The position numbers and the translations under genes are program-made. A stretch of 58,672 nt of DNA from a virus. Its lineage: Duplodnaviria > Caudoviricetes. Where the stretch lies: positions 1-58,672 of IMG/VR virus record IMGVR_UViG_3300021440_000026. One strand, written 5' to 3'. Of the stretch, positions 1-58,672 are shown piece by piece (position 1 is the stretch's first letter; each line of letters begins with the position of its first letter). The notes under the pieces are model-generated. The model was not told the origin of the DNA. It ran no database searches and was given only the letters and a program-made list of their open reading frames with translations.

Positions 1-146
1 TAAGCGTTCCTCGTTGGGGTGGCGATCGATGGGAAAAAAACATCGAAGGCGAAGAAGAAAAAGTCACATTTGCAGTATTCAATGATCACGAACTAATTAG
101 TTTGATTACTGAAGACCCCCGTAACGTTAAAGCCTTTGTGCTATAA
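1..146 (+). CDS. GroES-like co-chaperonin, C-terminal part (gene split by the window end)
   Basis: Frame from nt 3 reads SVPRWGGDRWEKNIEGEEEKVTFAVFNDHELISLITEDPRNVKAFVL*, a phage GroES C-terminal pattern; the N-terminal part lies at 58414-58672. Confidence 0.85.
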   Translation, partial: SVPRWGGDRWEKNIEGEEEKVTFAVFNDHELISLITEDPRNVKAFVL

Positions 147-155
147 GGAGCTGAC

Positions 156-1124
156 ATGACGAAAGAAAATTTAAATATCGATCATGAAGATGACGATTTG
201 TTGGATGATGAGCATGGCGGAGAAGATGACGATCATGATGAGCAAAAAGATCATGAATCGGATGATGATGCTAAGACTGTTAAACATGTAGAATCCGACG
301 AAGAAGATCAAGACGTTGACCCAGAGCGAGAAGCTATTAAGAAGCGTCGTCGGGAAGAGCGTGAAAAGAAAAAGCTCTATCAGAGGCAGAAAGAAGAACG
401 TCTTCGTTTGCAAATTTCTGCGCGTGATAGGGAGCTGGAAGAATTGCGACAAAAAGTTTTGCAGATTGAGAGCAGAACAACACATACTGATATTGTTCGT
501 CTTGATTCTGATTTGCAAAAAGCAATTCAAGAGCGCGATACGGCAATGGCTTATGCGGATCAAGCAGCAGAAGCAAATGATACGCGTACTGCAATTCAAT
601 GGGAAAGAGCTAAGGCAGCCGCCGAAGAAAAAGCACGTCATTTGTACATGCAAAAGCAGCAGTACGAACAAAGCAGGCAGCAACAATCTTCGCCAAAAAC
701 AACGCGTATTGACCCAGTTGTGGAATCCTATGGCAAAGAATTCTTGTCTAAGCATAACTGGGTTGATTTAAATGGTGCCGATGATGATAGTAAATTGGTT
801 CTTGCGTTAGATTCTTCACTTAAAAGAGACGGGCTAAACCCAGCAAGTTTCGATTATTGGGAAAAACTTGAAAATTTAACGAAAAAGTACTTGCCACATC
901 GGTTTAATTCTGGTAGTGTTTCGTCAGCAAGTGCAAAAAGCCGTAAAAGTATTGTGGCTAGCTCAGGAAGGGAATCGTCTTCCGAAGGGGCTGAACACAG
1001 TAAATTATCTCCTGGACAGATTCAGGCTTTGAAAGATTCGGGCGACTGGGACAACCCAGAACGCCGTAAGAAGATGATCAAAGTTTATTCCGATTACAAC
1101 AAAAGTAATCGTCTGTCAAAGTAA
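156..1124 (+). CDS. Putative capsid scaffolding protein
   Basis: Acidic N-terminus and long coiled coil; position between GroES and the capsid genes; AAGGAG RBS. Confidence 0.7.
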   Translation: MTKENLNIDHEDDDLLDDEHGGEDDDHDEQKDHESDDDAKTVKHVESDEEDQDVDPEREAIKKRRREEREKKKLYQRQKEERLRLQISARDRELEELRQKVLQIESRTTHTDIVRLDSDLQKAIQERDTAMAYADQAAEANDTRTAIQWERAKAAAEEKARHLYMQKQQYEQSRQQQSSPKTTRIDPVVESYGKEFLSKHNWVDLNGADDDSKLVLALDSSLKRDGLNPASFDYWEKLENLTKKYLPHRFNSGSVSSASAKSRKSIVASSGRESSSEGAEHSKLSPGQIQALKDSGDWDNPERRKKMIKVYSDYNKSNRLSK

Positions 1125-1136
1125 AAGGAGATAATT

Positions 1137-1685
1137 ATGTCTAAAGGCTTTATCGGCGGCGATGACCGCGTAAAACAACCAACTCAGACTGAATCCCGCG
1201 CAGATCGTGGCACGGCAGATCACAGTCGCAAACTTCAAGATGGTACTGCATTCTCAATTGAGGAGCGTCGTAGGATGCTGCGCAATGAGTACAAGCAGGA
1301 AGTCCTGCCAACTCCACCTTCTATCCCCGGGTATCATCTTTGTTGGCTATCAACAAATAGCCGTGCCGATCCAATCCACAATCGCATTCACCAAGGCTAC
1401 GAAGCCGTAAAGAATAGCGAACTTCCCGGAATGGATAAATGGACAATGAAAGATGGCGAATTTTCGGGTTTCGTTTCATGCAATGAAATGGTGTTATTTA
1501 AAATCCCAGAGGAGCTATACCAGCTTCACATGTCGATTTTCCACCATGAAATGCCACTGGAACATGAACAGGGTGTTAGGGCTGATATTGAAGCCCATAA
1601 TTTAGAATCGGCAGGAGTTCGCGCCTCTGAAGTGGATGGATTCAAAGACATGGGCGCACATCGTGCTACCCCTTATTTTAATTGA
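1137..1685 (+). CDS. Conserved head-module protein of unknown function
   Basis: AAGGAG RBS; PPSIPGYHLCW...GYEAV motif typical of the gene preceding capsid genes in related podoviruses. Confidence 0.6.
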   Translation: MSKGFIGGDDRVKQPTQTESRADRGTADHSRKLQDGTAFSIEERRRMLRNEYKQEVLPTPPSIPGYHLCWLSTNSRADPIHNRIHQGYEAVKNSELPGMDKWTMKDGEFSGFVSCNEMVLFKIPEELYQLHMSIFHHEMPLEHEQGVRADIEAHNLESAGVRASEVDGFKDMGAHRATPYFN

Positions 1686-1699
1686 TTAAAGGAACTTAA

Positions 1700-2269
1700 A
1701 TGAGCGCAACAAATTCCCCATTTGGCTTTCGACCAGTCGATCACCCAACAGGTAACGCACGAGCAAAAGTTTATCAGATTGCTTCGGGCTACGCAACAAC
1801 TCTTTACAAAGGAACGATGGTAACGCTAAACACTAGCGGAACTATCACTATTTCAGCCGCTGCCGCAGATTTTCTTGGCATTTTCATGGGCTGCGAATAT
1901 GTGGATTCTACTGGCAAACCTACGGTTAGCAATTTCTGGCCCGCTAGCACAACCGTTCTTTCTGGCACGACAGTCACGGCATACGTGCTTGATGATGAAG
2001 ATACCGAATTTGAAGTGCAATCCGATGGCTCTGTAGCACAAACGGCAATCGGCGATCAGGCTGACGTTACTAGCGTTGGCACTGGAAGCACCTCAACAGG
2101 ATTGTCTACTTCAACATTAAACAGCACTTTGGTTGGTGCAGGCGTGCAAGGTCAATGGCGAATTATTGGATTTGGTCAAGCACCTGATAACGCAGTTGGT
2201 GATGCCTTTACCGTTGTACGGGTAAAAATGGCACGTAGCCAATATCGCGCTAACAAAACAGCCATCTAA
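1700..2269 (+). CDS. Putative capsid decoration/cement protein
   Basis: MSATNSPFGFRP start; Gly/Thr/Ala-rich beta protein directly upstream of the major capsid gene. Confidence 0.6.
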   Translation: MSATNSPFGFRPVDHPTGNARAKVYQIASGYATTLYKGTMVTLNTSGTITISAAAADFLGIFMGCEYVDSTGKPTVSNFWPASTTVLSGTTVTAYVLDDEDTEFEVQSDGSVAQTAIGDQADVTSVGTGSTSTGLSTSTLNSTLVGAGVQGQWRIIGFGQAPDNAVGDAFTVVRVKMARSQYRANKTAI

Positions 2270-2287
2270 CATTTAAAGGAGCTACAA

Positions 2288-3205
2288 ATGGCAGCTAATA
2301 TCATGCGCAGTTCGGACTTTCGTCCGATAGTCGAGCCGATTCTAAACGAAGCATTTGATGGCGTTTATGACCTTCGCAAAGACGAGTACAAACAAATCTT
2401 TAAAATCCGTGATGGCATTCCTCGGTCGTACCATGAGGAACCCGTTCAATATGGTTTTGGTGCCGCACCAGAGTTAAACGATGGCGCGCCAGTAACGTAT
2501 CAAGCTGGTGGCGTTTTATTCACAAAACGCTACCTCTATAAAGTGTATGGCTTGGCGTTTGCGCTTACCCGTGTGCTGACTGAAGATGGCGATCATATCC
2601 GCATCGGCAAAGAGTATTCCGAACATTTGGCGCAATCCATGATTGAAACGGATGAGCTTAATGCTGCGAATATTATTAACCGAGCATATAACGCTTCTTA
2701 CCCCGGTGGTGACGGAGTTGCATTGGGTAGCGCATCACATCCAATCATTGGCGGTTCGTTCTCCAACATCCTTGCAACACCTGCTGCATTGTCTCAAACA
2801 TCGTTAGAGCAATTACTGGTTCAGATTCGTACGCAAGGTGTGGATAACAACGGTAAGAAAATCCGCTTAATGCCACAAAAATTAGTCGTTTCCCCCGGCA
2901 ATGAATTGCAAGCAGAAGTATTACTGAATTCTGTTCTGCGCACAGGCGTGGCAAACAACGACATTAACCCTGTTAAGTCTATGGGCTATTTGAAGGAAGT
3001 GGCTGTTATCTCGCGTATTACTTCTCCTACTCAATGGGGTATCACTACCGATGCGCCAAAAGGCTTGTCAGTAATGGTGCGTCGTCAAATTGAGAAGTCA
3101 ATGGAAGGTGACTTTGAAACAGACAGCGTGCGGTACAAATCCACTATGCGTAAAGCGTATGGATTCACTGATCCACGCTGCTTTTTCTCTACGCAAGGCT
3201 CTTAG
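2288..3205 (+). CDS. Major capsid protein (HK97 fold, Mu gpT-like family)
   Basis: 305 aa; GFGAAPE, GGDGVALGSASHP, DFETDSVRYK...YGFTDPR motifs; strong RBS. Confidence 0.9.
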   Translation: MAANIMRSSDFRPIVEPILNEAFDGVYDLRKDEYKQIFKIRDGIPRSYHEEPVQYGFGAAPELNDGAPVTYQAGGVLFTKRYLYKVYGLAFALTRVLTEDGDHIRIGKEYSEHLAQSMIETDELNAANIINRAYNASYPGGDGVALGSASHPIIGGSFSNILATPAALSQTSLEQLLVQIRTQGVDNNGKKIRLMPQKLVVSPGNELQAEVLLNSVLRTGVANNDINPVKSMGYLKEVAVISRITSPTQWGITTDAPKGLSVMVRRQIEKSMEGDFETDSVRYKSTMRKAYGFTDPRCFFSTQGS

Positions 3206-3256
3206 GCTGCGCGGAAAAGTAAAGTATAATTAAAGCTCTTTTAAAAAGGAGCTTTA

Positions 3257-3973
3257 ATGATTCAATCGATTAGGCAATGTTCTATTTTGGGGTGCTCTAA
3301 ACCTGTTGTGGCAAGAGATTTTTGCCAGACGCATTACATGAGATGGAAAAGGCACGGACATGTTTTCTCTACTAGACCGTCTGATTGGGGTAGTAAAGAG
3401 AAGCATCCTTTGTATGGAATATGGACTGACATTTTTAGAAGAAGGAAAAATGTCGCCTGCGAAGAATGGATTCAAGATTTTTGGAAATTTGTTGCGGATG
3501 TTGGAGAAAGACCCGACAAAAATCACCAATTAAAAAGAATTGATGAATCTGGACTTTACTGCAAAGGAAATGTTTTTTGGAAGATTCGCTTAGTAAATGA
3601 TTTGGAATATAGAAATGATCGTGCTGCATATGCGCGAGAATTCCAAAAAAGGATGCGAGAAAATAATCCTTTTCATGCAATGAAATATTCTTTAAGGAAA
3701 TATGGGTTAACTATTGATAAATATCTTGAAATGCATGATACTCAGAATGGAGTATGTAAAATATGCTTTCAGGAAGAAAAGTCGATTGATCCAAAAACAA
3801 AGCGAATCCGTAGGTTGGCTGTAGATCATTGCCATGAAACAGGAAAAGTAAGGGCGCTTTTGTGTTCTAAATGTAATGCTGGACTTGGGCATTTCATGGA
3901 TAATATTGAGAACATGCAAAAAGCGATTGAGTATTTAATTTTACACAAAAGGATAAACAATGTATCAAACTAA
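3257..3973 (+). CDS. Free-standing homing endonuclease with C-terminal endonuclease VII domain
   Basis: N-terminal CxxxxC..CxxHY zinc finger; C-terminal QNGVCKIC...LAVDHCHETGKVRALLCSKCNAGLG; AT-rich, with TATAAT and AAGGAG upstream. Confidence 0.85.
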   Translation: MIQSIRQCSILGCSKPVVARDFCQTHYMRWKRHGHVFSTRPSDWGSKEKHPLYGIWTDIFRRRKNVACEEWIQDFWKFVADVGERPDKNHQLKRIDESGLYCKGNVFWKIRLVNDLEYRNDRAAYAREFQKRMRENNPFHAMKYSLRKYGLTIDKYLEMHDTQNGVCKICFQEEKSIDPKTKRIRRLAVDHCHETGKVRALLCSKCNAGLGHFMDNIENMQKAIEYLILHKRINNVSN

Positions 3974-3987
3974 TATTGAGGTGACAA

Positions 3988-5115
3988 ATGGCTACTACTA
4001 ATTTCCCATATGGGATTACTTCCTTTGGCGGCTCTGTTCTGAATAAAGTTGCCATTGGTGTTGTAGGACAATCAAATGAGCAGGGAAGGGTTGACCCTTC
4101 TGATTTGGCGGCATATCCACAATGTTTTGCGTCTTTAACAAACCCATCTTTTAATTCGCCAGTTTGGGGGCAAATTTTACCTGGGTATGGTGGTTTTTGG
4201 CATAAAGTTTATGATGATTTAGCCGCTCAAGGTTATGAAGCAAAGATTTTCAATGGTGCTGTAGGATCAAGTTCTTTTGTAACTGCAACATGTGGTCAAG
4301 TTCTAACTAGAGCAAATAGCTCAGGAGTAGCTGCAAGGCGTTCGCCAGATGATTTTGAAGATCGCGGGTATTTTGGCGCAACAACAGTTCAAGGCGGGAA
4401 AGTTTTTGTTGCTACTACAGCAAAAAAACAAGTGGCGTTTCGCCGTAAAAATATTTTTGGTGCAACTTCGTGGGCAGAATCAGGAATTGATTTTATTTCC
4501 ACGTCTGGAACTGGAACAACTGCCGCATCCGATCCGGGAGGATGGTCTGCTGCTGCACTTGGCGGAACCATTACTGATGGAACTGTAACATGGACGTGCG
4601 TTGACACTACAAATAGCACTGGAATGTCAAATGGTCAGGTTCTATCGCCAACATTTTCAGCTTATGGATTTGACCCGTTTGGCATTTTAGAGCGCGTGCA
4701 TATAAATATGAGTAACATTCGCGCGTCTCAAAAAATAATTTATATACAAAATGCTCAATCTGATGCCGGAACGCCTGCTGCAACTTATCAATCTGCTTTG
4801 GAAAATATTGCTACTTTTTTCCTTATCAGAGGATATAAAGTTGTAATTGGATTGTCTTGTTTTAATCCAAACACAACAACTGCTAACTACAATTTATTGG
4901 CAACAGGCAGACTGGCAGCTATTGCATCGCTACAAGCAGGCGCATATGGCGCAAAAGTATTTGCTGGTGCAAATTTATATGATCTAATGGGTAGCACTGG
5001 GAATATGGCATTAGGCGGCGCATGGTTGCAATCTGATAATGTTCATCTTAATGGTGCTGGTGCTCTTGTCGGAGCAGGGTATATTTCGCCAACTATTCTG
5101 TCTGCATTGTCTTAA
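3988..5115 (+). CDS. SGNH/sialate O-acetylesterase-like protein, probably virion-associated
   Basis: GQSNE nucleophile block, GAVGSSS block II, QNAQSD block III, DNVH (DxxH) block V. Confidence 0.7.
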   Translation: MATTNFPYGITSFGGSVLNKVAIGVVGQSNEQGRVDPSDLAAYPQCFASLTNPSFNSPVWGQILPGYGGFWHKVYDDLAAQGYEAKIFNGAVGSSSFVTATCGQVLTRANSSGVAARRSPDDFEDRGYFGATTVQGGKVFVATTAKKQVAFRRKNIFGATSWAESGIDFISTSGTGTTAASDPGGWSAAALGGTITDGTVTWTCVDTTNSTGMSNGQVLSPTFSAYGFDPFGILERVHINMSNIRASQKIIYIQNAQSDAGTPAATYQSALENIATFFLIRGYKVVIGLSCFNPNTTTANYNLLATGRLAAIASLQAGAYGAKVFAGANLYDLMGSTGNMALGGAWLQSDNVHLNGAGALVGAGYISPTILSALS

Positions 5116-5117
5116 TA

Positions 5118-6116
5118 ATGACCACATCCGGAACGATAGGCGCAACACAAATTGACGTAACCACGATTATTGAGCATGCTGCACGGCGTTGCGGAGTATT
5201 GGCAAGCACTCTCAGCGCGGAACAGCAAATATCAGCAAAGGAGAATTTATATTTTCTTTTGTCTGACTTGGCTAATCGTGGTGTTAGTCTGTGGTGCGTG
5301 CAAAAAAACGTATTGGGATTAGCTCTCAACAAGAAGGTTTACGATCTTCCTGTTGGGACGCTGGATATTCTCAACACGTTTTATCGTACCTGTAATTTTG
5401 TTGGTGTTCCTTCCTCCACTTCTTCGGTAACGTGGGCGACGGATGCGGGAACTGGTAGCACGCCAGCAGTCACAACCATTAGCGTTACCTCGGCGACGGT
5501 TCAAACGTTGAATCTCAGTGTGCAGACTTCGCCGGATAACGCTACATGGACGACTTTATACACGGTGCCAGCGTTTACCACTGTGGCAGGTTTGCCGTAT
5601 TGGTTTGACATTGATCCTTCTTCTGCATCGCGGTACTGGCGTATTCGTGAAAACACTTTGCCAGCATTAACGCTAACAAGTGCAAGTTTCGGCTATAACA
5701 CGACGGAAATTGAAATGTCACCGCTTAACCGTGATGACTATACCAATTTGCCGAATAAAGACTTTGCTGGTCGTGCTTTGCAATATTGGTACGATAAGCA
5801 GTACCAAGTTCCGCGTTTGTGGCTATGGCCCGTTCCTGACAACATAACAGCACAGATCGTCGTATGGAATCATAGGCATATTCAGGATATAGGCGCGTTA
5901 AGCAACACGCTAGAAGTGCCGCAAAGATGGTTTGAATCGATCATATTCTCACTGGCTGCGCGCATGGTGCTTGAACTTCCTGCTGACAAACTTCCCCCCG
6001 GGCGGTTGGAATGGCTAGATCATAAAGCAGACGAGCATTTGCGACGCGCTGAAGATGGCGAGACGGACGGTGCGCCAATTCGGATAACTCCTAATTTTTC
6101 AGCATATACAAGGTAA
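5118..6116 (+). CDS. Head-tail connector/adaptor-like virion protein
   Basis: MTTSGT start, ANRGVSLW and LNRDDYTNLPNK..GRALQYW..LWPVPD motifs; module position. Confidence 0.65.
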   Translation: MTTSGTIGATQIDVTTIIEHAARRCGVLASTLSAEQQISAKENLYFLLSDLANRGVSLWCVQKNVLGLALNKKVYDLPVGTLDILNTFYRTCNFVGVPSSTSSVTWATDAGTGSTPAVTTISVTSATVQTLNLSVQTSPDNATWTTLYTVPAFTTVAGLPYWFDIDPSSASRYWRIRENTLPALTLTSASFGYNTTEIEMSPLNRDDYTNLPNKDFAGRALQYWYDKQYQVPRLWLWPVPDNITAQIVVWNHRHIQDIGALSNTLEVPQRWFESIIFSLAARMVLELPADKLPPGRLEWLDHKADEHLRRAEDGETDGAPIRITPNFSAYTR

Positions 6117-6118
6117 TC

Positions 6119-6355
6119 ATGGCTCTTTATCTTGATACGCTAGGAAATACAAGTGTTGCGATAGGAATTTGTGATAGGTGCAAAAAAAAAGTACCAATTG
6201 GCGAATTGCGATCCGATGGGAATTCCCCCGGATTGCGCGTATGCCAAGATGCTGGATGTTATGACCATTTTGATCCGTACAGATTGCCAGCTCGAAAAAC
6301 AGAAAAAATAACCATTAAATATCCACGTCCTGATGTGGATTTATCCGTGGAGTAA
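6119..6355 (+). CDS. Small Cys-containing virion-module protein
   Basis: IGICDRC...LRVC...DPYRLPAR...PRPD pattern; tightly packed between neighbours. Confidence 0.65.
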   Translation: MALYLDTLGNTSVAIGICDRCKKKVPIGELRSDGNSPGLRVCQDAGCYDHFDPYRLPARKTEKITIKYPRPDVDLSVE

Positions 6356-6357
6356 CG

Positions 6358-8367
6358 ATGAGTTTTAATAACGTTTTTGGCGGATCGACGCTACAACCTT
6401 CCGATGTATCCTATCGCGCTGTATCGCTTACTGCTGACGTAACACTAGCATGGGCTGACGTAAGTACATCAAACACGGATTATGTTGCGCGTATTATGGA
6501 TGTTACGCCAACATTTGATCTGTTGTCAATTACAATGCCGCCTGCAAATCAAGTGTCGCAAGGATACGACATTTTATTTGTCAATAGAAGTTCTCGGCAG
6601 TTTTACGTCAAAAAAAATGATGGAACTGTAATTGCTTCAATTTCCGCTGGGCAAAGAATTTTAGTTTATATCAATGATAATTCCACAATTGCAGGCGGAT
6701 GGGATTCATTCTTGTATGGTGTTGGTACAAGTGAAATAATTGCCGCATCATTGGTAGGGCAAGGCATTGTAGGGCTTGGAACTGGGCTATCTATAGCTTT
6801 GGCACAGACTGAAATATTTTCTAACTATTCTGTAAACAAAACATCCGATAGGGCTAAATTATTGGTATGGAAGGGGGGCGTTGGAACGATGACATTACCT
6901 TTGTCATCTTCAACGTTTTACGGGTTTTTCTTTGAAGTTAGGAATGATGGCACGGGAATACTAACTGTCCAATGCTCAGGCGCAAACACCATTGATAATG
7001 GATTTTCAAGCATTGCATTGCAACCTTCCGAATCGTGCATCCTTCATGCAAATCAAGTATCAAAATGGTGCAGCGTCGGACGTGGAAGAAGCCAGCAATT
7101 TAATTTCACGCAACTAACAAAATCCGTAACTGGCGGGACAACTACTCTTACAAACACAGAGGCTGCAAATGTGTGCCAAAAGTACAGCGGCATACTCACA
7201 TCAAACCAAATCGTTGTTTTGCCACCAGTTGTTCAAGTTTATTACGTATCAAACAAGACAACAGGCGCATATTCATTTACAATGCAAACCCCAACCCCGG
7301 GAGATGTTGTTGTTATTCCGCAAAGCCAAAATGCAGTATTGTTCTGCGATGGCGTGAATGTGATCAATGCTTCGACGACTGTTTCTGGTATTGCTTCTTT
7401 ATTGCTTAGTGCTGGAAGTGCCGCAAATCCATCATTATCATTTTCAGCAAATCCAAATACTGGATTGTTTCAACTATTGGCAAACACTATAAGCGTTTCC
7501 GCTGGGGGTGTTGAGTCATTGCGAGCGACAGGGAGTGGATTATTAACAGTAGATGGGGCAGCAGCAACACCATCGCATTCTTTTATCAATAGCCCTGCAA
7601 CTGGCATGTATTCCCCTGCTGCTAATCAATGGGCTCTTTCATCCAATGGTGTGCAGAGCATTTTGGTCGATGCTAATGGACTAGCAACTATACAAACTAT
7701 TAGTTCTGCTAGCAGATTTTCTGATAGTGCTAGCATAACAAAGAAATTCCATTTTGTCTCTACTGGAATAACGGCAGGACAAGATAGATCAATTACAGTG
7801 CCAGATAAAGACATAATTTTGTCAACGCCATATGGCGATCTTTTGTCCTCTTATAGTGCTTCTGGTGATACTCAAGTTGATATAGAAGGAAATTTTAATT
7901 CTACTTATGATGTTTACACTTTAATTATAAACAATATTGTAATATCAAATGGCGGGTATATGAAATGCCGATTAAAAATTGGAGGAACATATCAAACAGC
8001 AAATTATGTATTTTACACTGATACATCCTCTGTTGGCTCTGGGTATTCATTTATAAATGCTAGCGCATTAAATAGCAATGCAATTTATCTTACTTCAGAT
8101 GGGGGCGCGCCATCTGCTGGGGATGCTACAAACACAATCATTACTATTTATAATCCATCAAGTACCTCATCAAAAAAAGGAATTGATTATAAAGGAAGCT
8201 CTTATAGAAATGGCAGTGGCGGAAATAAAGCTGAAGGGTTTGGAAGATATGAAAATTCAACATCAGCACTAACAGGGGTTAGAATATATTTTGCGCAACC
8301 AGATGATTCACTCGTAAGAAATATTTCTTCTGGTAATTTCCAATTATACGGATTGAGAAGGGTTTAA
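6358..8367 (+). CDS. Tail fibre / tail structural protein
   Basis: 669 aa Ser/Thr/Gly-rich; GSAANPSLSF / GAAATPSHSF repeats; C-terminal ISSGNFQLYG typical of fibre tips. Confidence 0.7.
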   Translation: MSFNNVFGGSTLQPSDVSYRAVSLTADVTLAWADVSTSNTDYVARIMDVTPTFDLLSITMPPANQVSQGYDILFVNRSSRQFYVKKNDGTVIASISAGQRILVYINDNSTIAGGWDSFLYGVGTSEIIAASLVGQGIVGLGTGLSIALAQTEIFSNYSVNKTSDRAKLLVWKGGVGTMTLPLSSSTFYGFFFEVRNDGTGILTVQCSGANTIDNGFSSIALQPSESCILHANQVSKWCSVGRGRSQQFNFTQLTKSVTGGTTTLTNTEAANVCQKYSGILTSNQIVVLPPVVQVYYVSNKTTGAYSFTMQTPTPGDVVVIPQSQNAVLFCDGVNVINASTTVSGIASLLLSAGSAANPSLSFSANPNTGLFQLLANTISVSAGGVESLRATGSGLLTVDGAAATPSHSFINSPATGMYSPAANQWALSSNGVQSILVDANGLATIQTISSASRFSDSASITKKFHFVSTGITAGQDRSITVPDKDIILSTPYGDLLSSYSASGDTQVDIEGNFNSTYDVYTLIINNIVISNGGYMKCRLKIGGTYQTANYVFYTDTSSVGSGYSFINASALNSNAIYLTSDGGAPSAGDATNTIITIYNPSSTSSKKGIDYKGSSYRNGSGGNKAEGFGRYENSTSALTGVRIYFAQPDDSLVRNISSGNFQLYGLRRV

Positions 8368-8368
8368 T

Positions 8369-8995
8369 ATGCCAGCAGCAATGACATATGATTCACTTGT
8401 CACGGATTTAATCGGTTACACGCAACGTGACGATCAGGAATTTTCGGATGAAATTCCGCGATTTATCATGCTTGCTGAAAACACTCTTGCAACAGAGTTA
8501 AAATTACTTGGATTTCAAAATGTAGTGACTGGTACTTTTACGCCAAACAATAACACTTTGCCTAAGCCAGCATTGTGGCGCGACAATATCAGCTTTAATT
8601 TTACCGATGCTTCTGGCAATAGAATCGAATTACTTCCCCGTACATACGAGTATTGCCGTAATTTTTGGCAAAATCAATCGCTAACTGGTCAGCCGAGATT
8701 TTATGCGGACTACAATTTCGATAATTTCCTTATCGTACCAACTCCAGCAACAGGTTTGACATTTGAATTGTTGTATCATACTCGATTGCAGCCTCTTGAT
8801 AATTCTCATCAAACAAATTGGCTTACGGATAATGCGCCACAATTATTATTGGCACAATGTTTAATTCAGGCTTATACTTGGGTTCGTAATGATGCTGAAA
8901 CGGCAAAGTGGCAAAGCACCTATGATAGGTCAATTGCCGCGTTTCATGGTGAGGATAAAAATCGAAGCAAAGATAGAACAACGGAGAATGATTGA
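8369..8995 (+). CDS. Head-to-tail adaptor (tail tubular protein A-like)
   Basis: IPRFIMLAE, GQPRFYA, TNWLTDNAPQLLL motifs; precedes the nozzle gene. Confidence 0.7.
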   Translation: MPAAMTYDSLVTDLIGYTQRDDQEFSDEIPRFIMLAENTLATELKLLGFQNVVTGTFTPNNNTLPKPALWRDNISFNFTDASGNRIELLPRTYEYCRNFWQNQSLTGQPRFYADYNFDNFLIVPTPATGLTFELLYHTRLQPLDNSHQTNWLTDNAPQLLLAQCLIQAYTWVRNDAETAKWQSTYDRSIAAFHGEDKNRSKDRTTEND

Positions 8996-10755
8996 TGCCT
9001 GAAATTCAGTCTATTTTTGACATTGCGTCGAAACCCGGCATTAAGCGTGATGGAACGAATTTTGATAGCTCTTATTATAATGATGGGCAATGGGTTCGTT
9101 TCCAGCGCGGGAAGCCAAAAAAAATAGGCGGATACCGTTCAATTAGTGATATTTTGGCTGCGCCAATTCGCGCGACGCACACAGACAGCCGCGCATCCAC
9201 TAATTCAATTCATTCTTTTAGCCCTTGGGGAGTTGAAAGGCTTCAAGTTGATAATGTAGGAACTGGTGGTGCTGTTTATAACAGAACACCATCCGGCTTT
9301 ATAAAAAATGATAATCTTACATGGTCAACAGGGCAAATGTATAGTAGTACAGGCGGAGCATTTACTGCATTGATTGCGGCAGCTACGCCAGATTTATCGG
9401 ATATTTCAAGTGATTCAGGAGGTCGCGTTTATTCTGGCGATGTAACCGGAACAAGCGCGCTTACAGTCATTCAAGATGGCGCGGGTGACATTCTTGTTTC
9501 CGGTGGATGCGTAGTTCTTCAGCCATTTCTATTTGTATATGGAAGCAATGGTTTAATCAGGAATTCAAACCCTAACGATTATTCAGCGGCAACAGGGTGG
9601 ACAACTGGCGGATCAAATTATGCTAATAGCGCAAATCCATGTGGCACTAAGATTATTAAAGGGCTACCAATGCGCGGTGGCAGTGGGTCGCCTGCTGGGC
9701 TATTCTGGTCGCTTGATTCTTTAATTCGCGTAACCTTCACAGGCGGAACGACAATATGGAATTTTGATACAATTTCCTCTAGCATTTCAATTTTGTCTAA
9801 AAATTGTGTTGTGGAATACGATGGCATTTATTTTTGGGCTGGTGTTGATAGGTTCTATTTCTATAATGGCGTAGTGAAAGAATTGCCAAATGAAATGAAT
9901 TTGAACTATTTTTTTGACAATATGAACTTTTCACAGCGTCAAAAAGTATGGGCAATGAAAATTCCGCGTTATGGTGAAATTTGGTGGTTTTATCCTTCTG
10001 GTGGAAGTACAGAATGCAATCGAGCAGTAATCTTTAACGTTCGAGAAAGTACATGGTACGATATTGAGATAGGACGTAGTGCTGGCTCATCCCCGCAGCT
10101 TTTGACTTATCCAATTATGGCAGGAATAGAAGATAGCCAACAAACTAAACGCTTTCCTTTTACTGCAATAAGTGGCGCATTTGCTGCTGGAGATGTAATA
10201 ACTGGCGCAACAAGTAGTGCAAGTGGGACTATTTTAAAAATTGTTGGTGGGTACATGAATGTTTTAGTAAATGGGCTATCAATATTTTTAAATGGCGAAA
10301 CCATTTCTAACACTGAAGGATCAACAGGAACAATTGATGCGGAGCCAGTTGATCAACAATTAGATGTAATATGGCAGCATGAATTCGGGCACGATAAAAT
10401 CAAACAGCAAAATGTTAGTGCCATTAAAAGCTATATAGAAACAACAAACATGTCATTTACTACTGGTGGGCCATCGGAAAATGTTCAACCTACTGATATT
10501 CAAGCAGTCGTAAGCAGGATTGAGCCGGACTTTTTGCAAACAGGACAAATGAATTTGTATGTTGAGGGTGGAAGTTATGCAAATAGCCAAAATACAGAAT
10601 CAAGAATGTACACTTTTGAACCAACAACAGAATTTGTTGATTTGCGCGACCAACGCCGTTTAATCTCATTGAAATTTGAATCAAATATTGCTGGTGGACA
10701 TTATGAGATGGGGAAAGTTTTGGCAACCATCAAGCCGGGCGATAAGCGTGGTTAA
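8992..10755 (+). CDS. Tail nozzle / DNA-stabilisation protein (P22 gp10 / tubular protein B-like)
   Basis: KPGIKRDGT, WVRFQRGKPKKIGG, EIWWFYPS motifs; 587 aa beta-rich. Confidence 0.75.
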   Translation: MMPEIQSIFDIASKPGIKRDGTNFDSSYYNDGQWVRFQRGKPKKIGGYRSISDILAAPIRATHTDSRASTNSIHSFSPWGVERLQVDNVGTGGAVYNRTPSGFIKNDNLTWSTGQMYSSTGGAFTALIAAATPDLSDISSDSGGRVYSGDVTGTSALTVIQDGAGDILVSGGCVVLQPFLFVYGSNGLIRNSNPNDYSAATGWTTGGSNYANSANPCGTKIIKGLPMRGGSGSPAGLFWSLDSLIRVTFTGGTTIWNFDTISSSISILSKNCVVEYDGIYFWAGVDRFYFYNGVVKELPNEMNLNYFFDNMNFSQRQKVWAMKIPRYGEIWWFYPSGGSTECNRAVIFNVRESTWYDIEIGRSAGSSPQLLTYPIMAGIEDSQQTKRFPFTAISGAFAAGDVITGATSSASGTILKIVGGYMNVLVNGLSIFLNGETISNTEGSTGTIDAEPVDQQLDVIWQHEFGHDKIKQQNVSAIKSYIETTNMSFTTGGPSENVQPTDIQAVVSRIEPDFLQTGQMNLYVEGGSYANSQNTESRMYTFEPTTEFVDLRDQRRLISLKFESNIAGGHYEMGKVLATIKPGDKRG

Positions 10756-10987
10756 ATTTATTTGCCCTAACCCATACGGATTGCCATTTGAAAGATGGGC
10801 AAGTATTGTAAATGAAGAGTTATCGTTATACAATATAAGTATGCCAGTTAGTGAAAATGCGTGGGCGTTTTGGGCAACTAAAATATGTGAAATACTAGAT
10901 TTATCAGCAGAAGGCATGCCAAGTCCTGAAATGTACTCGGATTGGCGTGGATGGGCTGAAAAATTAACCGAAATTGCCCAAGGATAA
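10748..10987 (+). CDS. Small conserved virion-module protein
   Basis: GTG start overlapping the nozzle stop; Trp-rich (WA..P.P..YSDWRGWA). Confidence 0.55.
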   Translation: MVKFICPNPYGLPFERWASIVNEELSLYNISMPVSENAWAFWATKICEILDLSAEGMPSPEMYSDWRGWAEKLTEIAQG

Positions 10988-10989
10988 AA

Positions 10990-12072
10990 ATGCAACCGAC
11001 ATATCAAGACATTTTGCGCATGATTGCGGATCAGAAAGCCCAATATTCAGGCGAAGAAGTTGCGCCTTCATATTTTAACATCCCCGGGCTTGGTCAAGTT
11101 CAAGATGTTGGCGAAGGTGTAATAAACTATTCCGACCCTTCAAAATCAGGCTTTAACATTATGGAATCTGCTTCTAATGGCGGATACAATCCATATTTAG
11201 GCAAAGCAAGCAATCCTGCTGGTGGCGTAGATCAATATAGCTACGAGCAAAAAAATGGGATCGACCCTGTATTTTTGGCTATGGCTGGGTTGGCTGGCGG
11301 GCTTGGTGCAGGATTCGCTTCTGGTGCATTTGGCGGCGCGTCTGGTGCAGGTGGTGCGGCTGAAGCTGCTGGTGGGCTTGGTGGTGGCGCATTTGACCTT
11401 GGTGGCATTGCTGGTGGCGTTGAAGGCGCAGGCGGGGCAACGGGATTAGGATCAACGTTTGGTTTAGGCAATGCTGCTTTGCCTTCCACATTATCTTCTG
11501 AGTTTATTCCTTCTGCTGGCAGTGCAAGTTCTAACGGCGGGTTATCTTCTTTAAAGGATGTTGGTAGCGCATTGTTGAAACATCCTGATTTATTGGCTAC
11601 TGCTGGTGGGCTTGTTAATAAATTAGTTGGGGGCGGTTCATCGTCTGATTCTGGAAATGGTGGTGGCGCATTAGCTGGCATGTCTGGAGGATGGAATCCG
11701 CAACAACAACAAACGGCAAATGATTACTTTAGCAAGTCATCCGCAAGACAAGTCAACCCTTACGATGGCAACCTTTCTCGTGCACCTATTGAAGGTGGCG
11801 AACATCAATGGTTCAAGCCTATGGCTGAAGGTGGTCATGTAGAAGGAGATATGTCTGGCGGTCAGGATGATGTGGTGCCGATTATGGGTGCGCATGGCGA
11901 ATATATGCTTGATGCCGATACTGTAAGTGCTTTAGGCGATGGTTCAACGGATGCAGGAATTCGTAAACTCGACCAATTCAGGAAGGCATTACGGGAGCAT
12001 AAGCGAAGTGCGCCATCTCATTCTATCCCGCCACGCGCATTATCAATTACAGATTATATGAGGGGCAAATAA
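10990..12072 (+). CDS. Internal virion / ejection protein
   Basis: Gly-rich; C-terminal MAEGG..GGQDDVVP..GEYMLDADTVSALGDGSTDAG motif. Confidence 0.65.
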   Translation: MQPTYQDILRMIADQKAQYSGEEVAPSYFNIPGLGQVQDVGEGVINYSDPSKSGFNIMESASNGGYNPYLGKASNPAGGVDQYSYEQKNGIDPVFLAMAGLAGGLGAGFASGAFGGASGAGGAAEAAGGLGGGAFDLGGIAGGVEGAGGATGLGSTFGLGNAALPSTLSSEFIPSAGSASSNGGLSSLKDVGSALLKHPDLLATAGGLVNKLVGGGSSSDSGNGGGALAGMSGGWNPQQQQTANDYFSKSSARQVNPYDGNLSRAPIEGGEHQWFKPMAEGGHVEGDMSGGQDDVVPIMGAHGEYMLDADTVSALGDGSTDAGIRKLDQFRKALREHKRSAPSHSIPPRALSITDYMRGK

Positions 12073-13112
12073 TGGCTGATTTTTTTAATGGTGGATTAAC
12101 TAGTGGCGGGACTGCGACTAGTTCTACTCAACTTCCAGCATGGTTGCAAAATTATACGCAAGGTGTTGCAGGCAAAGCAATAGACATCGCAAATCGCCCT
12201 TATCAGGCATATCCCGGGCAAAGGCTTGCAGATTTTACGCCAGATCAGAATACTTCATTTAATGCTATTCGTGCAAACCAAGGAAATTGGAAGCCCGCTT
12301 TAAATACAGCGAATGATAATATTTCATCGGCGGGGCAATATGGAAAAGCTGCGCAATCTTCCGTTGCTGGTGATGCGCAAAAGTGGGGAAATAATTGGCA
12401 ATCGTATATGTCTCCGTACACGTCTGCGGTTACGAATGAAATTTCTCGTCTTGGCAATCAAAACCTAAATGAAAACCTTATCCCAAGCGTCCAAGATAAA
12501 TTTTTGGGAAGTGGACAATTTGGCTCTACGCGTAATGCTGACATTTTAGGGCGAACTGTGCGCGATGCACAAGCGGATATTTCAGGAAAGCAAGCACAAG
12601 CACTTGAATCTGGCTATGGTACTTCAGCAAATATATTTAATGCTGATGCTAACCGACAACAACAACAGCAGCAATTACAGGCACAAACAAATCTTGGTGC
12701 TGGTGCTTTATCAAATAATAGCGCACAAATTGGGAATACGTTAGCCAACACAACATCAAATTTATCGTCGCAAGATGCTAATGCGCTATATGGTATTGGC
12801 ACAAAACAGCAAGCATTGAACCAAGCTGGACTTGATATTGGTTATCAGGATTTTCAAAACCAAAGAGATTACGATAAGAATAATCTTAATTGGCTTACTG
12901 GCGTTGCAAATGGATTGCCACGATCTGGGCAAACTACCACAAGTTCTACGCAAACGCCTTCTACTTCTGCGGCAAGTTATTTGACGGCAGGTGCAGGGCT
13001 AATGAATAAATACTATCCTGACTGGTTATCTGGTTTATCAAATGGTTCTTCCCCTTCATCATCCCCTTCAACATTTGGATATGATGGGATCAAAGATTTA
13101 GTGGGGTTATAA
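12072..13112 (+). CDS. DNA ejection protein
   Basis: LPAW..PYQAYPGQRLADFTPDQ, YMSPYT, GQFGSTR motifs; Gln/Asn-rich. Confidence 0.65.
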   Translation: MADFFNGGLTSGGTATSSTQLPAWLQNYTQGVAGKAIDIANRPYQAYPGQRLADFTPDQNTSFNAIRANQGNWKPALNTANDNISSAGQYGKAAQSSVAGDAQKWGNNWQSYMSPYTSAVTNEISRLGNQNLNENLIPSVQDKFLGSGQFGSTRNADILGRTVRDAQADISGKQAQALESGYGTSANIFNADANRQQQQQQLQAQTNLGAGALSNNSAQIGNTLANTTSNLSSQDANALYGIGTKQQALNQAGLDIGYQDFQNQRDYDKNNLNWLTGVANGLPRSGQTTTSSTQTPSTSAASYLTAGAGLMNKYYPDWLSGLSNGSSPSSSPSTFGYDGIKDLVGL

Positions 13113-14933
13113 ATGAGCGATGAATTAAAAGGTGCTTTGAGCGGATTAAGTAATTCTGGTGGGAATGATGCCTTAATGGGCGCGCTATCTGGGCTTTCTT
13201 CAAACCCTATTGACCCTAACAGAAAATGGGGCGCATTTGCTGCGGGGGTTCTTGCGCCTAAACGCGCAGCAGACTTTGGTGAATCTCTTTCTGGTGGCTT
13301 ATCTGCCATGAATGACGTTGAAGGAAAACAAGAGGCATTAAAAGCGTCGTATGTGCCACACGTTACCCAAGCATTGCTTGAAGCGGCTAAACTGCAACAG
13401 CAACGCATGTTAAATGATCAGTTTTTGCGTGATGTTGGCGGAAGTCAACCGCAACAATCTATAGTTACTCCGATGCCGGGACAATTTGGTAGTGGGACAT
13501 TTGGGGCTATTCCATTACCTAACGGAATGCCTCAAATTCCGCAATCAGTGCCACAGCAGCGAGCTGGCGGATTGGCTGGGCTAACACCTGAACAAGTTGC
13601 ATTCTATAAAATGAATGGGAAAGATTTGGGCGACCTTTGGAAAACTGCTAATGAAGGATTCCAAGAACAGCCCGGCACGTTCCGCAGAATGCCGGATGGC
13701 AGTTCTAAATTTATCCCAGACCTTAAGAACAATGCTGCTGGATTTGATCAGTCAACTAATAGCATTATCCCTATATCCAATTTTAATGAAATTCAAGCGG
13801 GGACAGAGGGCGCAAAAACTGACGCTCAGGAAAAAGCTAAAGCTAGGTACGATCTTGTGAAGCCGGATGATTTCCGTTTGTCTGGGGAGAAAACAATTAA
13901 GCCCGGGACTACTCGCCTTGATATGGTTTCAAATTCTCGTGGTGTTGCAAATAGTTCTGGTGGCAGCTCTATGGATACGCCTTCTCATTTTTTAAACCAA
14001 AATGGAACCGCAAACGGATTGCAAGGGCTTGATGTATCCAAGTTATCGCCACAGCAAAAAACGGCATTAGCAAGAAAAGACCCAGAAGGGTACGCAAGGT
14101 CAATAGAGAATTTTTATAAAAATCAATATCAATTATCACAGCAACCTACTAGCGCACCAGTTGATTCAGGATTGCCTGATCAATACCAAACGCCGGAAGA
14201 AAAACAAAGATCGGAAGCTGCAATTAAATTACAAACTCAGCCATTACTTGATTATCAAACTAAACGTGCTTATTCTGCTGACAAAGAAGAGAATGATATT
14301 AACTCTCAAGCGCAAAATGCGGCAGATTTTTCTAAACGTATTTCAGATATGCGTACAATTCTTTCTGCTTTTGACCCTAATTCCGGCACTCCAACACGAA
14401 AGAGAGTGGCAGAAATGGCACAAGCATCTGGGATGCCTGATAATGTAGTAAATAAAATAGCTGGGGGAGATTTGGCAGCATTGCAAACATTCCAAAAATT
14501 AGCGGTTACAAACTCAATGGAAGCATTGAAGTCTGATATGGAAAATGGACGTATTACGCAAGCAGAGTTCCAAATTTACAAGGATAACAATCCTAATATA
14601 GGAATTTTAAAATCTGCTACAGAAAATATTTTTAATCGTGCGCAAGAACGAAACAAACTTGCTCTTGATAAACAAAAGGCTTACGTTGAGTATAAGAAAA
14701 AAGCTATTGAAAGCGGACATATCCCTGATAATTTTTCTTCTTATTGGAATAATCATTTGCAAGATTCTGGAGTTGTTAAAAATGAAATTTCTGGTGGCGG
14801 AGATACAAAAACACCAAATCCAGTAAAAAATTTACCTTTTAAAAATTCAAATGGGTGGATTTTGCACACAGATTCACAAGGCAATAAAGCATATGTAAGT
14901 CCTGATAGAAAACAATTCCAAGAGGTGAAATAA
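13113..14933 (+). CDS. DNA ejection protein
   Basis: Large helical Gln/Ser-rich protein in the ejection cluster. Confidence 0.55.
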   Translation: MSDELKGALSGLSNSGGNDALMGALSGLSSNPIDPNRKWGAFAAGVLAPKRAADFGESLSGGLSAMNDVEGKQEALKASYVPHVTQALLEAAKLQQQRMLNDQFLRDVGGSQPQQSIVTPMPGQFGSGTFGAIPLPNGMPQIPQSVPQQRAGGLAGLTPEQVAFYKMNGKDLGDLWKTANEGFQEQPGTFRRMPDGSSKFIPDLKNNAAGFDQSTNSIIPISNFNEIQAGTEGAKTDAQEKAKARYDLVKPDDFRLSGEKTIKPGTTRLDMVSNSRGVANSSGGSSMDTPSHFLNQNGTANGLQGLDVSKLSPQQKTALARKDPEGYARSIENFYKNQYQLSQQPTSAPVDSGLPDQYQTPEEKQRSEAAIKLQTQPLLDYQTKRAYSADKEENDINSQAQNAADFSKRISDMRTILSAFDPNSGTPTRKRVAEMAQASGMPDNVVNKIAGGDLAALQTFQKLAVTNSMEALKSDMENGRITQAEFQIYKDNNPNIGILKSATENIFNRAQERNKLALDKQKAYVEYKKKAIESGHIPDNFSSYWNNHLQDSGVVKNEISGGGDTKTPNPVKNLPFKNSNGWILHTDSQGNKAYVSPDRKQFQEVK

Positions 14934-16729
14934 TGCCATTCGATTTATCTAGTGCATCTCCTATTTTGGAAGAAAACAATGGAGTAAGCGGTTTTGATTT
15001 ATCTACCGCGCAACCAGAAAGATTTAGTTCTGGCGTGCCAGTTTCTTCTTCAAAACAAATTAGTTCTAGGTCATCTAAATATGTTGCGCCAAATTTGACA
15101 GCAACGTTAAACGCGAATTCCCCATCTAATGATCATAAAATAGAAAACTTTATTTATGGCTCTCTTAAAGGTGGGGCTGATTTGGCTTATGCACCAGCTC
15201 AACTCATTGCAAATGGAATCGCAAAAATATCTGGCAATGGTGCTATTGGAAGAAAAACGAAAGAATTAGCAGAGCAATTAAATAATTACGTTAAAAAACA
15301 AGAAGACACATATCAAAGTCTTACTCCCGGCTCTACTTCTGCTGGGGTAGGAAGATTTATAGGTGGTGCGGCTCCATTTTTATTAAGTGGAGGGACAACG
15401 GCCGCCGCTCAAACTCCAGGAATTTTTCCTAAAATTTATGGAATTGGCAAGTCCGCAATAACTGGTGCGGGGTTTTCTGCTGCGCAACCAGTCGATAATG
15501 TTGAAACATATTATGATCCATCTACCGGAGAAAAAACCAATGATTATTTTGGTAAAAAATTTGACCAATTAAAAAATGGGGCTATGTTTGGTGCTGCTGC
15601 AAAACCAATTGCTGCAACATTAGGTCGCGTAATTAGTCCACAAACTTCTAGTGATGTAGAAAAACTAATTAACGAAGGTGTTACGCCAACAATCGGTCAA
15701 ATTTTAGGGGGGGCATTTAAAACAACTGAAGATAAGGCAACAAGTATCCCTTTAGTTGGTGATTTTATTAAAAATGCTCAACGTCGGTCAATTGAACAAT
15801 TTAATACAGCAGCACAAAATAGAGCATTAAACCCTATTGGGCAAAAATCTTCAGGAATTGGAAGAGAAGGATTTTATGACATGAAAAATAAATTAGGAAA
15901 GGCGTATGATGATTTACTTCCTAATTTGCAATTTAAAGCAGACCCGCAATTTTCAGCAGAAACATCTAATTTAATTAACATGGTAAACAATGGCAATATT
16001 CCGCCAGAAATTTCAGAACAATTTCAAAACATATTAAAAAATGATGTTTTCTCTAGGATGACAAATAAAGGAACAATGGATGGAAAAAATTTTCAACAAA
16101 TGAAAGAGTCATTAAGTAAAAAAATTAAAGGATATAATGGCTCAACAGACCCAGATCAAAGAATTTTAGGTTCTGCTTTAGATGAAGCACTATCTTCAGC
16201 TAGGGGAGTATTGAAACGCTCTAACCCAGAGTATTTACAACAATTAGATGCAATTGATAAAGGATACGCTAATTATGCAAGAATTCGTGACGCATCAACA
16301 AAATTAGGTGCTGATGGTGGGATATTTACTCCAGCGCAATTACAAAATTCTGTTCGCAATCAAGATAATTCAGTTGGGAAATCTGCATTTGGTTCTGGCA
16401 ATGCTTTAATGCAAGATTTATCAGAATCAGGGAAAAATGTTCTTGGCTCTAACTATCCTGATAGTGGGACAGCGGGGCGAATGATGCTAGGCGGGCTGGC
16501 TAGTATTGGTTCAGGTGCTGGGTTAAATGCAATTGGCTTGGGCTCTGTGAACCCATTCCTCGCAGCAACTGGGGCTGCATCAATATTGCCATACACTAAA
16601 CTTGGGCAGTTTTTAACATCAAAAGCATTAACTGCTCGGCCTGATTCAGCAGGAGCATTGTCAAACTTATTAAATAAGTCTGCTCCGTATATTGGTTCTG
16701 ATGTATCGCCATATTTTACATCTGATTAA
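14933..16729 (+). CDS. DNA ejection protein (P22 gp16/gp20-like position)
   Basis: MPFDLSSA/GFDLSTA N-terminal repeat, GVTPTIGQ and PDSGTAGR motifs, hydrophobic Gly-rich C-terminus. Confidence 0.6.
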   Translation: MPFDLSSASPILEENNGVSGFDLSTAQPERFSSGVPVSSSKQISSRSSKYVAPNLTATLNANSPSNDHKIENFIYGSLKGGADLAYAPAQLIANGIAKISGNGAIGRKTKELAEQLNNYVKKQEDTYQSLTPGSTSAGVGRFIGGAAPFLLSGGTTAAAQTPGIFPKIYGIGKSAITGAGFSAAQPVDNVETYYDPSTGEKTNDYFGKKFDQLKNGAMFGAAAKPIAATLGRVISPQTSSDVEKLINEGVTPTIGQILGGAFKTTEDKATSIPLVGDFIKNAQRRSIEQFNTAAQNRALNPIGQKSSGIGREGFYDMKNKLGKAYDDLLPNLQFKADPQFSAETSNLINMVNNGNIPPEISEQFQNILKNDVFSRMTNKGTMDGKNFQQMKESLSKKIKGYNGSTDPDQRILGSALDEALSSARGVLKRSNPEYLQQLDAIDKGYANYARIRDASTKLGADGGIFTPAQLQNSVRNQDNSVGKSAFGSGNALMQDLSESGKNVLGSNYPDSGTAGRMMLGGLASIGSGAGLNAIGLGSVNPFLAATGAASILPYTKLGQFLTSKALTARPDSAGALSNLLNKSAPYIGSDVSPYFTSD

Positions 16730-16788
16730 AAAATGTCGTCATTATGTTAATAAGTGTTTAAATTGTAAAAATTTACAAAGGAAATAAA

Positions 16789-17106
16789 ATGCCAGCTCAA
16801 CAAGTTACAGTTTCTTCAGCCACAACTAGCGCGCCACTTCCATTAGATTTTAGAGCATCATCTTTCCAAGTTGGCTTTGGTTGCGTAGTTACTGGAACAC
16901 TAACTTATAAAGTGCAACATACATTTGATGATGTCCAAAACCCATTGGTTACGCCAACATGGTTTGACCACCCTGATGTTACATCAAAAACCGCAAATGC
17001 GGATGGGAATTATGCTTTCCCAATTTTGGCAATGCGGCTTAATGTAACCGCGTATACGTCAGGAAGTGTCACAATGTCAGTACTTCAATCTGCTGGGAAG
17101 TTATAA
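16789..17106 (+). CDS. Small beta-rich virion protein
   Basis: YKVQHTFDD..WF..DGNYAFP..RLNV pattern; AAGGA RBS. Confidence 0.55.
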   Translation: MPAQQVTVSSATTSAPLPLDFRASSFQVGFGCVVTGTLTYKVQHTFDDVQNPLVTPTWFDHPDVTSKTANADGNYAFPILAMRLNVTAYTSGSVTMSVLQSAGKL

Positions 17107-17107
17107 T

Positions 17108-18223
17108 ATGTCAGTTTCGATCATTAAAAGTGTCGAAGCAACTGCAACAAATTTACAACCATATAGCAGAAAGGTTGGGCATTCTAGCATGATGAAATCA
17201 ACTGGATCGTCTGGCGTTGTATTGCCAAGCAATGGCGCATCTTCTAGCGCGTATGACATTGGGGTAATTTATTTCCCCGGATGGAAAAATAATGCGCCCG
17301 GCGCGCCAAGTGCTCTCCCTTGGGTTCCAATCCAAACATTAGCACCAAATAGGCAGCCAGTGCAAGGTTATTATGCAGAAGGGCAAGTTTCTGTTATGGA
17401 AACGCAGCTTTCTCAAATGCAATATGCTGGAATTAAATGGATGGCGATGGATTATTACTGGGATAATGGTCAAGAATTTTTATACCATGCGTCCGATGCT
17501 TTATTCCAAGCGACAAACCGTGGAGACATAAAATTTCTTTTGTTTTGGGCAAATCACGGAACCGCGCCAACATCATTGGTTGATTTTGATAACATGGTGG
17601 ACAATTGGATTAGCCGATATTTTAGCAAGTCATATTACAAAAAAATTGATGGCGTTCCTTTGGTAATGGTTTTCAGTATTGAAGATTTAGAACAAGCGGC
17701 AACGTTGTTTGGGTATACTGTAAAGCAATTATTTGATCGCGCAAACCAAAGAGTATTTAACGCAGGATTAGGCGGCGTTAAATTTGTAGGCTCTGCTGTA
17801 TCAAGTAATCCATATTATACAACGGCAGGCTGTTCTGCACTTTCAATTTATAATTTCCATTATAACTCATTAAATACACTTGCACATTCTTATCAAGAGC
17901 TTGATGAAGGGTACAGAGTAATTTGGAATCGTATTTTTACAACTGCAACAATGCCATATATTACGCCTATGACTGCGGGATGGGATAAAACCCCATGGGG
18001 TGGATGGGCTGGTGATCCGTTGCACGACCAATGCCAAAGTACTGCATCATCTTTTAAAAATCACATGCTAGCAGCAAAAGCATATATGGATACGTTCCCC
18101 GATGTTTCTCTTAAAATGGGGCTTATATGCGCATGGAATGAGCTTGGAGAAGGAAGTTATGTTGAGCCAACTGTAGAACGTGGAAATACTTATCTTGACG
18201 CAATAAAAGAGGTATTCGGATAA
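17108..18223 (+). CDS. Glycoside hydrolase family 99-like (WbsX-like) protein
   Basis: YFPGW, P..GYY, DYYW, FWANH, YKKIDGVP, GWDKTPW and AWNELGEGSYVEP (ExxE) motifs; ATG at 17108 preferred over the annotated upstream start. Confidence 0.8.
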   Translation: MSVSIIKSVEATATNLQPYSRKVGHSSMMKSTGSSGVVLPSNGASSSAYDIGVIYFPGWKNNAPGAPSALPWVPIQTLAPNRQPVQGYYAEGQVSVMETQLSQMQYAGIKWMAMDYYWDNGQEFLYHASDALFQATNRGDIKFLLFWANHGTAPTSLVDFDNMVDNWISRYFSKSYYKKIDGVPLVMVFSIEDLEQAATLFGYTVKQLFDRANQRVFNAGLGGVKFVGSAVSSNPYYTTAGCSALSIYNFHYNSLNTLAHSYQELDEGYRVIWNRIFTTATMPYITPMTAGWDKTPWGGWAGDPLHDQCQSTASSFKNHMLAAKAYMDTFPDVSLKMGLICAWNELGEGSYVEPTVERGNTYLDAIKEVFG

Positions 18224-18726
18224 TGGACACTATCACACTTCGCTTCACGACGAAATGGCCGTATAACCCTGTGAGTTTGGCGGTTGCGCGATTAGGCGGT
18301 TCTCGGGATTGGTCACACGTAATTGCAATAGTTGACAATATGGCTTATGAAGCAACCATGCTATACTTTCAAGATGGAAACATTCGCAGCCCGCGCTCTG
18401 GGGTTCGGAGGGTTCCTGTTGATGTTGCGATGCACGGAGTTAAGGCGTATCGCGATATGGTTGTGCCTGTTGCTAGCTTACAGGATTCTATCGCATGGGC
18501 GCAACAAATGGAAGGCAAGAAGTATGATTTTGCAGGTGCTTTAGGATTGCCATTGTTATCTAGCGACGATTGGGCGGACGATAGCAAATGGTGGTGTTCA
18601 GAATTTGTTTTTATGATGTTAGGTGTTGGGGGAAATTGGGTGCTTGATCCTGCCGAGAAAAAGCGCGTTACACCAAATGACCTATTCCAATGTAATTACA
18701 AAAAATCGGCGATAGTGAGATTGTGA
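18223..18726 (+). CDS. Permuted papain-like NlpC/P60 (YiiX/YebB-like) protein
   Basis: His motif WSHV precedes GKKYD and the Cys motif WWCSE; C-terminal VTPNDL. Confidence 0.75.
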   Translation: MDTITLRFTTKWPYNPVSLAVARLGGSRDWSHVIAIVDNMAYEATMLYFQDGNIRSPRSGVRRVPVDVAMHGVKAYRDMVVPVASLQDSIAWAQQMEGKKYDFAGALGLPLLSSDDWADDSKWWCSEFVFMMLGVGGNWVLDPAEKKRVTPNDLFQCNYKKSAIVRL

Positions 18727-19304
18727 TGACCATTGCGTTAACCTTTTCCGAAATTCTTACGGCATTAAGCCTTTTGGGTGGCGGTCTTATAGCCCTTTGT
18801 GCATTTATGTGGAACCTTATTCGGACAGTTACAGCGGGACATGAAAGATGGATTGCTATTGAGACTTTTATAAAAGGAACAGAAGATGATAGAATTTTAA
18901 ATAAAAACTTGCTTGAGAAATTTGAAGGTCGTTTAGAAATACAAAACGACAGACTTTCTCAATTAGAAACACAAACCCATCAAAGATGGATAACGATTGA
19001 AAATTTTATGAAAGAGATCGTTAGCGATAGAATGACAAACAAGGATTTGTTTGAGAAATTTGAAGATCGGCTTGAACGTCAAAATGATAGACTTTCCCAG
19101 TTAGAAACGCAAACAATTACGCGAATTGAGATTCTCGAAACACTAAAAAGAACAGAGCAATTTTTCACTCAAATTGTTATGCAATTGCAATTTTTATCGA
19201 AAACCCCTATTAAAGTGGAATCGCCAGATTTGCAAAGTCCAATTCTAAAAAGACAAACGCAAATGGACGATAGAAGCCAAAATCGACGGGCAAATGACAA
19301 ATGA
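18723..19304 (+). CDS. Membrane protein with N-terminal TM helix and duplicated coiled coil (holin/antiholin candidate)
   Basis: Hydrophobic residues ~4-33; 46-aa tandem duplication; directly upstream of the endolysin. Confidence 0.5.
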   Translation: MMTIALTFSEILTALSLLGGGLIALCAFMWNLIRTVTAGHERWIAIETFIKGTEDDRILNKNLLEKFEGRLEIQNDRLSQLETQTHQRWITIENFMKEIVSDRMTNKDLFEKFEDRLERQNDRLSQLETQTITRIEILETLKRTEQFFTQIVMQLQFLSKTPIKVESPDLQSPILKRQTQMDDRSQNRRANDK

Positions 19305-19723
19305 ATTTTACCATTGATGAGCTAATTCACAGTGACACCGCACTGCGGAAGCGGATTGATAATACTCCTAGCGCAGAAGTGCTAGTGGGTTTAAATAGGC
19401 TTATTGGGCACCTTGAAAGCGTCCGCAGCATTCTTGGCGCACCAATGCGTATCACTAGCGGGTACCGTTGCAAAGAGCTAAATAAATTGATTGGCGGTGC
19501 AAAGGATAGTGCGCACATGCAAGGATGGGCGGCTGATTTTGTTTGCCCGCAGTTTGGCACGCCATTGGAAATTGTGAAGAAAATTGCAGCATCGGAACTT
19601 TTGTTCGATAAGCTAATACAAGAGGGAACTTGGGTTCATATCAGTTTTGCGCCAACATCGCGAAGAGAAGTGCTAACAGCACATTTTAACGGAAGCAGCA
19701 CAACATACACAAAGGGAATTTAA
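19301..19723 (+). CDS. Endolysin, peptidase M15A family
   Basis: ITSGYRCKELNKLIGGAKDSAHMQGWAAD and WVHIS zinc-binding motifs. Confidence 0.9.
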   Translation: MNFTIDELIHSDTALRKRIDNTPSAEVLVGLNRLIGHLESVRSILGAPMRITSGYRCKELNKLIGGAKDSAHMQGWAADFVCPQFGTPLEIVKKIAASELLFDKLIQEGTWVHISFAPTSRREVLTAHFNGSSTTYTKGI

Positions 19724-19725
19724 AT

Positions 19726-20034
19726 ATGAAGTACAGAAAAAAACCAGTAATAATTGATGCTATTCAATGGACAGGAAATAATACATTTCAGGTGCGATCA
19801 TTTCTTGATGGGCAAGAGCCTAATTTAAAATCTGCAACTGCTTCCGATCATTGGGAAAAGTATTGCGATTATGTTATGTTGCATGGCATTACTATCATGA
19901 CACTGGAAGATGGAAAAGATGGAAGGGCAAAGCATGTAGCGTCTGTTGGTGATTGGATTATCAAAGGAGTTGCTGGGGAATTTTACCCATGCAAGCCTGA
20001 TATTTTTGAGAAAACTTACGAGATTGCTGAATAG
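19726..20034 (+). CDS. Conserved phage protein (RKKPV...GEFYPCKPDIFEKTY family)
   Basis: Hallmark motifs of a widespread phage protein of unknown function. Confidence 0.8.
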   Translation: MKYRKKPVIIDAIQWTGNNTFQVRSFLDGQEPNLKSATASDHWEKYCDYVMLHGITIMTLEDGKDGRAKHVASVGDWIIKGVAGEFYPCKPDIFEKTYEIAE

Positions 20035-20035
20035 A

Positions 20036-20251
20036 ATGATGAAAAAACTACGTGGCGCGCGTCGTTCGTTCGTTGTTTGGTTTAACGGTGTTTTGTTGGC
20101 GGCGTTCCCTGTGTTTCAATCAGCGCATGATTATTTGCCAGAGCTACAGCAATACCTTCCTTCGGACGTTTACAAATGGGTAGGGCTTGCCGTGGTGATG
20201 GTGAATATCATGCTGCGCTTTAAAACTGACAAGCCACTTGAGGAAAAATAA
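20036..20251 (+). CDS. Putative holin
   Basis: 71 aa, two hydrophobic segments with charged ends, inside the lysis cassette. Confidence 0.6.
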   Translation: MMKKLRGARRSFVVWFNGVLLAAFPVFQSAHDYLPELQQYLPSDVYKWVGLAVVMVNIMLRFKTDKPLEEK

Positions 20252-20748
20252 TGTTTGAAATGCTGAAGCTAATCCCGCCACGCGGATATTTACTCCTTGC
20301 TGTAATCGGCTTATGCTTTGGATGCGAACTACACGGTCGGTATGTTGAAGCTAAAAAATGGGAAATACGGGAATCCGCTGCAACCGCGGCAGCAGAGCAA
20401 AAGCTATCCGACATGCGCAAGTACGTAGCCGAGAAAGAAAAAGCCGCTGAAAGCCGTTTGGCACTAATTAAAGCACAATTCAAACAAGGAGAAAATCATG
20501 CGCAAGCTGAAATTAAAACTCTTCGCGCTAATGTGCGCAATGGCACTGTCAGGCTGTCAATCCCCGCCGCTTCGTGTAGTCGAGGCACCGTTCCCGAAAC
20601 CACCGGAAATACCCAAGGAACTGCTACAGAAGCGCGAACCGAACTTGACCCAACGACTGCTCAATCTCTTATCGACATCGCCGCAGAAGGTGACGCAGCA
20701 ATCAGGCAATTAAATGCGCTGGTTGATGCTGTGAAAGATAATAAATAA
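20251..20748 (+). CDS. Rz: i-spanin (Rz-like)
   Basis: N-terminal TM, coiled coil, LRANVRNGTVRLSI..ELDP...EGDAAIRQLNAL motifs. Confidence 0.9.
   Translation: MFEMLKLIPPRGYLLLAVIGLCFGCELHGRYVEAKKWEIRESAATAAAEQKLSDMRKYVAEKEKAAESRLALIKAQFKQGENHAQAEIKTLRANVRNGTVRLSIPAASCSRGTVPETTGNTQGTATEARTELDPTTAQSLIDIAAEGDAAIRQLNALVDAVKDNK
20498..20713 (+). CDS. Rz1: o-spanin lipoprotein (Rz1-like), embedded in Rz
   Basis: Signal peptide with lipobox LSGC and Pro-rich tail; AAGGAG RBS; +1 frame inside Rz. Confidence 0.9.
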   Translation: MRKLKLKLFALMCAMALSGCQSPPLRVVEAPFPKPPEIPKELLQKREPNLTQRLLNLLSTSPQKVTQQSGN

Positions 20749-20776
20749 TTCACATGGTTATAAAATAGCTCCTGTG

Positions 20777-21108
20777 TTAAACTTTGGTTACAATATAACT
20801 ATTGTTAAAAATATGGATTACCGATACTCTTTCGTGTAACGATAATGATAGCAATGCTTCTAAGCACTTTTTTCTGCTGATAATTGCTCATCACTTGCAT
20901 TATTTATGTTTTCAGGGATCGCTACATCTAAGCACCAACGAATATTTTCATCTTCCAAGTTCACATCATCAGTTACTATATGCGCATTCCCACCAACGCC
21001 AGAGAACTCATATACAGCATCAACTAGCTCTTTAACTGACCGTGTTTTTTCATTATCTAGGATTGTATCAAATCCATAGTAATCATCGTGCTCTTCATAA
21101 TTATTCAT
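20777..21108 (-). pseudogene. Conserved phage protein (GGxxHIVxDDxNLED motif), apparently frameshifted at an A6 run
   Basis: ORF stops at 20860; adding one A at 20868-20873 extends it as EKKCLEALLSLSLHER... to 20777. Confidence 0.5.
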
Positions 21109-21565
21109 TTGTTAACCTAATTGTATTTAACAATTCTGCATTAGTAATTGGCTCACCATCTCTTTTACCAATCGGGATAAGTCGTGCCATTTCATTTCCA
21201 GAGTGGTGCTCATATTTCCTGACAATCTCATCAATAATCTTCCAGCTTCCAAGATCGTATTCTTGCATAAATGGCGTGTTGCTTGTAAGCATGCCGTCCT
21301 TTTCTATTATGCAGCTACCATACGCTTTTATTTTTCTGTCTCGGTAAAACTCAAACTTGTGGAAAATAGAAGGTATCACCGCACCTGTTTCCCACCAACA
21401 AAAGAAGTCATCAAACAATGCGCAATCATGCGTTTGTAAGCTAGCAACCTGCGCAAAAAACATCAGTCTGTTTAGCTTCATTGGTGTCAGCTTCCGAAGC
21501 CTTTTTTGCTTCGATGCTTCAATAAATGCGTTTGCAACTGCTAGAGCTGAATAAATGTTGACCAT
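21101..21565 (-). CDS. Panacea-domain (DUF4065/SocA/GepA-like) antitoxin-type protein
   Basis: YSALAVANAFI, LTPMKLNRLMFFAQ, LFDD..WETGAVIPSIFHKF motifs. Confidence 0.85.
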   Translation of the reverse strand: MVNIYSALAVANAFIEASKQKRLRKLTPMKLNRLMFFAQVASLQTHDCALFDDFFCWWETGAVIPSIFHKFEFYRDRKIKAYGSCIIEKDGMLTSNTPFMQEYDLGSWKIIDEIVRKYEHHSGNEMARLIPIGKRDGEPITNAELLNTIRLTNE

Positions 21566-21882
21566 TTAATTTTAGCAATTTCTTCATTGCGCATTCCTAT
21601 TGTTAATCTTGGGTCGCCAATTTCTCTTGTTATTATTGGAATTAACACCCAATTTTCATAAGCATCCTTTGCTGTGAATCCAATTTGATAAGAATTATCA
21701 TACTGACATTGCCATTTGTTTGCATCAATTTTCCGTATAATAGGTTTTGCTTTTTTAAATTTTTCTGCTTGAAGAATGCGCTGATTTTGTATGCTGCGCA
21801 CAACCTCTTTTACTGTCTCCTCATATTTTGTAGGATTCTCTTGTGTAAGATACACATATCTTTTTTCTTTGCACATGTCCAC
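21541..21882 (-). CDS. Hypothetical protein
   Basis: AAGGAG RBS; overlaps the start of the Panacea gene. Confidence 0.55.
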   Translation of the reverse strand: MDMCKEKRYVYLTQENPTKYEETVKEVVRSIQNQRILQAEKFKKAKPIIRKIDANKWQCQYDNSYQIGFTAKDAYENWVLIPIITREIGDPRLTIGMRNEEIAKIKWSTFIQL

Positions 21883-21926
21883 TCCTTAATTATCAACAAG
21901 TATTCGGAAATTCCGAATACATCAAA

Positions 21927-22124
21927 TTATTCTGCTATTCGCCCATGCTTCATTTTTTGACGAAACTCTGCCGCAATTTTTAAACGCCATTTTTCTTCGT
22001 AATCAGCAATTTCGGAAACAAGTTTTTGAAACTCATCATCTATCATTGTTAGGGTATCCATTTGCTTTAAAACTGTTTCCATCGCAGCAGGATATGTTTC
22101 TTCTGTTATTGGGTAAGTGAGCAT
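21927..22124 (-). CDS. Small protein resembling the N-terminal domain of HigA-type antitoxins, without HTH
   Basis: PITEETYPAAM..VLKQMD....DEFQKLVSEIADYEEK matches the I..E..Y..AL....LMD....E...L..LI..YE pattern. Confidence 0.55.
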   Translation of the reverse strand: MLTYPITEETYPAAMETVLKQMDTLTMIDDEFQKLVSEIADYEEKWRLKIAAEFRQKMKHGRIAE

Positions 22125-22339
22125 GGCATACTTTAGAATTTAGAAATAACCGCTTAGGGCGGTCAGTCCCTACATTGTGGCACGCAGTAGTGCGCTTATT
22201 AGCCCAAGAACATAGGTCTTGCTAACCACCTACTGATTAGCGGATAAGGAAGCAGTACCTTCCTCTAATTATCCGTTAAGTTATCGCCACTTAACACGAA
22301 CCGCTATTTTCGCATTTCCCAGCATCAGGGTTAATTCTT

Positions 22340-22414
22340 TGGTACGCCGCATAGGACTTGAAACTATACTCAATGAATTATGAGTTCACTGCTTTACCTT
22401 TAAGCTAACGGCGC
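22340..22414 (-). tRNA. tRNA with CAU anticodon (elongator Met or Ile2), CCA encoded
   Basis: GCGCCGT acceptor stem, GCTT/AAGC D arm, GTGAA-CTCATAA-TTCAT anticodon arm, TTCAAGT T loop, ACCA end; T.C mismatch at 53-61. Confidence 0.85.
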
Positions 22415-22415
22415 A

Positions 22416-22546
22416 TGGTGTTGATAAATTCAGTCATTGCAGCCAGTATATCCCCGTCACTTACGCGGACGGGTTACGTGCTATTTGCTTCGGCTTACAC
22501 AAAAGAAATTTCTTTCCTCTGGTCAGGTATCGAACCTGTTACACCG
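22416..22546 (-). ncRNA. Structured RNA candidate with a T-arm hairpin, GNRA hairpins and a 3' ACCA end
   Basis: CAGG-TTCGATA-CCTG; CAGAGGAAA-GAAA-TTTCTTTTG; CCCGT..GTAA..ACGGG; ends ACACCA 1 nt upstream of the tRNA. Confidence 0.5.
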
Positions 22547-22583
22547 TTCTACCTTGCCTTCTTACTTAATATAACGGACAAAT

Positions 22584-22763
22584 AACAAGTGAGGATGCTG
22601 GGCTTAATTCCAGCTATCTAGTAAAACATCCACACCTCGTTTGACTACGAACTCACAAACCGTCGCTTGCGCTCTTTGTAGACTGCCGTTTGGTGTATTA
22701 CTAGCTAGCAGCACGAGGCTGCACCACTGCTAGCACGTCTTTCCGTGCTGATCCTCACTTGTT
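22584..22763 (-). ncRNA. 180-nt tRNA-shaped structured RNA candidate
   Basis: 13-bp terminal inverted repeat AACAAGTGAGGAT enclosing AGCACG/CGTGCT, CTAGCAG/CTGCTAG, a long nested CTAGTAA/TTACTAG stem, and GCTGG/CCAGC. Confidence 0.65.
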
Positions 22764-22805
22764 GGCACTCTCTTACGCGGAGTGCCTTTACGTTTTCCTT
22801 TGCAA

Positions 22806-23012
22806 TTATGGCTTTATTAAATTAAGTATTGAAAATAATTTGTCTTTTTGCGTTTTACTTAAACCTTGGCAATCATAAGTTAACAAATTATCTAATATAT
22901 AAACAGCATTTATTCTTTTTTGTTTCTCAATTTCGATAAGATTTTCCATTTTTTTAATTAAATTACTGACTTTTGCCCTATCAAAATCAAACCCAAATAA
23001 ACTTGCTAACAT
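22806..23012 (-). CDS. Hypothetical protein
   Basis: 68-aa ORF downstream of an extended -10 (TGCTATAAT at ~23048-23056). Confidence 0.5.
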   Translation of the reverse strand: MLASLFGFDFDRAKVSNLIKKMENLIEIEKQKRINAVYILDNLLTYDCQGLSKTQKDKLFSILNLIKP

Positions 23013-23064
23013 TCCCCACCCCCCCCTTTAATTGTTAAGCCAAAATTATAGCACAAAAACGCAA

Positions 23065-24339
23065 TCAACCCCATCCAAAATCATAAAGTTGTTGTTGTAA
23101 GTGCGCTTCTGCAACATTCACGGAATTCACGTCAGCCGTCACATTATCCAGCAAGTTTTCAGCAATTTGCATGTTGTTGTCTGCGCAAATAATCGAATTG
23201 TACGTGCTGACCGCCAGTTTATTCATGAACAGGCTTTGTGAACTTAATCCGCCTGCATCAGTGCCAGAATAATCCATCGTTGCGTTGATAATATCAACAA
23301 CGCATTCGCCAAACGATTTGTTTTGCAGATCATTTACCCAATGTTGCAATCCTGCCGCATCAGGCTCACGACCTAAAACGTTATGATAAAATGTTTTTAC
23401 AAGCTCCGATGCTTCAGCAGTAGACGGGTAGATTGCTTCCGCTTGATCGCAATTAGCCATCGCTTTCACTACGCCAGACAATGATGCACCAGAATCAATC
23501 AAATGTGCCCAGTAATCCATGCCAGACACTTCCGCAGCGCGATTGAACAACGAAACGTAGAACTTATTAACCCATACACGCGAATCAGTGTAGTGCATGT
23601 CGTATTTCTTGCCGTTAATTTCCATTCCTGTGATAATGTAAGCAGAATCAGTGGATGACATCGGATCAAGAATGCCGAACCCATGATCTCCCCACAGCTT
23701 ACCATCTGCAAATTTCCATTGATTTTCAATCACTGTATGACCACTAATCCAAGCCTCTGCGGCAACTGCATGCCGTCCGTATTCTGCATACTGACCTGTT
23801 GTGGATAAAGACGGATTATTCCAAATTTGGTCAGCAATCTGGCGGGTTTCGTGCATGAACTTCACATCGACATCAGCTTCAAGGATTGGGGTATATCCAG
23901 CTTGTAATGCAAATTTTGTCATCCACATTCTTTCCGAGGCAGAATCAGGGTTAAAATCGAGCATTTCCCACGACGTAATTTTAATATTAGGTGCATGGTC
24001 ATACAAGGATTTATCAGGCGCAACGTTGATGTGCTGCATATCCGTTGATGACCATTGCGATTCGTTTAAAAACCCTTTTTCGCCAGCTTGTAATGCAAAC
24101 TTTACAAACGACCCGCCATCGTTATTCTGCCCGCCAAACAGTGAACGGCTAGAATAGTAGTTCTCCAGCGCGGACAAATCCACTTTTGCGCCAGTTAGCC
24201 TATCAACGTACAGTTCTACGATGTTAGTCACAGCAAAGCCCGTACAGCTTCCCGCTTGCATTTGATCTTCAATTGCGCCAGTCCATGATCGATAATCCGC
24301 TGTCACTGTGTTAATGTAATTTTGTTTTTTAAATATCAA
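23065..24339 (-). CDS. Papain-like (C1) cysteine protease fused to a DUF4214/RsaA N-terminal-like domain
   Basis: DQMQAGSCTGFA (Gln/Cys), GRHAV (His), ENQW..WGDHGFG (Asn); C-terminal FYVSLFNRAAEVSGMDYW and FYHNVLGREPDAAGLQHW repeats; TTG start with AAGGGAG RBS. Confidence 0.85.
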   Translation of the reverse strand: MIFKKQNYINTVTADYRSWTGAIEDQMQAGSCTGFAVTNIVELYVDRLTGAKVDLSALENYYSSRSLFGGQNNDGGSFVKFALQAGEKGFLNESQWSSTDMQHINVAPDKSLYDHAPNIKITSWEMLDFNPDSASERMWMTKFALQAGYTPILEADVDVKFMHETRQIADQIWNNPSLSTTGQYAEYGRHAVAAEAWISGHTVIENQWKFADGKLWGDHGFGILDPMSSTDSAYIITGMEINGKKYDMHYTDSRVWVNKFYVSLFNRAAEVSGMDYWAHLIDSGASLSGVVKAMANCDQAEAIYPSTAEASELVKTFYHNVLGREPDAAGLQHWVNDLQNKSFGECVVDIINATMDYSGTDAGGLSSQSLFMNKLAVSTYNSIICADNNMQIAENLLDNVTADVNSVNVAEAHLQQQLYDFGWG

Positions 24340-24467
24340 AATTTCTCCCTTGTTTTATTATGCTACAATAATGAAGTCAGTTATTCCGTCCCGTATCCAG
24401 TCTGTAGAGTTGGCAAATACCGTGGATAACTGGCTTACTCATCTTTTCCTTCATGTTTAAGAAACTG

Positions 24468-24495
24468 ATTATACCACGCTAAAAAAATAGTTCAA
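24468..24495 (-). promoter_or_regulatory. Sigma70-type promoter upstream of the protease gene
   Basis: TTGAAC-16 nt-TATAAT with extended TG; 22 nt identical to 36774-36795. Confidence 0.65.
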
Positions 24496-24505
24496 GAAGA
24501 AAATA

Positions 24506-24985
24506 TTATCCTGTCTCTTTTTTGCAATCAGTGCCACGCATTTCATGGCAAGGCATCCCCATATAATCTTCTGCCCAGAATCGAATAATCCCATTTTCAA
24601 GATATGCACCATGCTTTGTTACCTGTTCTGGGTTTTTAAACTTCTTACATCTTCCTTGAAGAGGTGATGACCCGTGACGCTTTTCGTGCGGGACTCTTTC
24701 AAGGTGTTTGCAGGTATTGCAGTTTGCTTCATATTCGTTAAAAATTTTGACGCTTTCAATTCTTTTTTGCTTGTCCTCTGGCGCGCATAAAAATGTACCA
24801 CTAACTTGCGGAACAACGGCGCCAAGCAATATAGAATCATCAGCAGAGCTAACAATTTTTTTTGACCAAAAACTGACATACGTCAAATTGCCAAAATCAT
24901 CTGTGCACAGTAGTTTAGAAAGTATTTTCCGCCCTCTTTTTTCAAAAACCCTGTTATTGGTAACCCATTCTTTTTGAATGTACAT
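24506..24985 (-). CDS. Hypothetical protein with CxxC motif
   Basis: 159 aa, ANCNTCKHLER; co-oriented with neighbours. Confidence 0.6.
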   Translation of the reverse strand: MYIQKEWVTNNRVFEKRGRKILSKLLCTDDFGNLTYVSFWSKKIVSSADDSILLGAVVPQVSGTFLCAPEDKQKRIESVKIFNEYEANCNTCKHLERVPHEKRHGSSPLQGRCKKFKNPEQVTKHGAYLENGIIRFWAEDYMGMPCHEMRGTDCKKETG

Positions 24986-24994
24986 TTTTCACCA

Positions 24995-25189
24995 TTAAAA
25001 TAAATAACCAAGCCCAAGAAGCGATCCAAGCGGCGCAACGAAAATTCCAATAGCACGTAAAACTACCATTCCGCTTAACGACGTGGATTGTGCCAATGCG
25101 TAAATGTTTGCAATCCATCCAGTAAGCAAAATTGCACTTATTGCTAATGCAGTTAAAATTTCTGCGTTTGAATATGTTTTGTTTGTCAT
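24995..25189 (-). CDS. Small membrane protein
   Basis: GWIANI...LRAIGIFVAPLG motif; two TM segments. Confidence 0.65.
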   Translation of the reverse strand: MTNKTYSNAEILTALAISAILLTGWIANIYALAQSTSLSGMVVLRAIGIFVAPLGSLLGLGYLF

Positions 25190-25191
25190 TT

Positions 25192-25458
25192 TTATTCCTC
25201 GATCTTAAAAGTTAATCGCTTCATCTTTGCCAAATTTTTTTCAAGCGACTTAATTTTATCTTGGCGTATTTGTTCTGCCTTAGATAGTGCGGATTCTTTT
25301 TCAATATGCCAATTCCCTTTTTCAATAAGCCTACACTCACCATAAATTTGAAAGTCATCACCAAACTGCTCACCTGTTACTTTTCTAACGCCATTAAATA
25401 AAACATCTTCCGTAATGTAAGCGGTGATAATTTCTTCTTCTAGCATACTATTCCTCAA
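25192..25458 (-). CDS. Hypothetical protein, paralog of the adjacent ORF
   Basis: Shares YxT..L..G++KVTG and KIxSL.K.LAKM..LTFKIEE with 25448-25702. Confidence 0.7.
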   Translation of the reverse strand: MRNSMLEEEIITAYITEDVLFNGVRKVTGEQFGDDFQIYGECRLIEKGNWHIEKESALSKAEQIRQDKIKSLEKNLAKMKRLTFKIEE

Positions 25459-25702
25459 TTTTAAAAGTTAAATTTTCCATTTTGGCAAGCTGCTTTTTCA
25501 ACGACTGAATTTTTTTCTGGCGCATTTCCTCATCGCGGACTAGTGCTGTTTTTTTGGTTTTACACCATAGTGTGTCATCAAAAAAAACACCATAACCTTC
25601 TACTTTTAAATAACCAGATACATTGATCACGCCCGTTACTTTTTTGATGCCTTTTGTCAAAGCATAAGCAGTGAGATACACTGTTGTAAGTTCTTTGCGC
25701 AT
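25448..25702 (-). CDS. Hypothetical protein (YALTKGI family)
   Basis: Tandem paralog of 25192-25458; AAGGA RBS. Confidence 0.7.
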   Translation of the reverse strand: MRKELTTVYLTAYALTKGIKKVTGVINVSGYLKVEGYGVFFDDTLWCKTKKTALVRDEEMRQKKIQSLKKQLAKMENLTFKIEE

Positions 25703-25730
25703 TCTCTATCCTTGAATGTTGTTAAATATA

Positions 25731-26198
25731 CTAGAACGGGACGTCGCCGCTAAAATCATCCAAATCTGAAAAATTCGGCGCAGGACGCGCAGCAGTACTT
25801 TCAGGCTGACTACGTGGCACAGATTGGCTACGTTGCTGCGGTGCAGGTTGCTCATCGCCGCGTGGCTTTCCGTCTAGCATTTGCATCCTATCTGCAATTA
25901 TTTTTGTCGAATACCGCTCAATTCCTTCCTTGTCAGTGTATTTTTCCGTTTTCATTCTGCCAGAAATAAACACTTTTGATCCTTTTTTAAGGTGCTCGCT
26001 ACAAATTTCCGCAAGTTTCCCAAAAACGGTAATATTTACCCATTCCGTTGCATCTTGCTTTACTCCACTTTTATCCTTCCATGTTGATCCAACTGCTATA
26101 GGAAAATTAGCAATTGCATCGCCACTAGGCATAAATCTACATTCAACATCTTTACCGAGATTGCCAATAAAATTACACTGATTAAGATCGTTTGCCAT
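25731..26198 (-). CDS. ssb: Single-stranded DNA-binding protein
   Basis: IGNLGKD, TEW..ITVFGKLAE, LKKGSKVFISGR, acidic DVPF tail. Confidence 0.97.
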   Translation of the reverse strand: MANDLNQCNFIGNLGKDVECRFMPSGDAIANFPIAVGSTWKDKSGVKQDATEWVNITVFGKLAEICSEHLKKGSKVFISGRMKTEKYTDKEGIERYSTKIIADRMQMLDGKPRGDEQPAPQQRSQSVPRSQPESTAARPAPNFSDLDDFSGDVPF

Positions 26199-26200
26199 AT

Positions 26201-26404
26201 TTAGTCCTTGTTTAATTTCAATTCAATAATCGCGTTTTTGAGCGATTCAATCGTCTCGCATCCGGGATTCTTTGTTGTTCTCCGCGCTATTGTTGCAATA
26301 GTTCCGTAGGCAATCCCAGAATGCTTTGATATTTTTCTCCAGCATTCTCCTTGCGGTTCCATTTTTATCAGCTCAGTAGCAACAAATTCATGGTCTTTAG
26401 TCAT
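26201..26404 (-). CDS. XRE/Cro-like HTH protein
   Basis: WRKISKHSGIAYGTIATIARRTTKNPG..TIE. Confidence 0.7.
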   Translation of the reverse strand: MTKDHEFVATELIKMEPQGECWRKISKHSGIAYGTIATIARRTTKNPGCETIESLKNAIIELKLNKD

Positions 26405-26541
26405 GTATTCTTTCCCTTTCCAAAAACCATAATAATAGCATAGTTACGCTAAAAAATTGTTGTTTTTATGTGCAATTTATATTTTACGCCGCCTCCAACA
26501 TTACGGATTATTTTCTCTTCCATTTTTTTATATAATAAAAA

Positions 26542-27090
26542 TCAACCATTACTACAAAATTGCAATCCCATAAATTTTTCAAATGTTGGTCGATTTTCTG
26601 TCCTTTTAAGCGCAAGCCATTGTCTTGTTGCTTCAATATGTTTTTCAGAATATAAATCGGATACTCTCAATTTTCTTTTATTATTTTCCAAAAATTCAAT
26701 ATCTAAATGATGAATAGGAAACGTTGAATGCGAAGGATAACCGTCTTTGCAAAATACATGATCTTTTTCTGTAGCTACTTGCCACTCATGAAGATTCGAT
26801 GTGCTGTCTTCAAAAAATATCGGTACTATCCCAGTTTCTTTGTAGCCTCTAAGCGCAGACTGCATTGAAGATTGCCCGATATTTATTGCAACCACCCTAT
26901 CTTCAACAGTTTCGTACCTGTTCTTTACACGAACAACATCACCTATTTTTACAGGGCACGGATCAATCAGTTGAGATTCGCAGAGCAGCGCATGCCTAAC
27001 GTCTGCATACACCCCACCACAAATTTCACACTGGTATTCAACACTTATTATTGATTTCATTCTTGCTCTCCTTGTGGCTGTGGCCTCCAT
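26542..27090 (-). CDS. Hypothetical protein with N-terminal YQCEICG motif
   Basis: 182-aa ORF; likely ATG at 27060 coupled to the upstream stop. Confidence 0.6.
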   Translation of the reverse strand: MEATATRRARMKSIISVEYQCEICGGVYADVRHALLCESQLIDPCPVKIGDVVRVKNRYETVEDRVVAINIGQSSMQSALRGYKETGIVPIFFEDSTSNLHEWQVATEKDHVFCKDGYPSHSTFPIHHLDIEFLENNKRKLRVSDLYSEKHIEATRQWLALKRTENRPTFEKFMGLQFCSNG

Positions 27091-27386
27091 AACTCTAATC
27101 CTTTCTTGTAGCCTATTTCATAGGGTTCATTGAGCCAATCAGAGTCGTAGTAACCTTTGTTATGTGTGTCTTTTTGCAACCCATTCCCAATACCTGATTC
27201 ATATGCGTCGCAAATCTTATAAATATTTGAAATGTATTCATCGGGCTTTTCTTGCGATAGCGCGGCACCGGATTTTTCAGCAGCTTCAATTTCTTTCAGC
27301 GTATCTTCAGCATCGCAATAATATGTTTCTTTATTGTTGGCAATTTCAGTAATAAATGCTTTCGCTATCTCAAGTGCTTTGTTCAT
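27057..27386 (-). CDS. Hypothetical protein
   Basis: Overlapping start/stop with neighbours; GGAGG RBS. Confidence 0.6.
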   Translation of the reverse strand: MNKALEIAKAFITEIANNKETYYCDAEDTLKEIEAAEKSGAALSQEKPDEYISNIYKICDAYESGIGNGLQKDTHNKGYYDSDWLNEPYEIGYKKGLELWRPQPQGEQE

Positions 27387-28024
27387 AGCTTCACCTCCAA
27401 AATTTTAAATTTCACAACCCAAACCCACGGGTTTAATTTCCACGAGCCTTTACCGTTAATTGATTCCCATAGATCGCGGTACCAGTCTTTTGGATTATCT
27501 CCGTCTGCCATATTCGGAAACGGGCAACCCTCCGCCATTGCATCGCCTCGGCTAATATCCTGCAAACGCTCAACGCTTACGCCTGTTATTTCGAGCGTTA
27601 TTCGGCTAGCGTCGCGTGGCATGTGAACAGAAGGTATGCGCCCAAAACGCGCACAAGGGCGCAAGGTTGCAGGGTAGTAATCTTGCTTACCTGATTCATT
27701 TTTATGCCACTCATTATCGTAAACAATGAACGCCTGGTCTCCATACCCTTCCATATCGCAGCCCCAGAAGGATTCACGTACCCAAAGACGATCGCCAATA
27801 AAAAATGGTTGAATAAAAGATTTGTCAATAGTGATCCCATTATTTGCTGCCCAGCTAACTTTCCCCTTAACAGATTTTTTCCCTGTACTATCTACCCACC
27901 GAATCAATTTCATATCTGGCTCCGTAGGCTGCGGTTTAATTACTCGCCTCATTTGCGTTTTCCGCTTCGCCAAAATAGCCTTGACCATTTCAGCATTAAA
28001 TATGATAGGACGTTCTTTAGTCAT
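27383..28024 (-). CDS. ASCH/PUA-like phage protein
   Basis: ERPIIFNAEMVKAIL..RKTQ.RR, GDRLWVRE, PSVHMPR.ASRITLEIT, W..NPWVWV motifs. Confidence 0.85.
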   Translation of the reverse strand: MTKERPIIFNAEMVKAILAKRKTQMRRVIKPQPTEPDMKLIRWVDSTGKKSVKGKVSWAANNGITIDKSFIQPFFIGDRLWVRESFWGCDMEGYGDQAFIVYDNEWHKNESGKQDYYPATLRPCARFGRIPSVHMPRDASRITLEITGVSVERLQDISRGDAMAEGCPFPNMADGDNPKDWYRDLWESINGKGSWKLNPWVWVVKFKILEVKL

Positions 28025-28119
28025 TGCTTCCCCTTTGCTGCGGATAGAATTTCACGCGCACTAAATTCCCAAATTGCTGGCTATTGACGGGTCGATGTCG
28101 TCGTATGTGCCTTGTATGC

Positions 28120-28344
28120 TCATTTGTAAATATCCTTTGGTAAGTAGCTTATGTAATACTTCCCAAGCAATGGTTTTTTCCTTCGTTCAGAAAAATAAAT
28201 ATGCGTTTTCTTTGAATTTTTTATGCAAAATCCCACTCCAAAAATGCGAAGCCAGAAAACCCCTGTTGAATATGCTACCCATAAAATTCCAAAAACAACA
28301 ATGCTGAAATAGTTTACTTCAGAATATTTTTCATATAGTTTCAT
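28120..28344 (-). CDS. Hypothetical protein
   Basis: 74 aa, ATGA-coupled to the Arc-like gene. Confidence 0.5.
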   Translation of the reverse strand: MKLYEKYSEVNYFSIVVFGILWVAYSTGVFWLRIFGVGFCIKNSKKTHIYFSERRKKPLLGKYYISYLPKDIYK

Positions 28345-28493
28345 TTTTTCATTCCCATTGCAATTTTTAATAAGTGTAGTATTTCTTCGGATAACTTACG
28401 ATCGTTTGCTTTTGCCATGCGCGTTAACTCTTCTCGCATGCCATCCTCAAATCGCAAGTTATAACGTTTTCTTTCGTCTTTTTTTGGCTTCAT
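28341..28493 (-). CDS. Arc-family ribbon-helix-helix DNA-binding protein (not in the ORF track)
   Basis: Own translation: [50 protein letters not shown]. Confidence 0.8.
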
Positions 28494-29125
28494 TTTGCAG
28501 GTAAAAAAGTAGGATCAAATGCCGCACGCTGCGTGTTTAACCATAATTCAGTCCATTCCAAAGCCAACTTTGAAAACGGACTTGTCTCTGGAGTATCACC
28601 TTTTTTAATACTTAAAAAGAACCTCTCAATAGGTCGTGATGAATTAGGCTTTAATGTTTCAAATGATTGATAATCTATTTTTGCGATATTAGCTAAAGAG
28701 CCAACTAAGCAAGTGCAATTACCCGTATAAGTTGATCCGTCAACGCGCCCATTTTTTATGGCATCAATCAATCCCGCAACCTCTCTAGGTGCGGAAGAAA
28801 GAACAGCCCATAAATCATCGCGAATTACTGTTAGCTCAGCACCACGCAGGTTAGCACCACGCAGGTCAGCACCACGCAGGTCAGCACCACTCAGGTCAGC
28901 ACCACTCAGGTTAGCACCACGCAGGTTAGCACCACGCAGGTCAGCACCACTCAGGTTAGCACCACGCAGGTTAGCACCACGCAGGTCAGCACCACTCAGG
29001 TTAGCACCACTCAGGTTAGCATTTGCTTTTAATGCCATCAACAATGTAATTTTTAATGAATTTTCTTCTGCATCATGTGCAAATAAAACGGAATTATTCC
29101 AACGGTGTTTAATTTCAATTTGCAT
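28490..29125 (-). CDS. Pentapeptide-repeat protein with conserved C-terminal domain
   Basis: 12 A(N/D)L(S/R)G units; C-terminal [24 protein letters not shown]. Confidence 0.9.
28841..29020. repeat. 12 x 15-nt coding tandem repeat
   Basis: Minus-strand unit GCT(A/G)ACCTG(A/C)GTGGT with only two variable positions. Confidence 0.95.
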
Positions 29126-29199
29126 TTAATTTTCCTTTAAAGTTTATGTCTAAGTGGCATAAATACGATTATATTCTTCCTTCAAAATTCGCGCAACGG

Positions 29200-29385
29200 T
29201 TATTTGTTCATTGTTGCGGAAATGGCTTCTTGCGCTTTCTTGGCGATTTGCTCTAGCACGTCTCCACGCAAATACCATAGTTTCCAAAGGCGTTTAACCT
29301 CCGCAGCAAGCACTTTCTCCTGCTTGCTTGCATGCGCTGAATTAGCCATGTCCATTGCTTGTTGTAGCGTCATTTCATTTGTCAT
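29200..29385 (-). CDS. Hypothetical protein
   Basis: 61 aa, coupled to the upstream ORF. Confidence 0.55.
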   Translation of the reverse strand: MTNEMTLQQAMDMANSAHASKQEKVLAAEVKRLWKLWYLRGDVLEQIAKKAQEAISATMNK

Positions 29386-29546
29386 CTATCACTCTTAAAA
29401 ACAATCTGCTCGTTCTTTTCCCTTTGCATATCTCGAAGTTCCCATCCAAGCATCCGCCGAACTTCTTTTTGGCTTGGTGGCGGCTTGCGTTCTTTGTTAC
29501 GCTGATTCATATATTCGCGCACTGCTTCTTTCGTTGTTGCGGGCAT
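29382..29546 (-). CDS. Small conserved protein (PPPS..EVRR.LGW.L motif; not in the ORF track)
   Basis: Own translation: MPATTKEAVREYMNQRNKERKPPPSQKEVRRMLGWELRDMQREKNEQIVFKSDR*; GGAG RBS. Confidence 0.65.
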   Translation of the reverse strand: MPATTKEAVREYMNQRNKERKPPPSQKEVRRMLGWELRDMQREKNEQIVFKSDR

Positions 29547-29593
29547 GATGATCTCCGGTAAACTTCGATGGTGACTACACTTCTTTTATACGC

Positions 29594-30232
29594 CTAATTT
29601 TGCTTTCTTTCAATCAAAACCCACAAATTATCTTTTCGTGCTTTCCGTTCAATTAGCTGAATTCCGCCATTATTTTTTTGCCTCCCATGGACAAGAATCC
29701 ATTTTTTGTTTTTTGCAAAAACCTCATAACAACCATCTGTTAAATTTTTTGTTACAATATAAACTTTTTCACCAGATATATTTTTCTTATTTCTTACATT
29801 TATAGAAATTTGTAATTGATTGTCGATTTTATCAAGCAGCTCCGTGAAGTCAGAGCCTTTGTTGCGCTCTTTATCATTCAGAATTTTCCGCAAAGTTTTT
29901 CTGTACGATTGGAAAGCATATCTTTTTGCAAGGTCAAATCTGCGAAACCATACGCAGTCATCGAGAGTGAATACAGGATATTTTGTTTTATTTTTCCACG
30001 TCTTGCCAAATTTCACACCACGCATAAACTCACGAGTCACCTTGTTGGGTGCTTTCTTTAGTTCAAAGTCCTCGTAAAGATGTTCAGGCGCGATAAAATC
30101 TTTCTCCCCTGTTTCAACGTCAACGCACCTAATGTGACGCATTATTGGGTCAGGGTAAATTTTTACAGCACGCACACCTTCAAAACTGAAAAACATCTCG
30201 GTGTAGAGGATTTTGTGTATTTTTTTAGGCAT
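29594..30232 (-). CDS. Hypothetical basic protein
   Basis: 212-aa ORF with AAGGA RBS. Confidence 0.6.
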   Translation of the reverse strand: MPKKIHKILYTEMFFSFEGVRAVKIYPDPIMRHIRCVDVETGEKDFIAPEHLYEDFELKKAPNKVTREFMRGVKFGKTWKNKTKYPVFTLDDCVWFRRFDLAKRYAFQSYRKTLRKILNDKERNKGSDFTELLDKIDNQLQISINVRNKKNISGEKVYIVTKNLTDGCYEVFAKNKKWILVHGRQKNNGGIQLIERKARKDNLWVLIERKQN

Positions 30233-30240
30233 GTTATTCC

Positions 30241-31308
30241 TTAGTAATTAACTGAAACATTAGGCACTTTTCCGTTTGCAATCAACTTAATGCACTCCAT
30301 TGCAACATCCGCATCAATTCCGCCATGAACTAAAGCATCTAGCGCATCCTTGTTGATTTTGCGCTTATAATTCTGATTAGCCTCACGCTTCTTTTGTTCT
30401 GCTGCTGCCGCCTCTGCTTCGCGAAATACGCGCTCCTGCTCACGTTTTACGGCATCTTCTGCGTCTTGTTTAGCTTTGCGTGCTGCCTCAATCTTATCTT
30501 GTTCTGCTTTTTTCTCAGCATCCAGTCGTGCCCGCTCTGCCTGTTCCGCTGCCAATTTTAATTGCAGTTCGCGACGTTCCGCATCTTCGCGTTGTTGGCG
30601 TGCTGCTGCTTCGGCGTTGGCTAGTGCAATACGTGCTTTCTCTGCTTCCGCCGCCGCTTTAATTTCTGCATCTTTGATTGCTTTATCTGCGGCTGCTTTG
30701 GCAATAGCATCATCACGGTCTTTCTGTGCGCGTGCTTCTACTTCTTCTCGGAGCCGTTTTAATTCTGCCGCTTCAGCTTCCGATTTTAACGCGTCAGCAA
30801 TTAGCATTTTTAATGCTTGAATTGTGGCATCCTTGACCTTTGCAGCATCCGCAACAAACTCACTCCACGAATCATCAATCAATATTGATTCGGCTTGCTG
30901 CAATGCTTTTTGATGATCTTCAGAGCCACCAACACTGCATGCAAGCATTCCAAGTGCCGCCAATCTGTCTTTTATTACGCTTACACGATCAGTTTCCCGT
31001 TGTTCAATCTCATCGATTTTCACTTGATGCACTGCAATCATAGCTTCAATACGTGATTCAATCTGTTGTGCTTCCGCATCAACAGCGCGTCCTAGTCGTA
31101 AAAATTCTGCTTTTTCAGATTTTCTGGCTTTTTCAAGCGCGCCTTTAGTTTGCCGTAATTTATAAACCCAGCTTCGCGCTTCTTTGTTTCCGATCTTCGA
31201 TTCGTAATCGAATGCTAATTGCGAATTAGTTTTTTCTGCTTCTGCAAGCTCTGCGTAAAATGGCTTGTAAGCTACGATTGCCGATTCTTTTTCAGTTAAT
31301 AGTTCCAT
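30241..31308 (-). CDS. Long Ala/Glu/Lys-rich coiled-coil protein of phage recombination modules
   Basis: N-terminal YES..GNKEARS..YKL; C-terminal IANGKVPNVSVNY. Confidence 0.75.
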   Translation of the reverse strand: MELLTEKESAIVAYKPFYAELAEAEKTNSQLAFDYESKIGNKEARSWVYKLRQTKGALEKARKSEKAEFLRLGRAVDAEAQQIESRIEAMIAVHQVKIDEIEQRETDRVSVIKDRLAALGMLACSVGGSEDHQKALQQAESILIDDSWSEFVADAAKVKDATIQALKMLIADALKSEAEAAELKRLREEVEARAQKDRDDAIAKAAADKAIKDAEIKAAAEAEKARIALANAEAAARQQREDAERRELQLKLAAEQAERARLDAEKKAEQDKIEAARKAKQDAEDAVKREQERVFREAEAAAAEQKKREANQNYKRKINKDALDALVHGGIDADVAMECIKLIANGKVPNVSVNY

Positions 31309-31337
31309 GTATTTTCCTTAATAAAAAAAACTAAAAA

Positions 31338-31613
31338 TTAAGCACTTAATGCTTCCGCTTTTAAAGCTGCATAACTTACAGAATCTAATGCGCTGTCTTC
31401 GTGATAATTTTTTGTTTTCCACTGACGCACATCCTTTAGAAGCTGCATAAATAGCCATCCTTCTGCCTCTGTTAAGGTGCATGATGTAATCGTGTTAAAC
31501 GCAGCAATAGTCTTTGCCATGCTGCGCTCGCCTTGCGGGCTATCGTATTGTTTTGCCCGATCTTGTTGTATTTTCTTTGCGTTATCCAAAAACTCTGTTG
31601 ATGTTTTCATCAT
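31338..31613 (-). CDS. DUF6378-like protein
   Basis: DRAKQYD...ERSM...FN......EGWLFM.LLK.VR.....HEDS..D..SYAAL. Confidence 0.75.
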   Translation of the reverse strand: MMKTSTEFLDNAKKIQQDRAKQYDSPQGERSMAKTIAAFNTITSCTLTEAEGWLFMQLLKDVRQWKTKNYHEDSALDSVSYAALKAEALSA

Positions 31614-31618
31614 GCGTT

Positions 31619-32119
31619 TTATTTTAAATTTAATCGTTGAGATTGAACAAGGCGTGCACCTTGCACTTCAAAACCATCTTGTAGAGCTTTCTTAATCAAC
31701 ATTTTGTCTGGCACAGGAACTGGCGGCTTTGGTTCCGGTGTGCGCATGTAATCTACTGACAACAATGCTTCTTCGTACACGTCAACGGAAGGCGGGTTAT
31801 TTTTGATGGAAATTTCAAAATCTGCGCAACTAATTTCTTTCACTTTTGCAATCTGCATGCACGTTAAAACGTATTTTTCTAATGCCTCTCTACGTTTTTT
31901 AACAGAAGAAAGTCGCTCCTGCATTTCCTCAATACGTTTTTTAATGCCATTCTCTAACATTTCATGGTTTTTAATAACATAAGCACAATTCTGCGCTTTC
32001 ACTTCCAACGGATATGACTCCGCTTCAAGCGTATCCGCAAATGTTGTTTCGTCCAAGTCTAAATTTGATAATTTTTCTACTAAAGCGCGATGTTCAATCG
32101 CAACGATAAATAAACTCAT
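31619..32119 (-). CDS. Siphovirus Gp157-family protein
   Basis: DTLE, KAQNC, IKNNPPSV, PDKMLIKKALQDG.EVQGARL motifs. Confidence 0.9.
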   Translation of the reverse strand: MSLFIVAIEHRALVEKLSNLDLDETTFADTLEAESYPLEVKAQNCAYVIKNHEMLENGIKKRIEEMQERLSSVKKRREALEKYVLTCMQIAKVKEISCADFEISIKNNPPSVDVYEEALLSVDYMRTPEPKPPVPVPDKMLIKKALQDGFEVQGARLVQSQRLNLK

Positions 32120-32814
32120 GATTTTGCCTTTTCAATTTTTTGGAGAAGAAGTGATTTTATTTGCTTGTACGCCGTAATCGGCGTTTCCGCTAATGATGTT
32201 ATTTCTGCAGAAAACGAATCAGATAAATATTTCATAAGCCCCGCCTTATCTGCATTGGCTTGCGTCATTAAATCTGATAATTCTGTTTGCTGGTCGACTG
32301 TTAAAAAAACAATTTGCTTTTCTTGTGTTGGTTTTGTTTCTGGTTGCGGCAAATGCAGATCACCTTTATGCCACAAATCAAGCGCAGCACCAAACCTCAT
32401 AGCCGCATTCCGTAGAGCATCGCCAATCGATTCCTTGATCGCGTCCCCGCCAGACTTTCCGTCAGGGTGCCCGTATCCAAGTCTAGTAACTCCACAAACT
32501 GTTAACCTAATCCAAAGCCCGCCATTACTGTCCAGTTTGGGAAGCCCTGTTTGTTGGTCAAATGCAACTGGTTCCCAAAACCACGATTCGTCGCAATCCA
32601 AAAGCCTATCTGTTAATGCGGCGTGTCCAACATAATTCAAGTGGACGACATCTTTATGGTGCCATCCACCACATTCTTGGCACCTAATGCCTTTTCTGTA
32701 GTCGGCTTTTACCTCATCAGTTTGCGACTTTGTGGGTTTTGGTAATTTATTTATTAGTTTTTTATCAAATTCTTTTCGTAATAAAGCTAATCCCAATTTT
32801 TTTCTTTCTTCCAC
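32116..32814 (-). CDS. Rad52/Sak-like single-strand annealing protein
   Basis: LNYVGHAALTDRL, LTVCGVTRLGYG, KESIGDALRNAAMRFGAALDLW. Confidence 0.8.
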   Translation of the reverse strand: MEERKKLGLALLRKEFDKKLINKLPKPTKSQTDEVKADYRKGIRCQECGGWHHKDVVHLNYVGHAALTDRLLDCDESWFWEPVAFDQQTGLPKLDSNGGLWIRLTVCGVTRLGYGHPDGKSGGDAIKESIGDALRNAAMRFGAALDLWHKGDLHLPQPETKPTQEKQIVFLTVDQQTELSDLMTQANADKAGLMKYLSDSFSAEITSLAETPITAYKQIKSLLLQKIEKAKS

Positions 32815-32979
32815 GGTATTTCCTCAAAATGGTAAGGTTTCTAAATCTTGCTTACTATACTTAAACTCGACAATTTCTTCAGTCGGTATGCATTGGCTAT
32901 TAGCGTTTTCTTGCTCTTCTTTTTCTTGCATTTCAAAAACAAACTGACCAATTTTGCTCATTTTATTCTCCGTTATGTG

Positions 32980-33213
32980 TTATACGTTATATATCTCAAA
33001 TAGAATTTGTAATTCTACACCCTGTTTTTTTGCATTTACTCTGTAAAAATTCTTAAAAAGTGATGTGCCGATCTTTTCAATGGATTTGATTTTAAATTCA
33101 TGCTCCAACAATTTATCAACAATTTTTTGTTTGTCATCGACCAACCCAAAATCCACAACCGTGCTGAATTCTGCTTTTTGGCAAAATGATAATAATTCTT
33201 CTCGCAATCCCAT
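32980..33213 (-). CDS. Hypothetical protein
   Basis: 77 aa with AAGGA RBS. Confidence 0.55.
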   Translation of the reverse strand: MGLREELLSFCQKAEFSTVVDFGLVDDKQKIVDKLLEHEFKIKSIEKIGTSLFKNFYRVNAKKQGVELQILFEIYNV

Positions 33214-33222
33214 TATTCCTTC

Positions 33223-33590
33223 CTATTCGTTTAATAAAATATAATCAGTTGCAAAAATATCTTCCTCTGTAAAATGAGGGGACGCGAGCATGTTTTTGCT
33301 ATTAAACCAAGATATTTGTGTTACTCCTTTTCTTCCCCGCATAAAACCAAATCCAGTTTTCTTGTAATGAGCAATCGCCATTTCTAGTGTTACTGGTTCT
33401 ATGTATTCTTGCCAGTCGGAAGGGTATAAAAATTCCCGCGACGTTTCAATACCCTCATTCGTTACCAAATTACCATCTACTAGATGTAAGTACTTAAATT
33501 TTATGATATTTTATCACTGATACAACTAATCTTCTTCCCTTCAACTAACGCCTTGTAAATCTCCTCAACATTTTCATACGGCTTACTCAT
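33223..33590 (-). pseudogene. Frameshifted member of a three-gene paralog family (with 43359 and 43794)
   Basis: MSKPYENVEEIYKALVEGKKI... stops early; one extra A in the A4 run at ~33509-33512 joins it to ...FTEEDIFATDYILLNE. Confidence 0.6.
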
Positions 33591-33910
33591 CTTCATTCTC
33601 CTTTCCGTTTTTTTTGTTTAGTGCCTGCGTTACCATTTTTTTTGGAAGCGCAGGGCTTTTTCTGCTATCTATTTTATTTTCACTACTTAATGTAGGCTTG
33701 GACTGGCGTTCCAAGAACCCTATTTCTGCATGATATTCTCCTTAAAATTACCAGCAACTTAATTCGCCATACTGGATTGGCTCAAAAAACTTTCATTACA
33801 CGATTCGCAAATATCAGACTGGAATTCGTCTTTTTCTTCGCAAAAATCGTTGTGGCATACTTTGCATGACAGCAAAACTTCACCATTATGCGGAAACTTA
33901 TCAAACGGCG

Positions 33911-34102
33911 TTACGTATTCATAGTGCATTTTATTTCCTCGCATTGTATTTTGATTAGTGTGCTTAAAACCATGATCTTTGCAATCAGTTCTTTGTTTGC
34001 GTTAAGCCCGCCATAATAATCAAGTTCCGTGGCAAAATCGATTGTTTCTTCGTTGATTTTTTCTAACTTTTTAATCAATTTCTTGGCTTTTTGTTTGGTC
34101 AT
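33911..34102 (-). CDS. Hypothetical protein, first gene of the leftward operon
   Basis: Preceded by TTGCGT-17-TAAAGT and an AGGA RBS. Confidence 0.55.
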   Translation of the reverse strand: MTKQKAKKLIKKLEKINEETIDFATELDYYGGLNANKELIAKIMVLSTLIKIQCEEIKCTMNT

Positions 34103-34217
34103 TTCCTACATCCGTTGAATCAATAAACGTACTTTAACAAGTAAATTTTTCAAACGCAAGCTATTTTTTTAGTTTTTACGAGGATTATTTTTTTGTTGTT
34201 TTTGGGCTTAATAAACG

Positions 34218-34577
34218 TTGCAAAATTTTAGCGTGGCGGTCATAATTGAAGCATTACAACAACGGGAGAATGAAATGGTAGTTTACGGCGAAGATGACAT
34301 GGATGCGATTTTGCAGGTATTTATCGCTAACCCTGAAAAGCGTTTTACGAACAAAGAGATTGCAAAACTTTCTGATACCCCTCCAAAAATCTGCATTGAA
34401 ATTTTGAAAAAATTTGTTGCGGATGGGCGCATCAACCACGGGGAGCAAAATAATGAATGCTACACGACTTACTACATGCAAACGATTGTAGCGGAGAACG
34501 GGGGAATTGCTAAAACGTATGTTTTCCGTGACAAAGCAGTGATTGCGCTTTTTGGGGAATACGCAAAAAATGTTTGA
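34218..34577 (+). CDS. Winged-HTH-like protein, first gene of the rightward operon
   Basis: ILQVF..NPEKRFTNKEIAKLS; real start probably ATG at ~34275 after GGGAG. Confidence 0.5.
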   Translation: MQNFSVAVIIEALQQRENEMVVYGEDDMDAILQVFIANPEKRFTNKEIAKLSDTPPKICIEILKKFVADGRINHGEQNNECYTTYYMQTIVAENGGIAKTYVFRDKAVIALFGEYAKNV

Positions 34578-34923
34578 CCCGAAACCGGATGCAGTCGCAT
34601 ACTTCCGCGAACGCACAAATTTAGATACGCACTACATTCACACGCGCAAAGCATGTGTATGCGGTAAACGCGTAACACTTAAGCAGCTAACACAATATGG
34701 AAAATGCAATTCATGCAGAAAGGTAAAAAATGGAATTGGTAAATAGGGAAGAATTTAACAAACATGCGAAAGAAGCAAAGGACATTCGGGAGGCATTACG
34801 TTACCCACCGCACGTGCGCGAAGAATGGGAGGACTTGTACAAGACGCATAAAATGGTTGGTGCATTTAAAAGCCTTGCCAAAATTGTTGATAAACGTGGA
34901 TTTCACACTTTGAAAGGAAAATA

Positions 34924-35163
34924 ATGAACTGGCAACCAATGGAAAGCGCGCCAAAGGATCGAAGGATTTTGCTTTATTACGAAAAGCCGATTTTTACTGG
35001 TTATTTTGTAACAGTAGGAAAATGGTGCCAAGATGAATATTCCAAATATCCAAAACCATATTGGGAAAATGACGTTAAGCAATTGTCTGGAATTTTAAGG
35101 CAACGTGATTACCAGCCAACGCTTTGGGCAGAAATTGAATTACCAAAACCTAAGGAAGAATAA
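34924..35163 (+). CDS. Conserved phage protein (WQP.E.APKD family)
   Basis: MNWQPMESAPKDRRILL...PTLW.E..P. Confidence 0.75.
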   Translation: MNWQPMESAPKDRRILLYYEKPIFTGYFVTVGKWCQDEYSKYPKPYWENDVKQLSGILRQRDYQPTLWAEIELPKPKEE

Positions 35164-35526
35164 TGGAAACATGGGAAGAACAAGCAAAACCGATCTTGCT
35201 GAACGGCTGGGGATTCCCGAACGATTCGCAATCCGACAAATTGTGGTCGCACATGGCAAAAATCACGAAAACATTTTTTACGGAACTCGAACCTGAAGGG
35301 ATTTTACAATGAGGAGCCTATCGCACTTGGAGCGCATCGCCATGGAAACTGTTAGGCAGCAGGGATGCGTATTAAGCAGCTCACTTCCTACTCGGTCGCA
35401 AAACGGCATGCGAGAATTGCCGTCGGATATACCCGGAATTCGTGTATACAAGAACCTTGTCAAAGACGGGTTTTTAAAACGGGAAGAGGGCGTGGATTCT
35501 TTTGGCTTTGTTTTAACGGGGAATAA

Positions 35527-36249
35527 ATGACCCCAACAATAATTGGCAATTGCACACTATACAATGCGGATTGCTTGGATGTGTTGCCAAAACTATCGGA
35601 AGTAGATGCAGTGATAACCGATCCTCCCTATGAAAAAGAAGCGCATACAGATATGCGGCGTTCTAGGCTCGCAATAAAAAACAAAGTTAATGACGTTATC
35701 GATTTTGATTCGATAGACGAAAAAACACGGGATGCTATTGCGGAATACTGCGCAAAACTCTGCGCTGGATGGGCTTTGATGTTCTGCCAAGCTGAAGGCG
35801 TGCACTTGTGGCGTGCTGCGGTCGAAAAATTCGGTGCAAAATACAAGCGTGCAATGGTATGGATTAAACCCGATTCGTCATCTCAATTTAACGGGCAATG
35901 TCCATCTCAGTGGTATGAAAGTATTGTGGCGGCATGGTGCGGCAAAGGTACAAGCGTGTGGAACGGTGGTGGCAAGCGTGGCGTGTTTACGCACAATTGC
36001 AACACTGGGCGATTCGGCGGGCACCCGACTGAAAAGCCCGTTCCGTTGATGAGCGAATTGGTGACGTTGTTTTCTAACGATGGATGGCTAGTACTTGACC
36101 CGTTTATGGGCAGCGGTACTACGGCTATTTCCTGCATCCGATCTGGTCGTAATTTTATTGGGATTGAACGAGACAAGAAATATTTTGACATTACGTGCAA
36201 AAGAATCACTGCAGAATACGCGCAGGGTGATTTTTTTAGGGGAAAATGA
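35527..36249 (+). CDS. DNA N6-adenine/N4-cytosine methyltransferase (beta class)
   Basis: VITDPPY (motif IV) before HPTEKP and LDPFMGSGTT (motif I). Confidence 0.95.
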   Translation: MTPTIIGNCTLYNADCLDVLPKLSEVDAVITDPPYEKEAHTDMRRSRLAIKNKVNDVIDFDSIDEKTRDAIAEYCAKLCAGWALMFCQAEGVHLWRAAVEKFGAKYKRAMVWIKPDSSSQFNGQCPSQWYESIVAAWCGKGTSVWNGGGKRGVFTHNCNTGRFGGHPTEKPVPLMSELVTLFSNDGWLVLDPFMGSGTTAISCIRSGRNFIGIERDKKYFDITCKRITAEYAQGDFFRGK

Positions 36250-36250
36250 A

Positions 36251-36631
36251 ATGACTGAATTTGAAAAAAACTTGGCAGTACTGGAAAAGTCATACGAAAA
36301 AGGCAGGCTATTTGAAATAAACCGCCAAGAAGGCACTTGGCAATGCTCTCGTATTGATAAAAAAAATAAAGTGTTTTTTATGCACCGTGAAAATTTTACA
36401 GAAGAAGCGGAATGCGTGAATAAATTAAGATGCTTAGTTGCATCGTGGGATGGAAGTATGAATGCTTTTTGGGATTTGAAAATATATTCTCGAAATATAT
36501 TGATATGGACTAAGCCAGCACAAAAAGAAACGCATAGAATAATCATGGATTTTTCCTTTTTGGAAAGAAATACATTAGAACTTGTATATGACTTGAGAGA
36601 CATTGATGAACAAAAAAACCAAACTAACTGA
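36251..36631 (+). CDS. Hypothetical protein
   Basis: ATG 2 nt after the MTase stop; reads MTEFEKNL... Confidence 0.55.
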   Translation: MTEFEKNLAVLEKSYEKGRLFEINRQEGTWQCSRIDKKNKVFFMHRENFTEEAECVNKLRCLVASWDGSMNAFWDLKIYSRNILIWTKPAQKETHRIIMDFSFLERNTLELVYDLRDIDEQKNQTN

Positions 36632-36767
36632 TACGCAAGTGCGTGAAATTCGCGAAAAATACATGGCTTACATTATTGGCTATCCGCGTTTGGCAAAAGA
36701 ATATAACTGTGGCGAAAGCACCATTCGCGACATTGTGACTTATAGAACACGGAAAAACGTTCTTTGA
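36606..36767 (+). CDS. Small HTH protein like the DNA-binding tails of HNH homing endonucleases (not in the ORF track)
   Basis: Own translation: MNKKTKLTDTQVREIREKY...LAKEYNCGESTIRDIVTYRTRKNVL*. Confidence 0.7.
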   Translation: MNKKTKLTDTQVREIREKYMAYIIGYPRLAKEYNCGESTIRDIVTYRTRKNVL

Positions 36768-36795
36768 TTGAGTTATTTTTTTAGCGTGGTATAAT
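36768..36795 (+). promoter_or_regulatory. Sigma70-type promoter
   Basis: TTGAGT-16 nt-TATAAT with extended TG; twin of 24468-24495. Confidence 0.65.
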
Positions 36796-36836
36796 GCAAA
36801 TAGGTGGAATTTCACCGAATCAGAATGGAGAAACAA

Positions 36837-37415
36837 ATGAGAAAAATTGTACAAATAACCGCAAACAACGGTGCTTTGTTTTCCTTAAGCGATGATGGGA
36901 AAGTATTTGTTGCCAGCCCTTATCCAAACACAACTTGGCTAGAAATGCCGGACCTTCCGCAAGATTATGATCTTAAAAAGCTCACAGAAACTGGAACAAA
37001 AGTATGGGCGGATGTGCCAAACGCCACGGAATTTGTTGAGGATTTGCGAGGTAATGATAAAAACATTATAACCATTAAAAATGATGAACCACTAATAGGA
37101 GGGTATGACTATTCAAAGCCTATTGATTCATTTTGTGCAATTTCTTTTAAAGAAGCGTTAAAGATTGGAATGTCGCCTGAAGAATACGATCATAATAAAT
37201 TGCGTAAAGCTATTTGTGTTTTGACTAACAAACTCTTATCAGTTGGAATCAAAGAAGAAATGCCAGTGTTTGTATTAAAGCCAACAGATAAGTTTTCACC
37301 TTATGCAATAACTTATTGGCGCGGGCTAAGCCGTAACAAAGACGCACAACCAATATACCACGAATTTATCGAATGGATGAGAGCGAACAGAAACAAGGTA
37401 AAGGAACCAGACTAA
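36837..37415 (+). CDS. Hypothetical mosaic protein
   Basis: GGAG RBS before ATG 36837; contains GTKVWADVPNATEFVEDLRG and PVFVLK..D motifs. Confidence 0.6.
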   Translation: MRKIVQITANNGALFSLSDDGKVFVASPYPNTTWLEMPDLPQDYDLKKLTETGTKVWADVPNATEFVEDLRGNDKNIITIKNDEPLIGGYDYSKPIDSFCAISFKEALKIGMSPEEYDHNKLRKAICVLTNKLLSVGIKEEMPVFVLKPTDKFSPYAITYWRGLSRNKDAQPIYHEFIEWMRANRNKVKEPD

Positions 37416-38086
37416 TGCGCTTATTAAACGATGTTGCCAGATGCAATGGTGTCGGCTACGATGAAGGAAACGGCATGGAGTGGCGCGAGGGCTGCGAGAA
37501 CTGCGCACGCCGTTTGTGCATTGTTAAAGGTCATACACATTGGTGGATGGAGCCTCCACCAATTATTGCGGTTGAATGCGAATTTCTAATACCAATGGAG
37601 AAAGAAAAATGATTAAATTTACAAAAATCACAGAAGATAATTTGCCAGAACTAGGCGTGCCGGTCATTTTGGCATGGGAGAAAAACCCGTTTAAGAAAAC
37701 AAATAAACCGCTTGTCGGGTTTGCTGCTTATAAACGCACAAATTACGAAGAAGGGTGGCTATGGGAAGAGGTAACAGGCGCAGAGGAAACAATGGACTGG
37801 GAAGATAATTACAAGCCAACGCATTTTGCGCTTTACCCAGAATTTTTAATTGATGAGAAATAGTTATGAGAAAACAAATAGACATGACGCGCACCCAGTG
37901 GTTTAAAAGTTGTAAACCTGCACATGATGGCGTGTACGAAGTTAAATTGTTTGGAAGTGAAGGATATTATTGCCTATTCAAGCATGGGAAATGGGGTATG
38001 ACGGGAATTTCACCTAAAGATGCTATTGCTTGGGGAATGCCATCAAGAAAACAAAACAGAATATGGCGCGGATTAGCTGTAAAGCC

Positions 38087-38494
38087 ATGATGCTCTATAA
38101 AGAATTTACGCTTTCCACGCCTGCTGCGGCAAGCGTAATGATCAATTTTTTGAAGCAGAACGCTGGCGTGTTCTCTGAAAATGGAACACCGCTGCGCGTG
38201 CTTATTACGTCAGAAGAGAAGAAACGTAACGTTGAGCAAAACCGTTTTTATTGGGGCGTTGTGCTAAAAAACATAGCAGAACAATCATGGGTAGCTGGCA
38301 AACAATATTGCAAGGATGTGTGGCATGAACACTTTGCGCGTATGTTTGGAGTTTGTGACGAAATGACATTACCTAACGGGGAAATTATCTTGCGCAGAAA
38401 ATCGACAACACAAATGACAATTGGTGAGTTTTCAGAATATTTAAACCAAGTTCAATCTTATGCAGCAAGCGAATTGTCAGTAGGCTTTGAATGA
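38087..38494 (+). CDS. ninB: NinB-like recombination protein
   Basis: KRNVEQNRFYW, WHEHF, STTQMTIGEFSEYL..V..YAA. Confidence 0.8.
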   Translation: MMLYKEFTLSTPAAASVMINFLKQNAGVFSENGTPLRVLITSEEKKRNVEQNRFYWGVVLKNIAEQSWVAGKQYCKDVWHEHFARMFGVCDEMTLPNGEIILRRKSTTQMTIGEFSEYLNQVQSYAASELSVGFE

Positions 38495-39093
38495 AACGTA
38501 CCGGATTTGTGCGTAAAATCCCCGCGCCAGTATCGCTAGAACAACGCCAAAAGCCACAAAAGAAGTGCGCCGTCAAAACGTGCCGCGCTTTGTTTACGCC
38601 GCGCACCATTACACATAAAGCATGCTCGCCAGAATGTGCATTGATAATAGCAGAGGATGTGCGTAAGAGAAAGGAACGCAAAGAATACAAAGAACGAAAA
38701 GAAAAATTAAAATCTCGCACAAGTTATGCAGAAGAAGCGCAAGAAGTTTTTAATCGATACATAAATTTGCGCGACAAAAATAAGCCATGTATAAGCTGCG
38801 ATAAACCAGCGCATAAAGGTGTTAGGAATGCGTCACATTACAAATCGCGGGGAGCCTATTCCGCATTACGGTTTAATCTTTGGAATACAAATACTTCTTG
38901 CTATAGTTGTAATTTTGAAAAAGCAGGCAACATCGGAGAATATCGCCCGCGCTTGATTAAAAAAATTGGCATAGAAAAAGTAGAATTTCTCGAAAACCAT
39001 CCGCGGTCGCGTATTTACGACAAAGACTATTTAATCAGGTTGAAAAACATTTTTTCGCGTAAAATAAAGAGACTAAAATCACGCATTGAATAA
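38491..39093 (+). CDS. ninG: NinG/Rap endonuclease
   Basis: KKC..C..F.P, ACSPECA, AQEVFNRYINLRD, PCISC, ASHYKSRGA..LRF, C..CN...GN..EYR..LI.KIG. Confidence 0.9.
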   Translation: MKRTGFVRKIPAPVSLEQRQKPQKKCAVKTCRALFTPRTITHKACSPECALIIAEDVRKRKERKEYKERKEKLKSRTSYAEEAQEVFNRYINLRDKNKPCISCDKPAHKGVRNASHYKSRGAYSALRFNLWNTNTSCYSCNFEKAGNIGEYRPRLIKKIGIEKVEFLENHPRSRIYDKDYLIRLKNIFSRKIKRLKSRIE

Positions 39094-39285
39094 AGGAGAA
39101 ATAATGAGCACAAAAACCTACCGCATATCGTTTGATATTGAGTGTGGTTTATTTGCATCTTCCAACGAAGATTTAAGAGAGGAAATAAAAATACAAATTA
39201 AAAAAGAAATTCCCTATTTTTTATTCATGGAGGATCATTGTTATGAGGCAGAAATAAAAGATTTTTTAATCGTGGAGATCGATAA

Positions 39286-39516
39286 ATGAAAAGAATGACA
39301 GCAGCAGAAGCGTTGAGAGCTGGATATTTCCGGCTACACGGAACCAGCAAAGCCCTGAATTCCGAAAAAGGCGAAACGGTTGAATTGTTTACGGATTTGG
39401 AAGCGAAGATGATTACTACGCTAGAAGAGATACACGAAATATTAAAGCCAAAAAACATGGAATTTACAAATAATGCAATTGCTAAACTTATAGCAGAAGT
39501 TCGTGGCGAAAAATGA
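39286..39516 (+). CDS. Hypothetical protein (tandem paralog 1)
   Basis: MKRMTAAEALRAGY...GETVELFTDLE...RGEK. Confidence 0.65.
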   Translation: MKRMTAAEALRAGYFRLHGTSKALNSEKGETVELFTDLEAKMITTLEEIHEILKPKNMEFTNNAIAKLIAEVRGEK

Positions 39517-39743
39517 AACGGATAACGCTTGAAGAGGCTTTATCGGCAGGTTACGTTCCCGGGTTTGGGAAATTTGCGAAAACCTCTGAACTTGGAGAAA
39601 TGGTTGAAATATTCACGCATCTGGAAGAAGAAATGTTGGAAGTTTTGGAGTAATGCTTAAATGAACTTGACTACACAAAGAACGCGCCAAATCTTTATAG
39701 TGAAGTATATTTCACAATCAAAAAAGCCAGAGGAGAGGAATGA
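39513..39743 (+). pseudogene. Tandem paralog 2 interrupted by an in-frame TAA at 39651-39653
   Basis: MKRITLEEALSAGY..GEMVEIFTHLE..VLE*CLNE...KARGEE*; read-through length is 76 codons, equal to paralog 1. Confidence 0.65.
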
Positions 39744-40066
39744 AAACACTCGGAGAAAACTTGCGGCTATCGCAATTTGATTTTTGCCTTGATGCGTATA
39801 GCTGCGGAGCGGCATTTTACGGCGAGCCACTATACGTCGCAGAACTTAGTATTGTCGGACAGCGTAACATGACTAAAATTGATGATTTAGACGGCGATAT
39901 TTACTATGCAGACATTATCACCGGATCGCTGTACACAGAAGACGGTATTTGCATGACATCGAATAAAATTACCGCCAAAAATTTCCAACAAACCAAAGAA
40001 AAAATCAAGAAGAAACACGTTGCGCCTATGCAACAAAAAAATTTAGCGAGTAGTGAGCTGTTTTAA
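39740..40066 (+). CDS. Hypothetical protein
   Basis: YYADIITGSLY...C motif; GGAG RBS. Confidence 0.6.
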   Translation: MKTLGENLRLSQFDFCLDAYSCGAAFYGEPLYVAELSIVGQRNMTKIDDLDGDIYYADIITGSLYTEDGICMTSNKITAKNFQQTKEKIKKKHVAPMQQKNLASSELF

Positions 40067-40068
40067 TG

Positions 40069-40097
40069 TTGCGCGCTGTCGGAAGTTCTGATATGAT
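40069..40097 (+). promoter_or_regulatory. Sigma70 promoter upstream of the c4-like RNA and replication genes
   Basis: TTGCGC-17 nt-TATGAT with extended TG. Confidence 0.65.
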
Positions 40098-40134
40098 TTA
40101 TCCATGTTGATGTAACGGCGTCGACATAAACAAT

Positions 40135-40223
40135 AGGCCGCTTCGGTCTCTATGCTCTAAATTGGGGAAACCCAGACTGGCCGTTACCAGTTTTTAGAGT
40201 GTGGAGTCCAAAGCGGCTTTTTT
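40135..40223 (+). ncRNA. c4-like antisense RNA
   Basis: Long stem GCCGCTT..AAGCGGC plus U tract; TGGG-GAAA-CCCA hairpin; ACTGG-CCGTTA-CCAGT hairpin whose loop matches GTAACGGC (40112-40119) and TAACGG (40233-40238). Confidence 0.75.
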
Positions 40224-40251
40224 ATTTTCTATTAACGGATAGGATAAATTT

Positions 40252-40983
40252 ATGCAATACCCTCACATTAAAGGGATGCTTATTAAAGATCTTCGTATTC
40301 TTGCAGAAGAAATAAAATTAGTTATTTCAGAAAGAACGCCAACAATACGCGCAAAAAGGTTTTTAAAAGAAAATAAACCTGCAAATATTTCACAAGATAA
40401 TAATCTTGAAATTATTAAGTACAATTCATCTTCATATTTAATACCAATTCACCATTTAGCTAAAAAAAAGCTAAATGCCGCAGCTATTTATTTGCCAGCG
40501 TTATTAAATCAAGACTGGTCTCATTTATTTTCTGGCTATGGGTATAGCGAAGAAAGAAAATTTTATGTTTACGCTCATGTAAACCCAGAAATGCCAAACT
40601 TTAGGTCACCAGATATTGTAGGAGGTGCTTATAATGGAACGCCTTTTTATATTGGGAAAGGATCAGAAGAAAGAGCTTTTGATCTTAAGCGAAATCAGGG
40701 ACATGGGAAAGTGTTAAATCAACTTAATAAACTTGGGTATAAAAAAGATTCTATTGTTAAAATAATAAAAAGTGAATTAAATGAAGCGGAAGCATTTGAA
40801 TTAGAATCAAAACTAATATTTTTTTTTGGTACAATATATAATAAAAAACGTGGCGTTCTTTACAATTTAGATACGCCAAAAACACCGAAGTTTTGCGGAA
40901 TGATGAAACGAATGGATTTGTCTTTTTATCACAAACAGGGTGTCGTTATTGGAAGCCATACTTGTGATTTGGAGATTGCATAA
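40252..40983 (+). CDS. GIY-YIG (LEM-3-like) nuclease-domain protein
   Basis: FYVYAH...PFYIGKG...RA, EAEAFELESKLI, LYN; AT-rich. Confidence 0.8.
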   Translation: MQYPHIKGMLIKDLRILAEEIKLVISERTPTIRAKRFLKENKPANISQDNNLEIIKYNSSSYLIPIHHLAKKKLNAAAIYLPALLNQDWSHLFSGYGYSEERKFYVYAHVNPEMPNFRSPDIVGGAYNGTPFYIGKGSEERAFDLKRNQGHGKVLNQLNKLGYKKDSIVKIIKSELNEAEAFELESKLIFFFGTIYNKKRGVLYNLDTPKTPKFCGMMKRMDLSFYHKQGVVIGSHTCDLEIA

Positions 40984-41822
40984 TGCATTATTACAAAAGA
41001 AACCTTGGAGAGTATGCCAAAAAAGCTGGAAGGCTTTCAATGCTTCAGCACGGAGCGTACACGCTTTTAATCGATTCGTGCTATGACCGTGAAGAATTCC
41101 CAACGCTTGATCAAGCTATTGAATGGACTTGGGCATCCTCAAAAGAAGAAATCGAGGCAGTAGAATTTGTTCTGCGAAGGTTTTTCACGCTTGAGAATGA
41201 CCGTTATGTGCAAAATAGGATAAAAGAAGAGCTTATTGAGTACCATTCAAAGGCAGAAATAAATAAACGAATTGCAAACGAAAGAGAAACAAAGCGTAAG
41301 GAAAATAGAACGAATCGTGAGCAAAGCGTGAACGAATCGCCACCTAAACAAGAACCAGTAAACAGTAAACAAGAAACAGGAACCATAAACCAAGAACCAT
41401 TAAATTCAAAAACATTGTCGCCTTCGGCTCGTGATGCCGTCGATGAAAACTTTGAACAAGCATGGGCGGCTTATCCAAAACGTCCCGGTGCAAGCAAAAA
41501 AGATTCGTTGAAGGCATGGAGTGCTAGGCTGAAAGCGGGGGTATCACCTGAAGACATCATTGCAGGGGTTACCCGGTACGCAGCTTACTGCGCTGCGATG
41601 CAGACAGAGCCTCAATTTATCAAGCAGCCAGTGACGTTTTTTGGCAACGGAGAACACTGGAAAGCAGACTGGACACCGCAGCCCCGCGCATCGCCATCGC
41701 GTATTGCCGAAACGGCGGAAGAAAGAAATGCACGGATTATGCGCGAATGCTTGACTGACAATGATGAAAACACAATAGAAATGGAGGCGAAATGCAACCA
41801 AGTGAAAAACCTGACTTTTTAA
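40983..41822 (+). CDS. Replication initiator, YdaU/DUF1376 family
   Basis: MHYYKRNLGEY...LSMLQHGAYTLLID..Y; C-terminal FEQAWAAYPKR..KK..KAW, FIKQPVTFF. Confidence 0.85.
   Translation: MHYYKRNLGEYAKKAGRLSMLQHGAYTLLIDSCYDREEFPTLDQAIEWTWASSKEEIEAVEFVLRRFFTLENDRYVQNRIKEELIEYHSKAEINKRIANERETKRKENRTNREQSVNESPPKQEPVNSKQETGTINQEPLNSKTLSPSARDAVDENFEQAWAAYPKRPGASKKDSLKAWSARLKAGVSPEDIIAGVTRYAAYCAAMQTEPQFIKQPVTFFGNGEHWKADWTPQPRASPSRIAETAEERNARIMRECLTDNDENTIEMEAKCNQVKNLTF
41346..41403 (+). repeat. Iteron-like repeats (AACAAGAACCA variants), candidate origin
   Basis: AAACAAGAACCA / AAACAAGAAACA / AACCAAGAACCA at ~21-nt spacing in the initiator linker, as in lambda O. Confidence 0.55.
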
Positions 41823-42562
41823 AAAAACTTGCGTCCGTGATGGCAAGTTATGGCAAGCCAATGCCGGAAAAGTTTTACGCGGACGCGTGGTGGAATGATT
41901 TGATTGAATTTCAATCAGGGATTATCGGGAAGGCATTTTCCTTGTATGCTGACGAGAATCCGACATTTCCGCCGCATGCTAATGCTATTCGTCATATTTG
42001 CACAAAGTTATTAAGTGAGTCATTTGGAAAACGATTAGGCGCAGAGGAGGCATGGGCAATAGCACTATCGAGCCGCGATGAATCTGAAACCGTGGTATGG
42101 ACGGAAGAGACGGCAGAAGCATTTTCGGCATGCTCGCCAGTGCTTGAAATTGGCGATGAGGTCGGCGCGCGCATGGCTTTTAAAGAAGCGTATGCAAGGA
42201 TTGTGGCAAAGAATGAGAGCGAAGGTGTGCGGGTTAAATGGGTTGCATCGCTTGGATGGGATTTAAGGCGTAGAGAAGCGGTTTTAAACAAAGCGGCTAA
42301 TGCTGGGTTATTGCCCGCGCCTGTGGCTGCAAAGTTATTGCCCGCGCCACAGATAGATCTGAAAGATGAAAATAATCCTTTAAATTCTGACATTGTGCAG
42401 GAAAATTTACAAAGGATTAAGCAAATGCTTTCTGAAATGCAGAGTGATAAAATCAGCAAAGCAGAAAAGGCATCGATTGAGGAGCGCGAGAAAACGATTA
42501 GCGCGAAAAAGAAGATTGCGCAACAGGTTGATGAAAAATTGGGACAGGAAAAATGCAAATGA
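41792..42562 (+). CDS. Replication accessory protein (helicase loader / P-like)
   Basis: Follows the initiator; GAEEAWA..DESETVVWTEE...GDEVGARMAFKEAY motif. Confidence 0.7.
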   Translation: MQPSEKPDFLKKLASVMASYGKPMPEKFYADAWWNDLIEFQSGIIGKAFSLYADENPTFPPHANAIRHICTKLLSESFGKRLGAEEAWAIALSSRDESETVVWTEETAEAFSACSPVLEIGDEVGARMAFKEAYARIVAKNESEGVRVKWVASLGWDLRRREAVLNKAANAGLLPAPVAAKLLPAPQIDLKDENNPLNSDIVQENLQRIKQMLSEMQSDKISKAEKASIEEREKTISAKKKIAQQVDEKLGQEKCK

Positions 42563-42776
42563 ACTACGACGAAAAAAAATTTAATCAATGCGATTAAAAC
42601 TCTTGAGAGTTTTATTAACGACATGCCATTTGTTTTCAAATGCCGAAATGAGCAGTTTAACGAACTTGAAGCAGAGGCGTTATTATCTATAAGCAAATTA
42701 AAAGCAATGGCTGTTAAGGAATTTGGTTTGACAATTTAATTTTTGCGATAAAGCAACACATACAGCAATTCACAAG

Positions 42777-43265
42777 GTGTCGAGAATGATCAAAAATAAA
42801 GAGCCGGGAGAAATTTTATTTAGTGTAGACATCCCACAATCTGAAATTCAAAAAATACGCAAAATATCTGAAGAATATTTTCATGAACTTTATGAAAAAG
42901 GCTGGGATTGCGAAGATGGAAATGCCGACATATTGCCTTTAAATAAAGATTTTGATGATGTTCAAAATATATTTAAAGATTGCGCGAAAAGAGCTAGAGT
43001 GAATATTGAGAAAATATATCTTGTTTTTACCAACGGGATCGAATACCACAGGGATGAAAATGGCTGCGAAATATTTATGGTGTTGTATAACAACATCAAT
43101 ATGTTTTTCCAACAAAAAAAATATAAAAAAAATTATCATAAGCCGGGCGATGTATTTTGGTTTGATTCTAGTAAGTTGCACAGAGTAAAAGAATCACAAA
43201 GAAGAAAAAAAGAAGTTACACATTGCGTGTATGCTGGGGTTGCCGCAAAAATTATAAGTTACTAA
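42777..43265 (+). CDS. 2OG-Fe(II) oxygenase-like / cupin protein
   Basis: YHRD (HxD) ... KPGDVFWFDSSKLHRV (distal His). Confidence 0.55.
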   Translation: MSRMIKNKEPGEILFSVDIPQSEIQKIRKISEEYFHELYEKGWDCEDGNADILPLNKDFDDVQNIFKDCAKRARVNIEKIYLVFTNGIEYHRDENGCEIFMVLYNNINMFFQQKKYKKNYHKPGDVFWFDSSKLHRVKESQRRKKEVTHCVYAGVAAKIISY

Positions 43266-43358
43266 CTAATGGCGAAGAAATAAAACAACACACCAAAAAA
43301 ATACACAATCCGCGTTAAAAATTTAGTATAATGATGGTTTACTTAGGGAGAAATAAAA

Positions 43359-43784
43359 ATGGCTAATGCAAAAATATTAAACACAGTTGAGATGATGCAG
43401 GCATTATTAGATGGTAAAGAAATTACTATGTTTTCATCTAAAGGAAAATATGATGAAAATAATACACGGTTTAGGATTGTTGGAGATTCCATATCAGATC
43501 AATATGGAAATTGTAGAGTATTTTATTCAATGTCGTGTTTAGATTGGGTTATATATGAGGCGCCAAAGCAAAAATACACTTTAACGAACGCCATTGAGCA
43601 CTTAGTAAAAGAATCTGGATCGATCAAGCGCATAACAGAAAAAGGCGAAAAACACTGGTATATGTCTGGCGAGGAAATTAAGTGTTATTTTATTTTTGCG
43701 CCGGGGCAATTTAGGATTCCATTTTCATGTTTTGATGAGGATGATTTAATTGCAGATAATTATAAACTTATCTATAGCTTTTAG
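43359..43784 (+). CDS. Hypothetical protein (paralog family)
   Basis: MQALLDGKEI...FDEDDLIADNYKL. Confidence 0.65.
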   Translation: MANAKILNTVEMMQALLDGKEITMFSSKGKYDENNTRFRIVGDSISDQYGNCRVFYSMSCLDWVIYEAPKQKYTLTNAIEHLVKESGSIKRITEKGEKHWYMSGEEIKCYFIFAPGQFRIPFSCFDEDDLIADNYKLIYSF

Positions 43785-43793
43785 GAAATAAAA

Positions 43794-44186
43794 ATGACAT
43801 TTTCTATTTTGAAACAAAAAATTGATTTATTGGATAACGGTGAAAAATTAACTCACCCAGAATGGGAAAGCAATGAGTATATTTTTGTAAATAACAAAGA
43901 TGAACTTGTTACGCAGAATGGAGAAAAATTTTCATTTGATTTTTTAGATTCTGATGATTTTATTAACGATTTGTATGTTTTTAACGAGAAAAATAAATCA
44001 TTAAAGGATGCGCTTGCGCATTTTGCATCAACAGGGCGTGGGTTTAGGCGATGTTTTGAAACAACAGATATAAAAACATGGGCTAAAACTACCACAGAAG
44101 GGCTGCAAGCGTCTCTTCGGTACACTGGAATTTCTGTATTATTTACAGAAGATGATCTATCCGCCAAAGATTACGAATTACTTTAA
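43794..44186 (+). CDS. Hypothetical protein (paralog family)
   Basis: LLDNGEKL...GRGFRR...FTEDDLSAKDYELL. Confidence 0.65.
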   Translation: MTFSILKQKIDLLDNGEKLTHPEWESNEYIFVNNKDELVTQNGEKFSFDFLDSDDFINDLYVFNEKNKSLKDALAHFASTGRGFRRCFETTDIKTWAKTTTEGLQASLRYTGISVLFTEDDLSAKDYELL

Positions 44187-44837
44187 GGAAATAAAAATGC
44201 TAGAAAAAGCAATTGATGTGCATCGCGCTTTGCTAAACGTGCAAAACGATATTGGGGTGATTATGGGGTTTGTTCGCGGTGGGAGTGATTTTCTGACGCA
44301 GAAAGAACAAGAATACTTTAACAAAGTAAAAAAATCAGACTTAATAGAAGTACTTTGCCGCGGAATGAACACGCACGATCAAGCAAGCCGAGAACTGAAA
44401 GACTTTATTGATGTGCTAATGCACGGTGAGCCATTACAAATTTACGGGTGATGATCATGAAAAACTTAAAAATAGTAAAAGAATACGATCGTGGCGTAGA
44501 AGTTTACGTCGTAAAAAAACGGTTCTTGTGGATTTTTTGGGACTTTGCCGCAAAATTCCATGTTCGCGCATGCGCTGAAGAGTTTATTGCGCAGGTCGAA
44601 GCAAGTAAAACAAATGGTAGCTAACATGGAAATGCAAAAAACATTGGCGTTTTTACAGGCTGTTTTTTTAATCTCATTTGCCGCAGCTTTTGGGTATTTT
44701 ATTGCAAAACAGTGGTTTCAAATATTGCAAATGTGTTGGGATATTGCAATCGAGAAGATAATCAAGCAATTTGTAAATAAAAAACAAAAAGCAAATTACA
44801 ATGTTTTTCAGGACATTTACACCGATCGGAAACCAAA

Positions 44838-45215
44838 ATGAGCGATAGAAATTTATTACTTAGTGAGGACAGTATTTTTAAGAAAAATGAAAACATTCGA
44901 GAAATACTTGGATATTTTGGGATAAGTGTAAGTAAGTTCTGTGAGTTTTTTACAATATTGCCATATAGGTTTTATGATTGCGCTTCTGGAGCAAAATTTG
45001 ATCCGCATATTAACAACATTTTTGAAAAATTCCAGCACATTTATGCTGAATTTAAAAATGCAGGGATTGAAAATGGGCGGCATGCGTTGACAATGCTGAT
45101 TGACGGAGCCACAGCGTTAGTGTTAATAAAGCATGGTAATGATTACAAAGAACATTTACAAAAACTTATAAACGATTATTTGCTTTTAGCATTCTGCGGC
45201 GGGAGCGAGGGATAA
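44838..45215 (+). CDS. HTH-like protein resembling Xre/MbcA/ParS-type antitoxins
   Basis: IREILGYFGISVSKFCEFF...FYD..SG degenerate HTH; C-terminal DGATALVLIKHG. Confidence 0.4.
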   Translation: MSDRNLLLSEDSIFKKNENIREILGYFGISVSKFCEFFTILPYRFYDCASGAKFDPHINNIFEKFQHIYAEFKNAGIENGRHALTMLIDGATALVLIKHGNDYKEHLQKLINDYLLLAFCGGSEG

Positions 45216-45397
45216 TAAAATGGAAGAAATTTTTTTTGCAATTTGCGTTGTTTTATTTGCGCAAATTTTAATTGTGTTGTGGTTCCGAAGCGTTCTTTGG
45301 GAGCACACGGAAGAAATGAAAACTTTCCTAAAAAATTTGAACGAACAAAAAAACATTCTGATTAAAAGTGCAGTTTCAAACGTTGATGAGGTGAAAA

Positions 45398-45835
45398 ATG
45401 ATTGAGGTAAAATTTGCAAAATTACACGAAGATGCGCAGGTGCCAACATACGCCACCCACGGATCGGGATGTTTTGATTTTTACGCATGTACTTATGGGC
45501 TAAAAACATGCGCAGAATCCGTAACAATTGGCACAGGGATTGCAGTTGAAATTCCGGCAGGGCATGTGTTGTTAATTTTTAGCCGAAGCGGACATGGTTT
45601 TAAAAATGATGTTCGTTTGGCAAATTGTGTTGGTGTGATTGATTCGGATTATCGCGGAGAAATTATGGTAAAATTACGCAAAGATTCTATCGATATAAAC
45701 ACGTTAAACATCAACCACGGTGACAGAATTGCACAAGGCATGATGATTCCATTTCAAAAAGTGCAATTTGTCGAAGTGGAAAATTTAATCGATACGGAAC
45801 GCGGTACGGGGGGTTTTGGCAGCACAGGGGCATGA
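45398..45835 (+). CDS. dut: dUTPase (trimeric)
   Basis: GCFDF, FSRSG, GVIDSDYRGEI, GDRIAQ, RGTGGFGSTG. Confidence 0.97.
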   Translation: MIEVKFAKLHEDAQVPTYATHGSGCFDFYACTYGLKTCAESVTIGTGIAVEIPAGHVLLIFSRSGHGFKNDVRLANCVGVIDSDYRGEIMVKLRKDSIDINTLNINHGDRIAQGMMIPFQKVQFVEVENLIDTERGTGGFGSTGA

Positions 45836-46406
45836 TCAATTGTTTTTTAATACAGGGTAAAATCATGGACGAAATTACATTTGACTTAGCACCAGAATTA
45901 AAACTCGCATGTCTCGAAGTTGCTAGCAACTTCGAGGGAAGTACGCAAGATCAAATTCTTTCGGCTGCTAAAATGTTTTACGAGTGGGTTTCAGAGCCGC
46001 TAAAATCCATTGAAGTCAAAAAGAACGTTTTTGAGATTGTGAAAAGCGAATGAAAACGGTATTGGTATGTTTGTTGGAAACAGTTGATCGCGTAAATTAC
46101 CTTGTTCTTGATGGGGATTTTTCAGAATTCGACGGATGGACTGGGTTTCAATTTCCGGATAAATTGTTAAACGCGGTTGCAGATAGTAAAAGTGATTGGC
46201 TTGTAAAATTTCCCACAGAAGAAGTGAGAAATGGTGCGGAAGTCATCACTTGCGTGATACAATTAGATTGGGTTTGAATAAGCACATGGGAGCTTGCGGA
46301 AACGCTGGATCGGGGGTTCTCGGTCGGGTTGAAAAGCCTTAATCCTTTTTTAAAAATAAAAATTATGGTAAAACTAGAATATTTGATGGTAAAATTTGGG
46401 CACGAA

Positions 46407-46781
46407 ATGCCGCGTTGTCAAGCAATTGCAAAATCAGGAAAGCAATGCGGTCAACCTGCTGTGCACGGAAAACAACACTGCTGGAACAAAGAGCATCACA
46501 ATTTTTCGGCGGGCAAAACTGTTGCAAAAAAGCGCGTGCGGAAACAAAAACCGAAAGCGGTTGCAGAAGTGAAAAAAGAAGTTGTTAATACGCCCACAGT
46601 AAAAAAAATGCAGCAAAAAACGGAGCCAATTAAAAAAACCGTTGCCAAAAAACAGGCTAAAAAGCAAGATTATTCGGCAATTTTTACGCCAGATGTAAAA
46701 CGAGAAATTTTAGTAATCTGGGATAAAATCATCCTAGATTTCTGGAAGGGTATGCAAATAAAGCATCAGATTAGTGTGTAA
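46407..46781 (+). CDS. Cys/His zinc-finger protein with Lys-rich tail
   Basis: RCQAIAKSGKQCGQPA...HC...H followed by VAKK repeats. Confidence 0.55.
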   Translation: MPRCQAIAKSGKQCGQPAVHGKQHCWNKEHHNFSAGKTVAKKRVRKQKPKAVAEVKKEVVNTPTVKKMQQKTEPIKKTVAKKQAKKQDYSAIFTPDVKREILVIWDKIILDFWKGMQIKHQISV

Positions 46782-47302
46782 ATTTAAATTAAAGGAAAAA
46801 CATGCACGAAAATATTGAACCGTTATATGACGAACCAAAGCAACCAAAACTTTTTTTTAATGAAAAATACCCTTTTGTTGGAGAAACCATTGGCATGCGC
46901 ATTGCTAGATTGCAATCTGAAATTGATAAATTAAAAAAGTAAAAGACCAATTAGCCGCACCAAACGGTTTAATTAGTGCCTGATATATTCAAAGAAACGT
47001 TTTTCTTCTTGCGAAACCAGCATTTCAATATCCATGCTAGTTTCGCAATCTGAAATTGTCCGTGCCAGCTCATACGCTTGATCGTAATTGTGCGCTTCTA
47101 TAAATTTGTGGACATGCTCAATAATGCGTTCGTCAGTCATTGCAATGCCTTTTTTGCAAATATCCTTGTTCATGTTCAATAACTAATAATTCCATTTCCA
47201 TGGATATTAAGTTATTTTTCATACGGCGCAAATATGAAATTGCCCCATCGTAATCGTTTTGCGCCATGAGGTTTTTTGCGCATTCTGAAAGTTCAATATC
47301 GG

Positions 47303-47620
47303 TCATTTTAAAATCACCTTTAAAAACAACAAAACAACTGAAATAAAACTCATTGCATTTACTATATGCAATATTTTTACGCTTCGTTTTAAGTTTGCAT
47401 TTTCAATTCTCAAATCATAATTTTCCTGAGCAATTTCATCCGAAAACGTGTTAAGCCCAATTGTTGGTTCTTTGTAAATATTATGGCACAAAGAAGAGTT
47501 GCGCAAATTCGCACAGCTCATCATTGCCATTTCATTTCTCAATTTATTGTCAATTTGGCTTGTATTTAATGCTTCAATCATTTTTGTATAGTCCCAATTA
47601 TAGATAGAATTATCACTCAT
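47303..47620 (-). CDS. Hypothetical protein with C-terminal TM helix
   Basis: 105 aa; AAGGTG RBS. Confidence 0.5.
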   Translation of the reverse strand: MSDNSIYNWDYTKMIEALNTSQIDNKLRNEMAMMSCANLRNSSLCHNIYKEPTIGLNTFSDEIAQENYDLRIENANLKRSVKILHIVNAMSFISVVLLFLKVILK

Positions 47621-48097
47621 ATATCACCTTGTAAAATAAAGAACAACAGCACCAAAAATAAAACACACCCCAGAAACAACATAAACCATGGAATCCACAT
47701 CGTAATTATCACTCATAACATCATTACGGATTCGCGAGAGAAATTCTTTAATTTTACGCATAGCATTCCCCTTTCAAAGATTTTGCCTGATCCAGCACCA
47801 TTTTCCTATTATTCTCCCGTTCAGCTTGTCGCTTTTTAGCCACTGCAAACGATTTTAGCTTGCGTTCGTTTTCGAGCTTGGCTTTGTATTTTCCACCGTA
47901 TTTTTCGTCCCATGCGTTCATTTTTCGCTTACGCTAAAAAAACAGGTTGATCGGAATGCAGCGGCATAGGTGACCCATGCGCAAATTCAATCGGCAAAAA
48001 CATAGCGCGCCCTTTATCATCAAACCCAACAACGCGATACCGCACTGTTTTCATTTCAGACAAGTAAAATTCTTGGTTTATTTGCATGCTATTCTCC

Positions 48098-48253
48098 TTA
48101 TTTATCACATTTGCTTGTAAGAACAGTATCAGCAAGTTCTTTACCCATTTGTTTGCAAAGTTGTTCGTGTTTTAAATATGAGCAAACTGTAAAAAAGACA
48201 ATAAAAACAAAGCACATTAAAACAAAAGTGATGGCGTTTTTGACTAATTTCAT
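48098..48253 (-). CDS. Small membrane protein
   Basis: ATG 48253 after AAGGAG and promoter cassette 1; one TM helix. Confidence 0.55.
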   Translation of the reverse strand: MKLVKNAITFVLMCFVFIVFFTVCSYLKHEQLCKQMGKELADTVLTSKCDK

Positions 48254-48302
48254 TTTATTTCTCCTTTGTTTATGACTTCGCGTCTGCGTCGTCCATGTGT
48301 TA

Positions 48303-48331
48303 ATAATAGTCCTTAATCTTTTACGCGTCAA
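48303..48331 (-). promoter_or_regulatory. Early promoter cassette 1
   Basis: TTGACG-17-TATTAT with AT-rich UP element. Confidence 0.75.
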
Positions 48332-48567
48332 GAATTATTTATCAATCGATGTTGTTTTAACATCGCAGGCTCATCACCGATTAGATCATCACGCCCAAGT
48401 CTGCGCAGGGCAGCAATCACGCTTGGACGGCTAGCGTATTGATCGGTGCCACGCAGACGTTTACAGAGCCCATACGCCGTTAAATGTCCTCCCGCATCCC
48501 GATTGTCGATAATTGTTTGCGCCGCGCTTATAGCGTGTTTTGATGTGTTGCCGTGTAGTTTTTTCAT
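48328..48567 (-). CDS. Putative HTH protein
   Basis: LTAYGLCKRL......SRPSVIAALRRLG. Confidence 0.5.
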   Translation of the reverse strand: MKKLHGNTSKHAISAAQTIIDNRDAGGHLTAYGLCKRLRGTDQYASRPSVIAALRRLGRDDLIGDEPAMLKQHRLINNS

Positions 48568-48576
48568 GTAATCCCT

Positions 48577-48876
48577 TTAAAATGTTATTAAAAAATCTTC
48601 TGCTACTAAAATCTCGAGCTTAAAAGATAACATGACCACGTGAGCTGTATTTTTCGCATAGAGTTTTTTTAAAATATTTACACGATGAAAATTTACCGTG
48701 CGCTCACTAATCCCAAGCCGATCCGATATTGCAAAAGTTTTTTCGCCAGCCGCGACAAAAAGCAAAACTTGCGATTCGCGCTCTGTCAATTCTTTCATTG
48801 TGTGTCGTTGATACGTTGCGTTTTTACAACGTAAAACTATTTGCTTTTTTAGATAATTTAATCTTTCATCGTTCAT
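48577..48876 (-). CDS. Stand-alone LuxR/GerE-type HTH protein
   Basis: LTERESQVLLFVAAG....ISDRLGISERTVNFHRVNILKKL.AKN. Confidence 0.9.
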   Translation of the reverse strand: MNDERLNYLKKQIVLRCKNATYQRHTMKELTERESQVLLFVAAGEKTFAISDRLGISERTVNFHRVNILKKLYAKNTAHVVMLSFKLEILVAEDFLITF

Positions 48877-48959
48877 ACCACACCCCCCCCACCCATTTAA
48901 TTATAAATTAGCTTACTTACCAACAATTTCACTAATTGTTTGAATAATTTTTTAATTTA

Positions 48960-49217
48960 TTAACGCCAAGCGTTAAATTTAGCTCCTTTTTCAAGACCGT
49001 TTGCTTGGGCTTGCGCTTTAAGCATATCTTCGTCAACTGTTGCGCCGTTGCTTTCGATAGCACTGTTAAGAACGGTTTCTTCTTCTTCCGTCAAATTGCT
49101 AATTGAATACGTATCTGCAATATGCGATGCATCGTCCCAGTCGCTCCATTTGCTATCGTTAATATTGTTGTTATCTTCGACTGCTAAAACTGCTTGTTTT
49201 AAGTTTGCGTATGTCAT
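48960..49217 (-). CDS. Small acidic early protein
   Basis: 85 aa Asp/Glu-rich; promoter cassette 2 and AAGGAG RBS. Confidence 0.7.
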   Translation of the reverse strand: MTYANLKQAVLAVEDNNNINDSKWSDWDDASHIADTYSISNLTEEEETVLNSAIESNGATVDEDMLKAQAQANGLEKGAKFNAWR

Positions 49218-49267
49218 TTTAGTTCTCCTTGTTTTATCGTCAGCACAATTGCTGAATCGATGTATGT

Positions 49268-49296
49268 ATCTTACTACTCAATCTTTACCGCGTCAA
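49268..49296 (-). promoter_or_regulatory. Early promoter cassette 2
   Basis: TTGACG-17-TAAGAT. Confidence 0.75.
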
Positions 49297-49615
49297 GTAT
49301 TTATTTGATGCTGTTGCAAACGCACACAATAAAAACACAATAAAGAAAGAATAATTATAAAAATCAACGTGTTACGCCAATTTGCAAAAAATTTCTCGTT
49401 TAAAATGAAGAAAGAATCAAGAAACCTACAGCAGACAAGACATTCACTAAACTTATAACTAAACCATACGAGTGCAAAAATCACCGAGTTTATATTTTTG
49501 TGTTATGCGTTTGAGTTATAACACATGATTATCTGCTATCAGATTGCAAAAAGATATTGAGAATAGTTATAACGCGCAAATATCCGGTTACAAATACGCA
49601 CGCGTTATATTAGTG

Positions 49616-49897
49616 CTATTGCTCTACGCTTTTCAAAAAATAACTGTGAATTTGTCGCACAAGGTAAACTAGTGTTGTTTGCCACCCACTTGCACACTCG
49701 TTGCGCAGCACGCGATCAATCAAATCAATAAGTTCTTTGCTCGTGCGAACATCATGCGGGTGGTCGATCCCATGCGTCATTAAATAACGCATCCACATTG
49801 ATCCCTGTGGATTGTTTTTAAGCCATTCAACAAGTGTTATTTTGTCTGTTGTATTTAATTCTGTTTTTAGTTTGGCAAACAATTTTTGTGCGCTCAT
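49616..49897 (-). CDS. Hypothetical protein
   Basis: 93-aa ORF co-oriented in the early block. Confidence 0.55.
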   Translation of the reverse strand: MSAQKLFAKLKTELNTTDKITLVEWLKNNPQGSMWMRYLMTHGIDHPHDVRTSKELIDLIDRVLRNECASGWQTTLVYLVRQIHSYFLKSVEQ

Positions 49898-49920
49898 TTT
49901 ATGTTATCCGGTTATTAAAA

Positions 49921-50160
49921 TTAGCAGACAATTGCAAAAACGGATGTGTCTTTTGTTGGGCGTGTTTCTGTTGCTACAATTTCTTGCATTTTAATTTTTT
50001 TAATTGATTTGCGAATAATTGACGCACTTGATTTGTCGCTTGTAACAATCATAATCAAACCACTTGCTACTGTAATTTCTGCTTTAACTCCAAACAATTT
50101 TAATTTTGTCATGCTGTCAGCAAAACGAACTGCAAACATTTCTTTTGTATTTGTAATCAT
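49921..50160 (-). CDS. Hypothetical early protein
   Basis: ATG 50160 after GGGAG and promoter cassette 3. Confidence 0.6.
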   Translation of the reverse strand: MITNTKEMFAVRFADSMTKLKLFGVKAEITVASGLIMIVTSDKSSASIIRKSIKKIKMQEIVATETRPTKDTSVFAIVC

Positions 50161-50209
50161 TTTGACTCTCCCGTTATTGTCAGCACGTTGTGCGCTGTCC
50201 ATGTGTTAC

Positions 50210-50238
50210 ATCATAGCCCTGTTTGTTTTACTCGTCAA
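50210..50238 (-). promoter_or_regulatory. Early promoter cassette 3
   Basis: TTGACG-17-TATGAT. Confidence 0.75.
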
Positions 50239-50870
50239 GCATTATTTATGATGTTGTATTCCCACACGTTGCAAAAATCCAGTTTATTTAACATGGCACC
50301 CAGCCCAAGCCAATTACCTCGAATTCAAGTGGATTAAAAATTCCAACAACAGAGTTATCATGATTTCTTTCCATAAATTCCCGCATCATTATGAATTTTA
50401 TTCGTGTTGTGTGGGTAACTCATAATGATTATGCGTTTTTTGCATAATGTTTCGATGAATTGGCTTTTGTTGTGTTGGTTATTTGTAATTATTGCTTTGG
50501 CTGAATGCGGGATAAAATAAACAAAAGCATTTGCAATCAGGCACTTACATTCCAATGATGCGCAAAAACAACGCTATGCAAAAATAGCATTAGTAAATGG
50601 TCGAATCCTGCCGTATAGTGCTCTATATAGTCTTTTTACGTTGACACTACAAAAGACCGCTGAAAAAGCTGCGCTCAACCAGCCGCTATGGCTTCCGTTT
50701 TAATGTGTAAAATCATGTATACTTAAATTAGCTAGCTTAGCGATATTGCATAAACACGCTAATTTAGCTATAATATGTGCGGCTATCAATACGCCATACG
50801 CCTCTGCACTGTGTGTACGCGTTTGGTATCATTATGTTTTATTTGCATAATATAATTTAAAACGGAAATA

Positions 50871-51221
50871 ATGCGCGAAATTAAAGATATGCTAACAGAA
50901 TGGGCGGCTTATTTTGTTGACAATTACAAAGTAAATGGATACCCCAAGCAATCCGCATTTGTCAACGAGCGCGTGCAAGATAACAACAGATCGACGGAGA
51001 GCTATGTTGACCGTGATTTGCCCGCTGACGCAAAAGCGGTTGACGCTGAGATAGCGGCAATGTCACCGCCGCACCGCGCAATCATACGTGAGCATTACAC
51101 AAAGCGAGGATCGATGCGGGAGCATGCTAAAAACTTAAAACTTAACGCAGCAACATACTGTACAGTGTTGCGTTTTATCCACGATCACCTTGCCCACAAA
51201 TTAAATGCAAAAAATACTTGA
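50871..51221 (+). CDS. Q-like late antiterminator
   Basis: L.EWA......GYP.QS.F, VD..I..M....R..I..HY; followed by a promoter and terminator before terS. Confidence 0.7.
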   Translation: MREIKDMLTEWAAYFVDNYKVNGYPKQSAFVNERVQDNNRSTESYVDRDLPADAKAVDAEIAAMSPPHRAIIREHYTKRGSMREHAKNLKLNAATYCTVLRFIHDHLAHKLNAKNT

Positions 51222-51246
51222 CGCAACAAAAATGTTTAATCATAAT
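51218..51246 (+). promoter_or_regulatory. Late promoter (pR'-like)
   Basis: TTGACG-17-CATAAT. Confidence 0.75.
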
Positions 51247-51318
51247 GTGGTTTAATTTAGTATTGTTGAGTTTTTTGCTGTAAAGAATTGATTTCTCCCG
51301 CTCGTAACAACGAGCTTT

Positions 51319-51348
51319 GCCCCACGCGTAAAAATGTGGGGCTTTTTT
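51319..51348 (+). terminator. Intrinsic terminator (tR'-like)
   Basis: GCCCCACG..TGTGGGGC hairpin plus T tract. Confidence 0.8.
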
Positions 51349-51378
51349 ATTTGTATTTTACTAATGAGGCGTTGAATA

Positions 51379-51720
51379 ATGTCTGAAATAATCACACCAA
51401 AAAAAAGGAAAGCCCCTAGAACCGCGTTTAAGCCTGGGCAATGTCCCAACCCGAGCGGCAGACCAAAACGATCCGCCGAGGAAATTGATTTAATTGCTGC
51501 TTGCAAAACAAAAGCCGCATCTGCATTAAATGTTATTTGCGAAATTATGCAAAACGGGCAACAAGAAAAAAACAAATTATTGGCAGCACAATATATTATT
51601 GATCGTGCATTTGGTAAAGCCACGCAAGCGGTTGATATGACACTTGGCGGAAAAATTACTGTAAATGTCAATACAATTAGTGATGAAGAATTAGCAAGTA
51701 TTGCCGCAGGTGCTGAATAA
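51379..51720 (+). CDS. terS: Terminase small subunit (DUF5681-like)
   Basis: FKPGQCPNPSGRPK, AAQYIIDRAFGK; upstream of terL. Confidence 0.8.
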   Translation: MSEIITPKKRKAPRTAFKPGQCPNPSGRPKRSAEEIDLIAACKTKAASALNVICEIMQNGQQEKNKLLAAQYIIDRAFGKATQAVDMTLGGKITVNVNTISDEELASIAAGAE

Positions 51721-51740
51721 TTTTTACGCACTTTTAACAC

Positions 51741-53360
51741 GTGACTATATCTAAGCAAGATGCTGCGCGCGAGTTACTGCGGCGCAGAAAAGCCAGAGAA
51801 TCGTTGATTGGGTATGTAAATGCTATTGATATACCCGGCAAGCCAATTTCTGACGACGCGGACGAGTGGATATTTCGCCCTGTTGAAACAACGGTAGCAG
51901 ATCATCACAGAGTGATCCTAGAGGCATGCCAGCGTACTATTGATAAGCCCTATGGTAGGCTGATGATATTTGCGCCGCCCGGATCGGCAAAATCAACGTA
52001 TGGCAGTGTTGTTGTGCCAACGTGGTGCATGGGTAGAGAAACAGGGTATAAAATTATTCTTGCGTCGTATGGCTCTGACTTGGCGCGCAAGCATGGAAGA
52101 CGTGCAAGACAAATTGTAAAGTCTGATAAATATCAATCAATTTTCGGCTGTGGAATATCTGCTGATAATGCGTCAGTCGAGCAATGGAGCATCACCAATG
52201 GCAGCGAGTATATGTCCTGCGGGATTATGTCCGGCATTACGGGGAATCGCGCTAATGGAATTATTATTGATGACCCCGTAAAAGGACGCGAAGAGGCTGA
52301 ATCGGAAACAATTCGGTCGCGCACGATTGACGCGTATGAAGATGATTTAAAAACACGTCTGTTGCCCGGCGGTTGGATTATCTTAATACAAACCCGTTGG
52401 CATGTAAACGATCTGGCTGGTTGTATTTTGCCAGAAAATTGGAATGGGCAAAGCGGCATGATCAAATGCAGGGATGGGTTTGATTGGGAGGTTATTTGCC
52501 TATCCGCAAAATGCGATGATGTGAATGATCCGCTATGTCGTAATATTGGCGAATATATCTGGCCGGAGTGGTTCGACAAAAAACACTGGTCACAGTTTGA
52601 GGCTGACGAATCCTCTACCCCGCTAAAAAAACGCAGTTGGGCATCACTCTATCAGCAGCGTCCAACAGTGCAAGGTGGCAGTATTTTGCATGCGGATCAA
52701 TTTAAGTTGTGGAAAAATGACCTGCCGCATTTTGATTACATCCTGCAAAGTTATGATACTGCTTTTACAGAAAAGACGCAAAATGACCCAACAGCATGTA
52801 CTGTGTGGGGCGTATTTACGCACAACAAACAAAAGTGCGTGTTGTTACTGGATGTGTGGGCGGATCACTTGGAGTATACGCCACTGCGGCAGCGCGTGAT
52901 TGATGACTGGCAAGCAAAGTACGGCGGCAATAAAAACGACGTGCAAAATACCCCTCGCAGAGTAGACGCTATTATCGTCGAAGAAAAAGGCAGCGGAATA
53001 AGCTTAATTCAGGATTTGCGCCGTGCAAAAGTGCCTGTTATATCGTATAATCCGGGGAAAGCAGACAAAATCAGCCGTGCCAATCAGATTGCGCCAATAT
53101 TGGACGTAGAATGCGTTTATGTGCTCGAATCAGCCAAACAACCAACATTACCAATATCATGGGCTAGACCGTTTTTAAAGCAGTGCGAGCAATTCCCAAA
53201 CGGCAAGAACGACGACATGATCGATACAATGACGCAAGCGTTAATATGGTTACGCGATAACAACATGCTGATGTTGCCGATTGCTGAAGATGACGAGGTT
53301 GAAGAAATAGATTACAATCAACGCAGGAATAACACAAATAGGAACCCGTATGATTGTTAA
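51741..53360 (+). CDS. terL: Terminase large subunit
   Basis: APPGSAKST Walker A, IIIDDP Walker B, IQTRWH, SYDTA, DDMIDTMTQA nuclease motifs. Confidence 0.97.
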   Translation: MTISKQDAARELLRRRKARESLIGYVNAIDIPGKPISDDADEWIFRPVETTVADHHRVILEACQRTIDKPYGRLMIFAPPGSAKSTYGSVVVPTWCMGRETGYKIILASYGSDLARKHGRRARQIVKSDKYQSIFGCGISADNASVEQWSITNGSEYMSCGIMSGITGNRANGIIIDDPVKGREEAESETIRSRTIDAYEDDLKTRLLPGGWIILIQTRWHVNDLAGCILPENWNGQSGMIKCRDGFDWEVICLSAKCDDVNDPLCRNIGEYIWPEWFDKKHWSQFEADESSTPLKKRSWASLYQQRPTVQGGSILHADQFKLWKNDLPHFDYILQSYDTAFTEKTQNDPTACTVWGVFTHNKQKCVLLLDVWADHLEYTPLRQRVIDDWQAKYGGNKNDVQNTPRRVDAIIVEEKGSGISLIQDLRRAKVPVISYNPGKADKISRANQIAPILDVECVYVLESAKQPTLPISWARPFLKQCEQFPNGKNDDMIDTMTQALIWLRDNNMLMLPIAEDDEVEEIDYNQRRNNTNRNPYDC

Positions 53361-53718
53361 ATGTATTGAAGAAAAGTCATTATGGGTATGTTTTGACGAT
53401 GAACGTTATTCTGTTGGGCGAACGGAAGAGAGTGCTAAAAAGAATTATGCGGGCGGAATGTTTTTTAATATGTCCTGCCCTTTGCCTTATATTGCCGATT
53501 TAGATGATATTCCAAAATGCGAAACAATTGAGGAAATGTTGCAGATGTGCGACCAAAGAATTGCGATTAAAAAAATAATTGGCAAAGAAGTTTTTGAAAA
53601 AGCTAATACAAAGCAAGAGTTGAGAAAAATGAGAGAAGATTTAGAATTATTAAAGTGTCATCACAAACAGCGTGACGAAAAAAGTAAATTCTCATTTTTT
53701 AAAATATTTAGTAAATGA
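53350..53718 (+). CDS. Hypothetical protein between terL and portal
   Basis: 122 aa followed by a terminator-like hairpin. Confidence 0.55.
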   Translation: MIVKCIEEKSLWVCFDDERYSVGRTEESAKKNYAGGMFFNMSCPLPYIADLDDIPKCETIEEMLQMCDQRIAIKKIIGKEVFEKANTKQELRKMREDLELLKCHHKQRDEKSKFSFFKIFSK

Positions 53719-53735
53719 TTTTTAACATATCTACT

Positions 53736-53759
53736 AAGCCGCCATGTACGGCTTTTTTT
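53736..53759 (+). terminator. Intrinsic terminator
   Basis: AAGCCG..CGGCTT hairpin plus T tract. Confidence 0.65.
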
Positions 53760-53781
53760 ACGTCTAAATAAATTATACAAA

Positions 53782-56430
53782 ATGACTATTCAAGATGAAA
53801 CAGTAACGTCGAAAGATTTGCCAAAAAACCTTTTCCCTGAAGATATGGAATCTTTGGAAATTGTAGAAGATGAAGAAGACGGCGAAGGTCAAGAATTCTT
53901 GCAAAATTTAGCAGAAGTTATTGATACGGCGCAGCTTGATAAAATTGCTAATGAGTTGCTTGACTTAATCGAGAAAGACAAAAACGCGCGTGAGAAACGG
54001 GATAAGCAATATGCCGAGGGAATTAAGCGTACAGGGTTAGGAAATGAAGCACCGGGCGGCGCAGATTTTGAAGGAGCCAGTCGTGTAGTGCATCCGCTGC
54101 TCGTTGAAGGCTGTATTGATTTTTCAGCAAAAACAATGAACAACATTTTTCCACCTTCTGGCCCATGCAAGACGCAGATTATTGGAAAGGCAACTTATTA
54201 CAAGATTGACAAAGCCGAACGAAAAAAAGAATACATGAATTGGCAGCTTACGAAGCAGATTCGTGAGTATCGCTCAGAGCTAGAGCAATGTTTAACGCAA
54301 GTTCCGCTTGGCGGCAGTCAGTACATTAAAATTTGGTTTGATTCTGGCTTAAACCGTGCGCGTACGGAATTCATCCCCATAGATGATATTTATTTGCCAT
54401 TTAGTGTTTCGCACTTTTATTCATCCCATCGCGTAACGCATCGCCAGTTAATCAGCCGCAATACATTTAACGCACGAGTAAATAGCGGGTTATACGCAGA
54501 AACTGAAGTTTTTGATGCAAGCCAGATTCCTGATGTTTCAAAATCACAACAAGCCACCAACAAAATTGAAGGCAAAGAGGATTCGGCGTATAACGAGGAT
54601 GGGCTGCGCACAATCTACGAAGTGCAAGTAGATTACGCGCTGGATGATGATGTAGATGGTGGCGATTTATTGCCGTATATCATTACAATCGATGAAGCCA
54701 CGAAAACAGTATTGTCTATTTATCGCAATTGGGAAGAAAGCGACGAGCAACGATTAAAACTCGATTGGATCGTAGAGTTCGCGTTCATCCCGTGGCGTGG
54801 CGCGTATGGGATTGGATTGCCGCACATTATCGGGAGTATGTCTGGCGCACTAACTGGCGCATTGCGGTCGTTGATGGATTCGGCAATCATTGCCAATATG
54901 CCGGGCATGCTGAAGCTAAAAGGTGCACGTGTATCAGGGCAAAGCGATTCGGTAAGCCCGTGCGAGATCAAGGAGATCGAAGGCACGGCGAACATTGATG
55001 ACATCCGTAAGCTAATGATGCCATTGCCGTTCCCCGGCCCATCGCAAGTGTTGTTCCAATTGTTGGACTGGCTGACAGGTCAAGCAAAAGGCGTGGTTGC
55101 CACGGCTGACGAAAAGATTGCGGACGCAACGAGCAATATGCCAGTTGGCACTACGTTAGCATTGATTGAGCAAGGCAGCACAACGTTCTCATCCATCCAT
55201 GCGCGTATGCACGCCTCACAAGCAAAGGTGCTTGAGATTCTACATCGCATCAATGCGCAATATTTGGACGACGAAGAAACGATAGAAGAGCTTGGCGAGT
55301 TGATTGTACGCCGAGAAGATTTTACTGGCGCAATGGATGTTGTGCCTGTATCTGACCCTAATATTTTCTCATCGGCTCAACGATTTGCGCTGTATCAATC
55401 GACGCTTGAAATATTCAAGATGTTCCCGAATCAGTTTGACCAAGATGTTTTGGTGTCTGATGGAATACAGTTGCTTAACTACCCCAACAAAAAAGTATTA
55501 AAAGAAATTTACAAGCCTGAACGCTTGGAAGCAATCGAAGAAAACACAGCAGCTTCAGAAGGAAAGCCACTCAAAGCGTACGATGATCAGGATCATATTG
55601 ATCATATGCTTAAGCACATGCACTATGCTTTATCACCGATATTCTGCGCAAATCCGATTATGGCTATGCCAGCGTTACCTGCGCTTATAAACCACTGCAA
55701 AGAGCATTTAGCAATGTTCTACATGCAGAATGCGCAAGCAGCAGAGGACGCGTTTAACGAGGCTATGAATCACCCTGCATTGCAGGGGTTAGACAGAAAT
55801 GATCCTCAAGTTAAAATGCAGGCAGCAGCAATAGCAGATCAATCAATGGCGCAACAATTAGCCCCGATCATGCAGCAGTTAGAAATGGCACAGCAAGCGG
55901 CACAAAAATTCATGCCTCCACCTCCTAAAGACCCGCAAACAGAGGCATACATTCAAGTTGAGCAAGCAAAATTGCAAGCAAAAACACAATTTGACCAATC
56001 CAAACTGCAAGCTGAAATACAAAGCAAACAACAGAAGGATGCGCAAGATAATCAGCTTGCACAGCAAGAGCAACAATCGAGCCAACAAGCTGCTATAATG
56101 GCGCAAAGTGCCGAAAAAGACGCCACAGCAGCAGAGCAACAAACAAAGTTGTCGCAGATTGACAAAGAGAGCAATTTAGCTGTGATGATTGAGCAAATGC
56201 GGTTAGATGCAGAGCAACGCGCAGAAGCAAGCCGTTTGATGTTCGACAAATGGGAATTAGATCGTAAAGAGCAAAACGATTTATTGAAGCACATTTTAAC
56301 CCTTGTTAACCAGACTGGTGACAAGAATCAACCTCTTGGAGATAGTTATGAAAGACAGCAAATTGAATCAGCACAAACAAATGGCAATGGGGCAGAAAGT
56401 AACGGGGATGAAAGCGGGCGGAGCAGTTAA
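53782..56430 (+). CDS. Portal protein with long C-terminal Gln-rich barrel (P22-like)
   Basis: FEGASRVVHPLL, YMNWQL, YGIGLPH, PVGTTLALIEQG, DVVPVSDPNIFS; Gln-rich coiled tail. Confidence 0.92.
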   Translation: MTIQDETVTSKDLPKNLFPEDMESLEIVEDEEDGEGQEFLQNLAEVIDTAQLDKIANELLDLIEKDKNAREKRDKQYAEGIKRTGLGNEAPGGADFEGASRVVHPLLVEGCIDFSAKTMNNIFPPSGPCKTQIIGKATYYKIDKAERKKEYMNWQLTKQIREYRSELEQCLTQVPLGGSQYIKIWFDSGLNRARTEFIPIDDIYLPFSVSHFYSSHRVTHRQLISRNTFNARVNSGLYAETEVFDASQIPDVSKSQQATNKIEGKEDSAYNEDGLRTIYEVQVDYALDDDVDGGDLLPYIITIDEATKTVLSIYRNWEESDEQRLKLDWIVEFAFIPWRGAYGIGLPHIIGSMSGALTGALRSLMDSAIIANMPGMLKLKGARVSGQSDSVSPCEIKEIEGTANIDDIRKLMMPLPFPGPSQVLFQLLDWLTGQAKGVVATADEKIADATSNMPVGTTLALIEQGSTTFSSIHARMHASQAKVLEILHRINAQYLDDEETIEELGELIVRREDFTGAMDVVPVSDPNIFSSAQRFALYQSTLEIFKMFPNQFDQDVLVSDGIQLLNYPNKKVLKEIYKPERLEAIEENTAASEGKPLKAYDDQDHIDHMLKHMHYALSPIFCANPIMAMPALPALINHCKEHLAMFYMQNAQAAEDAFNEAMNHPALQGLDRNDPQVKMQAAAIADQSMAQQLAPIMQQLEMAQQAAQKFMPPPPKDPQTEAYIQVEQAKLQAKTQFDQSKLQAEIQSKQQKDAQDNQLAQQEQQSSQQAAIMAQSAEKDATAAEQQTKLSQIDKESNLAVMIEQMRLDAEQRAEASRLMFDKWELDRKEQNDLLKHILTLVNQTGDKNQPLGDSYERQQIESAQTNGNGAESNGDESGRSS

Positions 56431-56512
56431 AAATCCAGTCGTGCAAGCCAAGAAAGAAAACGGAATTCCAAAATATAAAGCTGGCGGCGCAATCAAAGGC
56501 AAAAAGTGTTAA
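56348..56512 (+). CDS. Small basic protein with xKAGG repeats, overlapping the portal 3' end
   Basis: GGAG RBS; MKAGGAV and YKAGGAI. Confidence 0.6.
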   Translation: MKDSKLNQHKQMAMGQKVTGMKAGGAVKNPVVQAKKENGIPKYKAGGAIKGKKC

Positions 56513-56550
56513 AATAATTTTCTCAATAACCAAGAAAGGAAAGCATTCGT

Positions 56551-56802
56551 ATGAATGCTGAAAATCATAATCGCACCCCGCTTGGATCAAATGTATTAAT
56601 CGAAGTAATAAATAAAGATGTAGACGTTGTTTTGGCATTAGGCACTGTTGCATATCGTAATCGGCAAACATTAGAATTGTTTCCTGAAGGTGCGTGGGTA
56701 AAAGTTGGCGATAAGGTTTCAATAAAAAAATTTTATAAGCCAGATGGGTTACAATATTTGTGCGCGCAAGATGTTGAAATTGATTGCAAAATTAACTCAT
56801 GA
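56551..56802 (+). CDS. Second GroES-like protein lacking the mobile loop
   Basis: RTPLGSNVLIEV matches RTPFGARVIVQL of the other copy; VLALG..AY.......PEGAWVKVGDKV. Confidence 0.65.
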   Translation: MNAENHNRTPLGSNVLIEVINKDVDVVLALGTVAYRNRQTLELFPEGAWVKVGDKVSIKKFYKPDGLQYLCAQDVEIDCKINS

Positions 56803-57179
56803 ATAAAGCAAAACGTGATTATTGCAATAAAGGGATTCATAAAGGGTGGAGATTATTAACCCCACGTTTTAAAATTGTTGAAAAAGATCAGAGTTTTAAC
56901 AACTACCGTGAAGTGATTGGATATAATTGTTCACTATGCGGAGTTAAGCTAGATGCTAGTCAATGTTCTTTTTCTAAGCATTGTATTAAACGTGGAATTA
57001 TGGAGCCTATAGCAATAAATAGTAAATTTGGCGCAAGTAAAAAAGCATTTGCATTTTTTTGGAATAATTTAAATAAAAGGCATGCTCTTATTTTATTTTA
57101 TACTCACATGAAACAAAATGTTAAATTTAATCGGGAGAAATTTAACACTTCTTGCAAAGTGTTTGGCTGCAAATTATGA
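56799..57179 (+). CDS. Hypothetical Cys-rich basic protein
   Basis: Coupled starts and stops; C..G.H and CSLCG. Confidence 0.5.
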   Translation: MNKAKRDYCNKGIHKGWRLLTPRFKIVEKDQSFNNYREVIGYNCSLCGVKLDASQCSFSKHCIKRGIMEPIAINSKFGASKKAFAFFWNNLNKRHALILFYTHMKQNVKFNREKFNTSCKVFGCKL

Positions 57180-57352
57180 TTGAAAAACTCCTAAACGAAT
57201 TGCTTGCACGCAAACAAAAATACTCTGACGAAATACTTTCTCAGCCTCCTGCAACAATGGAAGCGTTAAAGTATCGCGTCGGACGCTATCACGAGTGCAT
57301 TGAATTGATTGATATGGTTGAGAAAATTGCGCGCGGGGATGAGGACGAATGA
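57176..57352 (+). CDS. Small conserved head-module protein
   Basis: YRVGRY helix pattern typical of the gene between portal and GroES. Confidence 0.55.
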   Translation: MIEKLLNELLARKQKYSDEILSQPPATMEALKYRVGRYHECIELIDMVEKIARGDEDE

Positions 57353-57729
57353 AATTAGAAATACAACAACTATCTTGCGCCCTTCCAACGAGTAAGTTCT
57401 TGAAAATTAAACGGGTTGCCAATGCCTCTTGGAGAATTCGAGTAAATACAGATTTTACATGGAAGATTTACTTATTAAGATCGGCGATGCACAGAAAATT
57501 TATTAAGTATGGGAAATATATATTATTGAGTGTTGACCCAAGACCATACATTCACCCAAACGTTCCAGTACCAAAAGGAAAATATTTTATATGCGCACCA
57601 AAGTTTTGTTTTCATAATGTCGCCCCAACCAAGCAATATATTTATACAATTCAATCAAAAATAATTAACAAAGTTTTACGTAGGTTTTGCCCTTATAATC
57701 CAATTACTATGAATGGCTCGTGGGGATGA
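57349..57729 (+). CDS. Hypothetical basic protein
   Basis: 126 aa, ATGA overlap. Confidence 0.45.
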   Translation: MKLEIQQLSCALPTSKFLKIKRVANASWRIRVNTDFTWKIYLLRSAMHRKFIKYGKYILLSVDPRPYIHPNVPVPKGKYFICAPKFCFHNVAPTKQYIYTIQSKIINKVLRRFCPYNPITMNGSWG

Positions 57730-58082
57730 GGATGAGTGAATCTATGAAATCAGCGCGAATGCTTGTGGATTTTTTCATTGCAAAAGAATTGCCTGATGCA
57801 ACGTTATGTCGTATTGACGAATGGCTTGCAATGAGTGATGATCATCGAAAAAAACAATGGAAGAAATTTTGGCATTCTATTTCTGGGAAAGTGAGAAATT
57901 ATAATGGGTGCGTATCTAAATTTTTAGAAGATAACCCATACGTGCCGGAAGAAGGATTAGACGAAAAGTCAAAACAATTTATGGTATGCAATATGGGTAC
58001 TTATGTTGCATTTGAATTCTGGCTTAAATATGAAGTAGAAACGTTTTTAGAAAGAATGGGGATAAATTATGGCAAAGTTTAA
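57720..58082 (+). CDS. Hypothetical protein
   Basis: 120-aa ORF. Confidence 0.5.
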   Translation: MGMRMSESMKSARMLVDFFIAKELPDATLCRIDEWLAMSDDHRKKQWKKFWHSISGKVRNYNGCVSKFLEDNPYVPEEGLDEKSKQFMVCNMGTYVAFEFWLKYEVETFLERMGINYGKV

Positions 58083-58335
58083 AATCACATACAAAAGCGG
58101 CGTAGTTGAAGAATTTGAGCAATCAGACTGTTCAACGATTGAGCAATTGGTTAATGTCAAGTTTGGTAGTGCTGATTACAAAAGCAATGGTGTTGAGGTT
58201 GAGTTAATCAATGAAACTCAATTGCCTGTAGAATCTGATGCAGAGAAAGAAGAAGCATCCGCAAGTGATGAAGAAGTGAAAAAAGTTATTGAGGCGCACG
58301 AATATATTTCTGAAAATTCAGAAGAAAATAAATAA
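58069..58335 (+). CDS. Acidic hypothetical protein
   Basis: 88 aa followed by a double terminator. Confidence 0.6.
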   Translation: MAKFKITYKSGVVEEFEQSDCSTIEQLVNVKFGSADYKSNGVEVELINETQLPVESDAEKEEASASDEEVKKVIEAHEYISENSEENK

Positions 58336-58354
58336 CAAACAAAGTTTTACAGCC

Positions 58355-58400
58355 AGCCACCTTCGGGTGGCTTTTTTTATGCCCATTTTGGGCTTTTTTT
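58355..58400 (+). terminator. Tandem intrinsic terminators
   Basis: AGCCACC-TTCG-GGTGGCT-T6 then GCCCA..TGGGC-T7. Confidence 0.8.
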
Positions 58401-58413
58401 ATATAGGAGACGT

Positions 58414-58672
58414 ATGTCTACTGAATTGATCCTGCCTAGCGCAGAAAACAAAGACGAATTTAACGCAGCAATTGGCGTAACTGCTAAAGAGGTTGCTGAA
58501 CAGGAAAGCCTTGAATGGTATTTCCCAGAGATTGAACCGGGGCGTACGCCATTTGGGGCTCGGGTGATTGTTCAATTGCGGCGAACTAAACGGAAGTCAA
58601 AGGGTGGGATTATCTTGGCTTCTGAAACAAAAGAAACAGACAAATGGAATGACCAGGTTGCCAAGGTTGTCG
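58414..58672 (+). CDS. GroES-like co-chaperonin, N-terminal part
   Basis: AGGAG RBS; RTPFGARVIVQLRRTKRKSKGGIILASETKE...AKVV with the GGIIL mobile loop. Confidence 0.9.
   Translation, partial: MSTELILPSAENKDEFNAAIGVTAKEVAEQESLEWYFPEIEPGRTPFGARVIVQLRRTKRKSKGGIILASETKETDKWNDQVAKVV

Follow-up and report, generated by a model that had tools for sequence, protein, structure and literature searches.

We report that a gene on the minus strand of the phage genome analysed here (the window, i.e. the whole stretch of 58,672 nucleotides) encodes a divergent papain-fold peptidase (C1A, xylellain-type) with its catalytic set intact, which is fused at its C-terminal side to a module with two DUF4214 repeats. 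Strong purifying selection acts on each half of the protein and, judged from sequence comparisons, the fusion is an old family that is neither unique to the window phage nor a recent capture. Tentatively, and with somewhat less than even confidence, we read the product as an accessory protease that would be released at lysis and, by way of DUF4214, reach a betaproteobacterial host at its envelope or surface coat.

With 58.7 kb and genes for terminase, portal, tail fibre, endolysin and spanin, the window represents a complete virus record; this bears out the view taken in a first-pass annotation, made from the letters only, that we are dealing with a phage gene. The plus strand carries the structural genes and those for lysis, and the latter extend as far as 20748. 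The protease gene is located in a minus-strand, non-structural and early-type block together with an SSB gene (25731-26198), outside the late operon and, as that annotation had also noted, outside the virion module; 2.3 kb separate it from the spanin gene, with the two strands convergent. Its start codon is TTG (Table 1), and the start position is shared with a 93%-identical phage copy (viral locus L001) and with the homologs P0002-P0004, where ATG or Met is found. The open reading frame is not a chance one since homologs with identities down to 25% keep the whole architecture and dN/dS relative to the L001 copy is 0.076, in both halves of the protein and at a dS of 0.42. Megablast with positions 1-25000 as query was without a match in the phage collection, nor did the window protein match any entry in PHROGs or NCBIfam, and PADLOC applied to this protein and four neighbouring ORFs was likewise without match. 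The terminase, used to search for the host, had one relative only (40% identity), in an unclassified Pseudomonadota MAG.

Table 1. Positions in the window of the fusion gene, its parts and the predicted upstream signals.
Feature	Position	Strand	Basis
Complete CDS, 424 aa plus stop (C1A peptidase fused to DUF4214 module)	23065..24339	-	ORF list, full-length homologs, AlphaFold2, dN/dS
Papain-fold (C1A, xylellain-type) peptidase domain, aa 1-247	23599..24339	-	Family profile vs PDB, PF00112 in relatives, Foldseek, conserved residues
All-helical C-terminal module, aa 248-424 (two DUF4214 repeats, helical extension with VTxD, terminal GWG)	23068..23598	-	Pfam, AlphaFold2, alignment to RTX N-termini
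DUF4214 repeat 1, core FYVSLFNRAAEVSGMDYW (aa 260-277)	23446..23607	-	PF13946, 30.9 bits, E 1.4e-8
DUF4214 repeat 2, core FYHNVLGREPDAAGLQHW (aa 317-334)	23320..23454	-	PF13946, 37.9 bits, E 9.7e-11
Shine-Dalgarno-like AAGGGAGA	24344..24351	-	Read from sequence; four bases 5' of the TTG start
Candidate sigma-70-like promoter, TTGAAC-16-TG-TATAAT	24468..24495	-	10/12 consensus matches; best site in 6-kb scan

The peptidase assignment is based on the family profile and the structure model, as the window protein alone gave no match to Pfam Peptidase_C1 (PF00112) at E≤1 and its own PDB match was weak (cathepsin V, E 0.036). Specifically, the family profile had xylellain (3ois_A) as its best PDB match, at E 8.4e-41, and PF00112 was matched by 30 of the 39 aligned family members at E≤0.01. 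The AlphaFold2 model of the full-length protein (pLDDT 92.9, pTM 0.91) had xylellain as its best Foldseek match in the PDB (E 8.2e-10), followed by cathepsins; there were 279 matches at E≤0.001 and among the matches listed all are C1 peptidases. The Gln/Cys/His/Asn set read in the first-pass annotation is present and conserved: Gln26 (24264-24262) and Cys32 (24246-24244) in the DQMQAGSC motif, His190 (23772-23770) in GRHAV, and Asn206 (23724-23722) in ENQW, which also holds Trp208 (all on the minus strand). These four catalytic residues follow the C1 order and, in alignments, coincide with the catalytic motifs of both xylellain and the cathepsins. In the 39-sequence alignment His190 is invariant and Gln26, Cys32, Asn206 and Trp208 are each at least 90% conserved; moreover, Cys32 is the sole cysteine of the peptidase domain. 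We predict that the peptidase is catalytically active.

Xylellain, the C1A protease of Xylella fastidiosa (PDB 3OIS), has the same Gln/Cys/His/Asn set and, like the window protein, is without a long papain-type propeptide, but it lacks the DUF4214 module; the window protein is also without even the short N-terminal "DxRDY" extension of many family members. According to a review (PMC10380794), "short bacterial xylellain-type" C1A peptidases have been acquired by Myoviridae and Siphoviridae. For uncultured Caudovirales, BFVD contains phage proteins with a papain fold (E 7e-15 to 1e-13) and, as separate entries, phage proteins with DUF4214 (e.g. A0A6J5LAR6, A0A6J5TCZ4 and A0A6J5MN99 from the two groups); among the 50 matches listed none is annotated with both C1 peptidase and DUF4214, and the best-covering of these 50 has a TMq of only 0.49 over 267 columns.

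For the C-terminal half, the earlier recognition of two DUF4214 repeats is upheld: Pfam DUF4214 (PF13946) matched the window protein in two stretches at E 9.1e-17 and 61.3 bits, against a gathering cut-off of 23.2 that both stretches exceed singly. With respect to the Pfam models named in the first-pass annotation, DUF4214 was hence found in the window protein itself and Peptidase_C1 in its relatives but not in the protein itself. The LDNVTAD tail corresponds to the conserved "VTxD" motif and belongs to the DUF4214 module, the model of which, computed for the module only, has a pLDDT of 97.1. Since the full-length model has a high pTM, the module is suggested to be packed on the protease and not tethered as a free anchor, and it may act as an exosite or regulator instead of an anchor. 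The annotated absence of a signal peptide and RTX repeats also stands: inspection by eye revealed no hydrophobic N-terminal leader in the window protein, in any of the 39 aligned family sequences or in the homologs encoded on chromosomes, and HemolysinCabind (RTX, PF00353) had no match in the window protein at E≤1.

As many as 13,783 cluster representatives matched the window protein, mostly via DUF4214. In other hits DUF4214 is fused to serralysin, M10, S8, V8-type and CAP domains. All 69 relatives on genome contigs match only from residue 242 onward; they are mostly from Burkholderiales or Rhodocyclales and match at the starts of ORFs. Counted over whole genomes, five genomes of this kind have 15, 36, 10, 2 and 20 module or DUF4214 matches. 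The bacterial module sequences begin at the initiator Met, and the proteins that they head are therefore without a Sec leader. Examples are the Burkholderiales RTX proteins of Undibacterium amnicola (2646 aa) and Limnohabitans sp. Rim11 (1229 aa), both of which carry HemolysinCabind repeats; here the N-terminal module is followed by RTX or beta-rich repeats, whereas in the window protein it is C-terminal to the protease. A unit of about 165 residues, including both repeats and the VTxD helix, is common end to end to these RTX N-termini and the window module (35-45% identity). In a tblastn search against phages the sole match was to gp15 of EBPR siphovirus 2, and it was confined to the DUF4214 part; Pfam detects DUF4214 only in gp15, despite its "protease" label.

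RsaA of Caulobacter is a leaderless, type I-secreted surface protein, the N-terminal helical domain of which anchors it to the O-antigen. The Burkholderiales RTX proteins share this layout (leaderless, with the module N-terminal), which we regard as an analogy only. The first-pass annotation had proposed that the module resembles the RsaA N-terminal domain, and this kinship was not supported: no RsaA chain was recovered among PDB sequences with the module profile A6 (E≤10) or in a single-sequence search, Pfam DUF4214 had no match in the Caulobacter vibrioides control genome, and no RsaA chain was present among the module Foldseek matches listed (top 50). Foldseek of the module model gave no match at E≤0.001, and the 42 rows listed within the top 50 are all phycobilisome linker domains or entries (best E 0.018, TM ≤0.49). 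Of the proposed S-layer-type anchor there remains the analogous layout, with the unit heading leaderless RTX proteins, and not a detected relationship to RsaA.

Besides the window protein, no fewer than 34 cluster representatives (50% identity) have the protease-DUF4214 architecture, and it occurs in nine viral contigs, the window included, so the remark that it is not known from phages was too strong. In Oxalobacteraceae, chromosomes of Massilia and Pseudoduganella also carry it, in tandem pairs. In the module tree 42 of 48 fusion modules fall in one clade with the window copy nested deep inside, and the smallest well-supported sets around the window (2, 3 and 6 rows) consist of fusions throughout; the proposed capture of a host-derived anchor was accordingly overstated. 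That we are dealing with a passenger gene, taken recently from a host and without a phage role, is extremely improbable. The non-phage neighbours of the Oxalobacteraceae chromosomal homologs (TypA/BipA, DUF3141 and a T2SSE ATPase) would fit such an origin, as would a family member named "C1 family peptidase [Paucimonas sp.]", but the low dN/dS between two phage copies given above speaks against it together with a gene GC content (43.6%) near that of the phage (40.2%). Moreover, the nearest tree relatives of the window copy are L001 and short metagenome contigs (P0002-P0004 and P0061) and not a named bacterial genome, and several viral contigs that are unrelated to one another have the same architecture.

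For the related-locus searches the smaller alignments A1 and A3 were used as queries. In the viral contigs L002 and L152 the gene is flanked on one side by tail-type or large tail-side genes and on the other by an endolysin gene. BLAST of the neighbours showed that it is directly followed by endolysin homologs in L002, L152 and L155, and directly preceded by tail-fibre-like genes in L152, L155 and L156. No conserved partner gene (e.g. for an inhibitor or immunity) was found beside the family members in the nine loci, where only endolysin and tail-fibre-type neighbours recur. The tail-side position might indicate an enzyme associated with the virion or the tail fibre, by which a protein coat would be cleared at adsorption, as depolymerases clear capsules, but we consider this very unlikely given that the protein comprises protease and module only, with no tail-attachment domain, that the window gene is outside the structural block and on the opposite strand, and that no PHROG structural family was matched.

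In L002 an integrase is encoded about 5 kb from the gene, which is at a typical cargo position. This relates to the alternative that the host type I system exports the protein from living infected cells, or from lysogens of temperate relatives, by means of a C-terminal signal located within the module or behind it; DUF4214 would then retain the protease on the surface, where receptors would be remodelled or removed, resulting in superinfection exclusion or lysogenic conversion. The protein is leaderless with DUF4214 at its C-terminal end, RTX proteins of about 640 residues exist in which the module is 20-30 residues from the C-terminus, and the extreme C-terminus, G-W-[GA], is conserved in the phage and Pseudoduganella copies. 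The gene has a strong promoter-like site of its own upstream (Table 1), but such sites are no commoner in the 6-kb scan than in shuffled sequence (15 found, 16.8 expected). No tyrosine integrase was found in the window phage, and its protein is devoid of RTX repeats; in addition, the RTX-DUF4214 modules form a clade separate from that of the protease fusions. Taken together we judge export of this kind to be quite unlikely.

An intracellular protease for host takeover has also to be weighed, and we regard it as unlikely. According to this alternative the protein stays in the cytoplasm and DUF4214 recognises substrates such as the N-terminal modules of nascent RTX proteins, which in type I secretion are the last part to exit; cleavage would then sever the host coat or shield ahead of its export, or degrade other proteins of the host. 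The lack of a leader in the 39 aligned members and the chromosomal homologs fits with this, as do the location among early-type genes near SSB, the tight packing of the module on the protease in the model, and a protease domain that has no need for disulfides, its catalytic cysteine being the only one. On the other hand, no intracellular substrate is indicated, and the endolysin-adjacent position in three other viral contigs agrees with a late or exterior role. Moreover, DUF4214 is on exported or extracellular proteins wherever it has been studied or annotated in the published sources consulted: DUF4214 proteins are present in a Serratia secretome, and a Dechloromonas DUF4214 protein, the gene of which adjoins an S-layer protein gene, is called extracellular.

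We know of no biochemically shown ligand of DUF4214. In the tentatively favoured reading, that of a protease directed to the host surface, an active and leaderless C1A cysteine peptidase would use the module of about 170 residues as a targeting or exosite unit. The module would direct it to the betaproteobacterial envelope, either to a surface glycan (e.g. LPS O-antigen) or to a coat of DUF4214-bearing proteins, and there surface proteins would be cleaved. Substrate and timing are inferred here, as is the targeting itself, which we base on the same module heading large Burkholderiales RTX proteins and tagging many others, mostly uncharacterised. A Sec leader is absent from the phage protein as well as from its homologs. 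Release at holin/endolysin/spanin lysis would be the likeliest way out, with export by the host type I system as an alternative route to the surface. The released protease could act on the cell that is lysing and on its neighbours and strip a protein coat that hinders the release or adsorption of progeny. Counted against this reading are the early-type block in which the gene is located, the absence of signal peptide and RTX repeats, the predicted packing of the module on the protease, and the leaderless Massilia and Pseudoduganella homologs, in view of which an intracellular role is conceivable.

LapG, a periplasmic cysteine protease, releases the RTX adhesin LapA by cutting its N-terminal retention module. 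The likeness to the window protein is one of concept only, a cysteine protease acting on the N-terminal anchor of a type I-secreted RTX surface protein; LapG belongs to another protease family, is periplasmic and host-encoded, and we claim no homology. Psh (PP_1794) is an RTX-DUF4214 "phage shielding" protein of Pseudomonas putida. According to a preprint it leaves the cell through a T1SS and confers protection from phages, which the authors interpret as receptor masking at the O-antigen, the O-antigen binding being based on in-silico modelling (bioRxiv 10.64898/2026.09.02.748959). The same authors list peptidases among the DUF4214 partner domains. As described there, Psh has its place of action on the cell surface, in the conflict between phage and host, and has DUF4214 in common with the window protein; it differs, by that description, in being a host defence protein of a gammaproteobacterium, with RTX repeats and no enzyme domain, whereas the window protein comes from a phage and carries a protease where Psh has RTX, and any export of it is hypothetical. 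A more specific proposal, which we consider rather improbable, is that the phage protease performs "coat-stripping". Betaproteobacterial hosts would be covered by type I-secreted DUF4214/RTX proteins, a class in which at least Psh masks phage receptors; the protease would home via its own DUF4214 to the surface ligand or coat shared with them and cleave the shield, thereby unmasking receptors for progeny or freeing progeny at lysis. The tandem copies in Oxalobacteraceae might then represent a cellular version that turns over or releases DUF4214-anchored surface proteins.

Should the surface reading be wrong, the gene would still count, as a clearly delimited and conserved case, among the phage xylellain-type C1A peptidases, which have been little studied. 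DUF4214 is very common yet uncharacterised, and one DUF4214-RTX protein has now been tied to phage-receptor shielding, as the 2026 preprint presents it. Finally, a phage protease with DUF4214 would provide a handle on the ligand of DUF4214 as well as on whether phages possess enzymes for the removal of protein coats.

The N-terminal half of the window protein is a papain-family peptidase. Searched alone against Pfam at E≤1 the protein matched DUF4214 and no peptidase family, and around the catalytic Cys it showed weak likeness to cathepsin V (E 0.036). In an exhaustive search, 13,783 of 1.84 billion representatives matched at E≤0.001, and among the best 150 of these, 34 proteins of 387-457 residues span both halves in one stretch; these were aligned with four closer homologs and the stored homolog P0005 (39 sequences). 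In this alignment His190 is invariant and Gln26, Cys32, Asn206 and Trp208 are ≥90% conserved, while Pfam Peptidase_C1 is matched by 30 and DUF4214 by all 39 members. The 39-sequence profile identified xylellain (3ois_A; E 8.4e-41) as the best PDB match, followed by ficin, cathepsins and papain, and the AlphaFold2 model of the full protein from the same alignment (pLDDT 92.9, pTM 0.91) returned xylellain on top in Foldseek (8.2e-10) with cathepsins next. Together with the catalytic codons, which were read directly from the DNA sequence, these data bear out the papain-like protease with an intact catalytic set proposed in the first-pass annotation. Papains secreted by eukaryotes typically carry disulfides, which are absent here because Cys32 is the sole cysteine of the protease domain. 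Acquisition of xylellain-type C1A peptidases by Caudoviricetes is noted in the part of a review available to us (PMC10380794).

With its 58,672 bases the window makes up a complete virus record, in which the genes for the large terminase, the portal, the tail fibre, an ejection protein, the endolysin and the Rz spanin are on the plus strand; the protease gene, which shares a minus-strand block with SSB, belongs to the phage but not to its virion module, in agreement with its initial placement. AAGGGAGA is found four bases 5' of its start codon; L001, a viral contig with a 93% identical copy, has ATG instead of TTG at the same position, and the start also aligns in the three closest metagenomic homologs. 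The protease gene and the lysis cassette converge on each other 2.3 kb apart, the former amid small unknown genes and a tRNA gene (see table). The best sigma-70-like site of the scanned region sits just upstream of it, in a scan where such sites were no commoner than in shuffled sequence. The gene just upstream (24506-24985, minus strand) encodes a 159-residue product with CxxC-type cysteines (…CNTCKHLE…GRCKKF…) and no match in PHROG or PADLOC; L001 has a 159-residue ORF (7355-7834) in the corresponding position, a likeness of length and position between unaligned sequences. An out-of-frame ORF (20498-20713) embedded in the lysis cassette (19301-20748, plus strand) opens with MRKLKLKLFALMCAMALSGC, which resembles a lipobox as in Rz1-type lipoproteins.

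Coordinates of the protease gene and selected neighbours in the window
Feature	Position	Strand	Remark
Protease-DUF4214 gene	23065..24339	-	424-aa ORF, TTG start
Endolysin (phrog_894)	19301-19723	+	lysis cassette
Rz-like spanin	20251-20748	+	lysis cassette
tRNA-Met (CAT)	22340-22414	-	same minus-strand block as the protease gene, ≈650 bases beyond its 3' end

Residues ≈248-424 form the C-terminal module, in which the expected DUF4214 repeats are indeed present: two score above the Pfam cut-off and are followed by a helical extension containing LDNVTAD. Modelled by itself the module is an all-helical domain (pLDDT 97.1), for which Foldseek found no PDB match at E≤0.001; phycobilisome linker domains ranked first on weak scores (E no lower than 0.018, TM no higher than 0.49). 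The first-pass annotation had likened this part to the N-terminal domain of Caulobacter RsaA. RsaA chains were not among the 50 top-ranked PDB folds, neither the module profile (E≤10) nor a single-sequence search of PDB sequences recovered RsaA, and Pfam DUF4214 had no match in the Caulobacter vibrioides control genome (one of 14 control genomes, Synechococcus elongatus, was matched). Since all of these searches were negative, the likeness is unsupported as homology. RsaA and the Burkholderiales RTX proteins share an analogous layout (leaderless, with an N-terminal helical unit and RTX repeats), not a homologous one by these tests. As to the extreme C-terminus, the window protein (23068-23082, minus strand) and the stored homolog P0002 end in ...DFGWG, both Pseudoduganella copies in ...MGWA, and the Massilia copies have ...DMGWM followed by 17 extra residues; this conserved end is a possible secretion or sorting signal.

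The full architecture is present in six viral contigs (the window, L001, L002, L152, L153 and L154), and three further viral loci (L155, L156, L194) have the C1 domain and two-repeat DUF4214 without the helical tail; the domain scan covered the six of 80 retained viral loci that match past residue 330, the other 74 matching in the protease part only. Viral C1 peptidase genes as such are common, with at least 417 relatives confirmed among the 585 pattern matches listed, giant-virus bins included, and among the matches listed loci L157-L231 match mostly in the protease part only. BFVD contains C1 peptidases as well as DUF4214 proteins from phages, and no protein among the 50 matches listed spans both domains. 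EBPR siphovirus 2 gp15 (JF412297.1; locus L234, 3915-5198) is deposited as a 'protease' and has DUF4214 at its N-terminus; no protease family was matched in Pfam at E≤1e-4, leaving that label without Pfam support. Only two of 79 distinct retained genome loci cover both halves, in Massilia rhizosphaerae and Pseudoduganella ginsengisoli, each with a tandem pair of fusion genes; among the Pfam-annotated ORFs within ≈6 kb are TypA/BipA, DUF3141 and a T2SSE ATPase but no phage-like gene. One metagenomic family member bears the name 'C1 family peptidase [Paucimonas sp.]'. The protease-DUF4214 architecture is a small family, rare and hitherto undescribed, that phages and Oxalobacteraceae have in common.

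Trees were computed from 140 modules: every module not at an N-terminus, every N-terminal one from the named loci and a random draw of 20 N-terminal ones from stored proteins; the remaining stored N-terminal modules were omitted and identical sequences merged. FastTree united 42 of the 48 protease-fusion modules in a single clade (local support 98), in which the window module is nested with L001, P0002, P0003, P0004 and P0061. An IQ-TREE quick search was concordant: the smallest well-supported sets with the window comprise 2, 3 and 6 rows, all fusions, and the fusion label requires 5 changes (shuffled mean 40). Between the window and L001 dN/dS is 0.076 overall (0.076 for one half and 0.074 for the other; dS 0.42), and the GC content of the gene is 43.6% compared with 40.2% for the window. 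Because of the tree nesting, the low dN/dS and a GC content near that of the phage, the gene is neither a recent capture from a host nor in decay. Phages and bacteria share this fusion, which is old; a recent, phage-specific capture is not supported.

In a scan with one genome per species, all 69 loci match residues 242 onward and nothing before, at 26-45% identity and often several per genome, mostly in Undibacterium, Noviherbaspirillum, Ramlibacter, Limnohabitans, Massilia and Azovibrio. The bacterial modules in the alignment start at the initiator Met followed by 'TFTLT...GTAGNDT'-type sequence, and module-bearing RTX proteins with HemolysinCabind repeats occur in Undibacterium amnicola (2646 residues) and Limnohabitans sp. 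Rim11 (1229 residues). Among stored proteins and locus ORFs (positions in the latter being approximate, from stop-to-stop frames) the full module is N-terminal in 112, C-terminal in 62, internal in 11 and present in several copies in 35; 50 of the 62 C-terminal modules sit behind a C1 domain. Partner domains of DUF4214 in other matches are serralysin or M10, S8, V8-type and CAP, and five Burkholderiales genomes have between 2 and 36 module or DUF4214 matches each. A targeting or anchoring unit shared among exported proteins would be expected to show this distribution.

Some Burkholderiales are strongly enriched in module and DUF4214 matches, which number 36 in Pseudoduganella ginsengisoli, 20 in Ramlibacter sp. 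WS9 and 15 in Massilia rhizosphaerae; one 5100-residue frame among the five genomes has at least seven tandem copies. Giant stored proteins (P0052-P0059, P0066-P0070 and others; 1,700-6,200 residues) carry 5-12 tandem copies of the whole ≈165-residue module, and P0052 (1679 residues) combines 11 DUF4214 stretches with an RHS repeat. A giant RTX gene with an N-terminal module has similar neighbours in two Undibacterium species and Limnohabitans (L006 2789-15839, L012 2636-15833, L026 2143-11666), namely genes for a FecR-domain protein, a CHASE2 adenylate/guanylate cyclase and a TPR protein. The similarity is by Pfam for L006 and L026 and by ORF sizes and order for L012; these neighbours are a possible regulatory unit of the RTX surface protein. 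Adjoining the Pseudoduganella tandem genes, a 570-residue protein (L073 8348-10060, minus strand) with a clear signal peptide, one DUF4214 and a remainder that is beta-helix-like by eye is, by its predicted features, a Sec-exported member of this domain class.

According to the portion of a preprint available to us (bioRxiv 10.64898/2026.09.02.748959), the RTX-DUF4214 protein Psh of Pseudomonas putida, exported by a restored T1SS, gives resistance to sixteen phages, which its authors read as receptor masking at the O-antigen. Partial texts also list DUF4214 proteins in a Serratia secretome and, in 'Ca. Dechloromonas occultata', a DUF4214 protein termed extracellular whose gene adjoins an S-layer protein gene. 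Export of the phage protease itself by the host T1SS is a main rival explanation that we regard as improbable. Of two papers retrieved on bacteriophages, papain-like cysteine proteases and S-layers, neither concerns such a phage enzyme, judging by title and abstract.

No Sec leader was seen by eye in any family member, the window protein included, as the first-pass annotation had stated; an intracellular role is the other main rival, and appears rather unlikely to us. In L002 two large ORFs precede the protease gene, which is followed by a phrog_6637 gene and an endolysin gene; in L152 its neighbours are tail-fibre-type genes on one side and a lipoprotein gene plus an endolysin gene on the other. 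Neighbour BLAST linked the endolysins encoded downstream in L002, L152 and L155 with one another, and likewise the tail-fibre-like genes upstream in L152, L155 and L156, and revealed no other recurrent partner gene among the family loci.

Finally, the fusion of a phage C1 peptidase to a DUF4214 module is confirmed by sequence, family profile, Pfam and structure model. The reading we tentatively prefer, short of calling it probable, is that of a predicted-active xylellain-type C1A peptidase which the DUF4214 module would direct to the envelope or protein coat of a betaproteobacterial host, and which would act most likely after release at lysis. At its boldest, and with little likelihood in our estimate, the phage enzyme would strip DUF4214/RTX shields such as Psh.
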